Below are positions 1 through 64,000 of a stretch of 64,000 nucleotides of DNA, in pieces. Origin of the DNA: Emticicia sp. (lineage in GTDB: Bacteria > Bacteroidota > Bacteroidia > Cytophagales > Spirosomataceae). The notes beneath the pieces were generated by a model, which saw nothing but the letters and a program-made list of their open reading frames with translations, ran no database searches and was not told the DNA's origin. Each line of letters begins with the position of its first letter. The first letter of the stretch is position 1. The position numbers and the translations under genes are program-made. Location: NCBI RefSeq assembly GCF_043780375.1, contig NZ_JAYWCU010000173.1:548-64547 (forward strand), read 5' to 3'.

Positions 1-1
1 C

Positions 2-45
2 CCTGCAAGGTCTAAAAAAAGACGGGGTCGCCCAGACCTTGCAGG
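2..45. repeat. REP-like palindrome downstream of rpoN
   Basis: Perfect 12-bp arms cctgcaaggtct (2-13) and agaccttgcagg (34-45) around a 20-nt loop. Confidence 0.7.
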
Positions 46-70
46 TTTCAATTTCTGTTATCAAAACATC

Positions 71-1555
71 TTACAACTGCTTTCTTAAACGAGCCACTGG
101 AATATTGAGTTGTTCACGGTATTTGGCAACCGTACGACGAGCAATATTATAACCACGATTATTGAGCATTTTTTCTAATTTATCGTCAGATAGTGGCGAA
201 TTTTTAGGCTCATTTTCTATCAATTCTTTCAAGATATTTTTCACTTCACGGCTCGAAGCATCTTCTCCTGAATCTGTCGCAATTCCTTCCGAGAAGAAAT
301 ATTTCAATGGATAAATACCAAAATCGGCTTGCACAGACTTGCTATTGGCTACACGAGAAACCGTTGAGATATCCATTTCAATACGATTGGCAATATCTTT
401 CAAAATCATTGGTCGTAACCTTGATTCATCTCCGTCTAAGAAGAATTCATGTTGGTATTCCACAATCGACTTCATAGTTTTCAAAAGCGTCTGTTGGCGT
501 TGCTTAATGGCATCAATAAACCATTTGGCAGCATCTAATTTTTGCTTTACAAAAGTTACAGTTTCCTTAATGCTTTTATGTTGAGCCGAACCATTTTTGT
601 CAGTTTTGTCGTAAGTATCAAGCATTTCGGCAAAAGAACGACTTACACGAAGTTCGGGGGCATTTTTAGAATTCAGAATAACATCTAACTTGCCATTGTT
701 ATTTGTTACGATAAAATCAGCCATCAAATATGCGGCTGTGCTATCACCGTTACCAATATTACCGGGTTTTGGATTGAGACGAGTAATCACTTTTATTGCA
801 GATTTTATACCTTCATCATCAATATCTAATCGACGTTGAATTTTTTCGTAGTGTTTTTTTGTAAATTCATCAAAGAAGTTTTCAATAATTTTTACTGCTG
901 TTTCAACCGCTATGTCTCCTTGGTCTTTACGTTCGAGTTGCAGTAACAAACATTCTCTTAAATCTCTTGCTCCAATACCTGCTGGCTCAAAAGTTTGAAC
1001 TTTTTTCAGAAGACCAATCAGTTCGTCTTCGCTGGTATAAATATTTTGTGTAAAAGCTAAATCATTACAAATAGAGCGAAGCGGACGGCGGATATAACCA
1101 TCTTCCTCAATACTACCTATCAATTGCATCCCTATTGTTTCTTGGCGAACATCAAGGCGTAAAAAACCTAATTGTTGTACCAAAGATTCGGCTAAAGTAT
1201 TGGTCGCAATAACAGGCATTATATCTCGGTCATCATCGCCCCAACCATCGCCTTGCATTTTATAGCCCGCATAGTCATCTTGGTTCAAGTATTGCTTTAC
1301 GTCAAGACCTTCATAGGTTTCGTATTCACTATACTCACTATAATCATCATGTTGACTATCTCCGTCATAATCATCATACTCATCTTTCACACGCTCATCT
1401 ATATCCATGCCTTCCTCTAAAGCAGGGTTCACCTCAAGTTCTTCCTCGATTCTCTGGTCAAGCTCGGCAGATGGAATTTGTAACAGTTTTATAAACTGAA
1501 TCTGCTGAGGGGACAGCCGCTGCTGTAGTGATTGGTTAAGACTTAATTTTTGCAT
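71..1555 (-). CDS. rpoN: RNA polymerase sigma-54 factor
   Basis: Q/L-rich region I (MQKLSLNQSLQQRLSPQQIQ), HTH (DISTVSRV), RpoN box ARRTVAKYRE. Confidence 0.98.
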   Translation of the reverse strand: MQKLSLNQSLQQRLSPQQIQFIKLLQIPSAELDQRIEEELEVNPALEEGMDIDERVKDEYDDYDGDSQHDDYSEYSEYETYEGLDVKQYLNQDDYAGYKMQGDGWGDDDRDIMPVIATNTLAESLVQQLGFLRLDVRQETIGMQLIGSIEEDGYIRRPLRSICNDLAFTQNIYTSEDELIGLLKKVQTFEPAGIGARDLRECLLLQLERKDQGDIAVETAVKIIENFFDEFTKKHYEKIQRRLDIDDEGIKSAIKVITRLNPKPGNIGNGDSTAAYLMADFIVTNNNGKLDVILNSKNAPELRVSRSFAEMLDTYDKTDKNGSAQHKSIKETVTFVKQKLDAAKWFIDAIKQRQQTLLKTMKSIVEYQHEFFLDGDESRLRPMILKDIANRIEMDISTVSRVANSKSVQADFGIYPLKYFFSEGIATDSGEDASSREVKNILKELIENEPKNSPLSDDKLEKMLNNRGYNIARRTVAKYREQLNIPVARLRKQL

Positions 1556-1606
1556 TGTTTAAGTAGAGTTATTTCATTCATAATAGGGATCTTTATCAAC
1601 CCCTCC

Positions 1607-1622
1607 ACATTTTTCGTGCCAA
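1607..1622 (-). promoter_or_regulatory. sigma-54-type -24/-12 site upstream of rpoN
   Basis: Minus strand reads TTGGCACGAAAAATGT: perfect TGGCACG and GG-N10-GT spacing, 52 nt before the ATG. Confidence 0.55.
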
Positions 1623-1913
1623 TTGAAACATCTTGCGTAAATAAAGTAAAATGTTTTTTTTCTAACTGCCAAATATTTTACGGAAATAAATATGAAAAAT
1701 AAAATGATATTCTAATAAACAACTGATAATAAACACTTTAACTGTTTTTTATAAGTTTTTATTTTTCTGTATTATACAGACAATAATATCTGAAAAAAAG
1801 TAAAAGGGTAGAAAATAAATACTCAAAAATATTTTTCAATATTTGAGAAAAATGGGAAGTAAAAAGATTTGTATGTTGGCTCACATCAGCCTTCTTTTTA
1901 AGGATTAGGCAAC

Positions 1914-1941
1914 AAAAAAGTAGCAGTGTAAAGCTGCTACT
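1914..1941 (-). terminator. Intrinsic terminator on the minus strand
   Basis: AGTAGCAG-ctttaca-CTGCTACT followed by a T run on the minus strand. Confidence 0.7.
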
Positions 1942-2060
1942 CAATCAGTAAAATGATTTGATTTTAGTGTTTTTTAACTTTTGCTTTTGAATTGCAATAG
2001 TCAAAATAGGTAGGTGTTGAACATCCGCCGAAGCGAAAAAATGGTATAGGTTGAATAAGG
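1914..2060 (-). ncRNA. Candidate small RNA or attenuated leader containing the micro-ORF MFNTYLF
   Basis: Bounded by a TATATTTG promoter (2073-2066) and the terminator at 1914-1941; two internal hairpins; no long ORF. Confidence 0.35.
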
Positions 2061-2065
2061 TGATG

Positions 2066-2073
2066 CAAATATA
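2066..2073 (-). promoter_or_regulatory. Bacteroidota housekeeping promoter -7 element
   Basis: TATATTTG on the minus strand matches TAnnTTTG. Confidence 0.55.
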
Positions 2074-2295
2074 GTACATTTCTTTGAAAAAATATAATAC
2101 TACAAAGTAATTTTAAAAAAACATTAATTCATTAGAAAAATTTGACATCAGACATTCGGCAAAACTTCAATCCAAATGAAACGAAAATATATACTAATAA
2201 ACTCCATTTGCCTGTAACTAATTGATTATCAATTGTATTCATAAATCTGAAATCGCAAATCATATAATCACTTTAGTATGTTTTGCAAAAATCAC

Positions 2296-2303
2296 TAACT
2301 TTG
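2296..2303 (+). promoter_or_regulatory. -7 promoter element of murB
   Basis: TAACTTTG, 30 nt before the ATG. Confidence 0.65.
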
Positions 2304-2333
2304 GGGTGTTATTTCTAACAAAACCATTGCCCA

Positions 2334-3350
2334 ATGACAGTTCAAACAAACGTGCAGCTAAAACCTTTCAATACTTTTGGAATCGAAGCTAAAGCTAAAT
2401 ATTTTGTAGAAATTTCGACCATAGTCGAACTTCAAAACATCTTACAAAATCCTGATTATCAAGGTATTGAGCGACTGATTTTAGGCGGAGGAAGTAACTT
2501 GCTTCTAACAAAAGATTTTGATGGATTGGTCATAAAAATCAACATTAAAGGCTTTGAAGTTGTGAAAGAAAACGACGAAAATATTTGGATAAAGTCGGGA
2601 GCTGGCGTTGCATGGCATGATTTGGTGATTCACTGTGTGAACCAAAATTATGCAGGAATAGAAAATCTTTCACTTATTCCTGGCACTGTCGGAGCAGCTC
2701 CTATGCAAAACATTGGTGCGTATGGCATCGAAATAAAAGATGTTTTTGAGGACCTTGAGGCTATTGAGATAGCAACAGGCAAAACCAAGATATTCGATCA
2801 ACAAATTTGTAACTTTGGCTACCGAGAAAGTATTTTCAAACACGAAGCCAAAGGAAAATATATTATTCTGAACGTAACATTTAAATTAAACAAAAAGCCA
2901 ACGTTTTATGTAGAGTATGGGGCGATAAAAGATACGCTTGCCGAAATGGGCATTACTGAGTTAAGTATAAAGGCCATTAGTGACGCCGTAATTCATATTC
3001 GCCAAAGTAAATTGCCAAATCCTGCCGAAATTGGCAATGCGGGTAGCTTTTTCAAAAACCCTGAGATTCAGAAAACACAATTTGAAATACTGAAAGCACA
3101 ATTTCCAACAATTCCTTCCTATCCTGTTAGCGAAACAACAACTAAAGTTCCTGCAGGCTGGCTCATCGAGCAAGCTGGCTGGAAAGGACAACGCTTTGGC
3201 AATGTGGGTGTTCACGCCAAACAAGCCTTAGTGCTGGTCAATTATGGCGGCGGAAAAGGTGAAGAAATCAAGATATTATCTCAGAAAATTCAAGTTTCGG
3301 TCAAAGAAAAGTTTGGCATTCAACTTTCGGCTGAAGTCAATTTTGTTTGA
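2334..3350 (+). CDS. murB: UDP-N-acetylmuramate dehydrogenase
   Basis: LGGGSNLL, IPGTVGAAPMQNIGAYG, GNAGSFFKNP, HAKQALVLVN motifs. Confidence 0.97.
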   Translation: MTVQTNVQLKPFNTFGIEAKAKYFVEISTIVELQNILQNPDYQGIERLILGGGSNLLLTKDFDGLVIKINIKGFEVVKENDENIWIKSGAGVAWHDLVIHCVNQNYAGIENLSLIPGTVGAAPMQNIGAYGIEIKDVFEDLEAIEIATGKTKIFDQQICNFGYRESIFKHEAKGKYIILNVTFKLNKKPTFYVEYGAIKDTLAEMGITELSIKAISDAVIHIRQSKLPNPAEIGNAGSFFKNPEIQKTQFEILKAQFPTIPSYPVSETTTKVPAGWLIEQAGWKGQRFGNVGVHAKQALVLVNYGGGKGEEIKILSQKIQVSVKEKFGIQLSAEVNFV

Positions 3351-3441
3351 TTAATAAAATATTTTTCACAATATAACCTATTGATAATCAGTAGATTATG
3401 TTGTGAAACTTTTGACTATTTAAAAAAAGATTTCTTATAAA

Positions 3442-3469
3442 GCAACCTTCTTTGCTACTTCTTGCATCT
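3442..3469 (+). promoter_or_regulatory. Possible ECF-sigma promoter
   Basis: GCAACC-N16-GCATCT resembles the AAC/(CG|CA)TCT pattern of ECF promoters. Confidence 0.35.
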
Positions 3470-3521
3470 TCATTATGTAAAGCAAATTTTCAAAAACGCT
3501 GCAGCAGTTTTTCAAATATAG

Positions 3522-3548
3522 CTCAATAGAAATGGCATTTCTATTGAG
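3522..3548 (+). promoter_or_regulatory. 13-bp perfect inverted repeat overlapping a sigma-54-type site
   Basis: ctcaatagaaatg-g-catttctattgag; contains ATGGCATTTCTATTGA (3532-3547, GG-N10-GA). Confidence 0.55.
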
Positions 3549-3586
3549 AATAAAATACCAATCACTCACATTTAATTTAAAAAATT

Positions 3587-4276
3587 ATGAAAACGCTTGT
3601 AAAAACAATCGCTGCTTTAGCTGTGGCTATTACAATAAATTTTGGTGCTGTTGCACAAGACGAAGACACAGATTACACCCATGTTTCGGTCAAAAAACGT
3701 AACATGTTTTCTCGAAAAGACTTTGGTTTGTACGTAGGTTTGAATAATTACGAGTCTAAAACTCTACCAGAATTAGACAACCTTAATTCAAGATATGTAG
3801 CTTTGAATTGGAGAAAAAATCATCGTTTAATCACAGGAAATAATGTAGATGTTGCTCTTGGAACTGGTTTTGAATTTGCGTGGAACAATTTTATGCTGAA
3901 AGACAATATTGTTTTGAAAAACCAAACCAACGGTGCAACTTTTATCGATGCTAAAGAAAATTTGAGCAAATCGAAATTGGTCGTGACAAACTTTAACATT
4001 CCTTTGATGTTGCAATTTGGATTCAAAGAAAGCCATTGGAAATTAGGTTTGGGAGCGTATGGCGGTGCAAGAATTGACAGTTATATGAAAACTGTGGGCG
4101 AAAATGGCAAAAAACGTAACCACGGTACCTATAACTTAAATAAATTTCACTATGGACTTGCCGCAGAATTAGGACGAAACAACTTTGCTTTCTTTGCTCG
4201 CTACGAAAAAACTCCCATGTTTCAAGACAAAAACCCTATCAATGGGAATACCATTATGTTTGGAATTCGTTTATAA
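3587..4276 (+). CDS. Outer-membrane beta-barrel protein (PorT-like, small barrel)
   Basis: Signal peptide ending AVA|Q, amphipathic strands (FGLYVGLN, FNIPLMLQF, LGLGAYGG), terminal FGIRL. Confidence 0.75.
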   Translation: MKTLVKTIAALAVAITINFGAVAQDEDTDYTHVSVKKRNMFSRKDFGLYVGLNNYESKTLPELDNLNSRYVALNWRKNHRLITGNNVDVALGTGFEFAWNNFMLKDNIVLKNQTNGATFIDAKENLSKSKLVVTNFNIPLMLQFGFKESHWKLGLGAYGGARIDSYMKTVGENGKKRNHGTYNLNKFHYGLAAELGRNNFAFFARYEKTPMFQDKNPINGNTIMFGIRL

Positions 4277-4300
4277 AAAAATGTGGTACATATATTTTTT

Positions 4301-4336
4301 ACTTGTAGGTGTTCAAAACTTTGAACACCTACAAGT
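4301..4336. repeat. REP-like palindrome
   Basis: Perfect 17-bp arms acttgtaggtgttcaaa and tttgaacacctacaagt with a 2-nt loop. Confidence 0.8.
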
Positions 4337-4342
4337 ATTTTT

Positions 4343-4612
4343 TCAAATCTTCCAAAAGTCATTCAAAAGTCAAATCCAAAATACAGTAATAGTTTCGTGA
4401 TAACCACTCGAATCGGTATTCGTTCCACCACTGGCTTCATTGTAGGTGCGAATGCCTACTTGCATTTGGGCGAGGGCTTCATCATAATCAAAGTTAGCCA
4501 CATGCCAAAGTTCACTAATCAAATGGGCTTCGTGAGTTCATTCTTTAGGTGAAAGTGTTTTGGCTCTAAAGCCATCAACAATATGCTCGAATTCTTTGTT
4601 GAGTAGAGGAGA
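4343..4612 (-). pseudogene. Degraded gene of an uncharacterised family with a (W)THxAHL...GYHETIT.FW motif
   Basis: Manual translation: SPLLNKEFEHIVDGFRAKTLSPKE*THEAHLISELWHVANFDYDEALAQMQVGIRTYNEASGGTNTDSSGYHETITVFWI*LLNDFWKI*. In-frame TGA at 4540-4538 and 4372-4370; no start codon; 3' end abuts the palindrome. Confidence 0.75.
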
Positions 4613-4721
4613 TTAAATAACTCTCGTGGCAAATTTTATTCTGTTTTTTTAAGCAAAAGAATAAAAATGCTGTGAAAATTAAAATATTATTTTGTTGCGT
4701 ATTTTAACCTCAATATTATCA

Positions 4722-4729
4722 TATATTTG
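4722..4729 (+). promoter_or_regulatory. -7 promoter element of the DoxX-like gene
   Basis: TATATTTG, 23 nt before the ATG. Confidence 0.65.
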
Positions 4730-4752
4730 TCGAAAACTAAACCTTAAAAACA

Positions 4753-5166
4753 ATGCATATTTTCGACCATACCCTACTCAAAATCCTTCAAGTAACCATT
4801 TCGCTTTTTGCGGGAGTACTTTTCTTACAATCAGGCTTTGACAAAGTCTTTGATTTTAAAGGAAATAAACACTATATTCAGAGTGTTTTTGCCAAAACCA
4901 TTTTCAAATCTTTTTCGGGTATTTTGTTTATAATTATTACGATTTTGGAAATTTTAGCAGGGATATTAGCATTTTTTGGCGGAGTTTTTTATTTTTTTGA
5001 AGGACAAGCTGACTTTGCTATTTTGGGCTTGGAACTTTCTCTTATTTCTATTCTTTGTCTTTTTACAGGTCAACGCATTGCCAAAGACTACGCAGGAGCT
5101 GCTTCGTTGGTAGCTTACTTTTTGTTGATAGCTTTCGGACTTTATTTGTTTGCTTTGGTAGGGTAA
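4753..5166 (+). CDS. DoxX family membrane protein
   Basis: Four hydrophobic segments, FLQSGFDKV and LEILAG motifs. Confidence 0.75.
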   Translation: MHIFDHTLLKILQVTISLFAGVLFLQSGFDKVFDFKGNKHYIQSVFAKTIFKSFSGILFIIITILEILAGILAFFGGVFYFFEGQADFAILGLELSLISILCLFTGQRIAKDYAGAASLVAYFLLIAFGLYLFALVG

Positions 5167-5173
5167 AACGCTG

Positions 5174-5241
5174 CCTTCGACTGCTTCGGTAGCCCGATTG
5201 GCTTAGGTAAATTTTTTCGGTAGGTGAGCGGAGTTGAAACC
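5174..5241. repeat. Degenerate REP-like element (cttcgact...gagcggagttgaa type)
   Basis: ccttcgact (5174) can pair with gagttgaaacc; resembles the recurrent Bacteroidota cttcgactccgctcag...ctgagcggagtcgaag element; lies between convergent genes. Confidence 0.4.
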
Positions 5242-5252
5242 ATTATAAAACA

Positions 5253-7040
5253 TCAAAACCACTCGCTCCGCATTTCAATCGTTACACTATCGGCACTTTG
5301 TAAACGTTTTACTAAAGAACCAACTTTTACTAATTCGTACTCATAAAAATACCTCATTGTCATCAATTTTCCTTGATAAAAATCTTGGTCTGCTTCATGA
5401 GCCGTTGCTAAATTTTGCTTTGCCACTACCGACTGACGCAACCATTGCCACGCAATGGTGATGATGCCAAACATTTCTAAATAAAGTGTTGCATCAGCCA
5501 AATATTTCTCTACTTCGCCTTTGCCAGCCAAACCTAACAAATAGCTAGTTGCTTGCTGAGCTCTGCCCAATGATTTTTGCAGTTTTTCACTAAATGGCTG
5601 TAAGTCAGATATTTGAGAAGCATCAACCAATGTTTTAGAAACTTCTCCAAAGAAAATCTGTGTTGCTTTACCATTTTGAATCGTGATTTTTCTGCCCAAT
5701 AAATCAAGTCCATGAATACCAGTTGTTCCTTCATGAATCGGGTGAATACGAGCCTCACGATAATATTGCTCCACAGGAAAATCAGTTGTATAACCTGCTC
5801 CACCCAAAATCTGTACCGCCGCACTTGTTGAAAGGCAACACATTTCGGAAGGATATGATTTGGCAATAGGCGTGAGCAAATCAAGCAATAAATTAGCTCG
5901 TTCTTTAGCTTCTCCTTCTTCAACATGAATCAAATCTGATAATTTACTACAGTACAAAAGCAAAGCCAACGAACCCTCAACTACTGATTTTTGAAACAAC
6001 AACATTCGCTTCACATCGGCATGATTGATGATGCTAATTTGAGGTTTATTTGGGTCTTTTTCAGAAATCTTTCTGCCTTGCGGACGCTCTTTTGCATAAG
6101 CCAACGAAGCATAATAAGCTGCCGTTCCAATAGCCGTTGCGTTCATTCCTACGCCAATACGAGCTTCATTCATCATCTGGAACATATAACTCAAACCCTT
6201 GTGCGGCTCGCCAAGCAAATACCCCAAGCAATCATCATTTGAGCCAACCATCAAATGAGCAATCGGAGCCCCTTTATAACCCATTTTATGATAAACGCCT
6301 GCTGTCAAAACATCGTTACTTTCCAAGCTTCCATTTCGAATTCTTCTTTGAGGAACTACAAACAACGAAATTCCTTTAATGCCTATCGGCCCGCCTTTGA
6401 TTTTTGCCAACATCAAATGCACCACATTTTCACACATATCGTGGTCGCCACACGAAATATATATTTTTTGTCCTTTTATCTTGAAAATATGCTCGTTTTC
6501 GGTCGGTTCGGCAGAAGTAGTGATATCCGAAAGAGAACTCCCTGCATCTGGTTCGGTCAATGCCATTGTGCCTTGCCATTCGCCTTTATACATTTTTGGC
6601 GTGAATGTTTCGACCAATGTCGATGAACCAAACGTGCGAATCAAGTTAGCTGCACCCGTTGTAAGAAAAGGGTAAACACTTGCCGAATAATTGGCAGCTT
6701 GGAAGATAAACGCTGCGGCATTGAGCACCGTAGCTGGAATTTGCTGCCCACCTTCTTCATAGCTGAATGACGCATTTATCCACCCATCTTCACCAAATTT
6801 TTTGATGATTGCCTTCATTCCTGCATGAACTCTAATTTTTCCATCAACCAATTGCGGTTCATTTCTATCCATTTCGGTCAAGAGCGGACGAAGCATTTTT
6901 TCGGAAATCTGTTCTGCAGCATCAAGCACCATTTCGAAAGACTCTCGATTATGATCTTGAAAATAAGAATACTGCGTAAGTGACTCACTATCAAGTATTT
7001 CAAATAATTGGAAATGTAAATCTCGTTTTGAAAAAAACAT
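5253..7040 (-). CDS. Acyl-CoA dehydrogenase
   Basis: GTMALTEPDAGS, IKGQKIYIS, MFQMMNEARIGVG, QILGGAGY, IHEGTTGIHGLDLLGRK. Start moved from 7100 to the ATG at 7040 (MFFSKRDL). Confidence 0.93.
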   Translation of the reverse strand: MFFSKRDLHFQLFEILDSESLTQYSYFQDHNRESFEMVLDAAEQISEKMLRPLLTEMDRNEPQLVDGKIRVHAGMKAIIKKFGEDGWINASFSYEEGGQQIPATVLNAAAFIFQAANYSASVYPFLTTGAANLIRTFGSSTLVETFTPKMYKGEWQGTMALTEPDAGSSLSDITTSAEPTENEHIFKIKGQKIYISCGDHDMCENVVHLMLAKIKGGPIGIKGISLFVVPQRRIRNGSLESNDVLTAGVYHKMGYKGAPIAHLMVGSNDDCLGYLLGEPHKGLSYMFQMMNEARIGVGMNATAIGTAAYYASLAYAKERPQGRKISEKDPNKPQISIINHADVKRMLLFQKSVVEGSLALLLYCSKLSDLIHVEEGEAKERANLLLDLLTPIAKSYPSEMCCLSTSAAVQILGGAGYTTDFPVEQYYREARIHPIHEGTTGIHGLDLLGRKITIQNGKATQIFFGEVSKTLVDASQISDLQPFSEKLQKSLGRAQQATSYLLGLAGKGEVEKYLADATLYLEMFGIITIAWQWLRQSVVAKQNLATAHEADQDFYQGKLMTMRYFYEYELVKVGSLVKRLQSADSVTIEMRSEWF

Positions 7041-7119
7041 ATTTTCAGGTTGAATTTTATTTTTGATGAAGATATTTTCACTGATAACCACTTCTCCCAT
7101 CCAACGGGTTTCGCCGCCT

Positions 7120-7767
7120 TCAAAGGGAGATTTTTGGGTCTTTTAAACTTCTATAATTATAGGCTATCCACACAACCGACACCACAGCCACGCCCAAAAT
7201 TCCTCCTGCAAAAACGTCTCTTGGGAAATGTTGAAAAAGATACATGCGTGAATAACCCACCAAAATTGCTACGAAAAGGCTGAAAAAACCCCATTTTGGT
7301 TGCTTCAAAATTAGTAAAACGAAACTTGCAAAAGCAAAAGCGGTAATAGTATGTCCCGATGGGAAACTCTGCCAATGATGTATTTCTACGCCTTTTACTA
7401 AATGAATATCTCGTCCCGTATTTTGATAAACCTCCATGGGGCGAGGCAAATTAAATATTTTTTTCAGCGAAACCGAAACAAAAACCTTTGCCAACCATAC
7501 CACTAAAAGGAGTTTTATTTTACCCAATTTATCTTTTTTCAATATATAGTTTGAAAAAAAAAGTGCGACGAATAACCCTAACCAAACATAATCATCTCCC
7601 AAAAATGTTATGTATTTAAAAACCACATCAAAGAAGTCGTTATGGTGTTGATTTACCCAAAACATCAAATCATTTGTAAAATAAAAAATCTGTAATAATG
7701 CCCCTACGATGACCCAAAGCAAAAAAACAACAAAAAATGAGCGGTTATTAATAAGTATTTTAAGCAT
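7120..7767 (-). CDS. PAP2-family lipid phosphatase
   Basis: KKIFNLPRP, SFPSGH, SRMYLFQHFPRDV catalytic motifs plus TM helices. Confidence 0.92.
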   Translation of the reverse strand: MLKILINNRSFFVVFLLWVIVGALLQIFYFTNDLMFWVNQHHNDFFDVVFKYITFLGDDYVWLGLFVALFFSNYILKKDKLGKIKLLLVVWLAKVFVSVSLKKIFNLPRPMEVYQNTGRDIHLVKGVEIHHWQSFPSGHTITAFAFASFVLLILKQPKWGFFSLFVAILVGYSRMYLFQHFPRDVFAGGILGVAVVSVVWIAYNYRSLKDPKISL

Positions 7768-7792
7768 TTTCTCTAAGAAACTTTCGTAATTC

Positions 7793-7812
7793 CAAAATTA
7801 GCCGTAAATTTG
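7793..7812. promoter_or_regulatory. Back-to-back divergent -7 promoter elements
   Basis: TAATTTTG on the minus strand (7800-7793) and TAAATTTG on the plus strand (7805-7812), 4 bp apart. Confidence 0.6.
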
Positions 7813-7830
7813 CAACCTTTCTGTGAAAAC

Positions 7831-8373
7831 GTGAGCAAGATACTATCAAAATATGACATTCACATTCAAGGACTCGAAGATAAGCGTTATACGCTTGATT
7901 TCGAGGGAGAGAATGCTTTTTTCGAGGCTTTCGAGCAAGACCTTATCACAAAAGGTTATTTCAAAGCGGTCGTAAAACTCAATAAAAATTCTTCTTTTAT
8001 ACAGTTGGATTTTGAGATTACGGGCGTTGTTGAACTGATGTGCGACCGAAGTCTTGAATTATTTGATGAGCCAATTCAGACTTTTGACAAATATATTTAT
8101 AAATTTGGCGACCGTTATGAAGAAATCACCGACGAACTCGAAATGATTCCTCATGGTGCGGCAACTATAAATATTGCCCAACATATTTATGATTTTATTG
8201 CCATCACAATACCTATGAAAAGACTTCATCCAAGATTTAGAGATGAAGAGTTTGATGAAGATGGTTTATTACTTTACTCGACTGATAAAGAAACGGTTGA
8301 AGAAAAAGCACAAGAAATTGACCCTCGTTGGGCAGCTCTTGGAAAATTGAAAATTGAGAACGGTTCGCAATAG
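7831..8373 (+). CDS. yceD: YceD/DUF177 family protein
   Basis: CDRSLE, IPMKRLHP, IDPRWAALGKL; sits before rpmF. Start moved to the GTG at 7831 because the TTG at 7810 lies inside the promoter. Confidence 0.88.
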   Translation: MSKILSKYDIHIQGLEDKRYTLDFEGENAFFEAFEQDLITKGYFKAVVKLNKNSSFIQLDFEITGVVELMCDRSLELFDEPIQTFDKYIYKFGDRYEEITDELEMIPHGAATINIAQHIYDFIAITIPMKRLHPRFRDEEFDEDGLLLYSTDKETVEEKAQEIDPRWAALGKLKIENGSQ

Positions 8374-8448
8374 CGATTAAGTGCGTAACGCAACCAATTC
8401 CTTTTATATTTATAAAAATTGTTACATAGTTAATTGTTAAATTGAAAA

Positions 8449-8640
8449 ATGGCACATCCTAAAAGAAGACATTCGACAAGTAGAAGAGATAAGCGTAGAA
8501 CGCACGATTCTTTATCAACCAAAGCATTATCGGTAGATGCAACAACAGGCGAAATTCACGTTCGTCATCGTGCCCACGTATTTGAAGGTAATTTGTTTTA
8601 CAAAGGCAAATTAGTTGCAGAAGGCTACCAAAAGGTTTAA
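8449..8640 (+). CDS. rpmF: 50S ribosomal protein L32 (Cys-free form)
   Basis: MAHPKRRHSTSRRDKRRTH; no zinc-ribbon cysteines. Confidence 0.97.
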   Translation: MAHPKRRHSTSRRDKRRTHDSLSTKALSVDATTGEIHVRHRAHVFEGNLFYKGKLVAEGYQKV

Positions 8641-8767
8641 AGTTTAATGCTTGCGATTGGTTACTGGTTACTTTAATTTGTATGTATTTTGGTTCAAAAA
8701 AACCAATTTACAGATACCAGTAGCTAATACCCAAAAACAAATATTTACTCACCAAAGAGATTGCTTT

Positions 8768-9709
8768 ATGAAAATTGCCGTTGATGTTATGGGGGGCGAT
8801 TTTGCTCCCAAAGCCATCGTCGAAGGTGCTGTCATAGCTGCTAATCAATTGCCAGAAGGAGTTAAACTGGTATTGATTGGTAAACAAAGTATAATGCTTG
8901 ATATTTTGCGAACGCTGAAATATCCTGCTCATGCTATTGAAATGGTCAATGCTGATGATGTCATCGAGATGGGTGAACATCCTACACGGGCGTTTTCTCA
9001 AAAACCCAATTCCAGCATTGGAGTTGGGTTTAAACTTTTAAAGGAAAAGCAAGTTGATGCTTTTTGTAGTGCTGGTAATACTGGTGCTATGATGGTCGGC
9101 TCGCTTTTTACTGTAAAAACCGTTGGAAACATCCAACGTCCACCCATTGCGGGTTTCCTTCCTTTGAAAAATGGCGGTTATAGCCTAATGCTTGACATTG
9201 GTGCTAATGCCAACTGTAAACCAGAAGTTCTTGCCGAATTTGCCGAATTAGGTTCACTTTATTCTAAATTTGCCTTTGGTATTGACCACCCGAAAGTTGC
9301 TTTACTAAATATTGGTGAAGAAGAACAAAAGGGCTCTACCGTGGTGCAGGCTGCCTACCAATTATTAAAAATCAACAAAAAATTAAACTTTATTGGAAAT
9401 GTTGAAGGTCGTGATTTATTTGATGGTAAAGCTGACGTAATCATTACCGAAGGGTTTACTGGGAATGTGATTTTTAAAATGGGTGAATCATTTTATGATT
9501 ATACTGCTTCAAAAGGCATCAAAGACCCTTTGATTGATCGCATGAACTATGAAGTTGGTGGTGGTAGCCCAATCATCGGTATTAAAGGAAATGTGATTGT
9601 AGCACACGGTATTTCTTCACCTGAAGCTATCAAAAACATGATTTATTTGGCAAAACGTCAGATTGAATCAAGAGTAACTGAGCAAATAATCGAAGCTTAT
9701 GAAGATTAA
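8768..9709 (+). CDS. plsX: Phosphate acyltransferase
   Basis: MKIAVDVMGGDFAP, SAGNTGA, LDIGAN, LLNIGEEEQKG, FIGNVEGRD. Start moved to the ATG at 8768. Confidence 0.95.
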   Translation: MKIAVDVMGGDFAPKAIVEGAVIAANQLPEGVKLVLIGKQSIMLDILRTLKYPAHAIEMVNADDVIEMGEHPTRAFSQKPNSSIGVGFKLLKEKQVDAFCSAGNTGAMMVGSLFTVKTVGNIQRPPIAGFLPLKNGGYSLMLDIGANANCKPEVLAEFAELGSLYSKFAFGIDHPKVALLNIGEEEQKGSTVVQAAYQLLKINKKLNFIGNVEGRDLFDGKADVIITEGFTGNVIFKMGESFYDYTASKGIKDPLIDRMNYEVGGGSPIIGIKGNVIVAHGISSPEAIKNMIYLAKRQIESRVTEQIIEAYED

Positions 9710-9823
9710 TATCTAGTCTTCAATATTACAGGCTTCATTATTCTACAAACTGACGACCATCAGTTTATAGACAGATAAACCTAAATTAATTAGGAGGTCA
9801 GACTTTTCTTAACCAAACTATAA

Positions 9824-10810
9824 ATGAAACTAAAAGCAGCCATCACAGGCGTTCATGGCTATGTGCCAGAAGATATTTTGACCAATGAAGATTTAGCGAA
9901 ATTGGTAGATACTAACGACGAGTGGATTGTTACTCGAACAGGTATTAAAGAACGCCATATTCAACGAGGTGACGGTTTAGCTACTTCTCACATGGCATCT
10001 GAAGCTGTAAAAGGATTGCTCGAAAAAACAGGTACTGACCCAAAAGATATAGATTTAGTCATTTGTGCAACGGTTACGCCCGACTATATGTTTCCTTCTA
10101 CTGCCAATTTGGTTTGTACCCAATGTGGTATTCCAACTATTGGTAGTTTTGATATTTTGGCTGCTTGCTCAGGTTTTTTATATGCTTTATCGGTTGGTTC
10201 TCAGTTCATTGAGTCTGGAAGATACAAAAAAGTAATCGTAATTGGTGCCGATAAAATGTCGGCAATTGTAGATTACACCGACCGTACCACTTGCGTACTT
10301 TTTGGTGATGGTGCAGGAGCAGTATTACTTGAGCCAACTACTGAAGATCAAGGTTTAATAGATTTCATACTTCGCTCTGACGGAACAGGAGAAAACCACT
10401 TGATTATGAAAGGTGGTGGAAGCCGTTTTCCTGCAAGCCACGAAACAGTTGAAAATAGATGGCATAATATTCACCAAGAAGGCCCATCGGTATTCAAGTT
10501 TGCTGTAACAAATATGGCAAATGTATCTGCCGAAATAATGGAAAAAAATAATTTGACGGGTGATGACATTGCTTGGTTAGTGCCTCATCAAGCCAACAAA
10601 AGAATCATTGATGCAACGGCTCGCCGCATGAATATTGGAGATGACAAAGTAATGCTTAATATACAAACCTATGGCAATACTACTGCCGCAACTATTCCGC
10701 TTTGTTTGTTTGACTACGAAAAACAAATAAAAAAGGGCGATAATTTGATTTTAGCAGCCTTTGGTGGAGGTTTTACTTGGGGAGCAGCTTATGTAAAATG
10801 GGCGTATTAA
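9824..10810 (+). CDS. fabH: 3-oxoacyl-ACP synthase III
   Basis: Catalytic Cys (AACSGF), His (PHQAN) and Asn (YGNTTAA). Confidence 0.97.
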
Positions 10811-10928
10811 TTTAATGAGTGAATGATTGAAGGGGGAGAATGTGTAACTTTTTTAAATAAAATATACTAACTTCATTCCAAATCTATCTACTATCAAATA
10901 TTTACGAATAAAAAAATAAGAATTAGTA

Positions 10929-11501
10929 ATGGCAAATACAGCAGATTTTAGAAATGGTCTTTGTTTAGATTGGAACGGCGACCTTTATACGATTACAGAT
11001 TTTCAACACGTAAAGCCAGGAAAAGGCCCCGCTTTCGTTAGAACAAAGCTAAGAAATATCCGAACAGGAAGAGTGATTGATAATACCTTTAACGCTGGCG
11101 TAACTGTGGTTACAGCACGTATCGAAAAAAGAGAATATCAATTTCTTTATAAAGATGAATCGGGCTATAATTTCATGGAAAACGAAAATTTTGAGCAGTT
11201 TAATCTTGACGAAAAATTAGTTCCGCAAGCCGATTTGATGAAAGACGGACAATTAGTTTCAGTATTGGTTCATGCCGAAACAGAAACTGTTTTGAGCGTA
11301 GAATTACCTCAATATGTTGAGCTTCGTGTTACTTATACAGAGCCGGGTTTGAAAGGCGATACTAGTAATAATCCAATGAAACCTGCAACTGTTGAAACAG
11401 GTGCAACAATTAAAGTGCCTCTTTTTATCGAAAATGATGAATTAATTAAAGTTAATACGCTTACTTACGAATACGATGCCAGAGTAAAAGAAGGCAGGTA
11501 A
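10929..11501 (+). CDS. efp: Elongation factor P
   Basis: [28 protein letters not shown]. Confidence 0.98.
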
Positions 11502-11627
11502 TTAAAGCCATTTTAAAGACGATAACTTTTTGAGTTCGAAAAACAGAATTTAGAGTATGGAATTTTATCAATTCCAAAATCATATCTTCACCTTTTCAAA
11601 TTTCTTTGCAGCTATCGTCTTTCTTTT

Positions 11628-11635
11628 TACATTTG
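11628..11635 (+). promoter_or_regulatory. -7 promoter element of accB
   Basis: TACATTTG, 40 nt before the ATG. Confidence 0.6.
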
Positions 11636-11675
11636 CAAACCAAATACTTAAAACCACGAATAACCTCTACCCTTC

Positions 11676-12152
11676 ATGGAAACAAAAGACATTCAGAAAT
11701 TAATAGATTTTATCTCTCAGTCTGGCTTAGACGAAGTAAATATCGAAACTTCAGAGCTAAAATTGGCTATCAAAAGATATTCAAATGCTGTACCTGTCGC
11801 AGTTCAAACACAGCCGAGTTTTATTGCACCAGCTCCAGCAATGGCTACCCCAACTGCACCACAAGTAGCGGCTGCTCCAATTATAGCTGCTCCAGTTGCC
11901 GAAGCAAGCAATTTGATTACCATAAAATCACCAATGATAGGCACTTTCTATCGTTCGACAGGTCCAGATAAACCCAACTTTGCCGACATTGGCAGTGATA
12001 TTGAAATAGGAAAAGTAGTTTGTATCATTGAAGCAATGAAGCTTTTCAACGAAATAGAATCAGAAATATCTGGTAAAATCGTGAAGATTTTGGTTGAAAA
12101 TGCAACTCCCGTTGAGTTTGACCAGCCTTTATTCTTGGTTGAACCAGTTTAA
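11676..12152 (+). CDS. accB: Biotin carboxyl carrier protein
   Basis: Ala/Pro linker, IKSPMIGTFY, biotinylation motif EAMKLFNEI. Confidence 0.97.
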   Translation: METKDIQKLIDFISQSGLDEVNIETSELKLAIKRYSNAVPVAVQTQPSFIAPAPAMATPTAPQVAAAPIIAAPVAEASNLITIKSPMIGTFYRSTGPDKPNFADIGSDIEIGKVVCIIEAMKLFNEIESEISGKIVKILVENATPVEFDQPLFLVEPV

Positions 12153-12166
12153 AAATTCATACGCTC

Positions 12167-12712
12167 ATGGCATCTGTTCATTATCCTCGCACATTTCAAG
12201 GATTCCTTAACTGGAAACCCGAAACTCGCTATAAATACGAGTGGAATAAAGGGAAAATTGAAAAAACTGACAAAATGAAACAATTAGAATTCTTTATTTT
12301 AAAGGCACTTAGCCGCCTTTTCGTAAAGACAAATGCTTATCAAAATGGTGCAGAACTTCTTACAGAAGGTGATGTTTTAACTTCTTCTGAACAATTGAGA
12401 AGACCCGATTTGGCTTATTATACAGAAAGCCAGATTATTGAAACAACCAAGGGTATCAATCAAGTACCAACGTTTGTTATTGAAATTATTTCTCCGAGCG
12501 ATAATCAGAATAAAATTTTAGAAAAAAATCAAGAATACTTTTTAGCGGGAGTACAGCTTATTTGGCTAATTATGCCTAACCTTAAACAAGTTCATATTTA
12601 TTCGTCACCAAAAAAAGTACATATTTGCACAGATGATGATATTTGTTCGGCAAAACCCGTTCTTCCTGATTTTGAAATAAGTGTGAATAATTTGCTTACA
12701 TTTCCGAGTTAA
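12167..12712 (+). CDS. Uma2/DUF820 family PD-(D/E)xK endonuclease-like protein
   Basis: KYEWNKGKI, RRPDLAY, PTFVIEIISPSD, YFLAGVQLIWLIMP. Confidence 0.85.
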   Translation: MASVHYPRTFQGFLNWKPETRYKYEWNKGKIEKTDKMKQLEFFILKALSRLFVKTNAYQNGAELLTEGDVLTSSEQLRRPDLAYYTESQIIETTKGINQVPTFVIEIISPSDNQNKILEKNQEYFLAGVQLIWLIMPNLKQVHIYSSPKKVHICTDDDICSAKPVLPDFEISVNNLLTFPS

Positions 12713-12757
12713 AGTATATCAATTAATATTGATTATTTTATTGCAAACCTAAAACCT

Positions 12758-14101
12758 ATGTTCAAAAAAATATTAATAGCCAACCGAGGCGAAATCGCCC
12801 TCCGAATTATCAGAACTTGCCGCGAAATGGGCATCAAAACAGTAGCCGTTTATTCAACTGCCGATCGTGAAAGTCTGCACGTAAGATTTGCCGATGAAGC
12901 TGTTTGTATCGGACCTGCAGCCAGTCGTCAGTCATATTTGAGTATTCCGAATATCATTTCAGCAGCTGAAATAACCAATGCCGATGCCATTCACCCAGGG
13001 TATGGTTTTTTGTCAGAAAATGCTGAATTTTCACGAATTTGTGCCGAATATGGTATCAAATTTATCGGAGCAACCGCCGAACAAATCAACTACATGGGAG
13101 ATAAAGCTACGGCAAAAGCAACTATGAGAGATTCGGGCGTACCCATTATTCCAGGTTCAGACGGTTTACTCGAATCGGTTGAAGAGGGCATCAAACTTTC
13201 GGAAGAAATGGGTTATCCTGTTATTGTGAAAGCAACGGCGGGCGGTGGTGGACGTGGTATGAGAATCATTCATAAAGCAGAAGAATTTCAGAAAGCTTGG
13301 GACGATGCCAAAATGGAATCGGGTGCGGCTTTTGGAAACGATGGTTTATACTTAGAAAAATTTATTGAAGAGCCTCGTCACATCGAAATTCAAATTGTGG
13401 GTGACCAGTATGGTAAAGTTTGCCACCTTTCGGAGCGTGATTGCTCGATTCAACGCAGACACCAAAAATTACTTGAAGAAACTCCTTCACCAGTAGTAAC
13501 ACAAGAATTACGTGAGCAAATGGGCGAAGCTGCCATTAAAGGTGCGGCTGCCATTGGTTATGAAGGTGCAGGAACAATTGAGTTTTTGGTTGACAAACAC
13601 GGCAAGTTCTATTTCATGGAAATGAATACCCGTATTCAGGTTGAACATCCTATTACGGAAGAAGTTACTGATTTTGACTTGATTAAAGAACAAATAAAAG
13701 TAGCGGCTGGCGTACCAATTTCGGGCAAAAATTACTTTCCAAAATTATTTGCCATGGAATGCCGTATCAATGCCGAAGACCCTAAGAATAATTTCCGACC
13801 TTCGCCAGGCAAAATTACTAATCTCCATTTCCCAGGCGGACACGGTGTCAGAATTGATAGCCACGTTTATGCAGGATATACAATTCCGTCAAACTATGAT
13901 TCGATGATTGCCAAGTTAATTGTAACTGGGCAATCGAGAGCAGAAGTGCTTACACGAATGAAACGTGCTTTGCAGGAATTTGTGATTGAAGGTGTAAAAA
14001 CTACGATTCCGTTCCATATCAAATTGATGGATGACGAAGTTTTCAAATCTGGCTTATTTACAACAGCTTTTTTAGATACATTTGATTTTAGTGATTTATA
14101 A
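12758..14101 (+). CDS. accC: Biotin carboxylase
   Basis: [49 protein letters not shown]. Confidence 0.98.
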
Positions 14102-14136
14102 AAAGTAGTTAATTGCCGACAGTCAACAGATTTTAT

Positions 14137-14162
14137 AAAAAGCTCCCTAACAGGAGCTTTTT
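14137..14162. terminator. Bidirectional terminator between accC and the TSUP gene
   Basis: aaaaagctcc-ctaaca-ggagcttttt. Confidence 0.8.
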
Positions 14163-14167
14163 TAGTT

Positions 14168-14935
14168 TCAATACATCTTCCAAATATCATAACCAAACCT
14201 CAGAATTAGCCCAAAAACTACTACCAAAAAGAGAATTCTGATAAAGCCATTTCCACGTAAAAGTGCCATCCGACTACCAATGTAAGAGCCAGCCATATTA
14301 AAAAGCATCATTGGTAATGCTACTTCAAAAACCACAAATCCTTTACTTACAAAGAAAATTAGCGAACAAATATCAGCAATGACATTGACCACTTTTGAAA
14401 TAGCCGAAGCCGTCAAGAAGTTATAGCCAATGATACTTACAAAGCCAAAAACCAATAAACTACCAGTTCCTGGCCCTACAAAGCCATTGTAAAAACCCGT
14501 TGTCATGCCAATTAACAAACCATAAAGAGGAATTTTACTCAACTCAAAACGATGTTTTTCTTCATGACCTAAATCCTTTTTACGATAAGTATAAATCGCA
14601 ATCAAGGTCATTAAGATCAAAATCGTTGGTTTCAAGATTCGTTCGCTCATCAAACTCGACATCAAAGCTCCTAAATATGACATAATTCCCGCCCCAATTC
14701 CTGCATAAAGAACGGTTTTGAGTGGGATTTTAACTTTTTTAGAATATTGATAGCCCGCAACGGCCGTTCCCATAAATGAAGCAAAACGATTCGTTCCGAT
14801 GATTTGTGGAACCGAATAACTCGGAAATAAAATGAATAATGCAGGGGCTTGTACTAAACCGCCACCGCCAACAATAGAATCAACAAAGCCTGCTAAAAAA
14901 GCAGCAAGACAAGCAAAAAAAGTAATTGTAACCAA
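14168..14935 (-). CDS. TSUP (TauE/SafE) family permease
   Basis: AGFVDSIVGGGGL, GFYNGFVGPGTG, about 8 TM segments; TTG start. Confidence 0.88.
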   Translation of the reverse strand: MVTITFFACLAAFLAGFVDSIVGGGGLVQAPALFILFPSYSVPQIIGTNRFASFMGTAVAGYQYSKKVKIPLKTVLYAGIGAGIMSYLGALMSSLMSERILKPTILILMTLIAIYTYRKKDLGHEEKHRFELSKIPLYGLLIGMTTGFYNGFVGPGTGSLLVFGFVSIIGYNFLTASAISKVVNVIADICSLIFFVSKGFVVFEVALPMMLFNMAGSYIGSRMALLRGNGFIRILFLVVVFGLILRFGYDIWKMY

Positions 14936-14999
14936 GAGAATTTTAATTGAAAATGAAAAATAAGACGTTTGATTTATAAAAAATACAATCTCGTGGTTT

Positions 15000-15557
15000 T
15001 CAAACTGTTTTATATTTTTTTATGCGTTTGGGGTTATACCAAAGCCAAAAACCACTAAAAGAAAGCAAAATTAAACTTAAAGAAACAATTGTGGTATAAA
15101 AAAGCTTTATTTCATCATTTTTAGTATTCACCCAAAAATCCAAAATAGAACCATCATGAATTTTTTCAATAATATCAGAATTTCGTCTTGAAACCGACAT
15201 AATTTTACCTGATGTACAGTCAACCTGTAATTCGGTAAAATGTTCGGTAAAAACAATTTTTGCAACGCCTTTTTGTGGTCTTACATCAATTCTATCTATT
15301 TCGCTTGATAATTTTAGGCTGTCTTCGGCAAATTGCTTGGCAGTGTGCTGAATATTATCAAGCGAAAGCCATGTGGCTGATTCATTATTTGTCCCTTTTT
15401 TAGTGCTTGGCAGCAAACCTATATTTTTTTTCCATCCTAAAAGCAAGCCTGTTGCTCCAATAAGAAACATAAATACAAACAAAGGAACAGCAATCCATTT
15501 ATGAAGTTTTCGGTAAAATCGGGTATTCTTGGCTATTTTTTCTGTTTGTACTGACAA
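15000..15557 (-). CDS. PepSY-associated TM-helix protein
   Basis: YRKLHKWIAV...GATGLLL and IEKIHDGS...LSFSGFWLW motifs; two TM helices; TTG start. Confidence 0.75.
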   Translation of the reverse strand: MSVQTEKIAKNTRFYRKLHKWIAVPLFVFMFLIGATGLLLGWKKNIGLLPSTKKGTNNESATWLSLDNIQHTAKQFAEDSLKLSSEIDRIDVRPQKGVAKIVFTEHFTELQVDCTSGKIMSVSRRNSDIIEKIHDGSILDFWVNTKNDEIKLFYTTIVSLSLILLSFSGFWLWYNPKRIKKYKTV

Positions 15558-15586
15558 TGTAATATTGTTTATTTAAAAAATCATTT

Positions 15587-17686
15587 TTATATTCTCTCAA
15601 CCTTTACTGCCACATTATTAAAAGCAGCATTGCCCGTCAATTCGTCCAAAACTAACTCGTCGGTCAAATCATTGATGCTCACTCCTGCGTGTTGGATTGC
15701 AATATCAAGTTGCACACCTTTTCGGGCATGCCCGTAGCCGTGCGGCATACTCACAACTCCTTGCATCATGTGGTCAGTAATTTCGATAGGAAGCTCAATA
15801 GTGCCAACTCTCGATGTAACTTTCACTGAAGAATTTGCTTCAAGACTCAACTTTTTTGCATCTTCCGAATGAATCATTAGCGTACAACGATTACGACCTT
15901 TTACCAATCTTTCCGAATTGTGCATCCAAGAATTATTGTCTCTCAAATGTCTTCTTCCGATTAACAAAAATTCAAAACCATTTTGTAAGTCACTCATATT
16001 CAACGACTTACGCAATCTTTCAATATCTTTTACCAAAATTTCGGGAGCAAGGTTAATTCTTTTTTCTGACGTAAAAAGTCGGTTAGGCAAGCACGACTTT
16101 AAAGCACCCAAATCAATTCCATGCGGATTTTCTCTGAGTTTTTGGAGTGAAAGTCCATAAGGTCCGAATTGCAAACCTAAGTCTAATTTTATTTCAGGAG
16201 CTTCTGAAACAAAACCTTCGTTGCTCAAATTCGGTTGATTCATGCGATAAGCTAATTCTTGATAAATTTCCCAATCGTATTTTGCCCCTTCAGTTTTCGG
16301 GAAAAGTGCTTCCGAAAATTTGGCTGTATTTCGAACCGCCAAAACGTGAAAAGTCATGTCGTAATGTGGCACTTCCAAACCAGTAGCGGGCGGCAAAATA
16401 ATATTGGCATATTTGGTGCTTTCATTAATGTAAATATCAATCGCAACCATGTATTCTAAAGTTTCAAAAGCTTTATCAAGTTGCCCGCCATTGGGTGTAG
16501 ACAAAATCGGATTTCCGCAACTGGTAATCAAGCATTTTATCTGATTTTCGCCTTCGGTCAAAATTTCTTCGGCGAGCGTTGCCACGGGCAATTCACCTAA
16601 AAACTCGGGCAAACCCCTTACCCTACTTTGCCAACGATTGAAACGATTATCGGTTTTAGCTCTTGCCAGAAAATCAACGGCAGGAGCAGTAAACATCGCT
16701 CCGCCAGTACGGTCAAGATTTCCAGTTAGCACATTTATCGCATTGATAAGCCACTGAGCAATACTGCCAAAAGTCTGTACCGATACCCCCACCCTTCCGT
16801 AACAAACGGCAGTTTTGGCATTGACAAAATCATGTGTAAGTTGACGAATATTTTCAGCCGAAATGCCTGTTTGTTTCTCAATTTTTTCGGGTGTAAACTC
16901 AGAAGAGATTGTCTTTAAAAGCTCAACTCCATCTGTAAAATCACTTAATCTGCTTAAATTCACTAAGTTTTCGGCAAAAAGTGTTTGAATTATTGCCAGA
17001 AGCAAAAAGGCATCTGTTCCTGGACGAATAAAGAAATGTTGGTCGGCTTTGGCAGCAGTTTCTGTTAATCGTGGGTCAATCACAACAACTTTTCCACCTC
17101 GTTTTTGAATGGCTTTTAAGCGATTTGCTACGTCTGGCACCGACATTATACTGCCATTGGAAGCAATCGGATTGCCGCCAATAATGAGCATATAATCTGT
17201 AAAATCAATATCAGGGATCGGCATCAACATTGGGTGTCCGAACATTTGCCAAGCAGCAAAATGATGCGGTAATTGGTCAGCAGATGTTGCTGAAAAAAGG
17301 CTTTTTGTATGTAATGATTTAGCAAAAAGCGGTGAGTTCATGGTAGTTCCCAAATTATGAATCGAAGGGTTTCCTTGGTACATCGCCACGGCATTTTTGC
17401 TATTTTTTGATTGAATTTCTTTGATTTTACTCACAACTTCTTCAAAAGCAGCTTCCCAAGAAATCTGTTGCCAGCCATTTTCAGTACGCTTTACAGGCAA
17501 TTTGAGGCGATTTGGGTCTTCATAAATATCTTTCAGAGCAACGGCTTTCGGACAAATATGTCCACGACTAAAAGGGTCGTTTTTATCGCCTTCTATTTTT
17601 ATTACAACGCCATTTTCTACTTTTATTTCGAGTCCACACATGGCTTCGCAGAGGTTGCAAGTACGGAAATGTGTCAAGTTTTCCAT
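15587..17686 (-). CDS. Molybdopterin (bis-MGD) oxidoreductase of an uncharacterised subfamily
   Basis: N-terminal 4Fe-4S motif TCNLCEAMC...ICPKA, DPNRLKLP, VIDPRLTETA, GRRHLRDNNSWMHN, MPHGYGH; no Tat signal. Confidence 0.9.
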   Translation of the reverse strand: MENLTHFRTCNLCEAMCGLEIKVENGVVIKIEGDKNDPFSRGHICPKAVALKDIYEDPNRLKLPVKRTENGWQQISWEAAFEEVVSKIKEIQSKNSKNAVAMYQGNPSIHNLGTTMNSPLFAKSLHTKSLFSATSADQLPHHFAAWQMFGHPMLMPIPDIDFTDYMLIIGGNPIASNGSIMSVPDVANRLKAIQKRGGKVVVIDPRLTETAAKADQHFFIRPGTDAFLLLAIIQTLFAENLVNLSRLSDFTDGVELLKTISSEFTPEKIEKQTGISAENIRQLTHDFVNAKTAVCYGRVGVSVQTFGSIAQWLINAINVLTGNLDRTGGAMFTAPAVDFLARAKTDNRFNRWQSRVRGLPEFLGELPVATLAEEILTEGENQIKCLITSCGNPILSTPNGGQLDKAFETLEYMVAIDIYINESTKYANIILPPATGLEVPHYDMTFHVLAVRNTAKFSEALFPKTEGAKYDWEIYQELAYRMNQPNLSNEGFVSEAPEIKLDLGLQFGPYGLSLQKLRENPHGIDLGALKSCLPNRLFTSEKRINLAPEILVKDIERLRKSLNMSDLQNGFEFLLIGRRHLRDNNSWMHNSERLVKGRNRCTLMIHSEDAKKLSLEANSSVKVTSRVGTIELPIEITDHMMQGVVSMPHGYGHARKGVQLDIAIQHAGVSINDLTDELVLDELTGNAAFNNVAVKVERI

Positions 17687-17771
17687 TATAAATTTTTAGT
17701 GTTGAATATTGAGGTAAGCAAGTTAGGTGTTTTTTAGGGAATACTTTTCACATAAGATAAGAAATTATGTT

Positions 17772-17779
17772 TAAATTTG
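17772..17779 (+). promoter_or_regulatory. -7 promoter element of the sprT-like gene
   Basis: TAAATTTG, 30 nt before the ATG. Confidence 0.6.
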
Positions 17780-17809
17780 AACATAATTTTTGTCCTTTTC
17801 TCGTAATTT

Positions 17810-18505
17810 ATGTCTCTTTCAAATTTCTTTAAAAAAGTTCAAAAAGTTATAGAGGCAAATCCTGCGGTATTTAACCTCGACCCACCAACGCCCGCTATTG
17901 TAAAAAAAATGCAGGAGATTTTGGAAAAACACGTACCAGAAACTGCCGTAGAATATTGTTTCAAATTATGGCAATCACAGCCCTTTTCATTCAAGATTTC
18001 TCGTACTCGTAGCAGTTGTTTCGGAAATTATACTTTTCGTGACGGACAGCACAAAATCACCGTTAATCATGACCTACATCATTATGCTTTTTTGATAACG
18101 TATATACACGAAATTGCTCACCAAAGAGCTTGGCTCGACAAAAGCAGGCGTAAAATTGAGCCTCACGGCAAAGAATGGAAAAAAAAATTTCAGGATTTGA
18201 TGACACCAATCCTCAATTTAAACGTTTTTCCTGAGAAGGTACTCATTCCCTTGAGTCAATATATGCAAAACCCTGCCGCCTCGTCGGTGAGTTATGCCCC
18301 TTTATTTGAGGCGTTGCGGAGTTTTGATGTGAAAGAAGAGAATGAAGTGTCTTTGGCAGAACTTACTGACAATCAATGGTTTATGTTTAGAAACAACGTT
18401 TTTCAGAAATTAGAAATACGCCGCACGAGGGTTTTGTGTTTGGAAAAAAAATCTAAAAAACGATATACTATTTTAGCAACGGCAAGGGTAAAGCTTATTC
18501 AGTAA
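17810..18505 (+). CDS. SprT-like zinc metalloprotease
   Basis: TYIHEIAH (HExxH) and PHGKEWK. Confidence 0.88.
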   Translation: MSLSNFFKKVQKVIEANPAVFNLDPPTPAIVKKMQEILEKHVPETAVEYCFKLWQSQPFSFKISRTRSSCFGNYTFRDGQHKITVNHDLHHYAFLITYIHEIAHQRAWLDKSRRKIEPHGKEWKKKFQDLMTPILNLNVFPEKVLIPLSQYMQNPAASSVSYAPLFEALRSFDVKEENEVSLAELTDNQWFMFRNNVFQKLEIRRTRVLCLEKKSKKRYTILATARVKLIQ

Positions 18506-18530
18506 ACAGTTATTAGTCAAAAATCAGCAT

Positions 18531-21500
18531 TTGTATCTATTAAAAAAAATATCGAAATCGAAAATTCGGCAAGCAGCAATGTTCTTCCTTTTTTTGCTAT
18601 TTCCCTATTTATCCTCATACGCCCAACCTTCCGTACTTTCCAAAGGCGAATGGTATAAAATAGCCACCACACGTATGGGCGTACACAAAATTGATGCTAA
18701 TTTTTTGAAAAGAGCAGGCATTGATATTTCAAAAGTCAATCCTCAAAACCTTCGAATTTATGGAAATGGAGGTGGTTTGCTTCCCCAAGCTAATAATATT
18801 CCTCGTCCAACAGATTTAACCGAAAATGCTATTGAAGTTGTTGGTGAAAATGATGGAAAATTTGATGCTTCCGACTACATTATTTTCTATGCCGAAAGCA
18901 CACATCAAGTAATTTACAACACTGATAATCAGCAATTTACTCATCAAAACAACCCTTACTCTGATTCTACTTTTTGTTTTTTAAATATTTCTGACACAAA
19001 AGGGTTACGCATCAAAAATCAGGCTTTAGTAGCCGCTACAAAATCGGTCAATAGCTTCGATAATTTTAGTTTTCATGAAATTGACCAACGAAATATCGTT
19101 AGTTTAGGTGGTAAAGATTTGGGTGGTTCGGGGCGTGAATGGTACGGCGAGTCTTTCGGATTAAGTAACGAACAAAATTTCGAGCTAAAAACCGAAGGGA
19201 TTTTGCCCAATTCTGTCATTAAAATTACTTCTGCTGTATTGGGAACTTCATTTGTGCCAACCAAAGTCAGTATAAAATTAAATACCGATTCATTGATTGG
19301 CACTCAAAATTTAAGAACGATTGGTGCAGGAACTTATGAAGTCAAAGGCAATGAAAACATTCAAACATTTTCAAGCATTTCCAACGGAAAAAATACTCAA
19401 AAACTTAGCTTTATTTTCGATAAAAATGGTCAAAATTCATCAGTTGCTTATTTGAACTATTTTGAGATTCAAACTAAGCGAAAGTTACAGTTTTATGACC
19501 AACAAACTGTCGTTCGTTCGATAGAAAGTTTAGCAAATAAGACCACCAATTTTGTAATTTCACAAGTGAGTCTTCAACAAAGAATTTGGAATATAACCAA
19601 TCCTCTGATTCCTGAAAATATTTCTATTCAAACAAACAACTTAGAAGCAAGTTTTGGCGTAGAAACAAGTGATGTTTTGAAAACTTTTTTACTTTTTTCG
19701 GAGAATAATTTAATCGAACCAAATAATATACAAAAAATAACTAATCAAAACATTCAACAATCACAAACACCTGATTTGTTGGTAGTTACAGTAAAAAACT
19801 GGCGAGAACAAGCAGAAAAGTTAGCAGATTTTCGTAGAAAAAATGATGGTTTGTCTGTCATAGTTGTGAGTATTGACGAGATTTATAACGAATTTTCATC
19901 AGGTAAACCTGACCTGAGTGCCATTCGAGATTTTGCTCGTTTTTTATGGTTGAAAAATTCTCAAAAATTTAAATATTTATTACTTTTTGGCGATGCTACT
20001 TTTGATTATAAAAACATCATTCAATACTCGTCTGTCAACACCAATTTGATGATTCCGACTTACGAAAGTCGTGAATCGCTCGACCCAGTAAGAAGCTACG
20101 CATCGGACGACTATTTTGGATTTTTTGAAGAAACTGAAGGTCAATGGATTGAAAATGAAATCGGAAATCATACCCTCGAAATCGGCATCGGACGTTTGCC
20201 CGTAAAAACTGAAGACGAAGCAAAAAACGTGGTTGATAAGCTAATTTTCTATGCTAATAACCCAAAAACTGTTGGTAATTGGCGAGAAAAAATCAGTTTT
20301 GTAGCTGATGATGGCGACAATAATATTCACCAAAAAGATGCAGACGATATTTCAAAACTAACAGCAGAAACAAATAAACACCTGATAGTTAACAAGATAT
20401 ACGTTGATGCTTTTCCGCAAATAGCTACGGCTAATGGAGCAATTGCCCCACAAGTAAACAAAGCACTCAATAAAGCGGTCAATGAAGGTTCACTTATTAT
20501 CAATTATAGTGGGCATGGTGGCACAGACGGTTGGACAGAAGAAAAGATTTTGACCAGAGAACAAATTCAAAATTGGCGAAATCTGAATAATATGCCACTT
20601 TTTCTGACTGCCACTTGTTCATTTGGGCGTTTCGACGACCCTGCTAATGTTTCGGGTGCAGAAATGGCAATGCTTAGTCCTCGAGGGGCGGCAATTGGCT
20701 TACTTACTACCACTCGCCCCGTATATTCTAACACTAATTATTTACTAAATTCGGCATTTTACAAGGCTCTCTCGACTAAAAATAGCAATAATTCGTTACG
20801 TTTGGGCGATATTTTGAAACAAACAAAAAATAATTCTTTTAGTGGTGTAATCAACCGAAACTTCTCTCTTTTGGGCGACCCTTCAATGAAATTGGCTTAC
20901 CCAAAAGACAAAATTGTTTTAACAAAAATTAATGGCCAAAGTCCCGAAAAGCAAACATTAAAGGCTTTATCGAAAGTACAATTCGAAGGAGAAATTTTAA
21001 ACTTAGTCAATAGCACTCGCCGAACAGATTTTAATGGAAAAATACTTATTTCTGTTTTTGATAAACCTTCGGAGGTGAGTACCTTGAATCAGAAAAAAGA
21101 TGGGAAGTTTTTATACAAAGTTTATCGAAATCAAATTTTTGAAGGAAAAGTTGAAGTCAAAAATGGTATTTTCAAAGTTAATTTCATCGTACCCAAAGAC
21201 ATAAATTATCAATTGGGGCAAGGAAAAGTAAATTTCTATGCAGTTTTGGCTGATAGCACCGCCGATGCGATTGGAAGTTACGGCGAACTAATGATTGGCG
21301 GCAGCGAGACAAACATCGAAAGCGACACGCAAGCCCCCAAAATAAGCCTTTCTGTTGATGGAAACAATGTGCTGAAAGCTGATGTTTCAGACGAAAATGG
21401 CATCAATATTTCCCAAGCAGGCATCGGGCATGAAATGCTTTTGACACTCAATGATACCTTACAAATAGTTGCTAATCAATACTTTACGAGTGAAAATGAT

Positions 21501-21932
21501 TATACGAAAGGAATCATCAAATACGCTTTTGGCAAACTACCTGCGGGAGCATATACCGTTAAATTAAAAGTTTGGGATACCTATAATAATTCTGCCGAAG
21601 TATCGTTAAAGTTTATAGTAGAAAGCGAAAAATTCAAGATTTTGAGCGTTTATAATTTTCCAAATCCATTTGAAGAGTTAAGTAATTTTCACATCGAACA
21701 TAATGCTGAAAATCAAGATTTAACATTCAAAATCGAAGTTTTTGATGGTTTAGGAAAAGTTGTTTTTGAAAAACACGAAACCTGTTATTCTTGCGACAAA
21801 ACAGTAAACCTTGGCATGAATATTGAGCCAAAAAACTGGATAAAAGGCATCTATTTTTACCGAATTTCTGCCCATTCTTCTACCGAAAACACAACAAGTA
21901 CCGCATCAGGGAAAATGGTTTTTTGGAAGTAA
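18531..21932 (+). CDS. porU: T9SS C-terminal signal peptidase/sortase (C25 family)
   Basis: GEWYKI, YLLLFGDATFDY, GRLP, catalytic YSGHG and TATCSFGRFD, NFSLLGDP, C-terminal YNFPNPF domain; next to porV. Confidence 0.95.
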   Translation: MYLLKKISKSKIRQAAMFFLFLLFPYLSSYAQPSVLSKGEWYKIATTRMGVHKIDANFLKRAGIDISKVNPQNLRIYGNGGGLLPQANNIPRPTDLTENAIEVVGENDGKFDASDYIIFYAESTHQVIYNTDNQQFTHQNNPYSDSTFCFLNISDTKGLRIKNQALVAATKSVNSFDNFSFHEIDQRNIVSLGGKDLGGSGREWYGESFGLSNEQNFELKTEGILPNSVIKITSAVLGTSFVPTKVSIKLNTDSLIGTQNLRTIGAGTYEVKGNENIQTFSSISNGKNTQKLSFIFDKNGQNSSVAYLNYFEIQTKRKLQFYDQQTVVRSIESLANKTTNFVISQVSLQQRIWNITNPLIPENISIQTNNLEASFGVETSDVLKTFLLFSENNLIEPNNIQKITNQNIQQSQTPDLLVVTVKNWREQAEKLADFRRKNDGLSVIVVSIDEIYNEFSSGKPDLSAIRDFARFLWLKNSQKFKYLLLFGDATFDYKNIIQYSSVNTNLMIPTYESRESLDPVRSYASDDYFGFFEETEGQWIENEIGNHTLEIGIGRLPVKTEDEAKNVVDKLIFYANNPKTVGNWREKISFVADDGDNNIHQKDADDISKLTAETNKHLIVNKIYVDAFPQIATANGAIAPQVNKALNKAVNEGSLIINYSGHGGTDGWTEEKILTREQIQNWRNLNNMPLFLTATCSFGRFDDPANVSGAEMAMLSPRGAAIGLLTTTRPVYSNTNYLLNSAFYKALSTKNSNNSLRLGDILKQTKNNSFSGVINRNFSLLGDPSMKLAYPKDKIVLTKINGQSPEKQTLKALSKVQFEGEILNLVNSTRRTDFNGKILISVFDKPSEVSTLNQKKDGKFLYKVYRNQIFEGKVEVKNGIFKVNFIVPKDINYQLGQGKVNFYAVLADSTADAIGSYGELMIGGSETNIESDTQAPKISLSVDGNNVLKADVSDENGINISQAGIGHEMLLTLNDTLQIVANQYFTSENDYTKGIIKYAFGKLPAGAYTVKLKVWDTYNNSAEVSLKFIVESEKFKILSVYNFPNPFEELSNFHIEHNAENQDLTFKIEVFDGLGKVVFEKHETCYSCDKTVNLGMNIEPKNWIKGIYFYRISAHSSTENTTSTASGKMVFWK

Positions 21933-21946
21933 TTAAGAAAATCTGT

Positions 21947-21954
21947 TATATTTG
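21947..21954 (+). promoter_or_regulatory. -7 promoter element of porV
   Basis: TATATTTG; implies a leader of about 170 nt containing a repeat hairpin. Confidence 0.55.
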
Positions 21955-21976
21955 ACCTTATTTTTGAAACATTATA

Positions 21977-22037
21977 CGAATTACGAGATTTAGCGGCACA
22001 TAGTATTAACATATATTTTTCAAGCACTCGTAAATCG
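21977..22037. repeat. TTACGA-type inverted-arm intergenic element
   Basis: cgaattacgag (21977-87) against ctcgtaaatcg (22027-37), one mismatch. Confidence 0.55.
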
Positions 22038-22132
22038 CCATTGCACCAAACAACCGTTCAAAAATTGTAAATAGAATACTGTAAATACTATAAAAAACCT
22101 TAATCAGAAGGTAGAATATTAAAAAGTCTCAC

Positions 22133-23329
22133 ATGAAACGTAAATTATTAACCGCTTTGGCAAGTGTAGTTTTGATGAATACCTTGACGAGCCAAGCACA
22201 AGTAAATAATAAAAGCCAACAAAGAGTTATTGTGCCTGCTGTGCCTTTTCTTACTATTTCTCCCGATTCGAGAGGTGCATCAATGGGCGATGCGGGCGTA
22301 GCTTCAACACCTGATGCCAACTCAATGTATTGGAATACGGCAAAATTGGCGTTTATCGATAAAAGCATTGGTTCAACCGTTTCATACACTCCTTGGCTAC
22401 GCGATTTGGTTGATGATATGGGCCTGATTCATGCTTCTATCTTCAAAAAAGCAGCAAAAGACCAAGCATTAGGGCTTTCGATGACTTATTTTAATCAAGG
22501 CGAGATACAATTTACAACAGCTACTGGACAACCCAACGGAACTTTCCAATCAAGAGAATTTAATATTGCGGGTGGTTACAGCCGAAAGTTAGGAAGAGAT
22601 TTTTCGATGGGTCTGAATCTAAAATATATTCATTCAAATCTTATTGGTTCACAAGTAGTAAATAACTCATCAAGCAAGCCAGCCAATACTGTTGCAGGAG
22701 ATATTTCGTTCTATTATGTAAAAGAAAAACCAAGTGCAACAAGCAAGGACAAGGGCGTAATATACTCGGCAGGAGCAGTTATTCAAAATCTTGGTGGTAA
22801 AGTAAATTATGGTAGAGATGCTTATTATTTACCTACAAATCTTAAACTCGGTGGTGGCTTGAATTATAAAATTGATGCCCATAACCAATTCAATTTTTTG
22901 GTTGATGTAAATAAACTTTTAGTGCCAACTCCACCTTTGAGAAATAATACAGGAGTAATCGTGAAAGGAAAAGACCCTCAAACAACAGGAGTTATCTCAG
23001 GAATTTTTGGTTCATTCAACGATGCTCCCGATGGATTTAAAGAAGAATTAAGAGAATTTACGGGTTCATTCGGTGTAGAATATTGGTATAATAATATTTT
23101 TGCCGTTCGTGGTGGATATTTTGCAGAAAGCAATGCAAAAGGCGGTAGAAAATATGCAACAATGGGTTTAGGTTTCAGAATAAAAAATAGTTACGGTATT
23201 GACTTAGCATACTTAGTACCGACTACACAGGGTAGCCCATTGGCTAATACTTGGAGGGTTTCATTGATATTTGATATGGAAGCTAAAAAAGTAAGTAATC
23301 CAACTGAAGGCACTGGCGTAGATAATTGA
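22133..23329 (+). CDS. porV: T9SS outer-membrane shuttle protein
   Basis: AVPFLTISPDSRGASMGD, SYTPWLRDL, SFNDAPDGFKEEL, GVEYWY, LANTWRVSL. Confidence 0.96.
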   Translation: MKRKLLTALASVVLMNTLTSQAQVNNKSQQRVIVPAVPFLTISPDSRGASMGDAGVASTPDANSMYWNTAKLAFIDKSIGSTVSYTPWLRDLVDDMGLIHASIFKKAAKDQALGLSMTYFNQGEIQFTTATGQPNGTFQSREFNIAGGYSRKLGRDFSMGLNLKYIHSNLIGSQVVNNSSSKPANTVAGDISFYYVKEKPSATSKDKGVIYSAGAVIQNLGGKVNYGRDAYYLPTNLKLGGGLNYKIDAHNQFNFLVDVNKLLVPTPPLRNNTGVIVKGKDPQTTGVISGIFGSFNDAPDGFKEELREFTGSFGVEYWYNNIFAVRGGYFAESNAKGGRKYATMGLGFRIKNSYGIDLAYLVPTTQGSPLANTWRVSLIFDMEAKKVSNPTEGTGVDN

Positions 23330-23350
23330 GTAATAATAATATGAAATATT

Positions 23351-23390
23351 AACGTCAGCAGGATTTTGAATTCTGCCGACGTTTTTTTTT
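23351..23390 (+). terminator. Terminator after porV
   Basis: aacgtcagcaggatt / aattctgccgacgtt stem followed by a T run. Confidence 0.8.
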
Positions 23391-23451
23391 AAATTGGTCG
23401 CATATTTTAGGGATTTGGGCGTATATTTCTATACATTTAGCCTTTTCTGAC

Positions 23452-23459
23452 TAAATTTG
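23452..23459 (+). promoter_or_regulatory. -7 promoter element
   Basis: TAAATTTG, 25 nt before the ATG at 23485. Confidence 0.6.
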
Positions 23460-23484
23460 TTTAAGACAAAAACCATAAGTAAGA

Positions 23485-25677
23485 ATGTTTAAAACCTCTC
23501 TGACCGCTACTTTTCTATTTCTAAGCATTTTTTCTTTCGCACAAAAGAAAAACGACAAAGTCGAATACCATATTCACCGAGCTACATCGCCCATAAAAAT
23601 TGATGGTGTTGTTAATGAAAAAGGCTGGGCGGATGCTCAATTAGCTACCGATTTTTATCAAGTTTTGCCCATGGATACGTCTTATGCAAAAGTACGTACC
23701 GATGTAAAAATGACTTATGATGACAAAAATCTTTATGTTGTTTTTACCAATTATGACAAACTACCTGGGCCATATATGGTAGAATCTTTAAAACGAGATT
23801 TCAATTTTGGCAAAAACGACAACGATTTACTATTTTTAGATACTTTTAACGACCAAACCAATGGTTTTTCGTTTGGCTCTAATGCCATGGGAGCTCAATG
23901 GGACGGTCTGATGTTTAATGGAAGTAATATAAGTTTGACGTGGGAAAACAAGTGGGTTTCGGAAGTAAAATATGACGACGAAAAATGGGTTTGGGAATGT
24001 GCCATTCCGTTCAAAACCCTGCGTTATAAAAAAGGAATTACCCGTTGGGGTGTAAACTTTAGTCGTTTAGACTTAAAAACGACCGAAAAATCGTCTTGGG
24101 CTCCAGTGCCACGCCAGTTTCCGACGGCATCGCTTGCATATGCAGCTTCATTAATTTGGGACGAAGCACCGCCAACGGCTACCTCAAATATCTCGGTTAT
24201 TCCTTATATTTTGGGTGGAATAAGCCGAAACCAAGACAAAAAGCTTCCAACCAATTACAGAGGCGATATTGGCTTCGATGCAAAAGTTGGTCTTACTTCT
24301 TCATTGAATCTTGATTTAACGGTCAACCCAGATTTTTCGCAAGTTGAAGTTGACCAACAGCAAACAAATCTCGACCGATTTGAGTTGTTTTTTCCCGAAA
24401 GAAGGCAGTTTTTCTTAGAAAATGGCGATTTATTTTCCAACTTTGGTTATCAGAATCTTCGTCCGTTTTTTTCACGTCGAATCGGTTTAAATACGCCCAT
24501 TAAATTTGGGGCAAGAGTAAGTGGAAAACTCAATAAAGATTGGAGAATTGGTATTATGGACATGCAAACTGGAAAAAGTGATGCAGTCTCAAACGCCCAA
24601 AACTTTGGCGTAATTGCTTTGCAACGACAGGTTTTTGCCCGTTCAAATATTGCAGTGATGTTGATAAACAAGCAAACCATTGATTATCAGTCAGTTGCCG
24701 ACAAAAAAACAGTCAATGAATATAATCGAAACTTAGCGATTGAGTATAATTTGCTTTCACAAAACAACGCTTGGACAGGAAAACTGATGTATTTTAAGGC
24801 ATTTAGCCCGAATGCAAAAAAGGATGACGGCGTTTTTGCAGGAAATATATTGTATACCAATAAAAGGTTGACGACAGGATTTGAATTTGAGAATGTGGGC
24901 AACAATTACACTGCTGAAGTGGGTTATGTACCACGGATCAACTACGGGAAAATAAATCCTCAAGTTGGTTATTTGTTTTTTCCAAAATCGAAAAATATTT
25001 TGAGCCATGGCCCAACTGCCATGCTGACGCACTATTTTACAAAAGATTTTTCGCAAGAAACTGAAAATGAAAAATTTATATCCTACCGAATAAACTTTAG
25101 AAAAACCAATACCTTGATGGCGTGGGTGGCTCATAATTATGTGTATTTATTAAGGCCTTTTGACCCAACGAATTTTGCAGGAGTTTTCTTGCCTCGGAAT
25201 AGTGAGCACAAATGGAATTCTTTTGGACTTGATTACACATCGAAGCCCCAATCGCTACTTACTTACTTGGTCTCGAGCCGATATGGTGGCTACTATGCCA
25301 ACGGAACACGTCTCCGCCTTAATGGTGAAGTTGGTTACCGTTTTCAGCCTTATGTAGCTATCACGATGAATGCCAATTACAATCATCTGGATTTTAAATC
25401 CGACCCTATTTTACCAAAAGAATTGGTCAATAAACAATATAATTTTTGGCTTGTTGGACCTAGAATTGATGTTACTTTTACAAATAAATTATTTTTCACT
25501 AACTTTATCCAGTTCAACAATCAAAACAAAAACGTCAATCTAAATACTCGACTTCAGTGGCGTTATAGTCCAGCGTCAGATTTATTTTTGGTTTATACCG
25601 ACAACTATTATTCTGATACTTTCCAAGTTCGAAACCGAGCTTTGGTTTTGAAATTTACTTATTGGTGGAATATTTAA
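23485..25677 (+). CDS. CBM9-like domain plus DUF5916 outer-membrane protein
   Basis: PIKIDGVVNEKGW (CBM9-like), LDLTVNPDFSQVEVD, LFFPERRQFFLE, FFSRRIG, terminal FTYWWNI. Confidence 0.85.
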   Translation: MFKTSLTATFLFLSIFSFAQKKNDKVEYHIHRATSPIKIDGVVNEKGWADAQLATDFYQVLPMDTSYAKVRTDVKMTYDDKNLYVVFTNYDKLPGPYMVESLKRDFNFGKNDNDLLFLDTFNDQTNGFSFGSNAMGAQWDGLMFNGSNISLTWENKWVSEVKYDDEKWVWECAIPFKTLRYKKGITRWGVNFSRLDLKTTEKSSWAPVPRQFPTASLAYAASLIWDEAPPTATSNISVIPYILGGISRNQDKKLPTNYRGDIGFDAKVGLTSSLNLDLTVNPDFSQVEVDQQQTNLDRFELFFPERRQFFLENGDLFSNFGYQNLRPFFSRRIGLNTPIKFGARVSGKLNKDWRIGIMDMQTGKSDAVSNAQNFGVIALQRQVFARSNIAVMLINKQTIDYQSVADKKTVNEYNRNLAIEYNLLSQNNAWTGKLMYFKAFSPNAKKDDGVFAGNILYTNKRLTTGFEFENVGNNYTAEVGYVPRINYGKINPQVGYLFFPKSKNILSHGPTAMLTHYFTKDFSQETENEKFISYRINFRKTNTLMAWVAHNYVYLLRPFDPTNFAGVFLPRNSEHKWNSFGLDYTSKPQSLLTYLVSSRYGGYYANGTRLRLNGEVGYRFQPYVAITMNANYNHLDFKSDPILPKELVNKQYNFWLVGPRIDVTFTNKLFFTNFIQFNNQNKNVNLNTRLQWRYSPASDLFLVYTDNYYSDTFQVRNRALVLKFTYWWNI

Positions 25678-25681
25678 AAAC

Positions 25682-25793
25682 TTACGATTTACGAATTTCG
25701 AGTAAAAATCATATACGTTTCTGATAGTCAGCAATTTATGCATGAATTTAGTCAAACAATTTACAAATTGTAATTCGCAAATCTTAATTCGAA
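25682..25793. repeat. TTACGA-type composite intergenic element
   Basis: Heptamer run ttacgat-ttacgaa-tttcgag, central ctgatagtcag, inverted run taattcg...taattcg. Confidence 0.55.
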
Positions 25794-25797
25794 AATA

Positions 25798-26679
25798 ATG
25801 AAAGCCTTACTCCTCATTTTATTTCCTACTTTAACCTTTGCTCAAACTATGAATTTTGAGATTCAGGGGCATCGTGGCAGTCGTGGACTAATGCCCGAAA
25901 ATACTATTCCTGCTTTCAAAAAAGCAATAGATTTGGGCGTGCAAACACTCGAATTAGATGTGGTTATTTCAAAAGATAAGCAGGTGGTCGTTTCGCACGA
26001 CCCTTTTTTCAACCCCGACTGCACGACCGACCCTAAAGGAGAATTTGTTACTAAAAAAACTTCTGGCAACTTATATTTACTTGATTATCAAGATATTAAA
26101 AGATTTGACGTAGGGTCAAGAGGTAATAAAAATTTTCCCGAGCAAAAAAAAACAAGTACTTATAAGCCTTTACTGAAAGACATGATTCGGGAAAGTGAAA
26201 AGTATGCTAAGGCTAAAGGTGTTCCGCCTTTAAAATATAACATCGAAATAAAAAGCGAGGAAAAAGAATACGACAAATCGCAGCCACAAGTTGCCGAATT
26301 TTCTGATTTAGTTTATAAAGTTATTATCCAACAACTACCCGTCGAAAGAGTAACTTTACAAAGTTTCGATTATAACGTTTTGAAGCATTGGCACAAACAA
26401 ATGGAAACAGGGAAGTATCAAAAAATTGCTCTTGCAGCTTTAATTGAGCCAACTGATAATAATGACATACAACCCAATTTAGACAAACTAGGTTTTAAAC
26501 CACCTATTTGGAGTCCATATTTTATGCAATTAAATGAAACTCGTATAAAGCAATTACATGATTTAGGCATAAAAGTTATCCCATGGACAGTAAATAAGCG
26601 TGAAGAAATGGAAAAAGTGAAGGCTTTGGGTTGCGATGGACTCATTACCGACTATCCCGACCGTGCAAAAGGTTTGTGA
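25798..26679 (+). CDS. Glycerophosphodiester phosphodiesterase
   Basis: GHRGSRGLMPENT, LELDV, YNIEIK, QSFD, PWTVN, ITDYP. Confidence 0.93.
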   Translation: MKALLLILFPTLTFAQTMNFEIQGHRGSRGLMPENTIPAFKKAIDLGVQTLELDVVISKDKQVVVSHDPFFNPDCTTDPKGEFVTKKTSGNLYLLDYQDIKRFDVGSRGNKNFPEQKKTSTYKPLLKDMIRESEKYAKAKGVPPLKYNIEIKSEEKEYDKSQPQVAEFSDLVYKVIIQQLPVERVTLQSFDYNVLKHWHKQMETGKYQKIALAALIEPTDNNDIQPNLDKLGFKPPIWSPYFMQLNETRIKQLHDLGIKVIPWTVNKREEMEKVKALGCDGLITDYPDRAKGL

Positions 26680-26743
26680 GAGTCAGAAAAAAACCTTAAT
26701 TTTCCGCAAAATTCAACCTTGAGTAAGTAATATTTCAAATCCA

Positions 26744-28270
26744 ATGGCACTCCTAAACGACGTTCTCAGCTTTTTTATCAAACGCCGCATCGAACGTATT
26801 GAAGAGTTTTTGCGACACCCGATTGATACGCAGCATCGGGTTTTTCATGACCTTATCGAAAATGCTCGTTATACAGAATGGGGCTTGAAATACGACTACA
26901 ATAGCGTTGATACCATCAAAGATTTTCAGGAAAGAGTGCCTATTTCGACTTACGAAGAGCTTTTTCCATATATTGAGCGTGTCTTGAAAGGCGAGCAGAA
27001 TATACTTTGGGCATCAGACATAAAATGGTTTTCAAAATCTTCTGGTACAACCAATTCACGCAGTAAATTTATTCCCGTTTCCGACGAATCGCTCGAAGAT
27101 TGTCATTATCGTGGAGGTAAGGATATGATGACCCTCTATTTTCATAACCGTCCTGATTCAAAACTGTATGAAGGAAAAGGTCTTTCGATTGGCGGAACTT
27201 TACACCCAAATCCTTATAATATTGAAACCCAAGCGGGCGATATTTCGGCAGTAATTACCAAAAATCTTCCTGCATGGGCCGATTTTATTCGTACTCCCCC
27301 AAGTGAAATTGCATTATTAGACAATTGGGAGCAAAAAATGGAGCAAATGATTCAGATTTGTACGCCCGAAAACGTGACGAGTATTCTGGGCGTGCCAACT
27401 TGGACGGTGGTATTACTCGAAAATATGTTGGAACGGTCAGGCAAGAAGAATATGCTTGAAATTTGGCCTAATTTTGAGGTTTTTGTACATGGAGCCGTTG
27501 CTTTTCAGCCATATCGAGATTTATTTCGAACCAAACTTTTCCCATCAGACCAAGTAACTTATCTCGAAACTTATAATGCTTCTGAGGGTTTTTTTGCTAT
27601 TCAGGATGAACTTGGTAGAGTTGGTGAAATGCTTTTGATGCTTGATTATGGCGTTTTTTATGAATTTATTCCAATGGAGGAATGGGACAAAGAGCATCCT
27701 AAAACGCTGACATTGGAAGAAATAGAATTAGACAAAAATTATGCTTTGGTGATTTCGACCAATGCCGGTTTATGGCGATATAAAATTGGAGATACTATCA
27801 AGTTTACGTCGCTTGACCCTTATCGAATCAAAGTGAGCGGTCGCACTAAGCACTTTATCAATGCTTTTGGTGAAGAAATTGTTATTGAAAATGCCGATGA
27901 GGCTATTACGGAAGCCTGTGCTGCAGCAAATGCAAGCATTGTGGACTATACGGCTGGGCCAGTTTATATGGGCGACGGCAGCAAAGGTCGTCATGAATGG
28001 ATAATCGAATGCTCGCAAAAACCTGATAACGAAGTAGTTTTTATTAAGGTTTTAGACGATACACTTCGCAAAATAAACTCCGATTATGATGCCAAACGCT
28101 ACAAAGACATGGCTCTTTTGCCACCAAAAGTCCATTTCGTAGAAAACGGCACATTTTACCATTGGATGTCGAAACGAGGTAAATTAGGTGGACAAAACAA
28201 AGTTCCACGCCTAAGTAATTCACGAGAATATTTAGATGATATATTATTGATGGTCAATGAATTAGCATAA
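26744..28270 (+). CDS. GH3 family acyl-adenylate-forming protein
   Basis: KSSGTT, YNASEGFF, WRYKIGD, QNKVPRL. Confidence 0.9.
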   Translation: MALLNDVLSFFIKRRIERIEEFLRHPIDTQHRVFHDLIENARYTEWGLKYDYNSVDTIKDFQERVPISTYEELFPYIERVLKGEQNILWASDIKWFSKSSGTTNSRSKFIPVSDESLEDCHYRGGKDMMTLYFHNRPDSKLYEGKGLSIGGTLHPNPYNIETQAGDISAVITKNLPAWADFIRTPPSEIALLDNWEQKMEQMIQICTPENVTSILGVPTWTVVLLENMLERSGKKNMLEIWPNFEVFVHGAVAFQPYRDLFRTKLFPSDQVTYLETYNASEGFFAIQDELGRVGEMLLMLDYGVFYEFIPMEEWDKEHPKTLTLEEIELDKNYALVISTNAGLWRYKIGDTIKFTSLDPYRIKVSGRTKHFINAFGEEIVIENADEAITEACAAANASIVDYTAGPVYMGDGSKGRHEWIIECSQKPDNEVVFIKVLDDTLRKINSDYDAKRYKDMALLPPKVHFVENGTFYHWMSKRGKLGGQNKVPRLSNSREYLDDILLMVNELA

Positions 28271-28275
28271 AAATT

Positions 28276-28381
28276 ATTTGCGAATGACGATTTAAGATTA
28301 AAAAAGTAAATCATTGATAATCAAATAGTTATATCGCTGTCATTCGTAATCGCAGTGGCGAACCGCTCGTAATTCGTAAAT
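28276..28381. repeat. TTACGA-type composite element with TGATAATCA core and GGCGAACC module
   Basis: Arms ttgcgaatgac and gtcattcgtaa, core attgataatca, module taatcgcagtggcgaaccgctc. Confidence 0.65.
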
Positions 28382-28428
28382 ATTCCCAACATTCACTCAT
28401 TCTAACAATCACTCATTCAAAATTAAAG

Positions 28429-29283
28429 ATGAAACTATTCCGTTTTGGTGAACCAACCAAAGAAAAAACTGGTATTATTCTTTCCGATGGAAAAAAAATT
28501 GATGTATCAGCCTTTGGCGAAGATTATAACGAAAACTTCTTTGCCACCAACGGCATTCCAAGATTAGCCGATTGGCTTGAAACCAATTTGGAAAACTGTG
28601 CCGAAGTAGCCGATGATATACGTTTAGCCTCGTGCGTAGCTCGTCCATCAAAAATTATTTGTATTGGATTGAATTATGCCAAACACGCTTTGGAGTCGAG
28701 TATGCCAAAACCAACTGAACCCGTTGTTTTTTTGAAAGCAAGTTCGGCACTTTGTGGGCCAAACGATGATGTAATTATTCCCAAAAACTCTGTTAAAACC
28801 GATTGGGAAGTTGAATTGGCTTTTGTCATTGGCAAGAAAGCAAGTTATGTGAGCCAAGAAGATGCGATGAATTATATTGCGGGCTATTGCTTGCACAATG
28901 ATTATAGCGAGCGTGAATTTCAGTTGGAACGTGGCGGACAGTGGGCAAAAGGAAAAGGTTGCGATACTTTTGCTCCACTCGGGCCATTTTTGGCAACAAT
29001 AGACGAAGTAGGCGACCCACAAAATTTGAGACTTTGGCTAAAAGTAAACGATGAATTACTGCAAGATTCTAACACTGACGATATGATTTTTGATATTTCT
29101 GTCATTGTGAGTTATCTAAGTCAATTTATGACTCTGCTTCCTGGCGATGTTATTTCTACAGGAACTCCCGCTGGCGTAGGTCTTGGTTTCAAACCACCAC
29201 GCTACCTAAAAGCAGGTGATATTGTAGAGTTAGGAATCGAAAATTTGGGTACACAAAAGCAGACTGCTGTAGCCTATGTGTAA
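28429..29283 (+). CDS. Fumarylacetoacetate hydrolase family protein
   Basis: IICIGLNY, DWEVEL, HNDYSERE, KGCDTFAPLGP, ISTGTPAGVG. Confidence 0.93.
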   Translation: MKLFRFGEPTKEKTGIILSDGKKIDVSAFGEDYNENFFATNGIPRLADWLETNLENCAEVADDIRLASCVARPSKIICIGLNYAKHALESSMPKPTEPVVFLKASSALCGPNDDVIIPKNSVKTDWEVELAFVIGKKASYVSQEDAMNYIAGYCLHNDYSEREFQLERGGQWAKGKGCDTFAPLGPFLATIDEVGDPQNLRLWLKVNDELLQDSNTDDMIFDISVIVSYLSQFMTLLPGDVISTGTPAGVGLGFKPPRYLKAGDIVELGIENLGTQKQTAVAYV

Positions 29284-29307
29284 AAAACAAATAAAAGCAT
29301 TTATTAG

Positions 29308-29339
29308 AAAGCCACATTTATAAGTAATGTGGCTTTTTT
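29308..29339 (+). terminator. Terminator after the FAH gene
   Basis: aaagccacatt / aatgtggcttt stem followed by T residues. Confidence 0.8.
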
Positions 29340-29425
29340 ATTGATATTTTTAGAATATAACCTTAAAATCATCTAATTTTAGGGACGATTATAGCCCTTT
29401 TTTCTACAAAAATATCAAGCCCAAA

Positions 29426-30880
29426 ATGAAAAAGTTTTTATTATTTATCTGCCTGATAGTCAGTCATTTAAGTTTTTCGCAACAAGCGTGTCTTTGTTCA
29501 CAGAACTTTGATTTTGCTTATCAAAAAATTAAAGATAATTATGCTGGTTGGAGCGATAAAATTACGCCACAAAACCAAGCCGAATTTGATAAACTCACGC
29601 AAGAGGTTCGAGAAGCAGCAAAAAAAATTACTAATGAGCGTGAGTGTTTTTTTCTACAAAAAAAATGGTTTGATTTCTTCAAAGATGGTCATCTTTTTAT
29701 TAGCCCAATTACACCTTATACCGTTAATGATTTACCCGAAGTTATAGCAAGTCGAGCGGCAAAAGTGCCTCAATTGGCATTTAACGAAACTAATTTTACA
29801 CAATATTTGAAAGAAAATGAAGCAAAATTACAATCCGTTGAAGGGATTTGGGAAAGTGATGATAAGGCATATAAAATTGGTATTTTGAAAGACAAAGCTA
29901 ATCCAAAAAAGTTTACCGGCTTTCTTTTAGCAGACCGTGATGCCGCCTGGAAAGCAGGTAAAGCCAAGTTTGAAATGCTCCAAGTAGCTCCTTTAAAATA
30001 TGTAACCAATTATTATTATGCCGATTTTTCGAACGAAAAAAACTTTACTCGTGAAATAAAAAACTTCTTAATCATAGAAAATATCTATAAATTCAACAAG
30101 ATTTTTCCTATTCCAAAAGAAGAAATAAACAATGAAGATCTACTACACCGAATTGCTGATTATCGTATCGAAAAAATAGATAATGAAACAGTTTTTCTTG
30201 TTTTACCGCCTTTTACTCTACCCAATGCCCCCGAATTTGTGCAAGAATTGCTAATGGCAAATGAGGAAGTTTTGAAAAATACGCCTAATTTAATCATTGA
30301 TTTGCGTAATAATCCAGGGGGCGATGATGCCGCCTTCACGGCATTGTTTCCTTATATTGCAACGAGTTCGATTATAAGAAAAGGAGGTATTTTTCGGTCA
30401 ACAGACGAAAACATCATTTCGCTCAAGCATGAGTTAGAAGCAATTCAAGAATATCCTATTTATAAAGAACGACTTACACCTAAATTACAGTACGTTGTGC
30501 AACAGATGGAAGTAAATAAAGGCAAATTTATTAATGGTCCAGACAAAGAATTTGCTTCTGGAAAAGTGATGGCGAACCCTAAAAAGGTAGCTTTTTTAGT
30601 TAATAAAAATACTGCAAGTACAGCAGAGCAGTTTATTTTAGAAGCAAAACAAAGTAGTAAAACAATAGTTTTTGGAGAAAACACAAAGGGTTTGGCAGAT
30701 TATATTGAAGTTCGAGATTGGGGTTTGCCGTGTTACGGCTGGCGAGTAGCATTTTCTTTAGCAAAAAATCCACGTTTAGCTCAAAAAGCTATTGACAACG
30801 TTGGTATTGCTCCCGATGTCAAAATCGGAGAAAACGAAGCCGATTGGGTAGAATTTGTAAAGAATTATTTAAAAAAATAA
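29426..30880 (+). CDS. S41 family peptidase, secreted
   Basis: Signal peptide, DGHL, IIDLRNNPGG, TASTAEQF, GENTKG, GIAPD. Confidence 0.9.
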   Translation: MKKFLLFICLIVSHLSFSQQACLCSQNFDFAYQKIKDNYAGWSDKITPQNQAEFDKLTQEVREAAKKITNERECFFLQKKWFDFFKDGHLFISPITPYTVNDLPEVIASRAAKVPQLAFNETNFTQYLKENEAKLQSVEGIWESDDKAYKIGILKDKANPKKFTGFLLADRDAAWKAGKAKFEMLQVAPLKYVTNYYYADFSNEKNFTREIKNFLIIENIYKFNKIFPIPKEEINNEDLLHRIADYRIEKIDNETVFLVLPPFTLPNAPEFVQELLMANEEVLKNTPNLIIDLRNNPGGDDAAFTALFPYIATSSIIRKGGIFRSTDENIISLKHELEAIQEYPIYKERLTPKLQYVVQQMEVNKGKFINGPDKEFASGKVMANPKKVAFLVNKNTASTAEQFILEAKQSSKTIVFGENTKGLADYIEVRDWGLPCYGWRVAFSLAKNPRLAQKAIDNVGIAPDVKIGENEADWVEFVKNYLKK

Positions 30881-30924
30881 CAATAAATTTTTCTTCGTAA
30901 ATTCAGTTACATCAAAAGGTTTTT

Positions 30925-30932
30925 TATCTTTG
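30925..30932 (+). promoter_or_regulatory. -7 promoter element
   Basis: TATCTTTG, 23 nt before the ATG at 30956. Confidence 0.6.
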
Positions 30933-30955
30933 ACGCAACAAAATTTTCTCAAACT

Positions 30956-33421
30956 ATGAAAAAAACATTCTGGATAATTCTCTCAGGAATTGTCTTACTT
31001 ACCTCCTGCCGCAAAAATGCGTCTTCAAACGACCCTAAAATCAATGAACTTCTCAAAGATTTTGCCAACAAACGAGTAAAACTACCTAATGGCTGGTCGC
31101 TTACTCCAGCAGGCAGAAGTGTAAATTTAGCCAACGATTTACCGCTAAATTTAGTTGTTTCCCCGTCAAAAAAGTATTTAGCAATTACTAACAATGGTCA
31201 AGGAAAGCAAAGTATTACGCTCATTGATGCCCAAACCGAGCAAATTTTAGACGATAAAGCTATCGAAAAATCGTGGGTGGGCTTAGCTTTTAGTCCTGAC
31301 GAAAAAAACGTTTATGTTTCGGGTGGAAATGATAATAAAATATTAGTTTATCGCCTTGAAAATGGCAAATTGATTAATGATTCTGAAATAGTTTTAGGTA
31401 AACCGTGGCCCACAAAAATATCCCCAGCAGGTTTATGCGTTACAGACAAAAATTTGTTTGTGGTGTCAAAAGAAAACAGCTCGCTTTACGTTTGCAATCT
31501 TGCCGATAAATCAATTACGAAGCAAGTGCAATTGCCCGCCGAGCCTTATACCTGTTTGCTTTCTCCCGACAAAAAAACTTTATATATTTCGCTTTGGGGC
31601 GGAGCAAAAATTTTGTTCTATAACATTGACAATCAATTAATTACGGCAGAAGTTAATGTTGATAAAAATCCCAATGACTTACTTTTAAGTAAAGACGGAA
31701 AGTATCTTTTTGTAGCTCATGGAAACGACAATACGGTTTCATTGATTGAGACGTCTACCAAAACAAAAATCGAAAGTTTATCGGCATCATTGTACCCAAA
31801 TTCACCCATCGGCACTACGCCCAATGGCTTGGCTTTGAATAATGACGAAACAAAACTTTTCATTGCCAACGCCGACAATAACTGCTTGGCAGTTTTTGAT
31901 GTTACCGAAAAAGGCAAAAGCAAATCTTTGGGTTTTATTCCTACTGGGTGGTATCCAACGTCGGTAAAATTGGTTAATGATAAAATTTTTGTAACCAACG
32001 GTAAAGGTTTTTCATCATTGCCAAACCCGAAAGGGCCAAATCCTGTAAGTTCAAAAGCCTCACAAGTGAAAGGTGCAAATCCAGAAGCAAATCGTGGTTT
32101 GCAATATATTGGGGGGCTTTTCAAAGGTACACTTTCGATTATTGATATGCCTGACGAACGAACTTTGGCAGCATATTCATCATTAGTCTATGAGAACTCA
32201 CCCTATAATAAAGATGTAGAACGTCAAGCAGAAGGAGAAAAAGGCAATCCGATTCCAACAAAATTAGGGGAGAGCTCACCCATCAAATATGTTTTTTATA
32301 TCATTAAAGAAAACCGTACTTACGACCAAGTTTTGGGCGATATGAAAGAAGGTAATGGTGATGCGGCATTATGCCTTTTTCCTGAAAAAATCACACCAAA
32401 CCAGCACGCTTTGGCTAAACAATTTGTGCTTTTAGATAATTTTTATGTTGATGCCGAAGTAAGTGCCGATGGTCATAATTGGTCAACGGCAGCTTATGCC
32501 AATGATTTTGTAGAAAAAACTTGGGTAAATAGCTACGGTGGCCGTGGTGGGAATTATGATTTTGAAGGAAGTCGAAAAATTGCCCATCCAAAAAATGGTT
32601 TTATTTGGGATTTTTGTAAAAGAGCAAATGTTAGTTATCGCACCTACGGAGAATTTACTTCTAATGGAAAAGCCACCGTTGAGATTTTGGAGGGACATTA
32701 TTGCAAAAACTTTAAAGATTATAGTTTGAGCTACAAAGATATTGACCGTGAGAGTGTTTGGGAGAAAGATTTAGACTCTTTGATTGCTATTAATGAAGTT
32801 CCAAGATTCAATTCAGTTCGTATGGGCAATGACCATACTTCGGGAGCAAGAATCGGAATGCCAACCCCCGAAGCTGCCGTGGCAGACAATGATTTGGCTG
32901 TCGGTAGATTTGTAGAACATTTATCAAAATCAAAGATTTGGAACGAATCGGTTGTTTTTATTTTGGAAGATGATGCCCAAAATGGCCCCGACCATGTGGA
33001 CGCTCACCGTTCGCCATGTTATGTAGCTGGGGGTTTTGTGAAACGTGGTTTTGTTGACCACACTGCCTATTCTACCACATCTGTTCTTCGTACGATGGAG
33101 CTAATTTTAGGGCTTCCGCCAATGAGCCAATATGATGCGGCCGCCAAACCTTTGTGGCGTTGTTTTTCACAAAAACCTAATAGTCAAGGTTTTACGTCGT
33201 TGTTAGCAGGAATAGATTTGAATGAAAGAAATGTGGCAATTAATATCAACTCCAAAAAATCTTCGATGTGGGATTTAAGCAAAGAAGATGCCGCCCCTGA
33301 TGTTGCTTTCAATGAAGTTATCTGGCAAACCGTACGTGGACTAAATAGCAAAATGCCCGCTCCTCGTCGAAGTGCTTTTGTAGTAATTGCAAAAAAAGAT
33401 GACGATGATGATGATGATTGA
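30956..33421 (+). CDS. YncE-like beta-propeller plus alkaline-phosphatase/phosphoesterase lipoprotein
   Basis: Lipobox LLTS|C, propeller repeats, IIKENRTYDQVLGD, SADGHNWS, EDDAQNGPDHVDAHRS, poly-Asp C-terminus. Confidence 0.88.
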   Translation: MKKTFWIILSGIVLLTSCRKNASSNDPKINELLKDFANKRVKLPNGWSLTPAGRSVNLANDLPLNLVVSPSKKYLAITNNGQGKQSITLIDAQTEQILDDKAIEKSWVGLAFSPDEKNVYVSGGNDNKILVYRLENGKLINDSEIVLGKPWPTKISPAGLCVTDKNLFVVSKENSSLYVCNLADKSITKQVQLPAEPYTCLLSPDKKTLYISLWGGAKILFYNIDNQLITAEVNVDKNPNDLLLSKDGKYLFVAHGNDNTVSLIETSTKTKIESLSASLYPNSPIGTTPNGLALNNDETKLFIANADNNCLAVFDVTEKGKSKSLGFIPTGWYPTSVKLVNDKIFVTNGKGFSSLPNPKGPNPVSSKASQVKGANPEANRGLQYIGGLFKGTLSIIDMPDERTLAAYSSLVYENSPYNKDVERQAEGEKGNPIPTKLGESSPIKYVFYIIKENRTYDQVLGDMKEGNGDAALCLFPEKITPNQHALAKQFVLLDNFYVDAEVSADGHNWSTAAYANDFVEKTWVNSYGGRGGNYDFEGSRKIAHPKNGFIWDFCKRANVSYRTYGEFTSNGKATVEILEGHYCKNFKDYSLSYKDIDRESVWEKDLDSLIAINEVPRFNSVRMGNDHTSGARIGMPTPEAAVADNDLAVGRFVEHLSKSKIWNESVVFILEDDAQNGPDHVDAHRSPCYVAGGFVKRGFVDHTAYSTTSVLRTMELILGLPPMSQYDAAAKPLWRCFSQKPNSQGFTSLLAGIDLNERNVAININSKKSSMWDLSKEDAAPDVAFNEVIWQTVRGLNSKMPAPRRSAFVVIAKKDDDDDDD

Positions 33422-33431
33422 GAAACTTATG

Positions 33432-33457
33432 TACGGCGGGTTAGGAAACCCGCCGTA
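33432..33457. repeat. GC-rich hairpin (REP-like or terminator) between convergent genes
   Basis: tacggcgggtt-agga-aacccgccgta; related copy at 45024-45047. Confidence 0.7.
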
Positions 33458-33459
33458 TG

Positions 33460-33870
33460 TTACCTACTTTCCATAAAACTCTGCAAGATAATTACGGCAC
33501 TGATTTTATCAATATTGCCTTTTATTTGGCGGTCTTTTTTCTTCATTCCGCCTGCAATCATGGTCTGAACAGCCATTTTTGAAGTAAACCGTTCGTCGTG
33601 GAGATGCACAGGTATTTCGGGGAAAGCAGTGTTTAATTCAACAATAAATCGTTCCACATAAGCAGTACCGTGGGTGCTTGTACCGTCTAAGTTTTTTGGC
33701 ATTCCAACCACAAAAGCCTCAATTGGCTCATTTTGGGCATATTTTTTAAGAAATTCCAAAAGTTTTTCTGTGGGAACAGTTTCGAGTGCCGAAGCAATAA
33801 TTTTGTTGGGGTCGGTTACTGCCAAACCTGTTCGTTTAGCACCGTAATCAATAGCGAGGATTCTTGGCAA
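33460..33870 (-). CDS. ruvX: YqgF/RuvX pre-16S rRNA nuclease
   Basis: ILAIDYGAKRTGLA, VVGMP, DERFTS, IDKISAVIILQ; TTG start. Confidence 0.95.
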   Translation of the reverse strand: MPRILAIDYGAKRTGLAVTDPNKIIASALETVPTEKLLEFLKKYAQNEPIEAFVVGMPKNLDGTSTHGTAYVERFIVELNTAFPEIPVHLHDERFTSKMAVQTMIAGGMKKKDRQIKGNIDKISAVIILQSFMESR

Positions 33871-33918
33871 TTTTTTGTTTATTTAGAAAATAATTCTTAC
33901 GAGATTGAAGATTTCTGA

Positions 33919-34734
33919 TTACAGTTTTTTTGCTTCTTCCCAAAAAACATCCATTTCTGCCAATGTCATATCTTTTAGGTTTTTGTTGGCATCTTTGGCT
34001 TTTTGTTCGAGGTATTGAAAACGCTTTGTAAATTTTTTGTTGGTACGTTCCAAAGCTGTTTCGGGGTTTAAGTCAATAAAACGAGCATAATTTACCAACG
34101 AAAATAGCAGATCCCCAAATTCGGCTTCGGCTTTTTCTTTGTCGATGGCTACATCATTTTCAACATCAAACATTTCTTTAAATTCGCCTATTTCTTCTTC
34201 AACCTTCGCCCAAACTTGGCTTTTTTCTTCCCAATCAAAACCTACGCCACGAGCTTTTTCTTGAATCCTCATTGCTTTTACCAATGCAGGAAGCGATTGT
34301 GGCACACCACCCAAAACCGATTTATTTCCCTCTTTTAGCTTCAATTGCTCCCAATTTCGCTTCACTTCTTCTTCGGTTTCGGCAATCACATCACCATAAA
34401 TATGTGGGTGACGAGAAACCAATTTATCGCAAATCGCATGAAGTACATCTGCTACATCAAATTCGCCTGTTTCGGAAGCAATTTTTGAATAAAATACTAA
34501 ATGGAGCATAATATCCCCTAATTCTTTCTTTATTTCGGGTAAATCTTTTTCCAAAATAGCGTCTGAAAGTTCGTAAGTTTCTTCAATCGTCAGATGGCGA
34601 AGTGTATCCATGGTTTGCTTTTTGTCCCACGGACATTTTTCACGAAGTTCGTCCATGATGGTCAGCAAACGGTCGAACGCCATGAGTTTTTCCATGCGTT
34701 GCGGAGGGAATATTGGGGGAAGTTTGTTACTCAT
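33919..34734 (-). CDS. mazG: Nucleoside triphosphate pyrophosphohydrolase
   Basis: CPWDKKQT, EETYEL, EELGD-like KELGDIM, KLVSRHPH, EFGDLLFS, KFTKRF. Confidence 0.96.
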   Translation of the reverse strand: MSNKLPPIFPPQRMEKLMAFDRLLTIMDELREKCPWDKKQTMDTLRHLTIEETYELSDAILEKDLPEIKKELGDIMLHLVFYSKIASETGEFDVADVLHAICDKLVSRHPHIYGDVIAETEEEVKRNWEQLKLKEGNKSVLGGVPQSLPALVKAMRIQEKARGVGFDWEEKSQVWAKVEEEIGEFKEMFDVENDVAIDKEKAEAEFGDLLFSLVNYARFIDLNPETALERTNKKFTKRFQYLEQKAKDANKNLKDMTLAEMDVFWEEAKKL

Positions 34735-34817
34735 AAGCTAATGAGTGAATTTTTGAGTGAATGAGTAATAATTTTTCGATTATTCTTCTAATTCTGCAAA
34801 GTTCGTCAAATAAAAAT

Positions 34818-34845
34818 AAAAAAGCCACCCGTTTTCACAGATGGC
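34818..34845 (-). terminator. Terminator after the thioredoxin-like pair
   Basis: Minus strand gccatctg-tgaaaa-cgggtggc (with G-U pairs) followed by a T run. Confidence 0.6.
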
Positions 34846-34897
34846 AATCAAAATCGTATTTTCTATGTTCTTGTGATCAATTGACCATCGACTGAAA

Positions 34898-35566
34898 TCA
34901 ACTTTTCCACTTTATTGCACAACCAACGGCTTTGGTTATGGTTGTTACTACTGGCTTACCTGTTAAAAGATTATTTACTGCATCTTCCACATACCGCTTC
35001 GTAACGCCCGACGGGTCTTGAGCATTATCGTCAATTGCACCTAAATAATGCACAACTATTTTGCCTCCTTCTTTTTTCAATACATAAACTTGTGGTGTAC
35101 GCATGGCTCCAAACATTTTCGAGACTGTTTGCGTATCATCAGCCAAATATGGATATGTATAACCTTTTTCCTTCGCTCGTGCTTGCATATTGGCAAAAGA
35201 ATCTTCTTCATAAGCCTCCGGATCATTGGGGTTTATACCAATAACAGGAAAGCCTTGTGACGCATATTTATTATCAAGGGCAATTACTCGGTCTTCATAA
35301 GATTTTGAAAATGGACAATGGTTTGAGGTGAAAATTACAATAAAACCTTTGGCAGAAGCAAATTCTGAGAGAGAAACCATTCTCCCATTAATATTTTTGA
35401 GCTTAAAATCAGCGATTACATCACCAATATTATACCCAAGTGCTTCGGAAGTTTTGACGGTTGGTGATTTTTTAAGTTGGGCAGCATCAACTTTTTTGAA
35501 AAAATAAGTCGAAAATACACCTCCTACAACCAACACTGCCCCCACAATCAAAATTTGCTTTTTCAT
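34898..35566 (-). CDS. AhpC/TSA-like thioredoxin-fold protein (SxxC variant)
   Basis: FTSNHCPF, FGAMRTPQVY, YLGAIDD, GCAIKW; N-terminal membrane anchor. Confidence 0.85.
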   Translation of the reverse strand: MKKQILIVGAVLVVGGVFSTYFFKKVDAAQLKKSPTVKTSEALGYNIGDVIADFKLKNINGRMVSLSEFASAKGFIVIFTSNHCPFSKSYEDRVIALDNKYASQGFPVIGINPNDPEAYEEDSFANMQARAKEKGYTYPYLADDTQTVSKMFGAMRTPQVYVLKKEGGKIVVHYLGAIDDNAQDPSGVTKRYVEDAVNNLLTGKPVVTTITKAVGCAIKWKS

Positions 35567-35643
35567 TTTTACTTTATTTTAAATTTACATTAGGAATAGC
35601 GGAAAATCTATCTGCAGATTAACGTTTTGAAAATAATTTTATT

Positions 35644-36117
35644 TCAAAAAAAGTGCTTTATTTTTTCAGTAAGTGTCTGATAATCAAACGCTTGTTCGTA
35701 AAATTCTTTTTTACTTCCTTGACTAATCAAAGTAGCAGGAATTGACCCTGACCAATCTTTGCTTACTTTATTAATCCAACTATCATAATCTGGTTCATCC
35801 AATAAATAAACTGGCGAATTGATTTTTTTGTCCACCACAAACTTCTTTACGCTCTCCAAATCTCGCTTAAAATCAAGACTTATAAAAATAACCTTTACTT
35901 TATTTTTACGAAAATCGTTGGCTATAGCCTCAAAATTGGGCATTTCGGCAACACAAGGACTACACCACGATGCCCAAAAATTAATAACATAAATGCCCTC
36001 ATTTTTTTGCATCAGTTTATCTAAGTCAGCATATTTTATCACTTCCACATTCTGAGCTGAGAGCCTATAACTGCCTAAAAAACAAGTAGTTACGAATAAC
36101 AATTTGAAAATTCTCAT
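35644..36117 (-). CDS. TlpA-like disulfide reductase
   Basis: INFWASWCSPC, WSGSIPAT. Confidence 0.88.
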   Translation of the reverse strand: MRIFKLLFVTTCFLGSYRLSAQNVEVIKYADLDKLMQKNEGIYVINFWASWCSPCVAEMPNFEAIANDFRKNKVKVIFISLDFKRDLESVKKFVVDKKINSPVYLLDEPDYDSWINKVSKDWSGSIPATLISQGSKKEFYEQAFDYQTLTEKIKHFF

Positions 36118-36281
36118 AATTATTATAAAAAGTATTATGTAAATTTATTTTTAAATTCTGTGATTAACAACAAGTTTAAGAAATGATTGATTGCTGGAGC
36201 GAATGATTAGAATCACTTAATAAGAAATTTATCAAAATTATTCTTTTTATTTGTTCAAAAATCAACCAAACTTATAAAACA

Positions 36282-36623
36282 ATGAAAAAACTTATCGTAT
36301 TGCTCTTCATTTCTTGCTTTTGTGCAAATATTACTTTCGCACAAACTGCCTCATCCGACTCACTAAAACAATATGTTGGCACTTATAAAATGAAAGGTGA
36401 TAGCCCATTTCAGTCCTACAATATTACTTTTGCCGACGGTTCAATTTCGGGCGAAGCAGATAGTTATGGTGCTAATAAATTGGTAATACAGGCAGGAACT
36501 GATAAATTTCAATCAACCAGTTCATATGGTTCTATTATTACTTTTACTCGCAATACTGATAAAAAAGTAATTGGGTTGAAAATGCTGATTGAAGGCTCTG
36601 AAATTCTTGCGGATAAGCAATAG
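36282..36623 (+). CDS. Small secreted protein, DUF3471-like
   Basis: Signal peptide ending TFA|Q; LKQYVGTY and ITFTRN..KVIGL patterns. Confidence 0.6.
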   Translation: MKKLIVLLFISCFCANITFAQTASSDSLKQYVGTYKMKGDSPFQSYNITFADGSISGEADSYGANKLVIQAGTDKFQSTSSYGSIITFTRNTDKKVIGLKMLIEGSEILADKQ

Positions 36624-36643
36624 CATTGTTTTTGGAGAATGAC

Positions 36644-38134
36644 TTATTTCAAACCATTCTCCAAACTTATCACTTTTCCGTGTTGTAATTTCAGTCTTTT
36701 ATCTACACAAGGAGGAATTTCATCTTCATAATGGGTTACATAAATTAGGGTTTTATCTAATTCTTGTACCAATTCATTGACCAAATCTCGAAAATAAACA
36801 AGGTGATTATAATCTAAACCCTGACAAGGTTCATCCAATAAAAGTAGCGGAGGATTTTTAATTAAAGCTCTTGCCAAAAAAACTTGCCGCTGTTCGCCTG
36901 TCGAAAGCTGATAAATTTTTCTTTCTGATAAATGATTGATATTCAACAATTTAAGATAGTTTTTCGTCAGTTCTCTTTCTTCATCAGTTAATTTTTTAAA
37001 CAGTCCAGCCGAATCAAAAAGCCCTGAGGCTGTTGCTTTCCACACCTCTGTATTTCGGTTGAAATATAAATGCAATTCGGGAGAAACATAGCCGATGCGT
37101 TGCTTAATGTCCCAAATACTTTCGCCCGAACCACGTTTACGGTCAAAAAGATCATAATCGTTTTGGTAGCCTTGCGGGTTATCGGCAGTGATTAAGCTCA
37201 AAATTGTACTTTTCCCCGAACCGTTAGGCCCCATTAATGCCCATTTTTCGCCTCGTTTTACTTGCCAACTCACATTATCAACTACATTTACACCTTTATA
37301 ACTCACCGTTACATTTCGCATATTTAAGGCATAAACGAAATCACTTTTAGTTTGTAATTGCTTTATTTTATCTAAAATTTCGGAATGAAGACTTGTTCTT
37401 GATTTGTGGACAACTTGTTGAAAATCAGCCACTTGTGTGGATAACCTACTAATTTTACCGTCAGTCAATTCTAAAACATGTGTAATACAAGATGAAATTT
37501 CATTGGGCGAAGTTATTAAAATAATTTGCACGCCCGACTTGGCTATTTGATTTAAGACTTCGTGCAACATTATTCTGCTTTCAACATCCAACCCAACAAA
37601 TGGATTATCGAGCAAAAGTAGCTTGGGTTTTCGTAGCAATGATAGCGTTATGAGTGTTCGGCGAGTTTCGCCATTAGAAAGCGTAACAATGTGTCGGTCT
37701 AATAAATGACTAATTTTTAGCAAGTTAGCTTTTTCTTCAAGTTCATGATTTGAAAATTCGGGTGGTGGAAGGCTGACCGAATTTTCATCAACTGTGCCAA
37801 TAGGTTTTATTTGATTTTGCAAAATTTCTCGTACTGTTGGAGCAATCTCAGCATCCATTGAGTTGAATCTTTGTTGGTAATATTGTGTAGCTGCCTGCAC
37901 GATGCGATTGAAACTATAATCTTTCGCCACAAAAGCGATTTCATCATAATTGGGTTTGGTAATTGTGCCGTGTATCGGAAATGTTTTTCCCGCAATAGCA
38001 TCTAAAAAAGTGCTTTTGCCCGCACCATTTCCACCGACAATTGCCCAATTTTCTCGTTCTTTTGCTTGCCAGTTTATGTTCTCTAATACTATTTGGTCGC
38101 CTTTCTGAATACTTACTTGATTGAATATTATCAT
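36644..38134 (-). CDS. modF: ModF-like tandem ABC ATPase
   Basis: Two nucleotide-binding domains (GGNGAGKS, LSNGE; GPNGSGKS, LSTGE), IWDIKQRIGYVSPELH. Confidence 0.8.
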   Translation of the reverse strand: MIIFNQVSIQKGDQIVLENINWQAKERENWAIVGGNGAGKSTFLDAIAGKTFPIHGTITKPNYDEIAFVAKDYSFNRIVQAATQYYQQRFNSMDAEIAPTVREILQNQIKPIGTVDENSVSLPPPEFSNHELEEKANLLKISHLLDRHIVTLSNGETRRTLITLSLLRKPKLLLLDNPFVGLDVESRIMLHEVLNQIAKSGVQIILITSPNEISSCITHVLELTDGKISRLSTQVADFQQVVHKSRTSLHSEILDKIKQLQTKSDFVYALNMRNVTVSYKGVNVVDNVSWQVKRGEKWALMGPNGSGKSTILSLITADNPQGYQNDYDLFDRKRGSGESIWDIKQRIGYVSPELHLYFNRNTEVWKATASGLFDSAGLFKKLTDEERELTKNYLKLLNINHLSERKIYQLSTGEQRQVFLARALIKNPPLLLLDEPCQGLDYNHLVYFRDLVNELVQELDKTLIYVTHYEDEIPPCVDKRLKLQHGKVISLENGLK

Positions 38135-38228
38135 TGAATTGATTGCTATGATTTATCTAATTTTCTTGATTTTTAAAAGAATTATATTTCTTACCTTTAT
38201 GCTTCGCTTCAAAATTAATCATTTTTTT

Positions 38229-38954
38229 ATGCAAGATTTAGTTTTTCTCACCCTTCTCGGCATCGTTGCCTTTCTCTATGCTTCAGTTGGACACGGTGGG
38301 GCGAGTGGATATTTGGCATTGATGGCACTTTTTAGTTTTCAGCCATCTTTGATGAAATCTTCTGCCTTGATATTAAATATTTTTGTATCTATTACTTCAT
38401 TTATTCAATTTTATCGAGCTGGGCATTTCCGTTGGAAATTGTTTTATCCATTGGCTTTAGCAAGTGTTCCGATGGCATTTTTGGGTGGAACAATGGTCAT
38501 TTCTGATAGTTTATATAAGAAAATGTTGGCGATTTGCTTAGTTTTGGCAATTTTCAGAATGCTGGTGAAACCTCAAAACGACAATGCTCAAAGAGAAGCC
38601 TCATTTATAGGAAGTTTGCTCATAGGTGGAGTTATCGGTCTTTTATCAGGAATGTTGGGTATCGGCGGAGGAATTATTTTGAGCCCCATTTTGATTTTAT
38701 TGAATTGGGCGAATCTCAAACAAACAGCAGCGATTTCGGCTTTATTTATTTTTGTGAATTCGATGGCAGGTTTTGCAGGATTAGTTTCTAAAGGTTTTCA
38801 ACCGAATACTCAGATTTATACTTGGTTGGTAGTAGCTTTTGCGGCTGGACTTTGTGGCTCATATTTTGGTAGCAAGAAATTTAATGTTCCAACTTTGCGT
38901 TATACTCTTGCAGGCGGACTAATTATTGCTTGTTTGAAATTGATTTTTACTTAG
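38229..38954 (+). CDS. TSUP (TauE/SafE) family permease
   Basis: YASVGHGGASGY, SGMLGIGGGIILSP. Start moved to the ATG at 38229. Confidence 0.88.
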   Translation: MQDLVFLTLLGIVAFLYASVGHGGASGYLALMALFSFQPSLMKSSALILNIFVSITSFIQFYRAGHFRWKLFYPLALASVPMAFLGGTMVISDSLYKKMLAICLVLAIFRMLVKPQNDNAQREASFIGSLLIGGVIGLLSGMLGIGGGIILSPILILLNWANLKQTAAISALFIFVNSMAGFAGLVSKGFQPNTQIYTWLVVAFAAGLCGSYFGSKKFNVPTLRYTLAGGLIIACLKLIFT

Positions 38955-39017
38955 AAAGTTAAAAAACTGTGGAACGGAACGCCGCCCACTACCGTCTATT
39001 GACCATCGACTATTTTT

Positions 39018-39260
39018 ATGAATTTACGTATTTTGTGCTTCGGCATTACCCGTGATATTATTGGACAATTTGAATATGCCACTTCGCTCGAAAGCGGTGC
39101 AACAGTTGCCGATTTGAAACAAAAACTTTCTTTACAATTCCCTGATTTTCAGGCACTTATGTCTTTACGAATTGCGTTAAATTCTGAATACGCTAATGAT
39201 GAAATGACCTTAAAAGAAAATGACGAAATTGTTCTAATTCCACCTGTGAGTGGTGGATGA
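39018..39260 (+). CDS. moaD: MoaD/ThiS sulfur carrier
   Basis: Beta-grasp length, IALNSEY, C-terminal PPVSGG. Confidence 0.92.
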   Translation: MNLRILCFGITRDIIGQFEYATSLESGATVADLKQKLSLQFPDFQALMSLRIALNSEYANDEMTLKENDEIVLIPPVSGG

Positions 39261-39282
39261 TTTAATAGACAATATTTTTTTG

Positions 39283-39290
39283 TAATTTTG
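39283..39290 (+). promoter_or_regulatory. -7 promoter element
   Basis: TAATTTTG upstream of the acetyltransferase gene. Confidence 0.5.
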
Positions 39291-39380
39291 TGTAAACTTT
39301 GAGTTGAAAAACTCATTCTTAATCGCTACGGCGAACCATTCTACATCTTTAATTCTTAATTATGCTTTAGCATACTGTTC

Positions 39381-40013
39381 ATGGAAAACCCAATTTTAAT
39401 TTTTGGTGCTGGAAACCTCGGCAAAATAGTTTTAGATATTTTTAACAGAAATAATGTTTTAGTTTTTGGCTTTTTAGATGATAATAAAGCATTGCACGGC
39501 AAGGAAATTAGCGAAGTAGTAGTTTTGGGCGATACTGACGATAATAGTTTTTTGAATATAATTGGTCAAAAAACAGAGGCATTTGTGGCTTTAGAAAACA
39601 ACAAAGAGCGTAAAAAAGTGGTCGAAATGCTCATTAATCGCCGAAAAGTAATGCCTGTAAATGCTGTGCATAACACTGCGGTAGTTTCGGAAAATGCAGT
39701 AATTGGGCATGGGAATTTGATTGCTGCTCGCACAGTAATAAACCCCTATGCTACAGTTGGAAATCATTGTATTATGCATGCTTCGGTAATAATTGATATT
39801 AATACAAAAATCGGAGATTATGTGCAAATCGGAGCGGGAGCAATCATTAATAGTGAGGCTGAAATAGAAGAAGGAGCATTTATTGGCTCAGGTGCTGTAA
39901 TAATTTCTGGCATAAAAATTGGCAAAAATGCTCGTGTAGGTGCTGGGTCTGTGGTTGTTGAAAATGTTCCTGGCGGAAGCACAGTTTTTGGAAATCCAGC
40001 GAAGAAAATATAA
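39381..40013 (+). CDS. NeuD/PglD-like sugar N/O-acetyltransferase
   Basis: IFGAGNLGK, GFLDDN, AVHNTAVVS, hexapeptide repeats, VFGNPAK. Confidence 0.88.
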   Translation: MENPILIFGAGNLGKIVLDIFNRNNVLVFGFLDDNKALHGKEISEVVVLGDTDDNSFLNIIGQKTEAFVALENNKERKKVVEMLINRRKVMPVNAVHNTAVVSENAVIGHGNLIAARTVINPYATVGNHCIMHASVIIDINTKIGDYVQIGAGAIINSEAEIEEGAFIGSGAVIISGIKIGKNARVGAGSVVVENVPGGSTVFGNPAKKI

Positions 40014-40043
40014 CTTATTGCCTTTACCAATCAACCTATCTCT

Positions 40044-41045
40044 ATGAAAAATTTACTTTTATTGACAACATTTATGTTTATGAACCACGTTTCTTCTGCA
40101 CAAAACAAAACCATAGGTCAGATAATTCGACTTGACCCTTCTTTTGATAATCTTATAGAGAAAAATACCAAAATTGAAATATTGGGAGAAGGTTTTGTTT
40201 GGTCTGAAGGACCTGTTTGGATAAAAAATGGAGGATATTTATTGTTTTCAGATGTTCCTGCCAATACGGTTTATAAATGGAAAGAAGGTGAAAAAATTAC
40301 TGAATTTTTGAAGCCTTCGGGTTATACCGGAATTATGCCTTATGGCAATGAGCCTGGTAGTAATGGATTGATTATAAATAATTTAGGGCAATTAGTTTCG
40401 TGCGAACATGGCGATCGACGTATTTCGGCAATGCCACTTGATATTGGAGGAAAACGAACACTGGCTGACAATTACATGGGTAAAAGATTCAACAGCCCTA
40501 ATGATATTGTGCAGAAGTCAAACGGTGATTATTATTTTACTGACCCACCTTATGGATTACCAAAAAAAGAAAAAGACCCAAGCCGTGAAACCGAGCTTTT
40601 TGGCGTTTACCGCATTGGTAAAAACAGTACAGTTTCGCTTATCATAAAAGACTTAACTCGCCCCAATGGATTAGCGTTTTCACCCGATGAAAAAACTCTT
40701 TATGTAGCACAATCTGACCCTGAACGAGCTTATTTGATGTCATACCCAGTTTTGGCAGATGGAAAAGTTGGCAAAGGAAAAATCTTTTTTGATGCTACAC
40801 CAATGGTAAAAGACGGCTCAAAAGGCTTACCTGATGGTTTGAAAATTGACAAAAAAGGCAATATTTTTACAACTGGACCGGGCGGAATATTAGTAGTTTC
40901 TCCAGCAGGAAAACTTTTGGGTAGAATAGAAACAGGCGAAGCAACTGCCAATTGTGCATTTGGTAATGATGGCTCAACGCTCTATATTACAGCCGATATG
41001 TATTTACTTAGACTTCAAACCAAAACTGTGGGAATTGGCTTTTGA
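40044..41045 (+). CDS. SMP-30/gluconolactonase family protein, secreted
   Basis: WSEGPVW, FNSPND, PNGLAFSPD, PDGLKID. Confidence 0.92.
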   Translation: MKNLLLLTTFMFMNHVSSAQNKTIGQIIRLDPSFDNLIEKNTKIEILGEGFVWSEGPVWIKNGGYLLFSDVPANTVYKWKEGEKITEFLKPSGYTGIMPYGNEPGSNGLIINNLGQLVSCEHGDRRISAMPLDIGGKRTLADNYMGKRFNSPNDIVQKSNGDYYFTDPPYGLPKKEKDPSRETELFGVYRIGKNSTVSLIIKDLTRPNGLAFSPDEKTLYVAQSDPERAYLMSYPVLADGKVGKGKIFFDATPMVKDGSKGLPDGLKIDKKGNIFTTGPGGILVVSPAGKLLGRIETGEATANCAFGNDGSTLYITADMYLLRLQTKTVGIGF

Positions 41046-41050
41046 TTTGT

Positions 41051-41089
41051 TCAGGCAAAGCTGCAAAAAATAGCTTTGCCTGAGTTTTT
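41051..41089. terminator. Terminator between convergent genes
   Basis: tcaggcaaagct / agctttgcctga, 12-bp stem. Confidence 0.8.
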
Positions 41090-41095
41090 ATAGAA

Positions 41096-42379
41096 TTATT
41101 TCCCTCCCACAACCACTTCGCACATATCTTCGGGATTGTAATATTTATTTGCAATTTCCATTACTTCGCTTGCCGAAACAGCTCTTATGTTTTTGATATA
41201 GTTTTGGTAATAATCGGCTGGTAGGTTATCTAAAAGAATAATTTTTTGGCGGTCGGCTACGTCAAAAGGTGTATTTAACGAACCTACAAATGAGCCAATC
41301 ATGTAATTTTTAGCTGTTTCTAATTCATTTTCATCAACTAGTTCGTTTTGTAAAATATTTATTTCTTTGAAGATTTCATTGAGGGTTTGTTGAGTAAATT
41401 CTTTTTTTACGTCAGTTCCCATCACTAAATATCCTCCCTCTTTTTGTGGTACTATCGATGACGAAATACCATAAGTAAAACCTTTATCTTCACGGATATT
41501 TTTCATTAATCGACTTCCAAAATAGCCACCAAAAATAGTATTAGTTACCAGAAATTTTAAAAAATCTGGGTGTGAACGATTAAACAATTTTCGTCCCAAG
41601 CGAATAGAGGATTGCAAGTTTTCTGGTTTTTCAACTAATATATTTTCAGCCTTCAAAGTTGTAAAATCAGTCGAACTTCCTTCGTTTTCTATATTTTTTA
41701 AAGCCATTTGGCCAAAAGATTGATTCAACGCCTGAATTTCATTTTCTCCGAACTTTCCCGCAAGAAAAATCTTAAATTGCTTACCTTGAATCTGTTTTTC
41801 ATAAAAACCCCTGAGCGATTTACGATCGATGTTTTCTATCAAAGATTGGTTCAACGATTTGCCATAAGGATGTGTAGCCCCATATATTTGCTCTCTAAAA
41901 ACCTGTCCTGCCACATAAGCAGTTTTCTCTAAATTGACTTTTAGCGTTTGGGAGGCTATGTTTTTTTGCATCAATAATTCTTTTTCAGGAATCACCGATT
42001 CTGAAATCATCTCTTGAAGCTGCGACAGTAGTTTTGGCAAATGTTTTGTCATGCCATGTACTGTTATTATTAATCTTTCAGTCGATTGATTGATTTCAAG
42101 AAAAGCCCCAAATTGGTCAAAATATTGACTAATTTCTGTTCCAGAACGATATTTTGTACCTTCCGCAAGCATTTTTGAGGTAAATAAAGACTCGCCAGTG
42201 TTTGCTTCAAAACGACTTCCTGCATCGAAAATTAATTCTAAACGACTAACGGGCTGTTCGCCCGCTTGAATAGAATAAACTGCAATTTGATTATCAAGAA
42301 GTATTATTTCAGCTTTTGGAATATTTACGTGTTCTATCTTCTTTGAAGGGGGGGCAATAGTTCGGTCTAAAAACATCAA
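41096..42379 (-). CDS. M16 peptidase family protein, catalytically inactive subunit
   Basis: HxxEH replaced by SKMLAEG; IFGGYFGSRLMKNIREDKGFTYGI. Confidence 0.88.
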   Translation of the reverse strand: MMFLDRTIAPPSKKIEHVNIPKAEIILLDNQIAVYSIQAGEQPVSRLELIFDAGSRFEANTGESLFTSKMLAEGTKYRSGTEISQYFDQFGAFLEINQSTERLIITVHGMTKHLPKLLSQLQEMISESVIPEKELLMQKNIASQTLKVNLEKTAYVAGQVFREQIYGATHPYGKSLNQSLIENIDRKSLRGFYEKQIQGKQFKIFLAGKFGENEIQALNQSFGQMALKNIENEGSSTDFTTLKAENILVEKPENLQSSIRLGRKLFNRSHPDFLKFLVTNTIFGGYFGSRLMKNIREDKGFTYGISSSIVPQKEGGYLVMGTDVKKEFTQQTLNEIFKEINILQNELVDENELETAKNYMIGSFVGSLNTPFDVADRQKIILLDNLPADYYQNYIKNIRAVSASEVMEIANKYYNPEDMCEVVVGGK

Positions 42380-42428
42380 TCTGAATTATGAGTTAAGGCA
42401 TTTTTTTCTACAACTAAAAATGCACTTA

Positions 42429-42436
42429 CAAAGATA
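42429..42436 (-). promoter_or_regulatory. -7 promoter element of the M16 gene
   Basis: TATCTTTG on the minus strand. Confidence 0.55.
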
Positions 42437-42513
42437 AAAGCTTATCTTCATAAGTGCGTTTATATTTTTTTTGAATCTTACTTGAATGAAGCGACAAAAT
42501 TCAGCACTCAGAA

Positions 42514-44052
42514 CTATTCTAAAGTTAATCCATAGCAAGATGTGCGTGATATGCTTTGGTAAGTTCCGCAAATCATTACGCCATCATCACCACTTTCTTT
42601 TACTTCTTTGATAGCTGCTTTAAAATCGCTTACCGAATTTATTTTACGTTCACCCACTTTCAAAATTACAAAACCTTCTCGCATTTGGGTATAATCTGCC
42701 ACGTCACCCTCAAAAATTTTCTTGACTAACACACCATTAGGAAGCCCCATTTTTTGTTTATCAGCCGATGAAAGTTCGGTTAATTCTATGCCTAATTTAT
42801 TAAATGTGTTATTTTCAGGTACAACATTATTCTTAACAATATCATTGCCACCATCACGGTTACGCAGTGTTACGTCAAACTCTTTCGTTGAACCATCACG
42901 ATTGACGGTTATTTTCGTTGATTCACCTGGACGCTTACGACCTATCATTTCTTGCAATTTTGGTCCACTTTTAGTATCCATTCCATCAATTTTTACAATA
43001 ACATCACCTTTTTTGATGCCTGCTGCTCTTGCGGCACCATTTTCGAGAACATCGCCTACATAAATCCCTTCCGAAACTTTGGTATTGTATTCGTTCGCTC
43101 TCTTGCTATCAAGTTCAATTAAATTGATGCCTAAATAGCCACGTTGCACATTGCCATACTTAACGATGTCAGCCGTTACTTTCTTTACAATTTCTGATGG
43201 AACAGCAAAAGCATATCCTGCATAAGCCCCATTTGGACTGGCAATAGCAGTGTTGATTCCTATTAACTCTCCTTTAAGGTTTACCAAAGCTCCACCACTA
43301 TTTCCTGGATTTACGGCTGCATCTGTTTGTATAAATGACTCAATGGCATCGCTTGTTTTTGCTTGGCGGCCATCATCGCCATAGCGGCGATACATTTGTT
43401 GTTTTTCGGCAAGAATGCCAATATTTCGTCCTTTTGCACTCACAATTCCTGCTGTAACGGTTGATTCAAGGTTAAAAGGGTTTCCTACTGCCAATACCCA
43501 TTCGCCAACTTTTACGTTGTCAGAATTGGCAAAACTCATTACTTGAAGTTTTACGCCTCCTTCAATCTTAATCACTGCAATGTCTGTTGATGGGTCAGTA
43601 CCTACAACCTTTGCTTTATATGATTTATGATCTGAGGTTACAACCTCCAATTCGTCGGCACCTTCCACAACGTGGTTATTGGTAGCAATATAGCCATCGG
43701 CGGTAATTATTACGCCCGAACCCGAAGATTCTTGTGGTTGATTTTGACCACGAGGATTTGCGAAAGGGCTTTCTCCACCAAAAAAATCGTCAAAAATTGA
43801 ACGTTGCTGCGAAACTGTTCTTGAAGATTTTGCTTTAATATGTACTACTGCGGGCGTAGAAAGTTCTGCGGCATAAGTAAAATCGCCTGGTACACCGACT
43901 GGCCCTTCATAGTTTGCCAAACGATTGATAGAAGGAGTTGATGCTTCATTAAAAATCACGTCTTTTCCTTCAAGTCCGAGAATTCGATAGCCAGCAATGG
44001 TGGCGATGCTACTAAAAACAGCAATTCCGATGGTTTTTACTGTGTTATTCAT
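42514..44052 (-). CDS. htrA: HtrA/DegP (Do family) serine protease with two PDZ domains
   Basis: SGSGVII, TNNHVV, DIAV, QTDAAVNPGNSGG. Confidence 0.95.
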   Translation of the reverse strand: MNNTVKTIGIAVFSSIATIAGYRILGLEGKDVIFNEASTPSINRLANYEGPVGVPGDFTYAAELSTPAVVHIKAKSSRTVSQQRSIFDDFFGGESPFANPRGQNQPQESSGSGVIITADGYIATNNHVVEGADELEVVTSDHKSYKAKVVGTDPSTDIAVIKIEGGVKLQVMSFANSDNVKVGEWVLAVGNPFNLESTVTAGIVSAKGRNIGILAEKQQMYRRYGDDGRQAKTSDAIESFIQTDAAVNPGNSGGALVNLKGELIGINTAIASPNGAYAGYAFAVPSEIVKKVTADIVKYGNVQRGYLGINLIELDSKRANEYNTKVSEGIYVGDVLENGAARAAGIKKGDVIVKIDGMDTKSGPKLQEMIGRKRPGESTKITVNRDGSTKEFDVTLRNRDGGNDIVKNNVVPENNTFNKLGIELTELSSADKQKMGLPNGVLVKKIFEGDVADYTQMREGFVILKVGERKINSVSDFKAAIKEVKESGDDGVMICGTYQSISRTSCYGLTLE

Positions 44053-44130
44053 TTTATTGACCGTTGATTTTAAATATTATATTTATTTACCTAACTGTTT
44101 TCTTATTCAATTATTAGTAAAAGTTTTTGT

Positions 44131-44138
44131 CAAATATA
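44131..44138 (-). promoter_or_regulatory. -7 promoter element of htrA
   Basis: TATATTTG on the minus strand. Confidence 0.55.
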
Positions 44139-44265
44139 GTTAATGTTATAACGAAAAAAATAAATATTTGTTTGATTCAAATTTAACGTAAAAGTGTGAA
44201 TGAAAATTCAAGTATTTTATAAAAATTAACAAATTTTAACGGAAATTCCATCTGCTTCTTTACAT

Positions 44266-44309
44266 AAAAAAGGCAAGACCCAAATATCAACTTGTATCTT
44301 GCCTTTTTT
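44266..44309. terminator. Terminator after hsp20
   Basis: aaaaaaggcaaga ... tcttgcctttttt. Confidence 0.75.
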
Positions 44310-44325
44310 AAGCTCAATTCATTGC

Positions 44326-44751
44326 TTATGCAATTTCAATCAAACGAGGTTCTTTTGGTTTAGCTTCTTCTTTTTTCGGTAATTCTAAGCCTAAAACTCC
44401 GTCATTATAAGTTGCCACAATTTTCTCGCCATCAATCGATTTTGGTAAGGTAAATGAGCGTTTGAACGAAGTATAATTAAATTCTTTACGTGTATATTTA
44501 CCTACAGTTTCTGCTGTTTCTATTTTGTTTTCGGTCGAAATCGTCAAAGTGTTTTCGTGAATATTTACTTTGAAATCTTCTTTTTTCAACCCGGGTGCAG
44601 CCAGTTCAATCTTGAAATAATCTTGATTTTCTAAGACATTTACTGCAGGAAATGATTGTTGGTGAGTTGGTGCTACTTGCTCAAACTCATTGAAAATGTT
44701 TGCCAATAATGACGGAAATGATGGAGCGAAATTTCTTACTAATGTTGCCAT
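44326..44751 (-). CDS. Hsp20/alpha-crystallin small heat-shock protein
   Basis: PAVNV.E, LAAPGLKKEDF, FKRSFTLP, ATYNDGVL.L.LPK. Start moved to the ATG at 44751. Confidence 0.95.
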   Translation of the reverse strand: MATLVRNFAPSFPSLLANIFNEFEQVAPTHQQSFPAVNVLENQDYFKIELAAPGLKKEDFKVNIHENTLTISTENKIETAETVGKYTRKEFNYTSFKRSFTLPKSIDGEKIVATYNDGVLGLELPKKEEAKPKEPRLIEIA

Positions 44752-44818
44752 GGTTTTTATTGTTTTTAATGTTTGTTTCTTGATTTGCCACTTGGTTGTG
44801 GCGACGCAAAACAATTGA

Positions 44819-44834
44819 ACAATTTGCATACCAA
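44819..44834 (-). promoter_or_regulatory. sigma-54-type site of hsp20
   Basis: TTGGTATGCAAATTGT (GG-N10-GT). Confidence 0.6.
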
Positions 44835-44845
44835 TCAATTTTCTA

Positions 44846-44940
44846 TGACTTTTTGTCTTGAATTCATTGATTTTAAAGAAATTAATATGACAAATTGTCT
44901 GTTTTCTAATTTTTAGTCTGACTCCTCGTCAGACTAAAAA
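44846..44940. promoter_or_regulatory. Three TGAC-N5-GTC(A) boxes upstream of hsp20
   Basis: TGACtttttGTC 44846, TGACaaattGTC 44888, TGACtcctcGTCA 44919; the last lies in a 13-bp perfect inverted repeat (44910-44940). Confidence 0.55.
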
Positions 44941-44962
44941 TTACAAAACTCTTGAAAGTAAC

Positions 44963-44999
44963 AAAAAAACGTGCCGCATCTCAAAGATGTGGCACGTTT
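44963..44999 (-). terminator. Terminator after the TMTC-like gene
   Basis: aaacgtgccgcatct / agatgtggcacgttt stem with a T run on the minus strand. Confidence 0.75.
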
Positions 45000-45052
45000 A
45001 GTTGACTAAAAATATATTTTCACAGACGAATTAGGAAACCCGTCGCACAAAA

Positions 45053-46933
45053 TTATGGCTGAATACCCAATTTTATTAAATTATTTCTGGCATCAATGTA
45101 ATTCGGATTTCGCTTCATTACTTCTTTTAAATCTTTAATTGCCCCATCTTTATCGCCTAAACTATATCGAGCTACCGCACGGTCGTTGTAGGCAGTATCG
45201 ACCGCAATGCCGAGGTCAATCATGCGAGTATAATCATTATATGCCTCGGTAAATTTATTTGCTTTTAGGTTAGAAAAAGCCCTCAGGGGTAAATAGGCAA
45301 CTTTATTTTGTCCGAGTTCCATTGCTTTAGTAAAATCATCAGCAGATTGTTGAAAATTGCCTGCATCACGGTTGGCAATTCCACGGTTATAATAAGCTAC
45401 AAATTTTCGATGATTTGGCGAATTATCAATGCTTTTTTGATACAAATCTAAAGCCTTTTGTGTTTGTCCTTTCAAATAGTAGGCATTTGCCAAAGCTCCC
45501 ATCAAAGCATAAGATTGCACTCCTTTTGAAACAGCGTATTCACCATAACGAACTACTTGGTCTATTTTTCCTGAGCGTCCAAAATGATTGGCTAAGTTTT
45601 CATTGACCACGGGAGATTCTGGTTCAAACTTATAAGAATTTTCAAAAAGCGTTCCCGTATCTTTATATGTAAGTGTCTGTTTATAAGCAAGATACATGAA
45701 AAATGCTGCTACAATTCCACTCCCAAATAAAAGTATATTTTTAGATTGAATTTTCTGATTCAACCAATAAAAAACCATAAAAAGAATACCAAAATAAGGA
45801 ATATAAGTATAGCGTTCTGCCAAAATTGCTCCACCGACCGAAAGAAATTGTAGTACCAAAACAATAGTAAAAAAGAAAAACATGATACCAAAAAAGACTT
45901 CTTTCTTGCGACGATAGAAAAAAACTGCTCCACCCAAAATAAGAATAGACCAAATCGGAGCGGTTGTGTATTGAATCGCACCATATTGGTCGAAATTTGG
46001 GTAAGCATAAAAATTGTGTTGATTTATAGGAATAAATAATTTGAAAATGTAAACCAAAAAGCCATAAAAGCCAAATTTTATTCTATCGCCAAGGCTCAAG
46101 GCATTGCTCAGAGCCACATCTAAAGTCATTTTTTCGAGTCTTCCGCCCAAATTTCCACCGCCTTGAACATGAACAGCCAAAGCCCCAAATAATATAGCTA
46201 CAATGAAAAATGGAATTTTTGCGGTGATATTTTTTACAGTCAAAAAACCTTTATCGAACCAATAATCAATTAGTAAAAGTATGAGCGGCAACACAACTGC
46301 CATTGCTTTAGATAAACAAGATAAAACAAAGAAAACGAAGCAAAGAACAAGCATTTTACGTTCATTTTTTTCTAAATACTTCACATATTGAATACAAGCT
46401 AAGAAGAAAAACATTGAATAAAGTACGTCTTTTCGCTCCGAAACCCAAGTAACCGATTCTACGTGCATTGGGTGAATTCCCCAAAAAAGAGCAACTAAAA
46501 AGCTCACTAAAACATTGTTTTTAGTGAGTTGTTGCGAAAAACGAAAGACAAGAATAGTATTGAATAAATGAATAAGTGCATTAACAACAATAAAAGACAT
46601 AGCACCTTTGCCAAAAAGAGCAGAATTAAGCCAAAGTGAAGCAACTGTAAGTGGGTGATAGTTCAAGGCACATTCTACGCCTAAAAGCCTAATAAGGTTG
46701 GCAAATGTAGGATTTTGAATCATTATGTTTTCGGTAGCATACATTTGGTCGTCCCAATTGACAAACCCATTGGAAAAGCCTCCTGCAAATGTAGCTATCA
46801 CACAAATTGCCAAAATAATATAGGCAACCGTTGGACTGAAAGAAAAGCCATTATTGCTTGATTCTGCAATAGTAGCCGCTTTTGGTGCTTGAAAAGTAGT
46901 TTTTTGATTAAATTTTTGCTTGTTTTTTGCCAT
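45053..46933 (-). CDS. TMTC-like GT-C glycosyltransferase with C-terminal TPRs
   Basis: FVNWDD, YHPLT, HPMHVESVTWVSERKD, LSKAMAV, AERYTYIP, about 11 TM segments, TPR tail. Confidence 0.8.
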   Translation of the reverse strand: MAKNKQKFNQKTTFQAPKAATIAESSNNGFSFSPTVAYIILAICVIATFAGGFSNGFVNWDDQMYATENIMIQNPTFANLIRLLGVECALNYHPLTVASLWLNSALFGKGAMSFIVVNALIHLFNTILVFRFSQQLTKNNVLVSFLVALFWGIHPMHVESVTWVSERKDVLYSMFFFLACIQYVKYLEKNERKMLVLCFVFFVLSCLSKAMAVVLPLILLLIDYWFDKGFLTVKNITAKIPFFIVAILFGALAVHVQGGGNLGGRLEKMTLDVALSNALSLGDRIKFGFYGFLVYIFKLFIPINQHNFYAYPNFDQYGAIQYTTAPIWSILILGGAVFFYRRKKEVFFGIMFFFFTIVLVLQFLSVGGAILAERYTYIPYFGILFMVFYWLNQKIQSKNILLFGSGIVAAFFMYLAYKQTLTYKDTGTLFENSYKFEPESPVVNENLANHFGRSGKIDQVVRYGEYAVSKGVQSYALMGALANAYYLKGQTQKALDLYQKSIDNSPNHRKFVAYYNRGIANRDAGNFQQSADDFTKAMELGQNKVAYLPLRAFSNLKANKFTEAYNDYTRMIDLGIAVDTAYNDRAVARYSLGDKDGAIKDLKEVMKRNPNYIDARNNLIKLGIQP

Positions 46934-46967
46934 GATTCAATGAGGTTGGGTTCTCATTGCGAATATA

Positions 46968-46983
46968 GCAATTTCTTTGCCAA
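46968..46983 (-). promoter_or_regulatory. Canonical sigma-54 site of the TMTC-like gene
   Basis: TTGGCAAAGAAATTGC (GG-N10-GC), 35 nt before the ATG. Confidence 0.65.
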
Positions 46984-47010
46984 TTGAAAAATTGCACCTT
47001 AATTCACTAC

Positions 47011-50000
47011 TCAAAATCCATCTTTTTCATCTTCAGCTTTTTTCTTTTTTTCGTCTTTTTTCTGAGTTGCGTCTTTCGGTACTTCTGCTAATTTTTTGGC
47101 ATCGGCTGGTTTTTGACCTGGTGCTTTAGGTTTTTCTTTTATTCCACGATAAACTTCCAAGAAGTTTTTGCGGTAAACCAAAGCTTCAGCAAAGTCAACA
47201 GGAATAACTTGATAGTCTTTTACTTTTTTCTTATCGGCCTTTGCCGTAATCAAAGCATTGAAATTATCGTCTGATGAAATCAAACCCATTTGTCCCTCTT
47301 TGTAACCCATGTAGTACCAGTTTTCGCCAGAAAGCTCTAAGAAAACATACATTTCATCGCCTGTAATAGGGTTTTTGCGAATTTCTACATAGCCATTTAC
47401 TTTGGCGTTAATATCGGTCGCACCAATGTTTGAAATGCCCAATTTTCCTACGCTTCGATAACTATTATACTTGGGCGACCATAATAATTTCAAATCGCTA
47501 AATACAATTGTATTGACAAATTTTGGCGAAAACTTAAATAACGGCACATACTCACGAGCCGATTTACCTTTGTATTCTTCGATGTCTTTATCACCTACAA
47601 AATGTGCGATTTTTGATACAAGTTCAGGCGAATTTAATTCTATGGCAGCTTCATTTACACCCAAATCGAGGTTAGTTTTTACGATTTTCTCAGCCATGTT
47701 TGTTAATAAAGGTTGTGCCATAGGGAAGTTCATGAGCATCATGGTATTAAACTCATGATAGGCAGTATCTAACCTAATTTTGGCAAAGCCCGATGTTTGC
47801 ACGTATTGAGTTAATTTTTCATTTAATAAATCAAAGCGACCTTCCAGATTAATAATGCCTTTTTCGTCTAATATTTCATATTTATTACTTGCCAGCGTTA
47901 GCCCTTCTTCTGGAATAATGCTAAACAATTTATTTGGCTCATCTCGGCGGCAAATGCCACTTGCCAAAAATACATTTTGGTCTTCGGGGGTTTCTTTTGC
48001 CGACAAAAATGTTGGATATAGTCCATTCGACGAAGTAGTTGTTCGAAAATGAAGTCCCGCAAAAATAGGAGAATTGCCACTTTTAAGATTTTTATCAACT
48101 GCAATTCTAATCTCCTCCGATTTATTTCCTTTATAGGTAATCCAATAGCCACCAAGTTTGGGGTATTTTTTCAATTCAGGAATAATGAAACCGTCCAACG
48201 AAAGGTTTTTTATAGGAGCAAGCATTGTTATTTCGCCTTTATAGAGCATTTTTGGCGATAAAAACATACTATCACGCTCAATCACCGTTGCCCGTGCAAC
48301 CGTTGAAAGGTTTTTGTTTTTACTTCTTTTTGCCTCAACATCTGCAATGTCACGTAGCTCGAAGTTACCCATTTTTATATTGAACGTATCTTTCTTAACA
48401 TTCACAAATTGATAGGTAGCATCCCCTGTAAATTTATTTTTTGATACAATTTGGATATTGCCATTAATCAAATTATGATAACCGTTGAGCGTGTCGATTG
48501 TCAAACGAGCATTTTTGAAAGGCAACATATCGGCATCTCGGCGAATAGAAACCAACCCTTTATCTGGTAAAATTTTGGCATCTGCCGATTTAATGAATGG
48601 TACGCCACCAATATTGAAAGTCATTTGTTCAATGTCATATATTGCCGAATTTCCGTTGAAAGCAAGCCCTTCTTGAGAAACATTTGTAGAAGTAAATACC
48701 GAAGTTTCTACATCTCCTTTCATGCTAATTTTTTTGTTTTTAATATTCCATTCGGCTCTATCAATATTTGTTTTATAGGCGGCATAAGGAAATTCGAGTG
48801 TCGAGCCTGTACTGTCGTTAAAATTACCTTGATTGGTTGCAATATTGACAATACTATTGTTTACATTGAAATTTACGTTCACATTTTTACCCAAAAGCAC
48901 CGATTTTGCAGTCGTTTGAGTAGATTTTATATTAAATTGTGACCTGTCAGCTATGAAACCTTCTTTGTTGAATTTGAATTGTTCGGAAGCGGTTTCGGAG
49001 TCGGTACGAATCAATTTTCCGATACCAAATAAACCACCCGTACGCACAACCAGTTTACCCTTTAATGACGAAGTTCCTGTATAAAAATTAAAACCCGCCT
49101 TCGAGGAAACAATCATACTATCGGCTTTGGGCATCCATTTCAAGGTATAATCGTTGATAGCAACTTGTGGAAAATATGAGCCTTTTAATACGCTCTCATT
49201 GATTTTGCCTAATTGTCCTGAAGCGGTCAGTGAATCTGCCATGAACAAAATCTCTTTGGCGGTCATATTTGCTGCTAAGTGATTGATATTCCCTTCTGAA
49301 TGTAGTCCATTGCCATCCATTGCCAATTCCGATGAAAAAGTAACTGAGGTTTCGTTACCAAAAACATTGTATTTCCCGTTTGGCACTTTATGCAAGAACC
49401 CCAAGGTTGTATCGGGCATAATTCTCAGCACTTCTTTAAAAGGTTTGAAAATATTTCCTGAATAGAAAGTCCCATCAAACTCAATATCTTTAACCGCCAA
49501 ACTATCGAAATCAATCTTTGGCACATCGAAACGCACATCTCGACTATACTTTCGTAAACCACGAGCAGGTTCATCAAAATAAACAATTACTCCTTCATCA
49601 ATTTTAAGTCTTGGATATTGCGGCAAATAGGTTTTACCCGATTTATTATCAGCACGATTGAGGAAAAGTGTACCTGATTTTAGAAATTTAATATGCCCAC
49701 CTATTTCTTGCCGTCCACCCTTGGCATAAACGGTTTGTGGAGTGAAGGTTACTGAGTCGATTTTGTTGAGGGAAAGCGAAAATTTTTCGTAATCAAATAC
49801 TAAATCTTTTCCCGAAAAACGATAATTTCTTGCTTTAAACTGTCCGCTAAAACTAAAAGTACGATTTTTTATAACCTTGATAGTTCGGTCATAAGGAAGT
49901 ACATAAATTCTAAGAGAGTCACTCACATTAAATCTTCGTATTCCTCTGATAGTCAATACTTTATCATTTAAATTTAGTGTTGCATTAGACGTAGAATCTT

Positions 50001-51774
50001 TGCTATTTCCGTAAATAGATGGAATCAAGAAGTCGTCAAAATCTGTTTTTCCTGCAAAAGCCGAAAGGTAATGTTTGCCCTTACTTGTTATTTTAAAAAT
50101 ATCGGCAGAAGGGTCATAATCTACAAAACCCTGCTGCACGGCCACCATCAAACCTCCACGAATATTCTGAGCAGGAACTTTATTGTAAGAAGCAATTTCG
50201 TTGAGTGTAAAACTCAATTTATTATTTTTTTGAGTAAAATTTCCGACCATCAATAAAGGATTAAATCCTGCACTGCTATTAAGTCCTGTGAGCCGCTGAG
50301 CATCATAAAAATCGAAAGACTCGAAAACAGCAGGCACTTGAGTTTTAGCAGAAACGATATAAAAATCCATTTTCCCATCATTCAAGTTCCATCGCATAGC
50401 ATCGCATTTGATATTCATTTGGTGATAAGTATCCGAAAAAGTTGTTTCCTTAAACCCTCCAGCATCTATCTTATTGAGACGGAGTACATAGTTTTTTTGG
50501 TTATAATTGAATTTTACGGCAGGATGATAAATTGAGTCTTTGTCTATAAAAGTAACAAAGTTTGCCAGTTGAGAAGTAATGAGTGAATCACTCAACTCAA
50601 AGCGAGTGCTACTGGCTTTGAAGGCGACCTTTCCATCTTTTTTAACCGAAATATTTGAATAACGATTTTGAACTGAGGAAGAAAATATTCGACTTCCCGA
50701 CATCGAAAATCCCCCTCGATACTCAACACTTCGGTCAATGTTTTTTATAAAAGCATCGCTTTGATAAGACATAAAACGTGGATAAGTAGGTGGTACACCC
50801 TTATTACGTTTTTCACTTTTATACTCAAAAACACCTTTGATTGGAGCTGTTAGTCGATCGGTATAAGTAAGAGTAACATCTTCGGCAAGAAATTTCGGGT
50901 TTCGGATTTCAAAAGCAAAATCTGTCAAAACAACCGAAATTTGGGGTAGTTTTGCACTTTCAAAGGTAAAAACGCCTCCTTTGCCTACATAAATTCCATC
51001 TTTTAGTGAAACCGTTCCTGTTGTTTTTTTAATCCAAACCGAGTCACTCGATGTTGCCATTATTAAATCAACATTGTCTAACTGAACCGAAAGTCCACCA
51101 ATGATTGGCATTACTTTTTTGTCTGGTTCAAAAAGAGATTGAGCCGAGGTGATGACTGCCTCAGCAGTTGTAGGAGTATCCCAATCATCAAAATATTTTT
51201 TTTCTTCAAGTCCAACGGGTGCTTGGATCGTAGTAGCTGGCTGAGTCGTTGTTGGAGCGTTGCTATCAGATTTTTTATCTAAAAACTTTAATTCATAACT
51301 TCCGCCAAAAGCGTACAAACGGTTAAAATTAGACGCATAGAGGCGGCGTTTTTCTATAAAATCCTTCAAAACCTCTAACATTTTGGTCGAAGTTTTTAAA
51401 TCAGAACCGTCAACAAATTTATTTGTAATATCTATAAGGTTGCTTATTTGTATGTCCGAAAACTTCTCTTGCTCAATGGCTTTGTCTAAAATCGTGAAAA
51501 AATAGTAAAACTGAGCCATTTTATGCCCACGAGTTCCCATTTTTCGGCTGGTAGCAATCAGAGCTGCTTTTTGTTCGCTACTAAAACGACTTGTCCAATA
51601 CGTCTCAAACTTCTTTCCTGTTGCAATCGCAACAGCATTATTGTCGGCTGCCATTACAGTCTGTATGTCTGTAATAAATGTCTCTGGCTTTTCAGAAAGT
51701 CGTATCAGCTGTGCTTTTGATGGAAAAGACAGCAGAATAATTGACAGAACAAATATAATTTTTAACTCCCGCAT
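47011..51774 (-). CDS. Giant secreted beta-rich protein of unknown function (1587 aa)
   Basis: Uninterrupted ORF, Sec signal ending SKA|Q, P/T linker, beta-strand-rich body, K/E-rich tail; no T9SS CTD or lipobox. Confidence 0.9.
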   Translation of the reverse strand: MRELKIIFVLSIILLSFPSKAQLIRLSEKPETFITDIQTVMAADNNAVAIATGKKFETYWTSRFSSEQKAALIATSRKMGTRGHKMAQFYYFFTILDKAIEQEKFSDIQISNLIDITNKFVDGSDLKTSTKMLEVLKDFIEKRRLYASNFNRLYAFGGSYELKFLDKKSDSNAPTTTQPATTIQAPVGLEEKKYFDDWDTPTTAEAVITSAQSLFEPDKKVMPIIGGLSVQLDNVDLIMATSSDSVWIKKTTGTVSLKDGIYVGKGGVFTFESAKLPQISVVLTDFAFEIRNPKFLAEDVTLTYTDRLTAPIKGVFEYKSEKRNKGVPPTYPRFMSYQSDAFIKNIDRSVEYRGGFSMSGSRIFSSSVQNRYSNISVKKDGKVAFKASSTRFELSDSLITSQLANFVTFIDKDSIYHPAVKFNYNQKNYVLRLNKIDAGGFKETTFSDTYHQMNIKCDAMRWNLNDGKMDFYIVSAKTQVPAVFESFDFYDAQRLTGLNSSAGFNPLLMVGNFTQKNNKLSFTLNEIASYNKVPAQNIRGGLMVAVQQGFVDYDPSADIFKITSKGKHYLSAFAGKTDFDDFLIPSIYGNSKDSTSNATLNLNDKVLTIRGIRRFNVSDSLRIYVLPYDRTIKVIKNRTFSFSGQFKARNYRFSGKDLVFDYEKFSLSLNKIDSVTFTPQTVYAKGGRQEIGGHIKFLKSGTLFLNRADNKSGKTYLPQYPRLKIDEGVIVYFDEPARGLRKYSRDVRFDVPKIDFDSLAVKDIEFDGTFYSGNIFKPFKEVLRIMPDTTLGFLHKVPNGKYNVFGNETSVTFSSELAMDGNGLHSEGNINHLAANMTAKEILFMADSLTASGQLGKINESVLKGSYFPQVAINDYTLKWMPKADSMIVSSKAGFNFYTGTSSLKGKLVVRTGGLFGIGKLIRTDSETASEQFKFNKEGFIADRSQFNIKSTQTTAKSVLLGKNVNVNFNVNNSIVNIATNQGNFNDSTGSTLEFPYAAYKTNIDRAEWNIKNKKISMKGDVETSVFTSTNVSQEGLAFNGNSAIYDIEQMTFNIGGVPFIKSADAKILPDKGLVSIRRDADMLPFKNARLTIDTLNGYHNLINGNIQIVSKNKFTGDATYQFVNVKKDTFNIKMGNFELRDIADVEAKRSKNKNLSTVARATVIERDSMFLSPKMLYKGEITMLAPIKNLSLDGFIIPELKKYPKLGGYWITYKGNKSEEIRIAVDKNLKSGNSPIFAGLHFRTTTSSNGLYPTFLSAKETPEDQNVFLASGICRRDEPNKLFSIIPEEGLTLASNKYEILDEKGIINLEGRFDLLNEKLTQYVQTSGFAKIRLDTAYHEFNTMMLMNFPMAQPLLTNMAEKIVKTNLDLGVNEAAIELNSPELVSKIAHFVGDKDIEEYKGKSAREYVPLFKFSPKFVNTIVFSDLKLLWSPKYNSYRSVGKLGISNIGATDINAKVNGYVEIRKNPITGDEMYVFLELSGENWYYMGYKEGQMGLISSDDNFNALITAKADKKKVKDYQVIPVDFAEALVYRKNFLEVYRGIKEKPKAPGQKPADAKKLAEVPKDATQKKDEKKKKAEDEKDGF

Positions 51775-51781
51775 AATAGTT

Positions 51782-52621
51782 TCATGACTTTACATAACTT
51801 TTAAAAACGACCGAAGCCCACTGATTCTTGCTTAGTTGAGCAACTTTTTTTAGTCCGACAGATTCAGCAACCTCTTGAATATCAGCAATATCTGCTTCAT
51901 AAAATCCACTTATGACTAATGATGCACCTTCGGTCATAAAAGTTGCATACTCAGGAATTTGCTGCAATAAAATATTTCGATTGATATTTGCCAAAATAAT
52001 CTCGTACTTTTCCTTTGGTTCATCTTCGATTGTACCTAATCTAACCGAAATATTTTTGGCATTATTTAGAGCTACATTTTCTATTGTATTTTCAACCGAC
52101 CATTCGTCAATATCAAATGCACTAATATGCGTTGCACCAAGTTTTGAAGCTAAAACCGCCAAAATGCCTGTTCCAGTGCCTACATCTAGCACTTTTTTGC
52201 CTTGATGAGGAATAGTTAATTGATGCTCCATCACCATCGAAGTAGTTTCATGATGCCCTGTGCCGAACGACATTTTTGGTGTAATGATGATTTCGTAAAG
52301 ATAATCAGGCTGGGTTTCGTGGAAATCAGCACGAACATAAATATCATTTCCTATCGAAATCGGTTGGAAGTTTTTTTCCCATTCTTCGTTCCAGTTTTGT
52401 TTTGCAATCTGCTTGAACGAATATGAAATAGCTGTTCGCTCGGCATAGCCTTCTAGCATTCTTTTAATGTCTAAATCATTAAAAATATTTTCTTGAATAT
52501 AAGCCTCTAAGCCTTCATCGGTTTCGACAAAAGATTCAAAGCCAAGTTCTGCCAATTCTGCCATCATGATTTCGGCAAAATCTGGGTCAATTTGTAAGGA
52601 AAGTTCGATATAAGTATCCAC
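51782..52621 (-). CDS. prmA: Ribosomal protein L11 methyltransferase
   Basis: QNWNEEWE, PKMSFGTGHHETT, VLDVGTGTGIL, LANINRN, ISGF; GTG start. Confidence 0.96.
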   Translation of the reverse strand: MDTYIELSLQIDPDFAEIMMAELAELGFESFVETDEGLEAYIQENIFNDLDIKRMLEGYAERTAISYSFKQIAKQNWNEEWEKNFQPISIGNDIYVRADFHETQPDYLYEIIITPKMSFGTGHHETTSMVMEHQLTIPHQGKKVLDVGTGTGILAVLASKLGATHISAFDIDEWSVENTIENVALNNAKNISVRLGTIEDEPKEKYEIILANINRNILLQQIPEYATFMTEGASLVISGFYEADIADIQEVAESVGLKKVAQLSKNQWASVVFKSYVKS

Positions 52622-52825
52622 TGAAAATTAGTTTTGGTCAATTTGGAAAATTGCTATACAAGATAAATCGTAAAGTTCGGAATTTCTTGGCTATGAACAA
52701 GTGAATTGTTGAAAACCCAATTTTATTCAACCATTCCACTCCAAAATCATTCAAGTTTATTCCTCAAAATTTAAGAAAACATTTCTTTTTCTTGTATCTC
52801 AAATCTCCGCATCCCGTATCTATTT

Positions 52826-53521
52826 TTAGCAATTTTTGCTATTCACATCACAAACCTCACCAACTGCATCGGTAGGTTGCATTTCTTGAGCTACTTTTTC
52901 TAAAGTTTCTAAAAATACACTCGTAGGTTGAGCTCCGCTGATACCATATTTATTGTTCAAGATAAAAAATGGCACGCCAGTCACGCCCAAACCTTGGAAA
53001 TGTTTTATTTCTTGAGTGACCTGATAAGTAATTTCTTCATTTGATAAAACGCTTTCGGTCTTCTCACGATTCCAGCCAAAGTCTATCATAAAAGTTATTA
53101 ATTGCTCTTTTTCAGAAAAGTCAATTCCATCGGTAAAATAGCCTTTAAATAATTTTTCTTCTAAGGCTATTTGCGTACCGTCTTCACGGGCAATGTGTAG
53201 TAACTTATGCAACGGAATCGTATTAACTGCTTTTGGCATTTTATCAAAATTGAAGTCAATACCAACCTTCTCTCCTACCCCAATTACTCTTTCAAAAATC
53301 TGCTCAATTTGGTCAATGCTACCAAATTTATTGGTAAAGTATTCATCACGAGAAATGCCTTCAACAGGAATCGTTGGGTCAAGTTGGAAAGGATGCCAAG
53401 TAATCTCAACAGGCTGACTATCAAAGGCTTCAAGTGCTTTTTCTAAATGTTTTTTTCCAATATAGCACCACGGACAAGCTACATCTGATACTATATCTAT
53501 TTGCAAAGGTTTGTTGTTCAT
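52826..53521 (-). CDS. FrnE-like DsbA family oxidoreductase
   Basis: IVSDVACPWCYIGK, PFQLDP, GVTGVPFF, ISGAQP. Confidence 0.92.
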   Translation of the reverse strand: MNNKPLQIDIVSDVACPWCYIGKKHLEKALEAFDSQPVEITWHPFQLDPTIPVEGISRDEYFTNKFGSIDQIEQIFERVIGVGEKVGIDFNFDKMPKAVNTIPLHKLLHIAREDGTQIALEEKLFKGYFTDGIDFSEKEQLITFMIDFGWNREKTESVLSNEEITYQVTQEIKHFQGLGVTGVPFFILNNKYGISGAQPTSVFLETLEKVAQEMQPTDAVGEVCDVNSKNC

Positions 53522-53588
53522 CTATATAATTGTTTTAACAACTAAACCTTTGAATTTATAATTTGGTTCAAAAAATATGGGCACAAAA

Positions 53589-53616
53589 ATAGGGATTCAA
53601 CATTTTGAACCCCTAT
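53589..53616. terminator. Terminator after manC
   Basis: atagggattcaa / ttgaacccctat stem with flanking A/T runs. Confidence 0.7.
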
Positions 53617-53642
53617 AAAATTATTATTTTCTATCGAAAAAT

Positions 53643-54716
53643 CTATACAAATTCCTTACCTTTTGTAGTTGCCGTTGCCACAAATTCTTTAACTTTTTGC
53701 TCGTCTTCTTTCTTACAAATCATCAAAACATTATCAAACTCGGCAACGATATAGCCATCTAAACCTTTTACAACCACCAATCTATCTTTTGGGGTCTTGA
53801 TGATACAATTTTTAGTGTCATAAATCATCATATTGCCATCAAGAACATTTTGATTTTCGTCTTTTTCTGAAACTTCATACAATGATTTCCATGTACCTAA
53901 ATCTGACCATCCAATTTCAGAAAGCACCACATACACATTTTCGGCTCTTTCCATTACACCATTATCAATCGAAATGTTTTTGCATTGCGGATAGGCTCTA
54001 TTCAAAGCATCGGCTTCTCTGTCAGTATAAAAATCGCCCTTAATCTCTTCAAAAGCCTCGGCCATTTCGGGCAAAAATGCTTCAAAACATTTCTTTATAG
54101 TATTTATATTCCAAATAAAAATGCCTGCATTCCACACAAATTCACCACTTTCAACAAACTTTACAGCCCAATCGGCAGTTGGTTTTTCGGTAAAAGTTTG
54201 AACTCGTTTAATATCACCTTCCGATTCTGTAAACTGAATATAGCCATAACCAGTATCAGGGCGTGTTGGCTTAATACCAAGTGTAACGAGTACATCATTT
54301 TTTGCTGAAAAATGCAACGCTGTATTGATTCTTGCACGAAACTCTTCTTCTTTCAAAATAATATGGTCAGCAGGAGCAACCACAATATTGGCATTGGGGT
54401 TTTGAGCTGCAATTTTATAGCAAGCATAACCAATACACGGTGCTGTATTTCGACGGTTAGGTTCAAGCAAAATTTGGTCATCGCTGAGATATGGCAATTG
54501 TTGTTTCGTTATCTCATAATATTCCTTACTTGTAACAATATAAATATTTTCTTTGGGGCAAACACCTTCAAAACGCTCAACAGTCTGTTGAATCATTGTT
54601 TTCCCGATACCCAAAACATCATGAAATTGCTTAGGATTTGTACTACGACTAAAGGGCCAAAACCTTGTTCCGACTCCCCCTGCCATTATTATTACGTAAT
54701 TGTTATTTATCATCAC
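53643..54716 (-). CDS. manC: Mannose-1-phosphate guanylyltransferase
   Basis: IMAGGVGTRFWP.SR, EP.RRNTAP, PADH, TGYGYI, FTEKP, WNAGIF, SIDNGVME, WSDLG. Confidence 0.95.
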   Translation of the reverse strand: MMINNNYVIIMAGGVGTRFWPFSRSTNPKQFHDVLGIGKTMIQQTVERFEGVCPKENIYIVTSKEYYEITKQQLPYLSDDQILLEPNRRNTAPCIGYACYKIAAQNPNANIVVAPADHIILKEEEFRARINTALHFSAKNDVLVTLGIKPTRPDTGYGYIQFTESEGDIKRVQTFTEKPTADWAVKFVESGEFVWNAGIFIWNINTIKKCFEAFLPEMAEAFEEIKGDFYTDREADALNRAYPQCKNISIDNGVMERAENVYVVLSEIGWSDLGTWKSLYEVSEKDENQNVLDGNMMIYDTKNCIIKTPKDRLVVVKGLDGYIVAEFDNVLMICKKEDEQKVKEFVATATTKGKEFV

Positions 54717-54738
54717 TACAAGGTATGTTGTTTATTAC

Positions 54739-55779
54739 TCACTGTTTCAAATAGTTTTCTAAACGTAAAGCTACGTTTTCTCTAATATTCATCCAAAAAA
54801 GATTTATATCAGCAACATGCCAAACTTTTGTCTTCAAAAAAGCCCTGCCTCGTACATAAGGTTTATTAATCCACAACATTCCTTGATGGCTTTGTGCATC
54901 GGCAGCTTGTTTCACAAAAGTATATTTAAGTCCAACCCCGCCTTTGTTTAGTTCTTTCGATGCAAAATCTTCATTGCATTTCCATGTGAGTGGATTAGTG
55001 CAAACGGCTGTACTTAGTCCATTTTTATAATATTCTGGCGTAAAATTTCGGGCAAATGTATTCCAAGAAACAAAACCACCTATCTCCTCCGCCGATTGAC
55101 TTGGTTTTATATTCTCGAAAGTATCAGGTTGAGTAGCAATTCCAATTAAATAGGCTTCTACCAATTGCTTTTGTAGTGGTTTTCCATCAAAATATTCTTT
55201 TAACAGACGTTTGGCATGCACTGTTCCCTGACTATGCGAAGCAATTATAATAGGACGACCTTGGTTCCAATTTTTCAAATAATATTCAAATGCTGCTTTG
55301 ATATCAGAATACGCCAAATCTAATGCCTGTTTTTTATCCTCAGCATTGGGTGTAAGAAAACTATAATAATGTGCTTGTCGGTAGCGAGGAGCATAAATTT
55401 TGCACGAACCATTAAACGCTGATGCCTGATTCAAAATCGTTGAGTTATCGGTTTTTTCATTCAATTCTGCATCTTCTACATTTGCATTCCATAAGTATTG
55501 ATTTTTAGGTTCATAAGTAAATGTTGTTGGATGTAGAAAAAAAACATCTGCTTTTGCATCGCTTTGTTTTTCTATGATATTCGATTTCAAAGGAGTTTTA
55601 TCTGCCCTATCTTCTTTGGTTGGCAATGCTGCCCAAGCTTCACTCTGCGTATAATCAGGTACTTTTGGAACGTTGGATTGGTCAAAATGAGTTTTAAGAA
55701 TAACCGAATTTTGAGCATTCCCATTTAACGAAAAAAATGCTACTAAAGAAAAAATTGATAGAAAAATCGTCTTTCGCAT
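54739..55779 (-). CDS. DUF3089-like alpha/beta hydrolase, secreted
   Basis: PDY...WAALP, DVFFLHPTT, IYAPRYRQA, GRPIIIASHSQG nucleophile elbow, CTNPLTW, WHVAD. Confidence 0.85.
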   Translation of the reverse strand: MRKTIFLSIFSLVAFFSLNGNAQNSVILKTHFDQSNVPKVPDYTQSEAWAALPTKEDRADKTPLKSNIIEKQSDAKADVFFLHPTTFTYEPKNQYLWNANVEDAELNEKTDNSTILNQASAFNGSCKIYAPRYRQAHYYSFLTPNAEDKKQALDLAYSDIKAAFEYYLKNWNQGRPIIIASHSQGTVHAKRLLKEYFDGKPLQKQLVEAYLIGIATQPDTFENIKPSQSAEEIGGFVSWNTFARNFTPEYYKNGLSTAVCTNPLTWKCNEDFASKELNKGGVGLKYTFVKQAADAQSHQGMLWINKPYVRGRAFLKTKVWHVADINLFWMNIRENVALRLENYLKQ

Positions 55780-55826
55780 TGTATATGATTATTTTTTGGT
55801 AAAATTGTAACATTTTGATACAAACT

Positions 55827-55854
55827 AATAATAGTATGCTTGCATATTATTATT
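55827..55854. promoter_or_regulatory. Palindromic operator candidate in the divergent hydrolase/TBDR promoter region
   Basis: aataatagtatgc-tt-gcatattattatt, 12 of 13 positions complementary. Confidence 0.5.
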
Positions 55855-55862
55855 TTCTTTTC

Positions 55863-55870
55863 TAAGTTTG
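55863..55870 (+). promoter_or_regulatory. -7 promoter element of the TBDR gene
   Basis: TAAGTTTG, 41 nt before the ATG at 55912. Confidence 0.6.
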
Positions 55871-55911
55871 ACACAAAATTACGTTTTGTTAACCCACTAA
55901 CCAATATTCTT

Positions 55912-58900
55912 ATGTACAAACTTTCCGTAAAAAAATGTTTGCTTGGAATTTGCTGCTTACTTATTACTCAGCTTTCCTTTGCTCAAACAAAAGTGTCTGG
56001 AACGATTACTGACGCATCAACTAAAGAGCCACTAATCGGTGTTAGTGTTCAAGTAAAAGGCAAGGTCGTAGGAACTATCACCAACACTAAGGGTGAGTTT
56101 TCATTTAGTGTATCATCGGCACCGCCATTCACACTTATAATATCTTCTGTAGGATACGAAAGTCAAGAAATGGTAGTTTCTGGAAATAACGCCTCTATCA
56201 ATATTTCGTTGAAAGAACAAGCAGTTTTAGGACAAGAAGTAGTTGTTTCTGCCTCAAGGGTTGAAGAATCTGTCTTGAAATCGCCTGCGGCAATTGAGAA
56301 AATGGACATTCGTACTATTCGTGAAACGGCTTCTCCATCGTTTTATGATGCTCTTGCCAACATGAAAGGCATCGACATGACTACTCAAGGTTTATTATTC
56401 AAATCAATCAATATGCGTGGATTTGGTTCTACTGGTAATCCTCGTACAGTTCAGATGATTGATGGAATGGATAACCAAGCTCCTGGTCTAAATTTTCCAG
56501 TTGATAATATCGTTGGTATGCCTGAATTAGACGTTGAGAGTGTGGAGGTTTTGCCAGGAGCAGCATCTGCTCTTTATGGACCAAATGCCATCAATGGCTT
56601 GATTTTGATGAATAGCAAAAGCCCATTCTTGTATCAAGGTTTGAGTGCAACGTTGAAAACTGGCGTAATGAGTGCCAGCAACAGAACCGAGCCTACAACG
56701 CCAATGGCAGATTTCTCGATGCGTTATGCAAAAGCATCTAAGAACAATAAATTTGCTTTCAAAATAAACTTGGCTTACATCACAGCTAAAGATTGGCAAG
56801 CGACTGACTACTCAAATCTGAATTTGGGTGGCATACAAAATGGTACAAGAGGTGCAGGTGTAAAAAACGATTATGACGGAATGAACGTTTATGGCGATGA
56901 AGTTCAAGCCAATATGACTACCGTTGCAAATGGACTAATTGCCGCTAAACTTTTACCGTCAGCAGCATTGGGATTGATTCCAAGTGCCAATGTTAGTAGA
57001 ACGGGCTTCTTAGAAAAAGACATGGTTGATTATAATACCAAGAGTTTTAAGACTAATTTGGCTGCCCATTATCGTATAAATGATAAAGTAGAATTAGTAG
57101 GACAACTTAATTATGGATATGGAACAACTGTTTATACAGGAACAGGTCGATATTCGTTAAGAAACTTTAACTTGACACAAGCTAAAGTAGAATTGAGAGG
57201 CGATAACTTTACTTTAAGAGCATATACAACACAAGAAAGGTCGGGACAATCATACACTGCTGGTTTAGCTGCCGTAGCAATGTTGAACAGTATAAAGCCT
57301 CATGCTAATTGGTTTGGCGAATATGTAGGAGCATTTGCAGCAGCACGAGGTGCAGGACAAGCAGAAGACGCAGCCCACTTGACAGCAAGAGGCGTGGCAG
57401 ACAAAGGAATGCCGACACCAGGAACTTCAGAATATACTACGCTATTAAACAAATTTCGTGATGCAGCCATTGTAGATGGTGGCGGTGGTTTCTTGGATAA
57501 AACAAATATGTATCATGCAGAAGGTGTCTATAATTTCAAGAATCAAATCAAATTTATTGATTTATTGGGTGGAGCAAACGTGCGTCAATATCAATTAGCA
57601 TCTAACGGAACGTTATTTGCCGATAAAAAAGAAGGTCGTACAGGCAATATTCCGATTAATGAATACGGTGCGTTTTTGCAAGCTGCCAAAAGTTTGTTTA
57701 GCGACCACTTGAAATTATCTGCTTCGATTCGTTATGATAAAAGCCAAAATTTTGAAGGATTTTTCACACCACGTTTTTCAGCAGTAGCAACATTCGGACA
57801 ACAAAACTTCCGTGTTTCATATCAAACAGGTTATCGTATTCCAACGACTCAAAACCAATACATTGATTTGAAAACTCCTGCAGGAACTCTGATTGGTGGA
57901 CAACCCGAATTCGATGCTAGATATAATTTAGCAAGTGGTATCTCTTTAGCAACATTAACTGATTTTTCAAAAAATCCAACAAAATATATCACTGCAGATG
58001 TAATAGCCAAAGCACAAGCTTATGCAACGGCAGCCGTAACAGCACAAGCAACTCCCGCAATTACGGCTGGTGTAACTGCTGCAATTACTCAACAAGTAAC
58101 AGCAGGGGTAACTGCTGCAATTACTCAACAAGTAACAGCAGGGGTAACTGCCGCAATTACTCAACAAGTAACAGCAGGGGTAACGTCAGTAATCACACAA
58201 CAAGTAACAGCAGGGGTAACAGCTCAAGTAAATGCAGCAGTTGCAGCAGGACAGATTGCAGCAGCAGCAGCAGCAGCAGCTATTCAAGCAGGTGTTGCAA
58301 GTACTTTACCAGCGGCATTAGCAACCAATTTAGCCCCAGGTGTTGCAGGTGCTCTACCAGCGGCATTAGCAACCAACTTAGCCCCCGGTGTTGCAGCAAC
58401 TTTGCCAGGTGCTCTTGCAGCAAATTTTCAACCCGCATTTAATGCAGAGTTAGCAAAAGCACTTGCTGCCAACGTTCCAGCAGTTACGGCACAAGTAGCT
58501 CCTGCCTATGGGTTAGCAGCATTGCCTAAATATAAGGCTACAGCATTAGTACCAGAAAAAATAGAATCGTATGAAATTGGTTATAAAGGCCTAATTGCCA
58601 AAAAACTATTTGTTGATTCATATTTCTATACAAGTAAATATACCAACTTTATTGGTGGAACCTCTATTATTGTTCCAATAGCTGCCGCAGGCCCAGGCTT
58701 ACCTATCGAATCTGGTGCTGGTGGTGCTTCAACTCGTTTGGGTTATTCTCGCCCATCAAACACAAAAGAAAAAATCACAGCTAATGGCTTTGCCATTAGT
58801 GCTAATTATTCATTGTCAAAAGGATTTAATGTGGGTGTGAATTTTGCACAAAATAATCTTAAAGGTTTTACAGCAAGTCCAGAGCAGCAATTTGCAGGTT

Positions 58901-59244
58901 ATAACACACCAAAAAATCGCTATAATATTAGCTTTGGAAAACGCTTGAATAGCGGTGATAAATTTGGATTTAATGTAAACCTAAGACACCAAGATGCCTA
59001 TTTGTGGGAAGCAAGTTTCAACCAACCAACTACATCAGGTATCGGTTTCTTTAGTAACACTACTGTGCCAAAAGTCACCACTTTCGATGCACAAGTAAGT
59101 TATAAGCTATCTGCTATGAAAACTATCATCAAAATTGGTGGTACAAACATTGGTGGCAAACCATACATTCAAGCATTTGGTAGTGCAGCAGTTGGCACAA
59201 TGTACTATGTAGCCCTCACTTTCGACCAATTATTGAATAAATAA
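55912..59244 (+). CDS. TonB-dependent receptor with a large Ala-rich loop insertion
   Basis: N-terminal extension (VSGTITD...EPLIGVSV), plug (VVSASR, GPNAINGLI), barrel strands, GYRIPT...PEKIESYEIGY. Start moved to the ATG at 55912. Confidence 0.92.
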   Translation: MYKLSVKKCLLGICCLLITQLSFAQTKVSGTITDASTKEPLIGVSVQVKGKVVGTITNTKGEFSFSVSSAPPFTLIISSVGYESQEMVVSGNNASINISLKEQAVLGQEVVVSASRVEESVLKSPAAIEKMDIRTIRETASPSFYDALANMKGIDMTTQGLLFKSINMRGFGSTGNPRTVQMIDGMDNQAPGLNFPVDNIVGMPELDVESVEVLPGAASALYGPNAINGLILMNSKSPFLYQGLSATLKTGVMSASNRTEPTTPMADFSMRYAKASKNNKFAFKINLAYITAKDWQATDYSNLNLGGIQNGTRGAGVKNDYDGMNVYGDEVQANMTTVANGLIAAKLLPSAALGLIPSANVSRTGFLEKDMVDYNTKSFKTNLAAHYRINDKVELVGQLNYGYGTTVYTGTGRYSLRNFNLTQAKVELRGDNFTLRAYTTQERSGQSYTAGLAAVAMLNSIKPHANWFGEYVGAFAAARGAGQAEDAAHLTARGVADKGMPTPGTSEYTTLLNKFRDAAIVDGGGGFLDKTNMYHAEGVYNFKNQIKFIDLLGGANVRQYQLASNGTLFADKKEGRTGNIPINEYGAFLQAAKSLFSDHLKLSASIRYDKSQNFEGFFTPRFSAVATFGQQNFRVSYQTGYRIPTTQNQYIDLKTPAGTLIGGQPEFDARYNLASGISLATLTDFSKNPTKYITADVIAKAQAYATAAVTAQATPAITAGVTAAITQQVTAGVTAAITQQVTAGVTAAITQQVTAGVTSVITQQVTAGVTAQVNAAVAAGQIAAAAAAAAIQAGVASTLPAALATNLAPGVAGALPAALATNLAPGVAATLPGALAANFQPAFNAELAKALAANVPAVTAQVAPAYGLAALPKYKATALVPEKIESYEIGYKGLIAKKLFVDSYFYTSKYTNFIGGTSIIVPIAAAGPGLPIESGAGGASTRLGYSRPSNTKEKITANGFAISANYSLSKGFNVGVNFAQNNLKGFTASPEQQFAGYNTPKNRYNISFGKRLNSGDKFGFNVNLRHQDAYLWEASFNQPTTSGIGFFSNTTVPKVTTFDAQVSYKLSAMKTIIKIGGTNIGGKPYIQAFGSAAVGTMYYVALTFDQLLNK
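58081..58224 (+). repeat. In-frame 36-bp tandem repeat, 4 copies (AITQQVTAGVTA)
   Basis: gcaattactcaacaagtaacagcaggggtaactgct at 58081, 58117, 58153 and a diverged copy at 58189. Confidence 0.95.
58258..58281 (+). repeat. (GCA)7-GCT poly-alanine microsatellite
   Basis: Encodes 8 consecutive alanines. Confidence 0.95.
58291..58434 (+). repeat. In-frame 48-bp tandem repeat, 3 copies (GVAxxLPxALAxNxxP)
   Basis: Units start at 58291, 58339 and 58387. Confidence 0.9.
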
Positions 59245-59296
59245 AAAGGAACAAACAATTTTATTAATTTTCATAATTTTCTTTGGTTTAAGTCAG

Positions 59297-59327
59297 AAAA
59301 GAGCTTCCATTTGGAGGCTCTTTTTTT
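59297..59327 (+). terminator. Terminator after the TBDR gene
   Basis: aaaagagcttcca-tt-tggaggctctttt followed by T residues. Confidence 0.8.
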
Positions 59328-59363
59328 GTTTGCCCAAATCTTAGAATATTTCTATAAAACACT

Positions 59364-59371
59364 TACCTTTG
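59364..59371 (+). promoter_or_regulatory. -7 promoter element of icd
   Basis: TACCTTTG. Confidence 0.5.
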
Positions 59372-59548
59372 TGATTATAAACAATTATTCGTGTCATTTG
59401 AAAAAATAATAAGAGGTTTTAAAAAGTCATTGGTAAGCCTTACTATTTGTTTTTTTATAGTCTTTTTTATTATTAGTCATTAAACCCCAAGACATCAATA
59501 TAAATATAAACTTAGTCTCTCCTTTGGGGGCGGGGAGCTTTTGGAAAA

Positions 59549-60781
59549 ATGGGAAAAATTAAAGTTGCAAATCCAGTAGTAGAATTAGATGGCGATGAAA
59601 TGACTCGCATCATTTGGCGTTTTATTAAAGAAAAATTAATTCTTCCTTACCTTGATGTGGACATAAAATATTATGACCTCGGCATTGAGTATCGTGATGA
59701 AACAAACGACCAAGTAACGATTGATTCTGCAAATGCTATCAAACAATACGGCGTAGGTATTAAGTGTGCGACTATTACACCTGACGAAGCTCGTGTGGTA
59801 GAGTTCAACTTAAAACAAATGTGGAAATCACCAAATGGTACTATCCGTAACATTTTGGATGGAACTGTTTTCCGTGAGCCAATCGTTTGTCAAAATGTTC
59901 CTCGTTTAGTTTCAAACTGGACTACCCCTATCATCGTTGGTCGTCATGCTTTTGGAGACCAATATAAAGCGACCGATTTCGTAGTAAAAGGGCCAGGAAA
60001 ACTAACAATGAAGTTTGAAGGTGCCGATGGTTCGGTACAAGATTTTGAAGTTTACAACTACAAAGGTGGTGGAGTTGCAATGGGAATGTATAATACCGAC
60101 GAGTCAATTCGTGGTTTTGCTCACTCATGTTTCAATGTTGCTTTAAATAAAAAATGGCCACTTTATCTTTCTACAAAAAATACTATTTTGAAGAAGTACG
60201 ATGGTCGTTTCAAAGATATTTTTGAGGAAATTTACCAAGCAGATTATAAATCTAAGTTTGAAGCAACAGGCATCGTTTACGAACACCGCTTGATTGATGA
60301 TATGGTAGCTTCTGCTTTAAAATGGAGCGGTTCATTTGTTTGGGCTTGTAAAAACTACGATGGAGACGTACAATCTGACTCAGTGGCACAAGGTTTTGGT
60401 TCATTAGGTTTGATGACTTCAGTATTGGTTACGCCAGATGGTGAAACGATGGAAGCTGAAGCCGCTCACGGAACTGTAACTCGCCACTACCGTGACCATC
60501 AAGCTGGAAAACCAACTTCAACAAACCCAATTGCTTCTATTTTTGCTTGGACTCGTGGTTTAGAGTTCCGTGGAAAATTAGATGGCAACCAAGAATTAAT
60601 TGATTTCTGCCAAGCTTTAGAACAAGTTTGTGTTGAAACTGTTGAATCGGGTAAAATGACCAAAGATTTGGCTGTTTGTATTCACGGAAACAAAGTAAGC
60701 CACGGCGATCATTATCTTTATACAGAAGAATTTTTAGATGCTATTGACCAAAACTTAAAGGTTAAATTAGCTTCAAAATAG
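59549..60781 (+). CDS. icd: NADP-dependent isocitrate dehydrogenase (eukaryote-like type)
   Basis: [67 protein letters not shown]. Confidence 0.98.
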
Positions 60782-60806
60782 TTAATAAACCCTCTATAAA
60801 AACCCT

Positions 60807-60838
60807 ACGCCTCGACTGTAACCGTTGAGGCGTTTTTT
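60807..60838 (+). terminator. Terminator after icd
   Basis: acgcctcgac / gttgaggcgt stem followed by a T run. Confidence 0.8.
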
Positions 60839-60849
60839 ATTGTATTTCT

Positions 60850-60865
60850 GTGGTACGAAGTTTGC
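60850..60865 (+). promoter_or_regulatory. Canonical sigma-54 site before the T9SS cargo gene
   Basis: GTGGTACGAAGTTTGC (GG-N10-GC), directly after the icd terminator. Confidence 0.6.
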
Positions 60866-60959
60866 TGTTTTTGATTACTATAACTTATTTTACACAAGTC
60901 GGAAGGGCTTAGCGTTACATATAGTGATAATAAAATTGTCGTTCATTCCTAATTACCCA

Positions 60960-62834
60960 ATGAAATCTATATTAATAATCATATTTACAACTTTCTCTTC
61001 ATTATTGTTTGCCCAAAACTTAGCCATTCACTGGCAAAATAGCTTAGGTGGAAAAAACGACGAATTTGCTTATGCCTCAACACCTACGTCCGATGGCGGC
61101 TATGTGATTGTAGGCTCTACCAACAATAATAAAGATGGAGATGTTCTCACCTCAAAAGCATTTAGCGGTGCTGGTGGAAGCGATATTTGGGTTGTAAAAT
61201 TGAATAATTGGGGTGAAATTGTTTGGTCAAAAACATTTGGCGGAACAAAAGATGATATCGCCACTGATGTTTTAGAAACAAAAGATAAAGCAATCTTAAT
61301 TGTAGCCACTACCAACTCAACCGATGGAGAAGCCGTAGGTAATGGCTCTCGTGGAGGACTAATTCTACTTAAACTAAAAACCGATGGCTCAATAGAATGG
61401 CGAAAAGTTTTTGCCAGTGGTTATAATGCAGGCGAAATCGCCTTTGCAACAGCCGACGCAAACTCAAAACCCACAATCAAACCAACTGCCGATGGTGGCT
61501 ATATGCTCGGAGCAACCATCACCCCAATCAATACCTCAGATTTTTGGTTGTCAAAACTCAACGCCGATGGCAATATTCAATGGACTAAAACCTATGGAAG
61601 TACCCAAGATGATTGGATGAATGAAGTAATTTTATGCTCAGATGGTGGCTTTTTAATGGTTGGTGGCACAGAAGCAACCAACTCAGAAGTTTCGGGAGCA
61701 GGAAAAGGTTTTATAGATTTTTATACTATAAAAACTAATGCAAGTGGCAGTGTTTTATGGCAAAAAGCATTGGGTGGCACCAACTTAGACATTGCTTTCT
61801 CGGCAATCGAAACTGCTGATAATGCCTACATTATTGTTGGAGAAACAAACTCAAGTAATGGCGATATGAGTAGTAATTTAGGTCAAAAAGATGGGTTTTT
61901 AGTGAAAATTGCAAGCAATGGACAAGTATTGTGGAAAACATTGACTGGCGGAACAGACATTGATGGACTTTATACTATCAAAAAAACAAGTGATGGAAAA
62001 CTATTTGCAATGGGCATTAGTAGCTCCGATATTGGCAAAGTAAGACCTAAAGGCCCAGTAGGTGATATGTGGTTGGTAAATATCGAAACATCGGGCTTAA
62101 TAAGTAGCCATACAATGTTTGGTGGAGCCGATTCTGACATTGCTCGTGGTGCTTTTCCAACAAGTGATGGGGGTTTTATCATTGCAGGGAATTCTGACTC
62201 TGTTGATGGTGATTTGACAGAAAATAAAGGAGGCACCGATTTTTGGGCAGTTAAGATTGGAAGTCCATTAGCTGTACAAATGAAAGATTTTTCGGCAAGT
62301 TTAACTTCCGAACAATATGTAAAACTCACTTGGGAATCTACTGCCGAAACTCGTTCTAAAAACTTTGTTGTTGAGCGAAGCATTGATGCCATAAAATTTA
62401 CTTCATTGGGTCAAGTGGCGGCTTCTGTTACTTCCACAACAAAAAAAGCCTATTCATTCACTGATCAAAAACCTATTTTTGGAGAGAATTATTACCGACT
62501 AAAATTTTATGACGATGCAGGAAAAGAGTTTACTTATAAAACCTTAACTGTAAGCATTTCGATTCTGGCTTCTGAACCTCAAATTGAGAAAAAAACTTTG
62601 ATAGTTTTTCCAAATCCTCTCGAAAACAATTATTTTTTTATCAAAACCACTCATGCTTTACCTAAAAGCATGCAACTCTTCAATTTAATCGGACTCCATA
62701 TTCCGATAGAAATTCAAACGGTAGGCAACAATCAAGCTCAGATTTTTTTGAAAAATACACTTGATGCTGGCATCTATTTTCTTCTCTTAGATTCGGGCGA
62801 AAGCAAAATTATTGAAAAAATTATAGTTCGATAA
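60960..62834 (+). CDS. T9SS type-A CTD cargo protein with propeller-like W.K..GG...D repeats and an Ig-like domain
   Basis: Repeated WxKxxGG...D and T.DGG motifs, PLAVQMKDF...LTWE...NFVVERS Ig domain, VFPNP CTD. Start moved to the ATG at 60960. Confidence 0.85.
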   Translation: MKSILIIIFTTFSSLLFAQNLAIHWQNSLGGKNDEFAYASTPTSDGGYVIVGSTNNNKDGDVLTSKAFSGAGGSDIWVVKLNNWGEIVWSKTFGGTKDDIATDVLETKDKAILIVATTNSTDGEAVGNGSRGGLILLKLKTDGSIEWRKVFASGYNAGEIAFATADANSKPTIKPTADGGYMLGATITPINTSDFWLSKLNADGNIQWTKTYGSTQDDWMNEVILCSDGGFLMVGGTEATNSEVSGAGKGFIDFYTIKTNASGSVLWQKALGGTNLDIAFSAIETADNAYIIVGETNSSNGDMSSNLGQKDGFLVKIASNGQVLWKTLTGGTDIDGLYTIKKTSDGKLFAMGISSSDIGKVRPKGPVGDMWLVNIETSGLISSHTMFGGADSDIARGAFPTSDGGFIIAGNSDSVDGDLTENKGGTDFWAVKIGSPLAVQMKDFSASLTSEQYVKLTWESTAETRSKNFVVERSIDAIKFTSLGQVAASVTSTTKKAYSFTDQKPIFGENYYRLKFYDDAGKEFTYKTLTVSISILASEPQIEKKTLIVFPNPLENNYFFIKTTHALPKSMQLFNLIGLHIPIEIQTVGNNQAQIFLKNTLDAGIYFLLLDSGESKIIEKIIVR

Positions 62835-62879
62835 AGCGATTTTTCCTTAATTTCGCTTTCTAATCGAAACGAAATTAAG

Positions 62880-63866
62880 ATGAAAAAAAATATCAAGTGG
62901 GGAATTATTGGTATTGGCAAAATTGCCGAAAAATTTGCTACTGATTTAGCTACCGTCGCAAATGCTGAATTATATGCCGTCGCTTCTACTTCGCTCGAAA
63001 GAGCCAAAGATTTTGCCGCACGATATAACGCTCCTTATTTTTATGATTCTTACGAAAGTATTTTTCAAACGCCCGATTTAGATGTCATTTATATTGCTAC
63101 GCCTCATACTTCGCACGCCGAAAATACAATTTTGTGTCTTAAAAACAAAATGCCTGTTTTATGCGAAAAACCTTTTGCCATGAATTTAAAACAAGTGCAG
63201 AAAATGGTAGAATCTGCTCATGAAAATGATGTTTTTTTGATGGAGGCTATGTGGACACGCTTTACGCCAGCCATTAACAAAACTTTAGATTTGATTGCCG
63301 AAGGACGTATTGGAAAAATAAAAACCGTTCAAGCAGATTTTGGATTTGTTGCCCCACAACTTCCAGAAAAAAGATTGTTTAACCTAAATCTTGGTGGTGG
63401 TGCTTTACTCGATATTGGTATTTATCCTGCCTATTTGAGTCTGCTTTTGTTGGGATATCCTTCTCATATTCAAGCAATTAGCAATTTTGGAAACACCGGA
63501 ATAGACGAAACAACAAGTTTTATTTTAGGCTATAAAAATAATGCTACGGCGATTTTGAGCTGTACTTTAAATGCCCGAACTCGCACTGAAGCATTGATTT
63601 ATGGTGAAAATGGCTACATTCATATCGAAGGGAGATTTATTGATGCAAGAAAAATAACGCTTTATGAAACCGATAGAAAACCTGTCATTTTTCGTTTTCC
63701 ACGCAAAACCATTGGGTACAATTTCGAGATTGAAGAAGTAAATAGATGTTTGCGGGAAGGCAAAAATGAAAGCGACAAAATGCCGCTTTCAATGAGTGTA
63801 AAATTAATAAGCTTATTGGACGAAATCCGTCAAAAAGCTGGAATTATTTATGAAGGAATTGACTGA
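62880..63866 (+). CDS. Gfo/Idh/MocA family oxidoreductase
   Basis: WGIIGIGKIA, YIATPHTSH, VLCEKP, MEAMWTRF, GGGALLDIGIYP. Confidence 0.93.
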   Translation: MKKNIKWGIIGIGKIAEKFATDLATVANAELYAVASTSLERAKDFAARYNAPYFYDSYESIFQTPDLDVIYIATPHTSHAENTILCLKNKMPVLCEKPFAMNLKQVQKMVESAHENDVFLMEAMWTRFTPAINKTLDLIAEGRIGKIKTVQADFGFVAPQLPEKRLFNLNLGGGALLDIGIYPAYLSLLLLGYPSHIQAISNFGNTGIDETTSFILGYKNNATAILSCTLNARTRTEALIYGENGYIHIEGRFIDARKITLYETDRKPVIFRFPRKTIGYNFEIEEVNRCLREGKNESDKMPLSMSVKLISLLDEIRQKAGIIYEGID

Positions 63867-63867
63867 A

Positions 63868-63945
63868 GATTTACGAATGACGATTTACGAGCGATTCGCC
63901 GCTATGATTACGAATAAAAAGATCTTTTTAATGATAATTAATAGA
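63868..63945. repeat. TTACGA-type composite element with GGCGAA module
   Basis: atttacgaatgacgatttacgagcgattcgccgctatgattacgaat is the reverse-complement homolog of 28342-28381, followed by a degenerate aatgataatta core. Confidence 0.65.
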
Positions 63946-64000
63946 CATTTTTAACATATTTTTTCTTTGATTAGTATAATTTTCTGACAATCCAGTCTAA

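What the first reader, a model, noticed from the sequence alone, without database searches (positions are those of the whole stretch)
58012..58446. TonB-dependent receptor with a 145-residue uncharged, repeat-built helical insert of strict 4-residue periodicity
Seen in sequence: between the barrel motifs GYRIPT and PEKIESYEIGY there are 145 consecutive codons (58012-58446) with no D, E, K or R. The stretch is built from four 36-bp repeats, (GCA)7 and three 48-bp repeats. Within the 12-aa and 16-aa units, large hydrophobic residues fall on every 4th position (ITQQ-VTAG-VTAA; VAST-LPAA-LATN-LAPG), and Thr follows the same period in the 12-aa units. The near-identical copies point to recent slippage expansion, so loop length may vary between strains. 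Established: this position corresponds to an extracellular loop in TBDR topology, and a 4-residue stripe winds right-handed around an alpha-helix rather than fitting a heptad coiled coil. Inference: a surface-exposed helical antenna that inserts into or scans lipid surfaces (droplets, membranes, waxes), or alternatively an Ala/Thr-rich adhesive or ice-binding element, attached to an active importer.
Basis: partly seen in the sequence, partly recalled or inferred. Interest (0 to 1): 0.78.

Follow-up and report, generated by a model that had tools for sequence, protein, structure and literature searches.

The report
Hypervariable helical spike on an outer-membrane transporter
A conserved outer-membrane nutrient transporter of freshwater Emticicia and related bacteria carries a very long, charge-free, repeat-built two-helix hairpin in what is probably a surface loop, and this hairpin alone is swapped and resized between otherwise identical strains, as exposed targets of phages or toxins often are.

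Summary
Codons 58012-58446 are a 145-residue run with no D, E, K or R, with a strict 4-residue period, built from 36-bp, GCA and 48-bp repeats. It lies inside a CarboxypepD_reg + Plug + barrel TonB-dependent receptor (55912-59244, +) of an Emticicia-like bacterium.

AlphaFold2 models two alleles as a helix-turn-helix hairpin of about 13-14 nm, with the turn at a conserved AAGQ motif. Strand parity places it in an extracellular loop, nominally L7.

- **Paired arms.** In 160 distinct orthologue hairpins the arm lengths covary (r 0.98; independent contrasts 0.90). One 12-aa N-arm unit is added per 16/17-aa C-arm unit.
- **Helix signature.** Opposite charges concentrate at i+3 and i+4.
- **Cassette behaviour.** Genes with identical plug and barrel carry very different hairpins (loop dS 0.67 against 0.012 elsewhere), which indicates recombining old alleles.
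- **Assembly.** The window allele (76,84) is off-series. Unitig depths in four runs indicate one collapsed 48-bp unit, so the true allele is probably (76,100).

No lipid- or ice-binding evidence was found. The function is inferred: an exposed spike or capture arm under diversifying pressure. This is a new variant of a known kind.

The parts
55912..59244 (+). TonB-dependent receptor gene (1110 aa plus stop). The likely true start is the ATG at 55912; the mechanical ORF starts at a TTG at 55840.
   Evidence: ORF list. The N-terminus matches the orthologue consensus MxKLxxKKxLLGI..FAQTKVSG. Pfam hits. Foldseek TBDR fold.
55912..55986 (+). Predicted signal peptide MYKLSVKKCLLGICCLLITQLSFAQ.
   Evidence: Read from the sequence. 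AF2 models residues 2-23 as a helix ahead of the first domain. The cleavage site is inferred.
55993..56247 (+). N-terminal CarboxypepD_reg-like domain (aa 28-112).
   Evidence: Pfam PF13715, E 1.2e-21.
56275..56598 (+). Plug domain (aa 122-229), preceded by a TonB-box-like QEVVVSA.
   Evidence: Pfam PF07715, E 5.5e-15. The TonB box is read from the sequence and inferred.
57838..58554 (+). Whole long loop between predicted barrel strands 13 and 14 (aa 643-881), nominally extracellular loop L7.
   Evidence: AF2 DSSP strands E631-642 and E882-895. The connection has the same parity as the other long connections (293-375, 443-530).
57994..58245 (+). N-arm helix of the hairpin (aa 695-778). It is built of (V/I)-T-x-x tetrads and 12-aa units VTAAITQQVTAG.
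   Evidence: AF2 H695-756 and H758-778. Tetrad composition.
58246..58260 (+). Hairpin turn (aa 779-783, AGQIA; G780 is invariant in the family).
   Evidence: AF2 puts the turn here in the window allele and at the same motif in P0057. G780 is invariant and its neighbours are over 90% conserved.
58261..58518 (+). C-arm helix (aa 784-869). It contains the Ala run and then 16-aa units VAxxLPxALATNLAPG with two Pro per unit.
   Evidence: AF2 H784-869. Repeats.
58012..58446 (+). The 145-codon run without D, E, K or R (the finding as given).
58072..58224 (+). 36-bp tandem repeat, 4.2 copies (N-arm units).
   Evidence: Unitig depths are consistent with this copy number.
58258..58280 (+). (GCA)7.7 run encoding the Ala run just after the tip.
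58289..58432 (+). Three 48-bp units (C-arm; third copy diverged). The window probably lacks a fourth unit, which would lie after 58354-58384.

Best explanation
The feature is a clade-specific elaboration of one long, probably extracellular, loop of a conserved, SusD-less TonB-dependent receptor of Emticicia and the wider Spirosomataceae. By strand count it is L7. It is a rod-like antiparallel alpha-helical hairpin. In the window allele each arm is about 84-86 residues, or about 13 nm; in other alleles the arms reach about 96 and 117 residues. The two arms are made of different tandem repeats: 12-aa (V/I)T-rich units going up, and 16- or 17-aa Pro-punctuated L/A-rich units coming down. These units must be present in equal numbers, and they flank a conserved tip, VNAAVAAGQ(I/L)P..AAAAIQ. 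All repeat units are multiples of three bases, so slippage changes length and never the reading frame. The hairpin is the one hypervariable part of the gene. Old, diverged hairpin alleles of different lengths are moved by homologous recombination between otherwise near-identical genes. Inferred function: the hairpin projects beyond the lipopolysaccharide or polysaccharide layer as the most exposed part of the transporter. It probably acts as a capture or lid arm, since L7 is a ligand-closing loop in studied receptors. Because it is exposed, it is kept polymorphic by agents that dock on it, such as phages, bacteriocin-like toxins or grazers. Shown here: the sequence anatomy, the arm coupling, the helix signature and the mosaic divergence. 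Inferred: surface exposure, the rod geometry, and above all the selective agent and the transport role.
For: - TBDR identity.
- Helical hairpin with the turn at the invariant Gly in two alleles of different length: H695-778 / 779-783 / H784-869; pLDDT 85-90 at the base, 56-72 in the repeats; P0057: H659-754 / 755-759 / H760-876.
- Arm coupling over 160 distinct hairpin sequences: r 0.98, slope 1.2. The main series is (40,52), (52,68), (64,84/86), (76,100), (88,116). Phylogenetically independent contrasts give r 0.90, and most of the 26 differing sister pairs change both arms in the same direction.
- Alpha-helix signature: opposite charges at i+3 and i+4 number 136 and 84, against about 18 expected from shuffles. 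As distinct sequence contexts these are 77 and 49, against 3-23 at other spacings. Charges in N-arm units fall at tetrad position 3, opposite the V/I stripe (ITKQVTDGV).
- Conserved tip.
- Clade specificity: of the 150 best cluster representatives of the wider family (549 clusters at E<1e-30), most of those that could be anchored have only 20-70 aa at this position.
- Hypervariability: pairs that are 100% identical in plug and barrel differ only in this loop. At DNA level the background is 0-1 mismatch per 100 nt, against 19-32 per 100 nt plus indels across about 350 nt. Loop dS is 0.67 and 0.57 against 0.012 and 0.050 in the rest of the gene, with loop dN/dS 0.2-0.36. Short (39,49) and long (64,86) allele classes reassort among backgrounds that differ by less than 1%.
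- The window's off-series allele is explained by a collapsed repeat.
Against: - AF2 confidence in the repeat part is only 53-72. The MSA is shallow (58 sequences at 62% identity or more to the modelled protein), the plug is badly modelled, and I could not inspect coordinates.
- A 4.0-residue stripe and a 12:16 residue ratio do not fit any canonical two-helix coiled coil, so the real geometry may differ from a plain hairpin.
- Half of the N-arm residues are beta-branched, which is unusual for a soluble helix.
- DSSP finds 24 strand segments rather than 22, so the loop number and sidedness rest on parity plus loop-length arguments.
- No phage, toxin or ligand was identified. The hairpin has no match in 50,697 phage records.
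- The transport substrate is unknown.
- Many comparison sequences are metagenome contigs. At least one pair includes an isolate genome (L024), and P0008 was recovered from two independent assemblies.
Confidence: 0.6

Rival explanations
1. The segment is an intrinsically disordered, low-complexity Ala/Thr/Gln/Pro linker that drifts in length by slippage. The helices drawn by AlphaFold are an artefact of Ala richness.
For: The composition is low in complexity (51 Ala, 21 Thr, 16 Val and 14 Gln in 145 residues). pLDDT is 53-72 in the repeats. There is no significant PDB sequence relative.
Against: A strict tetrad pattern, coupled arm lengths, i+3/i+4 charge pairing, a conserved tip and loop dN/dS of 0.2-0.36 all indicate a folded, paired structure under constraint.
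Confidence: 0.1
2. One reading: a helical antenna that inserts into or scans lipid, wax or droplet surfaces, or an ice-binding or adhesive Ala/Thr element.
For: The segment is uncharged and has regular Thr and Ala arrays. A DUF3089 hydrolase-like gene lies next door in 42 of 80 loci. Its length and composition recall the Ala-rich helical-hairpin antifreeze Maxi (from memory).
Against: In a paired hairpin the large hydrophobic residues are buried. The period is 4/12, not 11. Short forms occur in a psychrophilic Dyadobacter and long forms in ordinary freshwater Emticicia. Cassette-like allelic turnover is not expected for a physical-chemistry binder. DUF3089 is not consistently linked.
Confidence: 0.1
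3. Each repeat unit forms one rung of a non-helical (beta-solenoid-like) or otherwise unconventional stack, so that equal unit numbers rather than equal residue numbers set equal height.
For: The 1:1 stoichiometry of units of unequal length (12 against 16 or 17 aa) is naturally explained by rungs. The N-arm is 50% beta-branched. The strongest hydrophobicity harmonic is at period 2. Tenebrio antifreeze protein has 12-residue coils (from memory).
Against: AF2 predicts helices in both alleles. Charge pairing is at i+3 and i+4, not i+2. There is no Cys or other means of stabilising 12-residue coils.
Confidence: 0.1
4. The hairpin points into the periplasm and acts as a spacer or tether towards peptidoglycan, as an Lpp-like rod would.
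For: The DSSP strand count is 24 rather than 22, so parity is not proven. Rod lengths of 6-17 nm are in the range of periplasmic spacers. Bacteroidota lack Lpp (from memory).
Against: All even-to-odd connections before the hairpin are 2-8 residues long. The three long connections before and at the hairpin (81, 86 and 239 aa) share one parity, as extracellular loops do in solved receptors. Extreme allelic diversity confined to this loop is typical of exposed epitopes.
Confidence: 0.07
5. The repeats are an assembly artefact.
For: Short-read graphs break at these repeats, and the window seems to have lost one 48-bp unit.
Against: The same repeat families are present in more than 150 independent assemblies, including isolate genomes, with varied copy numbers. 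Unitig depths fit the 36-bp copy number.
Confidence: 0.02

Closest known systems
TonB-dependent receptors with hypervariable surface loops, e.g. Neisseria FetA/FrpB variable region (from memory; FrpB structures appear among the fold hits)
   Same: A 22-strand plug-and-barrel transporter in which one exposed loop is the polymorphic, recombining part of an otherwise conserved gene.
   Different: Here the variable loop is a 60-210-residue repeat-built helical hairpin with matched arms. The organisms are free-living freshwater and soil bacteria, so the selective agent cannot be host antibody.
Streptococcal antigen I/II stalk (Ala-rich A repeats pairing with Pro-rich P repeats; from memory)
   Same: Two different repeat families lie on the ascending and descending limbs. 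They pair unit for unit despite unequal unit lengths and form a long stalk.
   Different: AgI/II pairs an alpha-helix with a polyproline-II helix and carries a globular head. It is a cell-wall-anchored adhesin of Gram-positive bacteria. Here both limbs are predicted to be helical, there are only 2 Pro per 16 aa, and the host is a barrel loop.
Long antiparallel helical hairpins of colicins Ia/E3 and Ala-rich 'alacoil' pairs (from memory; the Cir-colicin Ia complex 2hdi appears)
   Same: A two-helix antiparallel rod of 10-16 nm, with tight packing through small residues.
   Different: Those have heptad-based periods and are highly charged. The colicin rod is on the toxin, not the receptor. The period here is 4.0 and the window allele has no charges.
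Type I antifreeze proteins, including the helical-hairpin Maxi (from memory)
   Same: Ala- and Thr-rich, nearly uncharged long helices. Maxi is a helix-turn-helix of about 14 nm.
   Different: The defining 11-residue T-x3-A-x3-A-x2 period is absent. There is no association with cold habitats. This element is a loop of a membrane transporter.
SusC/RagA-type transporters of Bacteroidota
   Same: N-terminal CarboxypepD_reg domain plus plug and barrel. The best PDB sequence hit is a SusC homologue (8aa4, E 1.7e-16, N-terminal 230 aa only).
   Different: TIGR04056 scores 119 bits against a cut-off of 368. No SusD-like gene is adjacent.
TLP-4 freshwater glycofibril tetrapeptide repeat (PDB 9ikm; PMC11725842)
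   Same: A 4-residue repeat with Thr and Ala, from a freshwater source. It is the only PDB sequence hit of the hairpin with E below 0.1 (E 0.037).
   Different: TLP-4 is an extended chain with a dihydroxyproline in every tetrad and a glycan shell, according to its abstract. The N-arm here has no Pro, and the match is compositional.

Membership tests
TonB-dependent receptor (TBDR/TBDT) | Plug domain | tested here: met
   Pfam PF07715, E 5.5e-15, 56 bits against a cut-off of 23.9.
TonB-dependent receptor (TBDR/TBDT) | 22-strand beta-barrel fold | tested here: met
   Foldseek of the AF2 model hits PfeA, Cir, BtuB and FepA with E 1e-15 to 1e-11 and probability 1.0. DSSP gives 24 strand segments, so the exact count is unresolved.
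TonB-dependent receptor (TBDR/TBDT) | TonB box ahead of the plug and energy-dependent transport | not testable with these tools
   QEVVVSA at aa 108-114 resembles Bacteroidota TonB boxes (read from the sequence).
SusC/RagA subfamily | Score above the TIGR04056 cut-off | tested here: not met
   119 bits against a cut-off of 368. The signature TIGR04057 scores 23.5 against 46.2.
SusC/RagA subfamily | Adjacent SusD-like lipoprotein gene | tested here: not met
   The neighbours are DUF3089 and ManC upstream (divergent) and isocitrate dehydrogenase downstream.
Canonical (heptad or hendecad) coiled coil / alacoil | Hydrophobic or Ala period of 3.5 or 3.67 residues | tested here: not met
   Spectral peaks lie at 4.0 (N-arm) and 3.9-4.0 (C-arm), and position 1 of the tetrad is strictly occupied.
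Type I antifreeze protein | 11-residue Thr/Ala periodicity | tested here: not met
   Thr recurs every 4 residues in 12-aa units. Ice binding was not assayed.
Antigen I/II-type alpha/PPII stalk | Pro-rich limb able to form a polyproline-II helix | tested here: not met
   The C-arm has 2 Pro per 16 aa and is predicted to be helical.
Bacteroidota general O-glycosylation targets | D-(S/T)-(A/I/L/V/M/T) sequon (motif from memory) | tested here: not met
   No sequon occurs in 18,211 hairpin residues of 160 orthologues.
Contingency (phase-variable) locus | Repeat changes that switch the reading frame or promoter on and off | tested here: not met
   Units are 36, 3 and 48 bp, all multiples of three and inside the ORF. 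Only length changes.

The most novel reading that the evidence does not exclude
The hairpin may be a previously undescribed structural repeat class: an asymmetric two-limb rod. One limb is a 12-residue-unit helix with a 4.0-residue stripe. It is paired unit for unit with a 16/17-residue Pro-segmented limb. A winding limb with a 54 A pitch and a 7.6 A axis distance would give the observed 4:3 residue ratio (my geometry). In this reading the rod serves as a modular, length-tunable surface spike of an outer-membrane transporter. Whole spike cassettes would be exchanged within populations because the spike is the docking site or decoy for phages or protein toxins. That would make it a structural analogue of variable surface antigens, built into a nutrient importer of free-living bacteria.
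Probability: 0.25. Interest if true: 0.8.

Novelty: new variant of a known kind. Interest (0 to 1): 0.6.

Why it matters
TonB-dependent receptors are the main high-affinity importers of Gram-negative bacteria and common entry points for phages and bacteriocins. Their loops are usually short flaps. I found no description of a predicted 13-14 nm rod of this kind in the four literature searches that bore on it, or in PDB sequence space: a rod built from two co-expanding repeat families and exchanged as a cassette between near-clonal genomes.

If the architecture is confirmed, several things follow:
- It would be a natural system for asking how far above the membrane a transporter can reach, and why.
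- It would give a population-genetic marker of enemy pressure in freshwater Cytophagales.
- It would pose a helix-packing problem (period 4.0, 12:16 pairing) of interest to protein designers.

There is also a practical point. Short-read assemblies mis-count these repeats, and this window appears to do so.

Tried and rejected
- **Reads on the 4-unit allele.** I reconstructed the repeat cycle from unitig coordinates and depths on the window instead.
- **Raw reads.** No raw-read runs were available, only Logan contigs.
- **Anchoring the arms.** The first regex anchors for the arms missed 48 of 161 sequences. The second set mis-placed the tip and gave a spurious r of 0.31. I replaced them with best-match anchoring. 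One sequence, P0085, stayed mis-anchored and was excluded.
- **PDB sequence search.** Searching with the hairpin gave only compositional hits: TLP-4, DyP2 and SilC, E 0.04-0.75.
- **Phage search.** tblastn of the hairpin against 50,697 phage records found nothing.
- **Literature.** Searches for Ala-rich or helical-hairpin loops in TonB-dependent transporters, and for hypervariable TBDR phage receptors in Bacteroidetes, found nothing specific.
- **NCBIfam.** It gave no equivalog.
- **O-glycosylation.** Considered as an explanation of the Thr ladder and rejected, because no sequon is present.
- **Diversity-generating retroelement.** Considered and rejected, because the variation includes indels and elevated synonymous change and is not confined to adenine-templated sites.
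- **Phase variation.** Rejected because all units are in frame.
- **Synteny.** It gave no functional clue beyond the weakly linked DUF3089 gene.
- **Not done.** I did not run a second homologue search with the hairpin alone, because orthologues would have filled the 120 listed rows.
Full report
**1. What is in the sequence**

The ORF 55840-59244 (+) most likely starts at the ATG at 55912. That start gives a 1110-aa protein whose N-terminus (MYKLSVKKCLLGICCLLITQLSFAQ/TKVSG) matches the orthologue consensus.

Pfam finds a CarboxypepD_reg-like domain (aa 28-112) and a TonB-dependent receptor Plug domain (aa 122-229). NCBIfam gives only sub-threshold matches to SusC/RagA and other TonB-dependent families. 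An AlphaFold2 model matches solved TonB-dependent receptors (PfeA, Cir, BtuB, FepA) with Foldseek probability 1.0. Homologue names and genome records place the window in Emticicia (Cytophagales).

- There are 145 consecutive codons (58012-58446) without D, E, K or R. The next longest such run in the protein is 23 residues, and nothing comparable occurs elsewhere in the window.
- Tandem Repeats Finder reports 36 bp x4.2 (58072-58224), GCA x7.7 (58258-58280) and 48 bp x2.2 (58289-58396). A third 48-bp copy is diverged.
- The 4-residue period is strict. Tetrad position 1 is V/I in 17 of 18 N-arm tetrads and L/V/F/I in 17 of 18 C-arm tetrads. N-arm position 2 is Thr in 16 of 18.

**2. The window probably under-counts one repeat**

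Contigs of four public metagenome runs match the window with 0-2 mismatches on both sides of the repeats (none in X1 and X2), but the graph breaks inside them.
- The unitig 58355-58396 has about twice the flanking depth.
- An extra 66-nt unitig at single depth maps to 58319-58384 with three mismatches, including 58354 C>T.
- It starts 30 nt before the point where a repeated unit would branch, and it ends where it rejoins.

This is what one extra pass through a 48-bp cycle would produce. Two 98.7%-identical contigs from other assemblies (L001, L002; protein P0001) carry exactly such a fourth unit, with the TTA codon. The conclusion is therefore an inference from graph topology and depth, at roughly 0.75 confidence. 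The repeats themselves are not an artefact. They recur in more than 150 independent assemblies, including isolate genomes.

**3. Structure**

AlphaFold2 with a 58-sequence alignment gives a mediocre overall model (mean pLDDT 67, plug poorly modelled). It draws the insert as helix 695-778, turn 779-783 and helix 784-869. pLDDT is 85-90 at the base and 56-72 further out.

For the orthologue P0057, which has more units, it draws helix 659-754, turn 755-759 and helix 760-876. In both models the turn sits on the family-invariant Gly of VNAAVAAGQ.

Before the hairpin, all even-to-odd strand connections are 2-8 residues long. The long connections there (81, 86 and 239 residues) are all odd-to-even. 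This is the pattern of extracellular loops in solved receptors. By count the insert lies between strands 13 and 14, nominally L7. DSSP lists 24 strand segments rather than 22, so the number and the sidedness remain inferences.

Three results independent of AlphaFold support a paired helical structure.
- **Coupled arm lengths.** I measured N-arm length (Y of AYAT to the invariant G) and C-arm length (G to P of APAY) in 160 distinct orthologue hairpins from the homologue search and 80 genome loci. They are tightly coupled (r 0.98, slope 1.2). The main series is (40,52), (52,68), (64,84 or 86), (76,100), (88,116), so one 12-aa N-arm unit goes with one 16- or 17-aa C-arm unit. Phylogenetically independent contrasts on a tree of the barrel give r 0.90, and most differing sister pairs change both arms in the same direction. 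The window allele (76,84) is an off-series singleton. With the fourth unit restored it becomes (76,100).
- **Charge spacing.** Where orthologues carry charges in the hairpin, opposite charges sit at i+3 and i+4 (136 and 84 pairs against about 18 expected; 77 and 49 distinct contexts). Like charges avoid those spacings.
- **Charge position.** In N-arm units the charges fall at tetrad position 3 (ITKQVTDGV), opposite the V/I stripe, as expected if that stripe is buried.

One thing remains unexplained. A 4.0-residue stripe and a 12:16 residue ratio fit no canonical coiled coil. A C-arm segmented by its two prolines per unit could reconcile them. So could a C-arm winding round a straighter N-arm: a 54 A pitch at a 7.6 A axis distance gives a 4:3 path ratio (my geometry). 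I could not inspect coordinates (note).

**4. Distribution and evolution**

The wider family counts 549 clusters at E<1e-30. Among its 150 best representatives (mostly about 850-1070 aa), most of those that could be anchored have only 20-70 residues at this position. Only the nearest clusters carry an Ala/Thr/Gln hairpin, with minimal forms such as VTQQVQAGQIAPENAPAAIAALV. The hairpin is thus a clade-specific elaboration that grew by internal duplication. The loop between GYRIPT and PEKIESYEIGY ranges from 152 to 307 aa. It is shortest in Arsenicibacter, Telluribacter and Nibrella (152-154 aa), short in Dyadobacter (170 aa), and longest in Emticicia, Lacihabitans and Leadbetterella.

The most striking result is mosaicism.
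- Several protein pairs that are 100% identical over the plug and barrel differ massively in this loop and nowhere else.
- At DNA level, the isolate Emticicia sp. CRIBPO (L024) and an independent contig (L083) differ by 0-1 substitutions per 100 nt over 6.9 kb. Across about 350 nt of the hairpin they differ by 19-32 per 100 nt plus indels. L010 against L084 shows the same pattern.
- Synonymous divergence is 0.67 and 0.57 in the loop against 0.012 and 0.050 in the rest of the gene. Loop dN/dS is 0.2-0.36.
- Short (39,49) and long (64,86) allele classes occur on backgrounds that differ by less than 1%, while each class is nearly identical across backgrounds that differ by 3-10%.

This is not in-situ hypermutation. 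Old, constrained hairpin alleles are being moved by recombination, as in loci under balancing or frequency-dependent selection. All repeat units are multiples of three, so slippage tunes length and does not switch the gene off.

**5. Function**

Nothing here identifies the substrate. No SusD-like partner is adjacent. The neighbours are a divergent DUF3089 hydrolase-like gene (42 of 80 loci), ManC (67 of 80) and, in Emticicia, isocitrate dehydrogenase.

My best-supported reading is a rigid, exposed spike on a lid loop of an active importer. Its conserved tip and matched arms are maintained for a positive role in capture or hand-over of a ligand or partner. Its length and surface are kept polymorphic by enemies that dock on it. 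That last step is inference. I found no phage match and no literature on such a loop.

The hydrophobic stripe is buried in a hairpin. The period is not the antifreeze 11. There is no habitat correlation. The Bacteroidota O-glycosylation sequon is absent from all 18,211 hairpin residues examined. The only PDB sequence hit with E below 0.1, the TLP-4 glycofibril tetrapeptide repeat, is a compositional match that needs a hydroxyproline in each tetrad.

**6. Verdict**

The feature is a new variant of a known kind: a TonB-dependent receptor carrying a repeat-built, arm-matched, recombining helical hairpin in a probably extracellular loop. Confidence in the architecture and the evolutionary pattern is fairly high. 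Confidence in the selective agent and the transport role is low. Interest is about 0.6.

Noticed in passing
window 58289-58396: The window assembly seems to have dropped one 48-bp repeat unit that the read graphs of four runs, and the 98.7%-identical contigs L001 and L002, contain. Repeat counts in short-read assemblies of this gene should not be trusted without long reads.
   Followed up: partly
window 59200-59241: The receptor does not end on the usual C-terminal aromatic residue. A conserved 6-residue tail (FDQLLNK; family consensus FDELLNK) follows the last Phe.
   Followed up: no
window 54739-55779 (-): A secreted DUF3089 (alpha/beta-hydrolase-like) gene is transcribed divergently from the receptor. 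It is conserved at that place in 42 of 80 related loci, and ManC (53643-54716) in 67 of 80.
   Followed up: partly
window 58002-58041: There is a cluster of 10 substitutions in 40 nt against the 98.7%-identical locus L001, with only one amino-acid change (I to L). It lies at the base of the N-arm and may be a small recombination tract.
   Followed up: no
window 60825-62834 (+): A 669-aa repeat-rich protein. The L001 gene at the same position carries a Por_Secre_tail (type IX secretion C-terminal) domain; the window protein is 98.7% identical to that region.
   Followed up: no
L010 vs L084, about 600-800 nt into the alignment (DsbA/ManC boundary): A second short patch of high divergence (13-16 mismatches per 100 nt plus 46 gap columns) between two otherwise near-identical contigs.
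   Followed up: no
P0003, P0005, P0007, P0015 (Emticicia aquatilis-type alleles): A different C-arm repeat family of 17 aa (QQLALPATQAGIQAGVA) replaces the 16-aa unit. It still occurs in step with the 12-aa N-arm units (64,86).
   Followed up: partly
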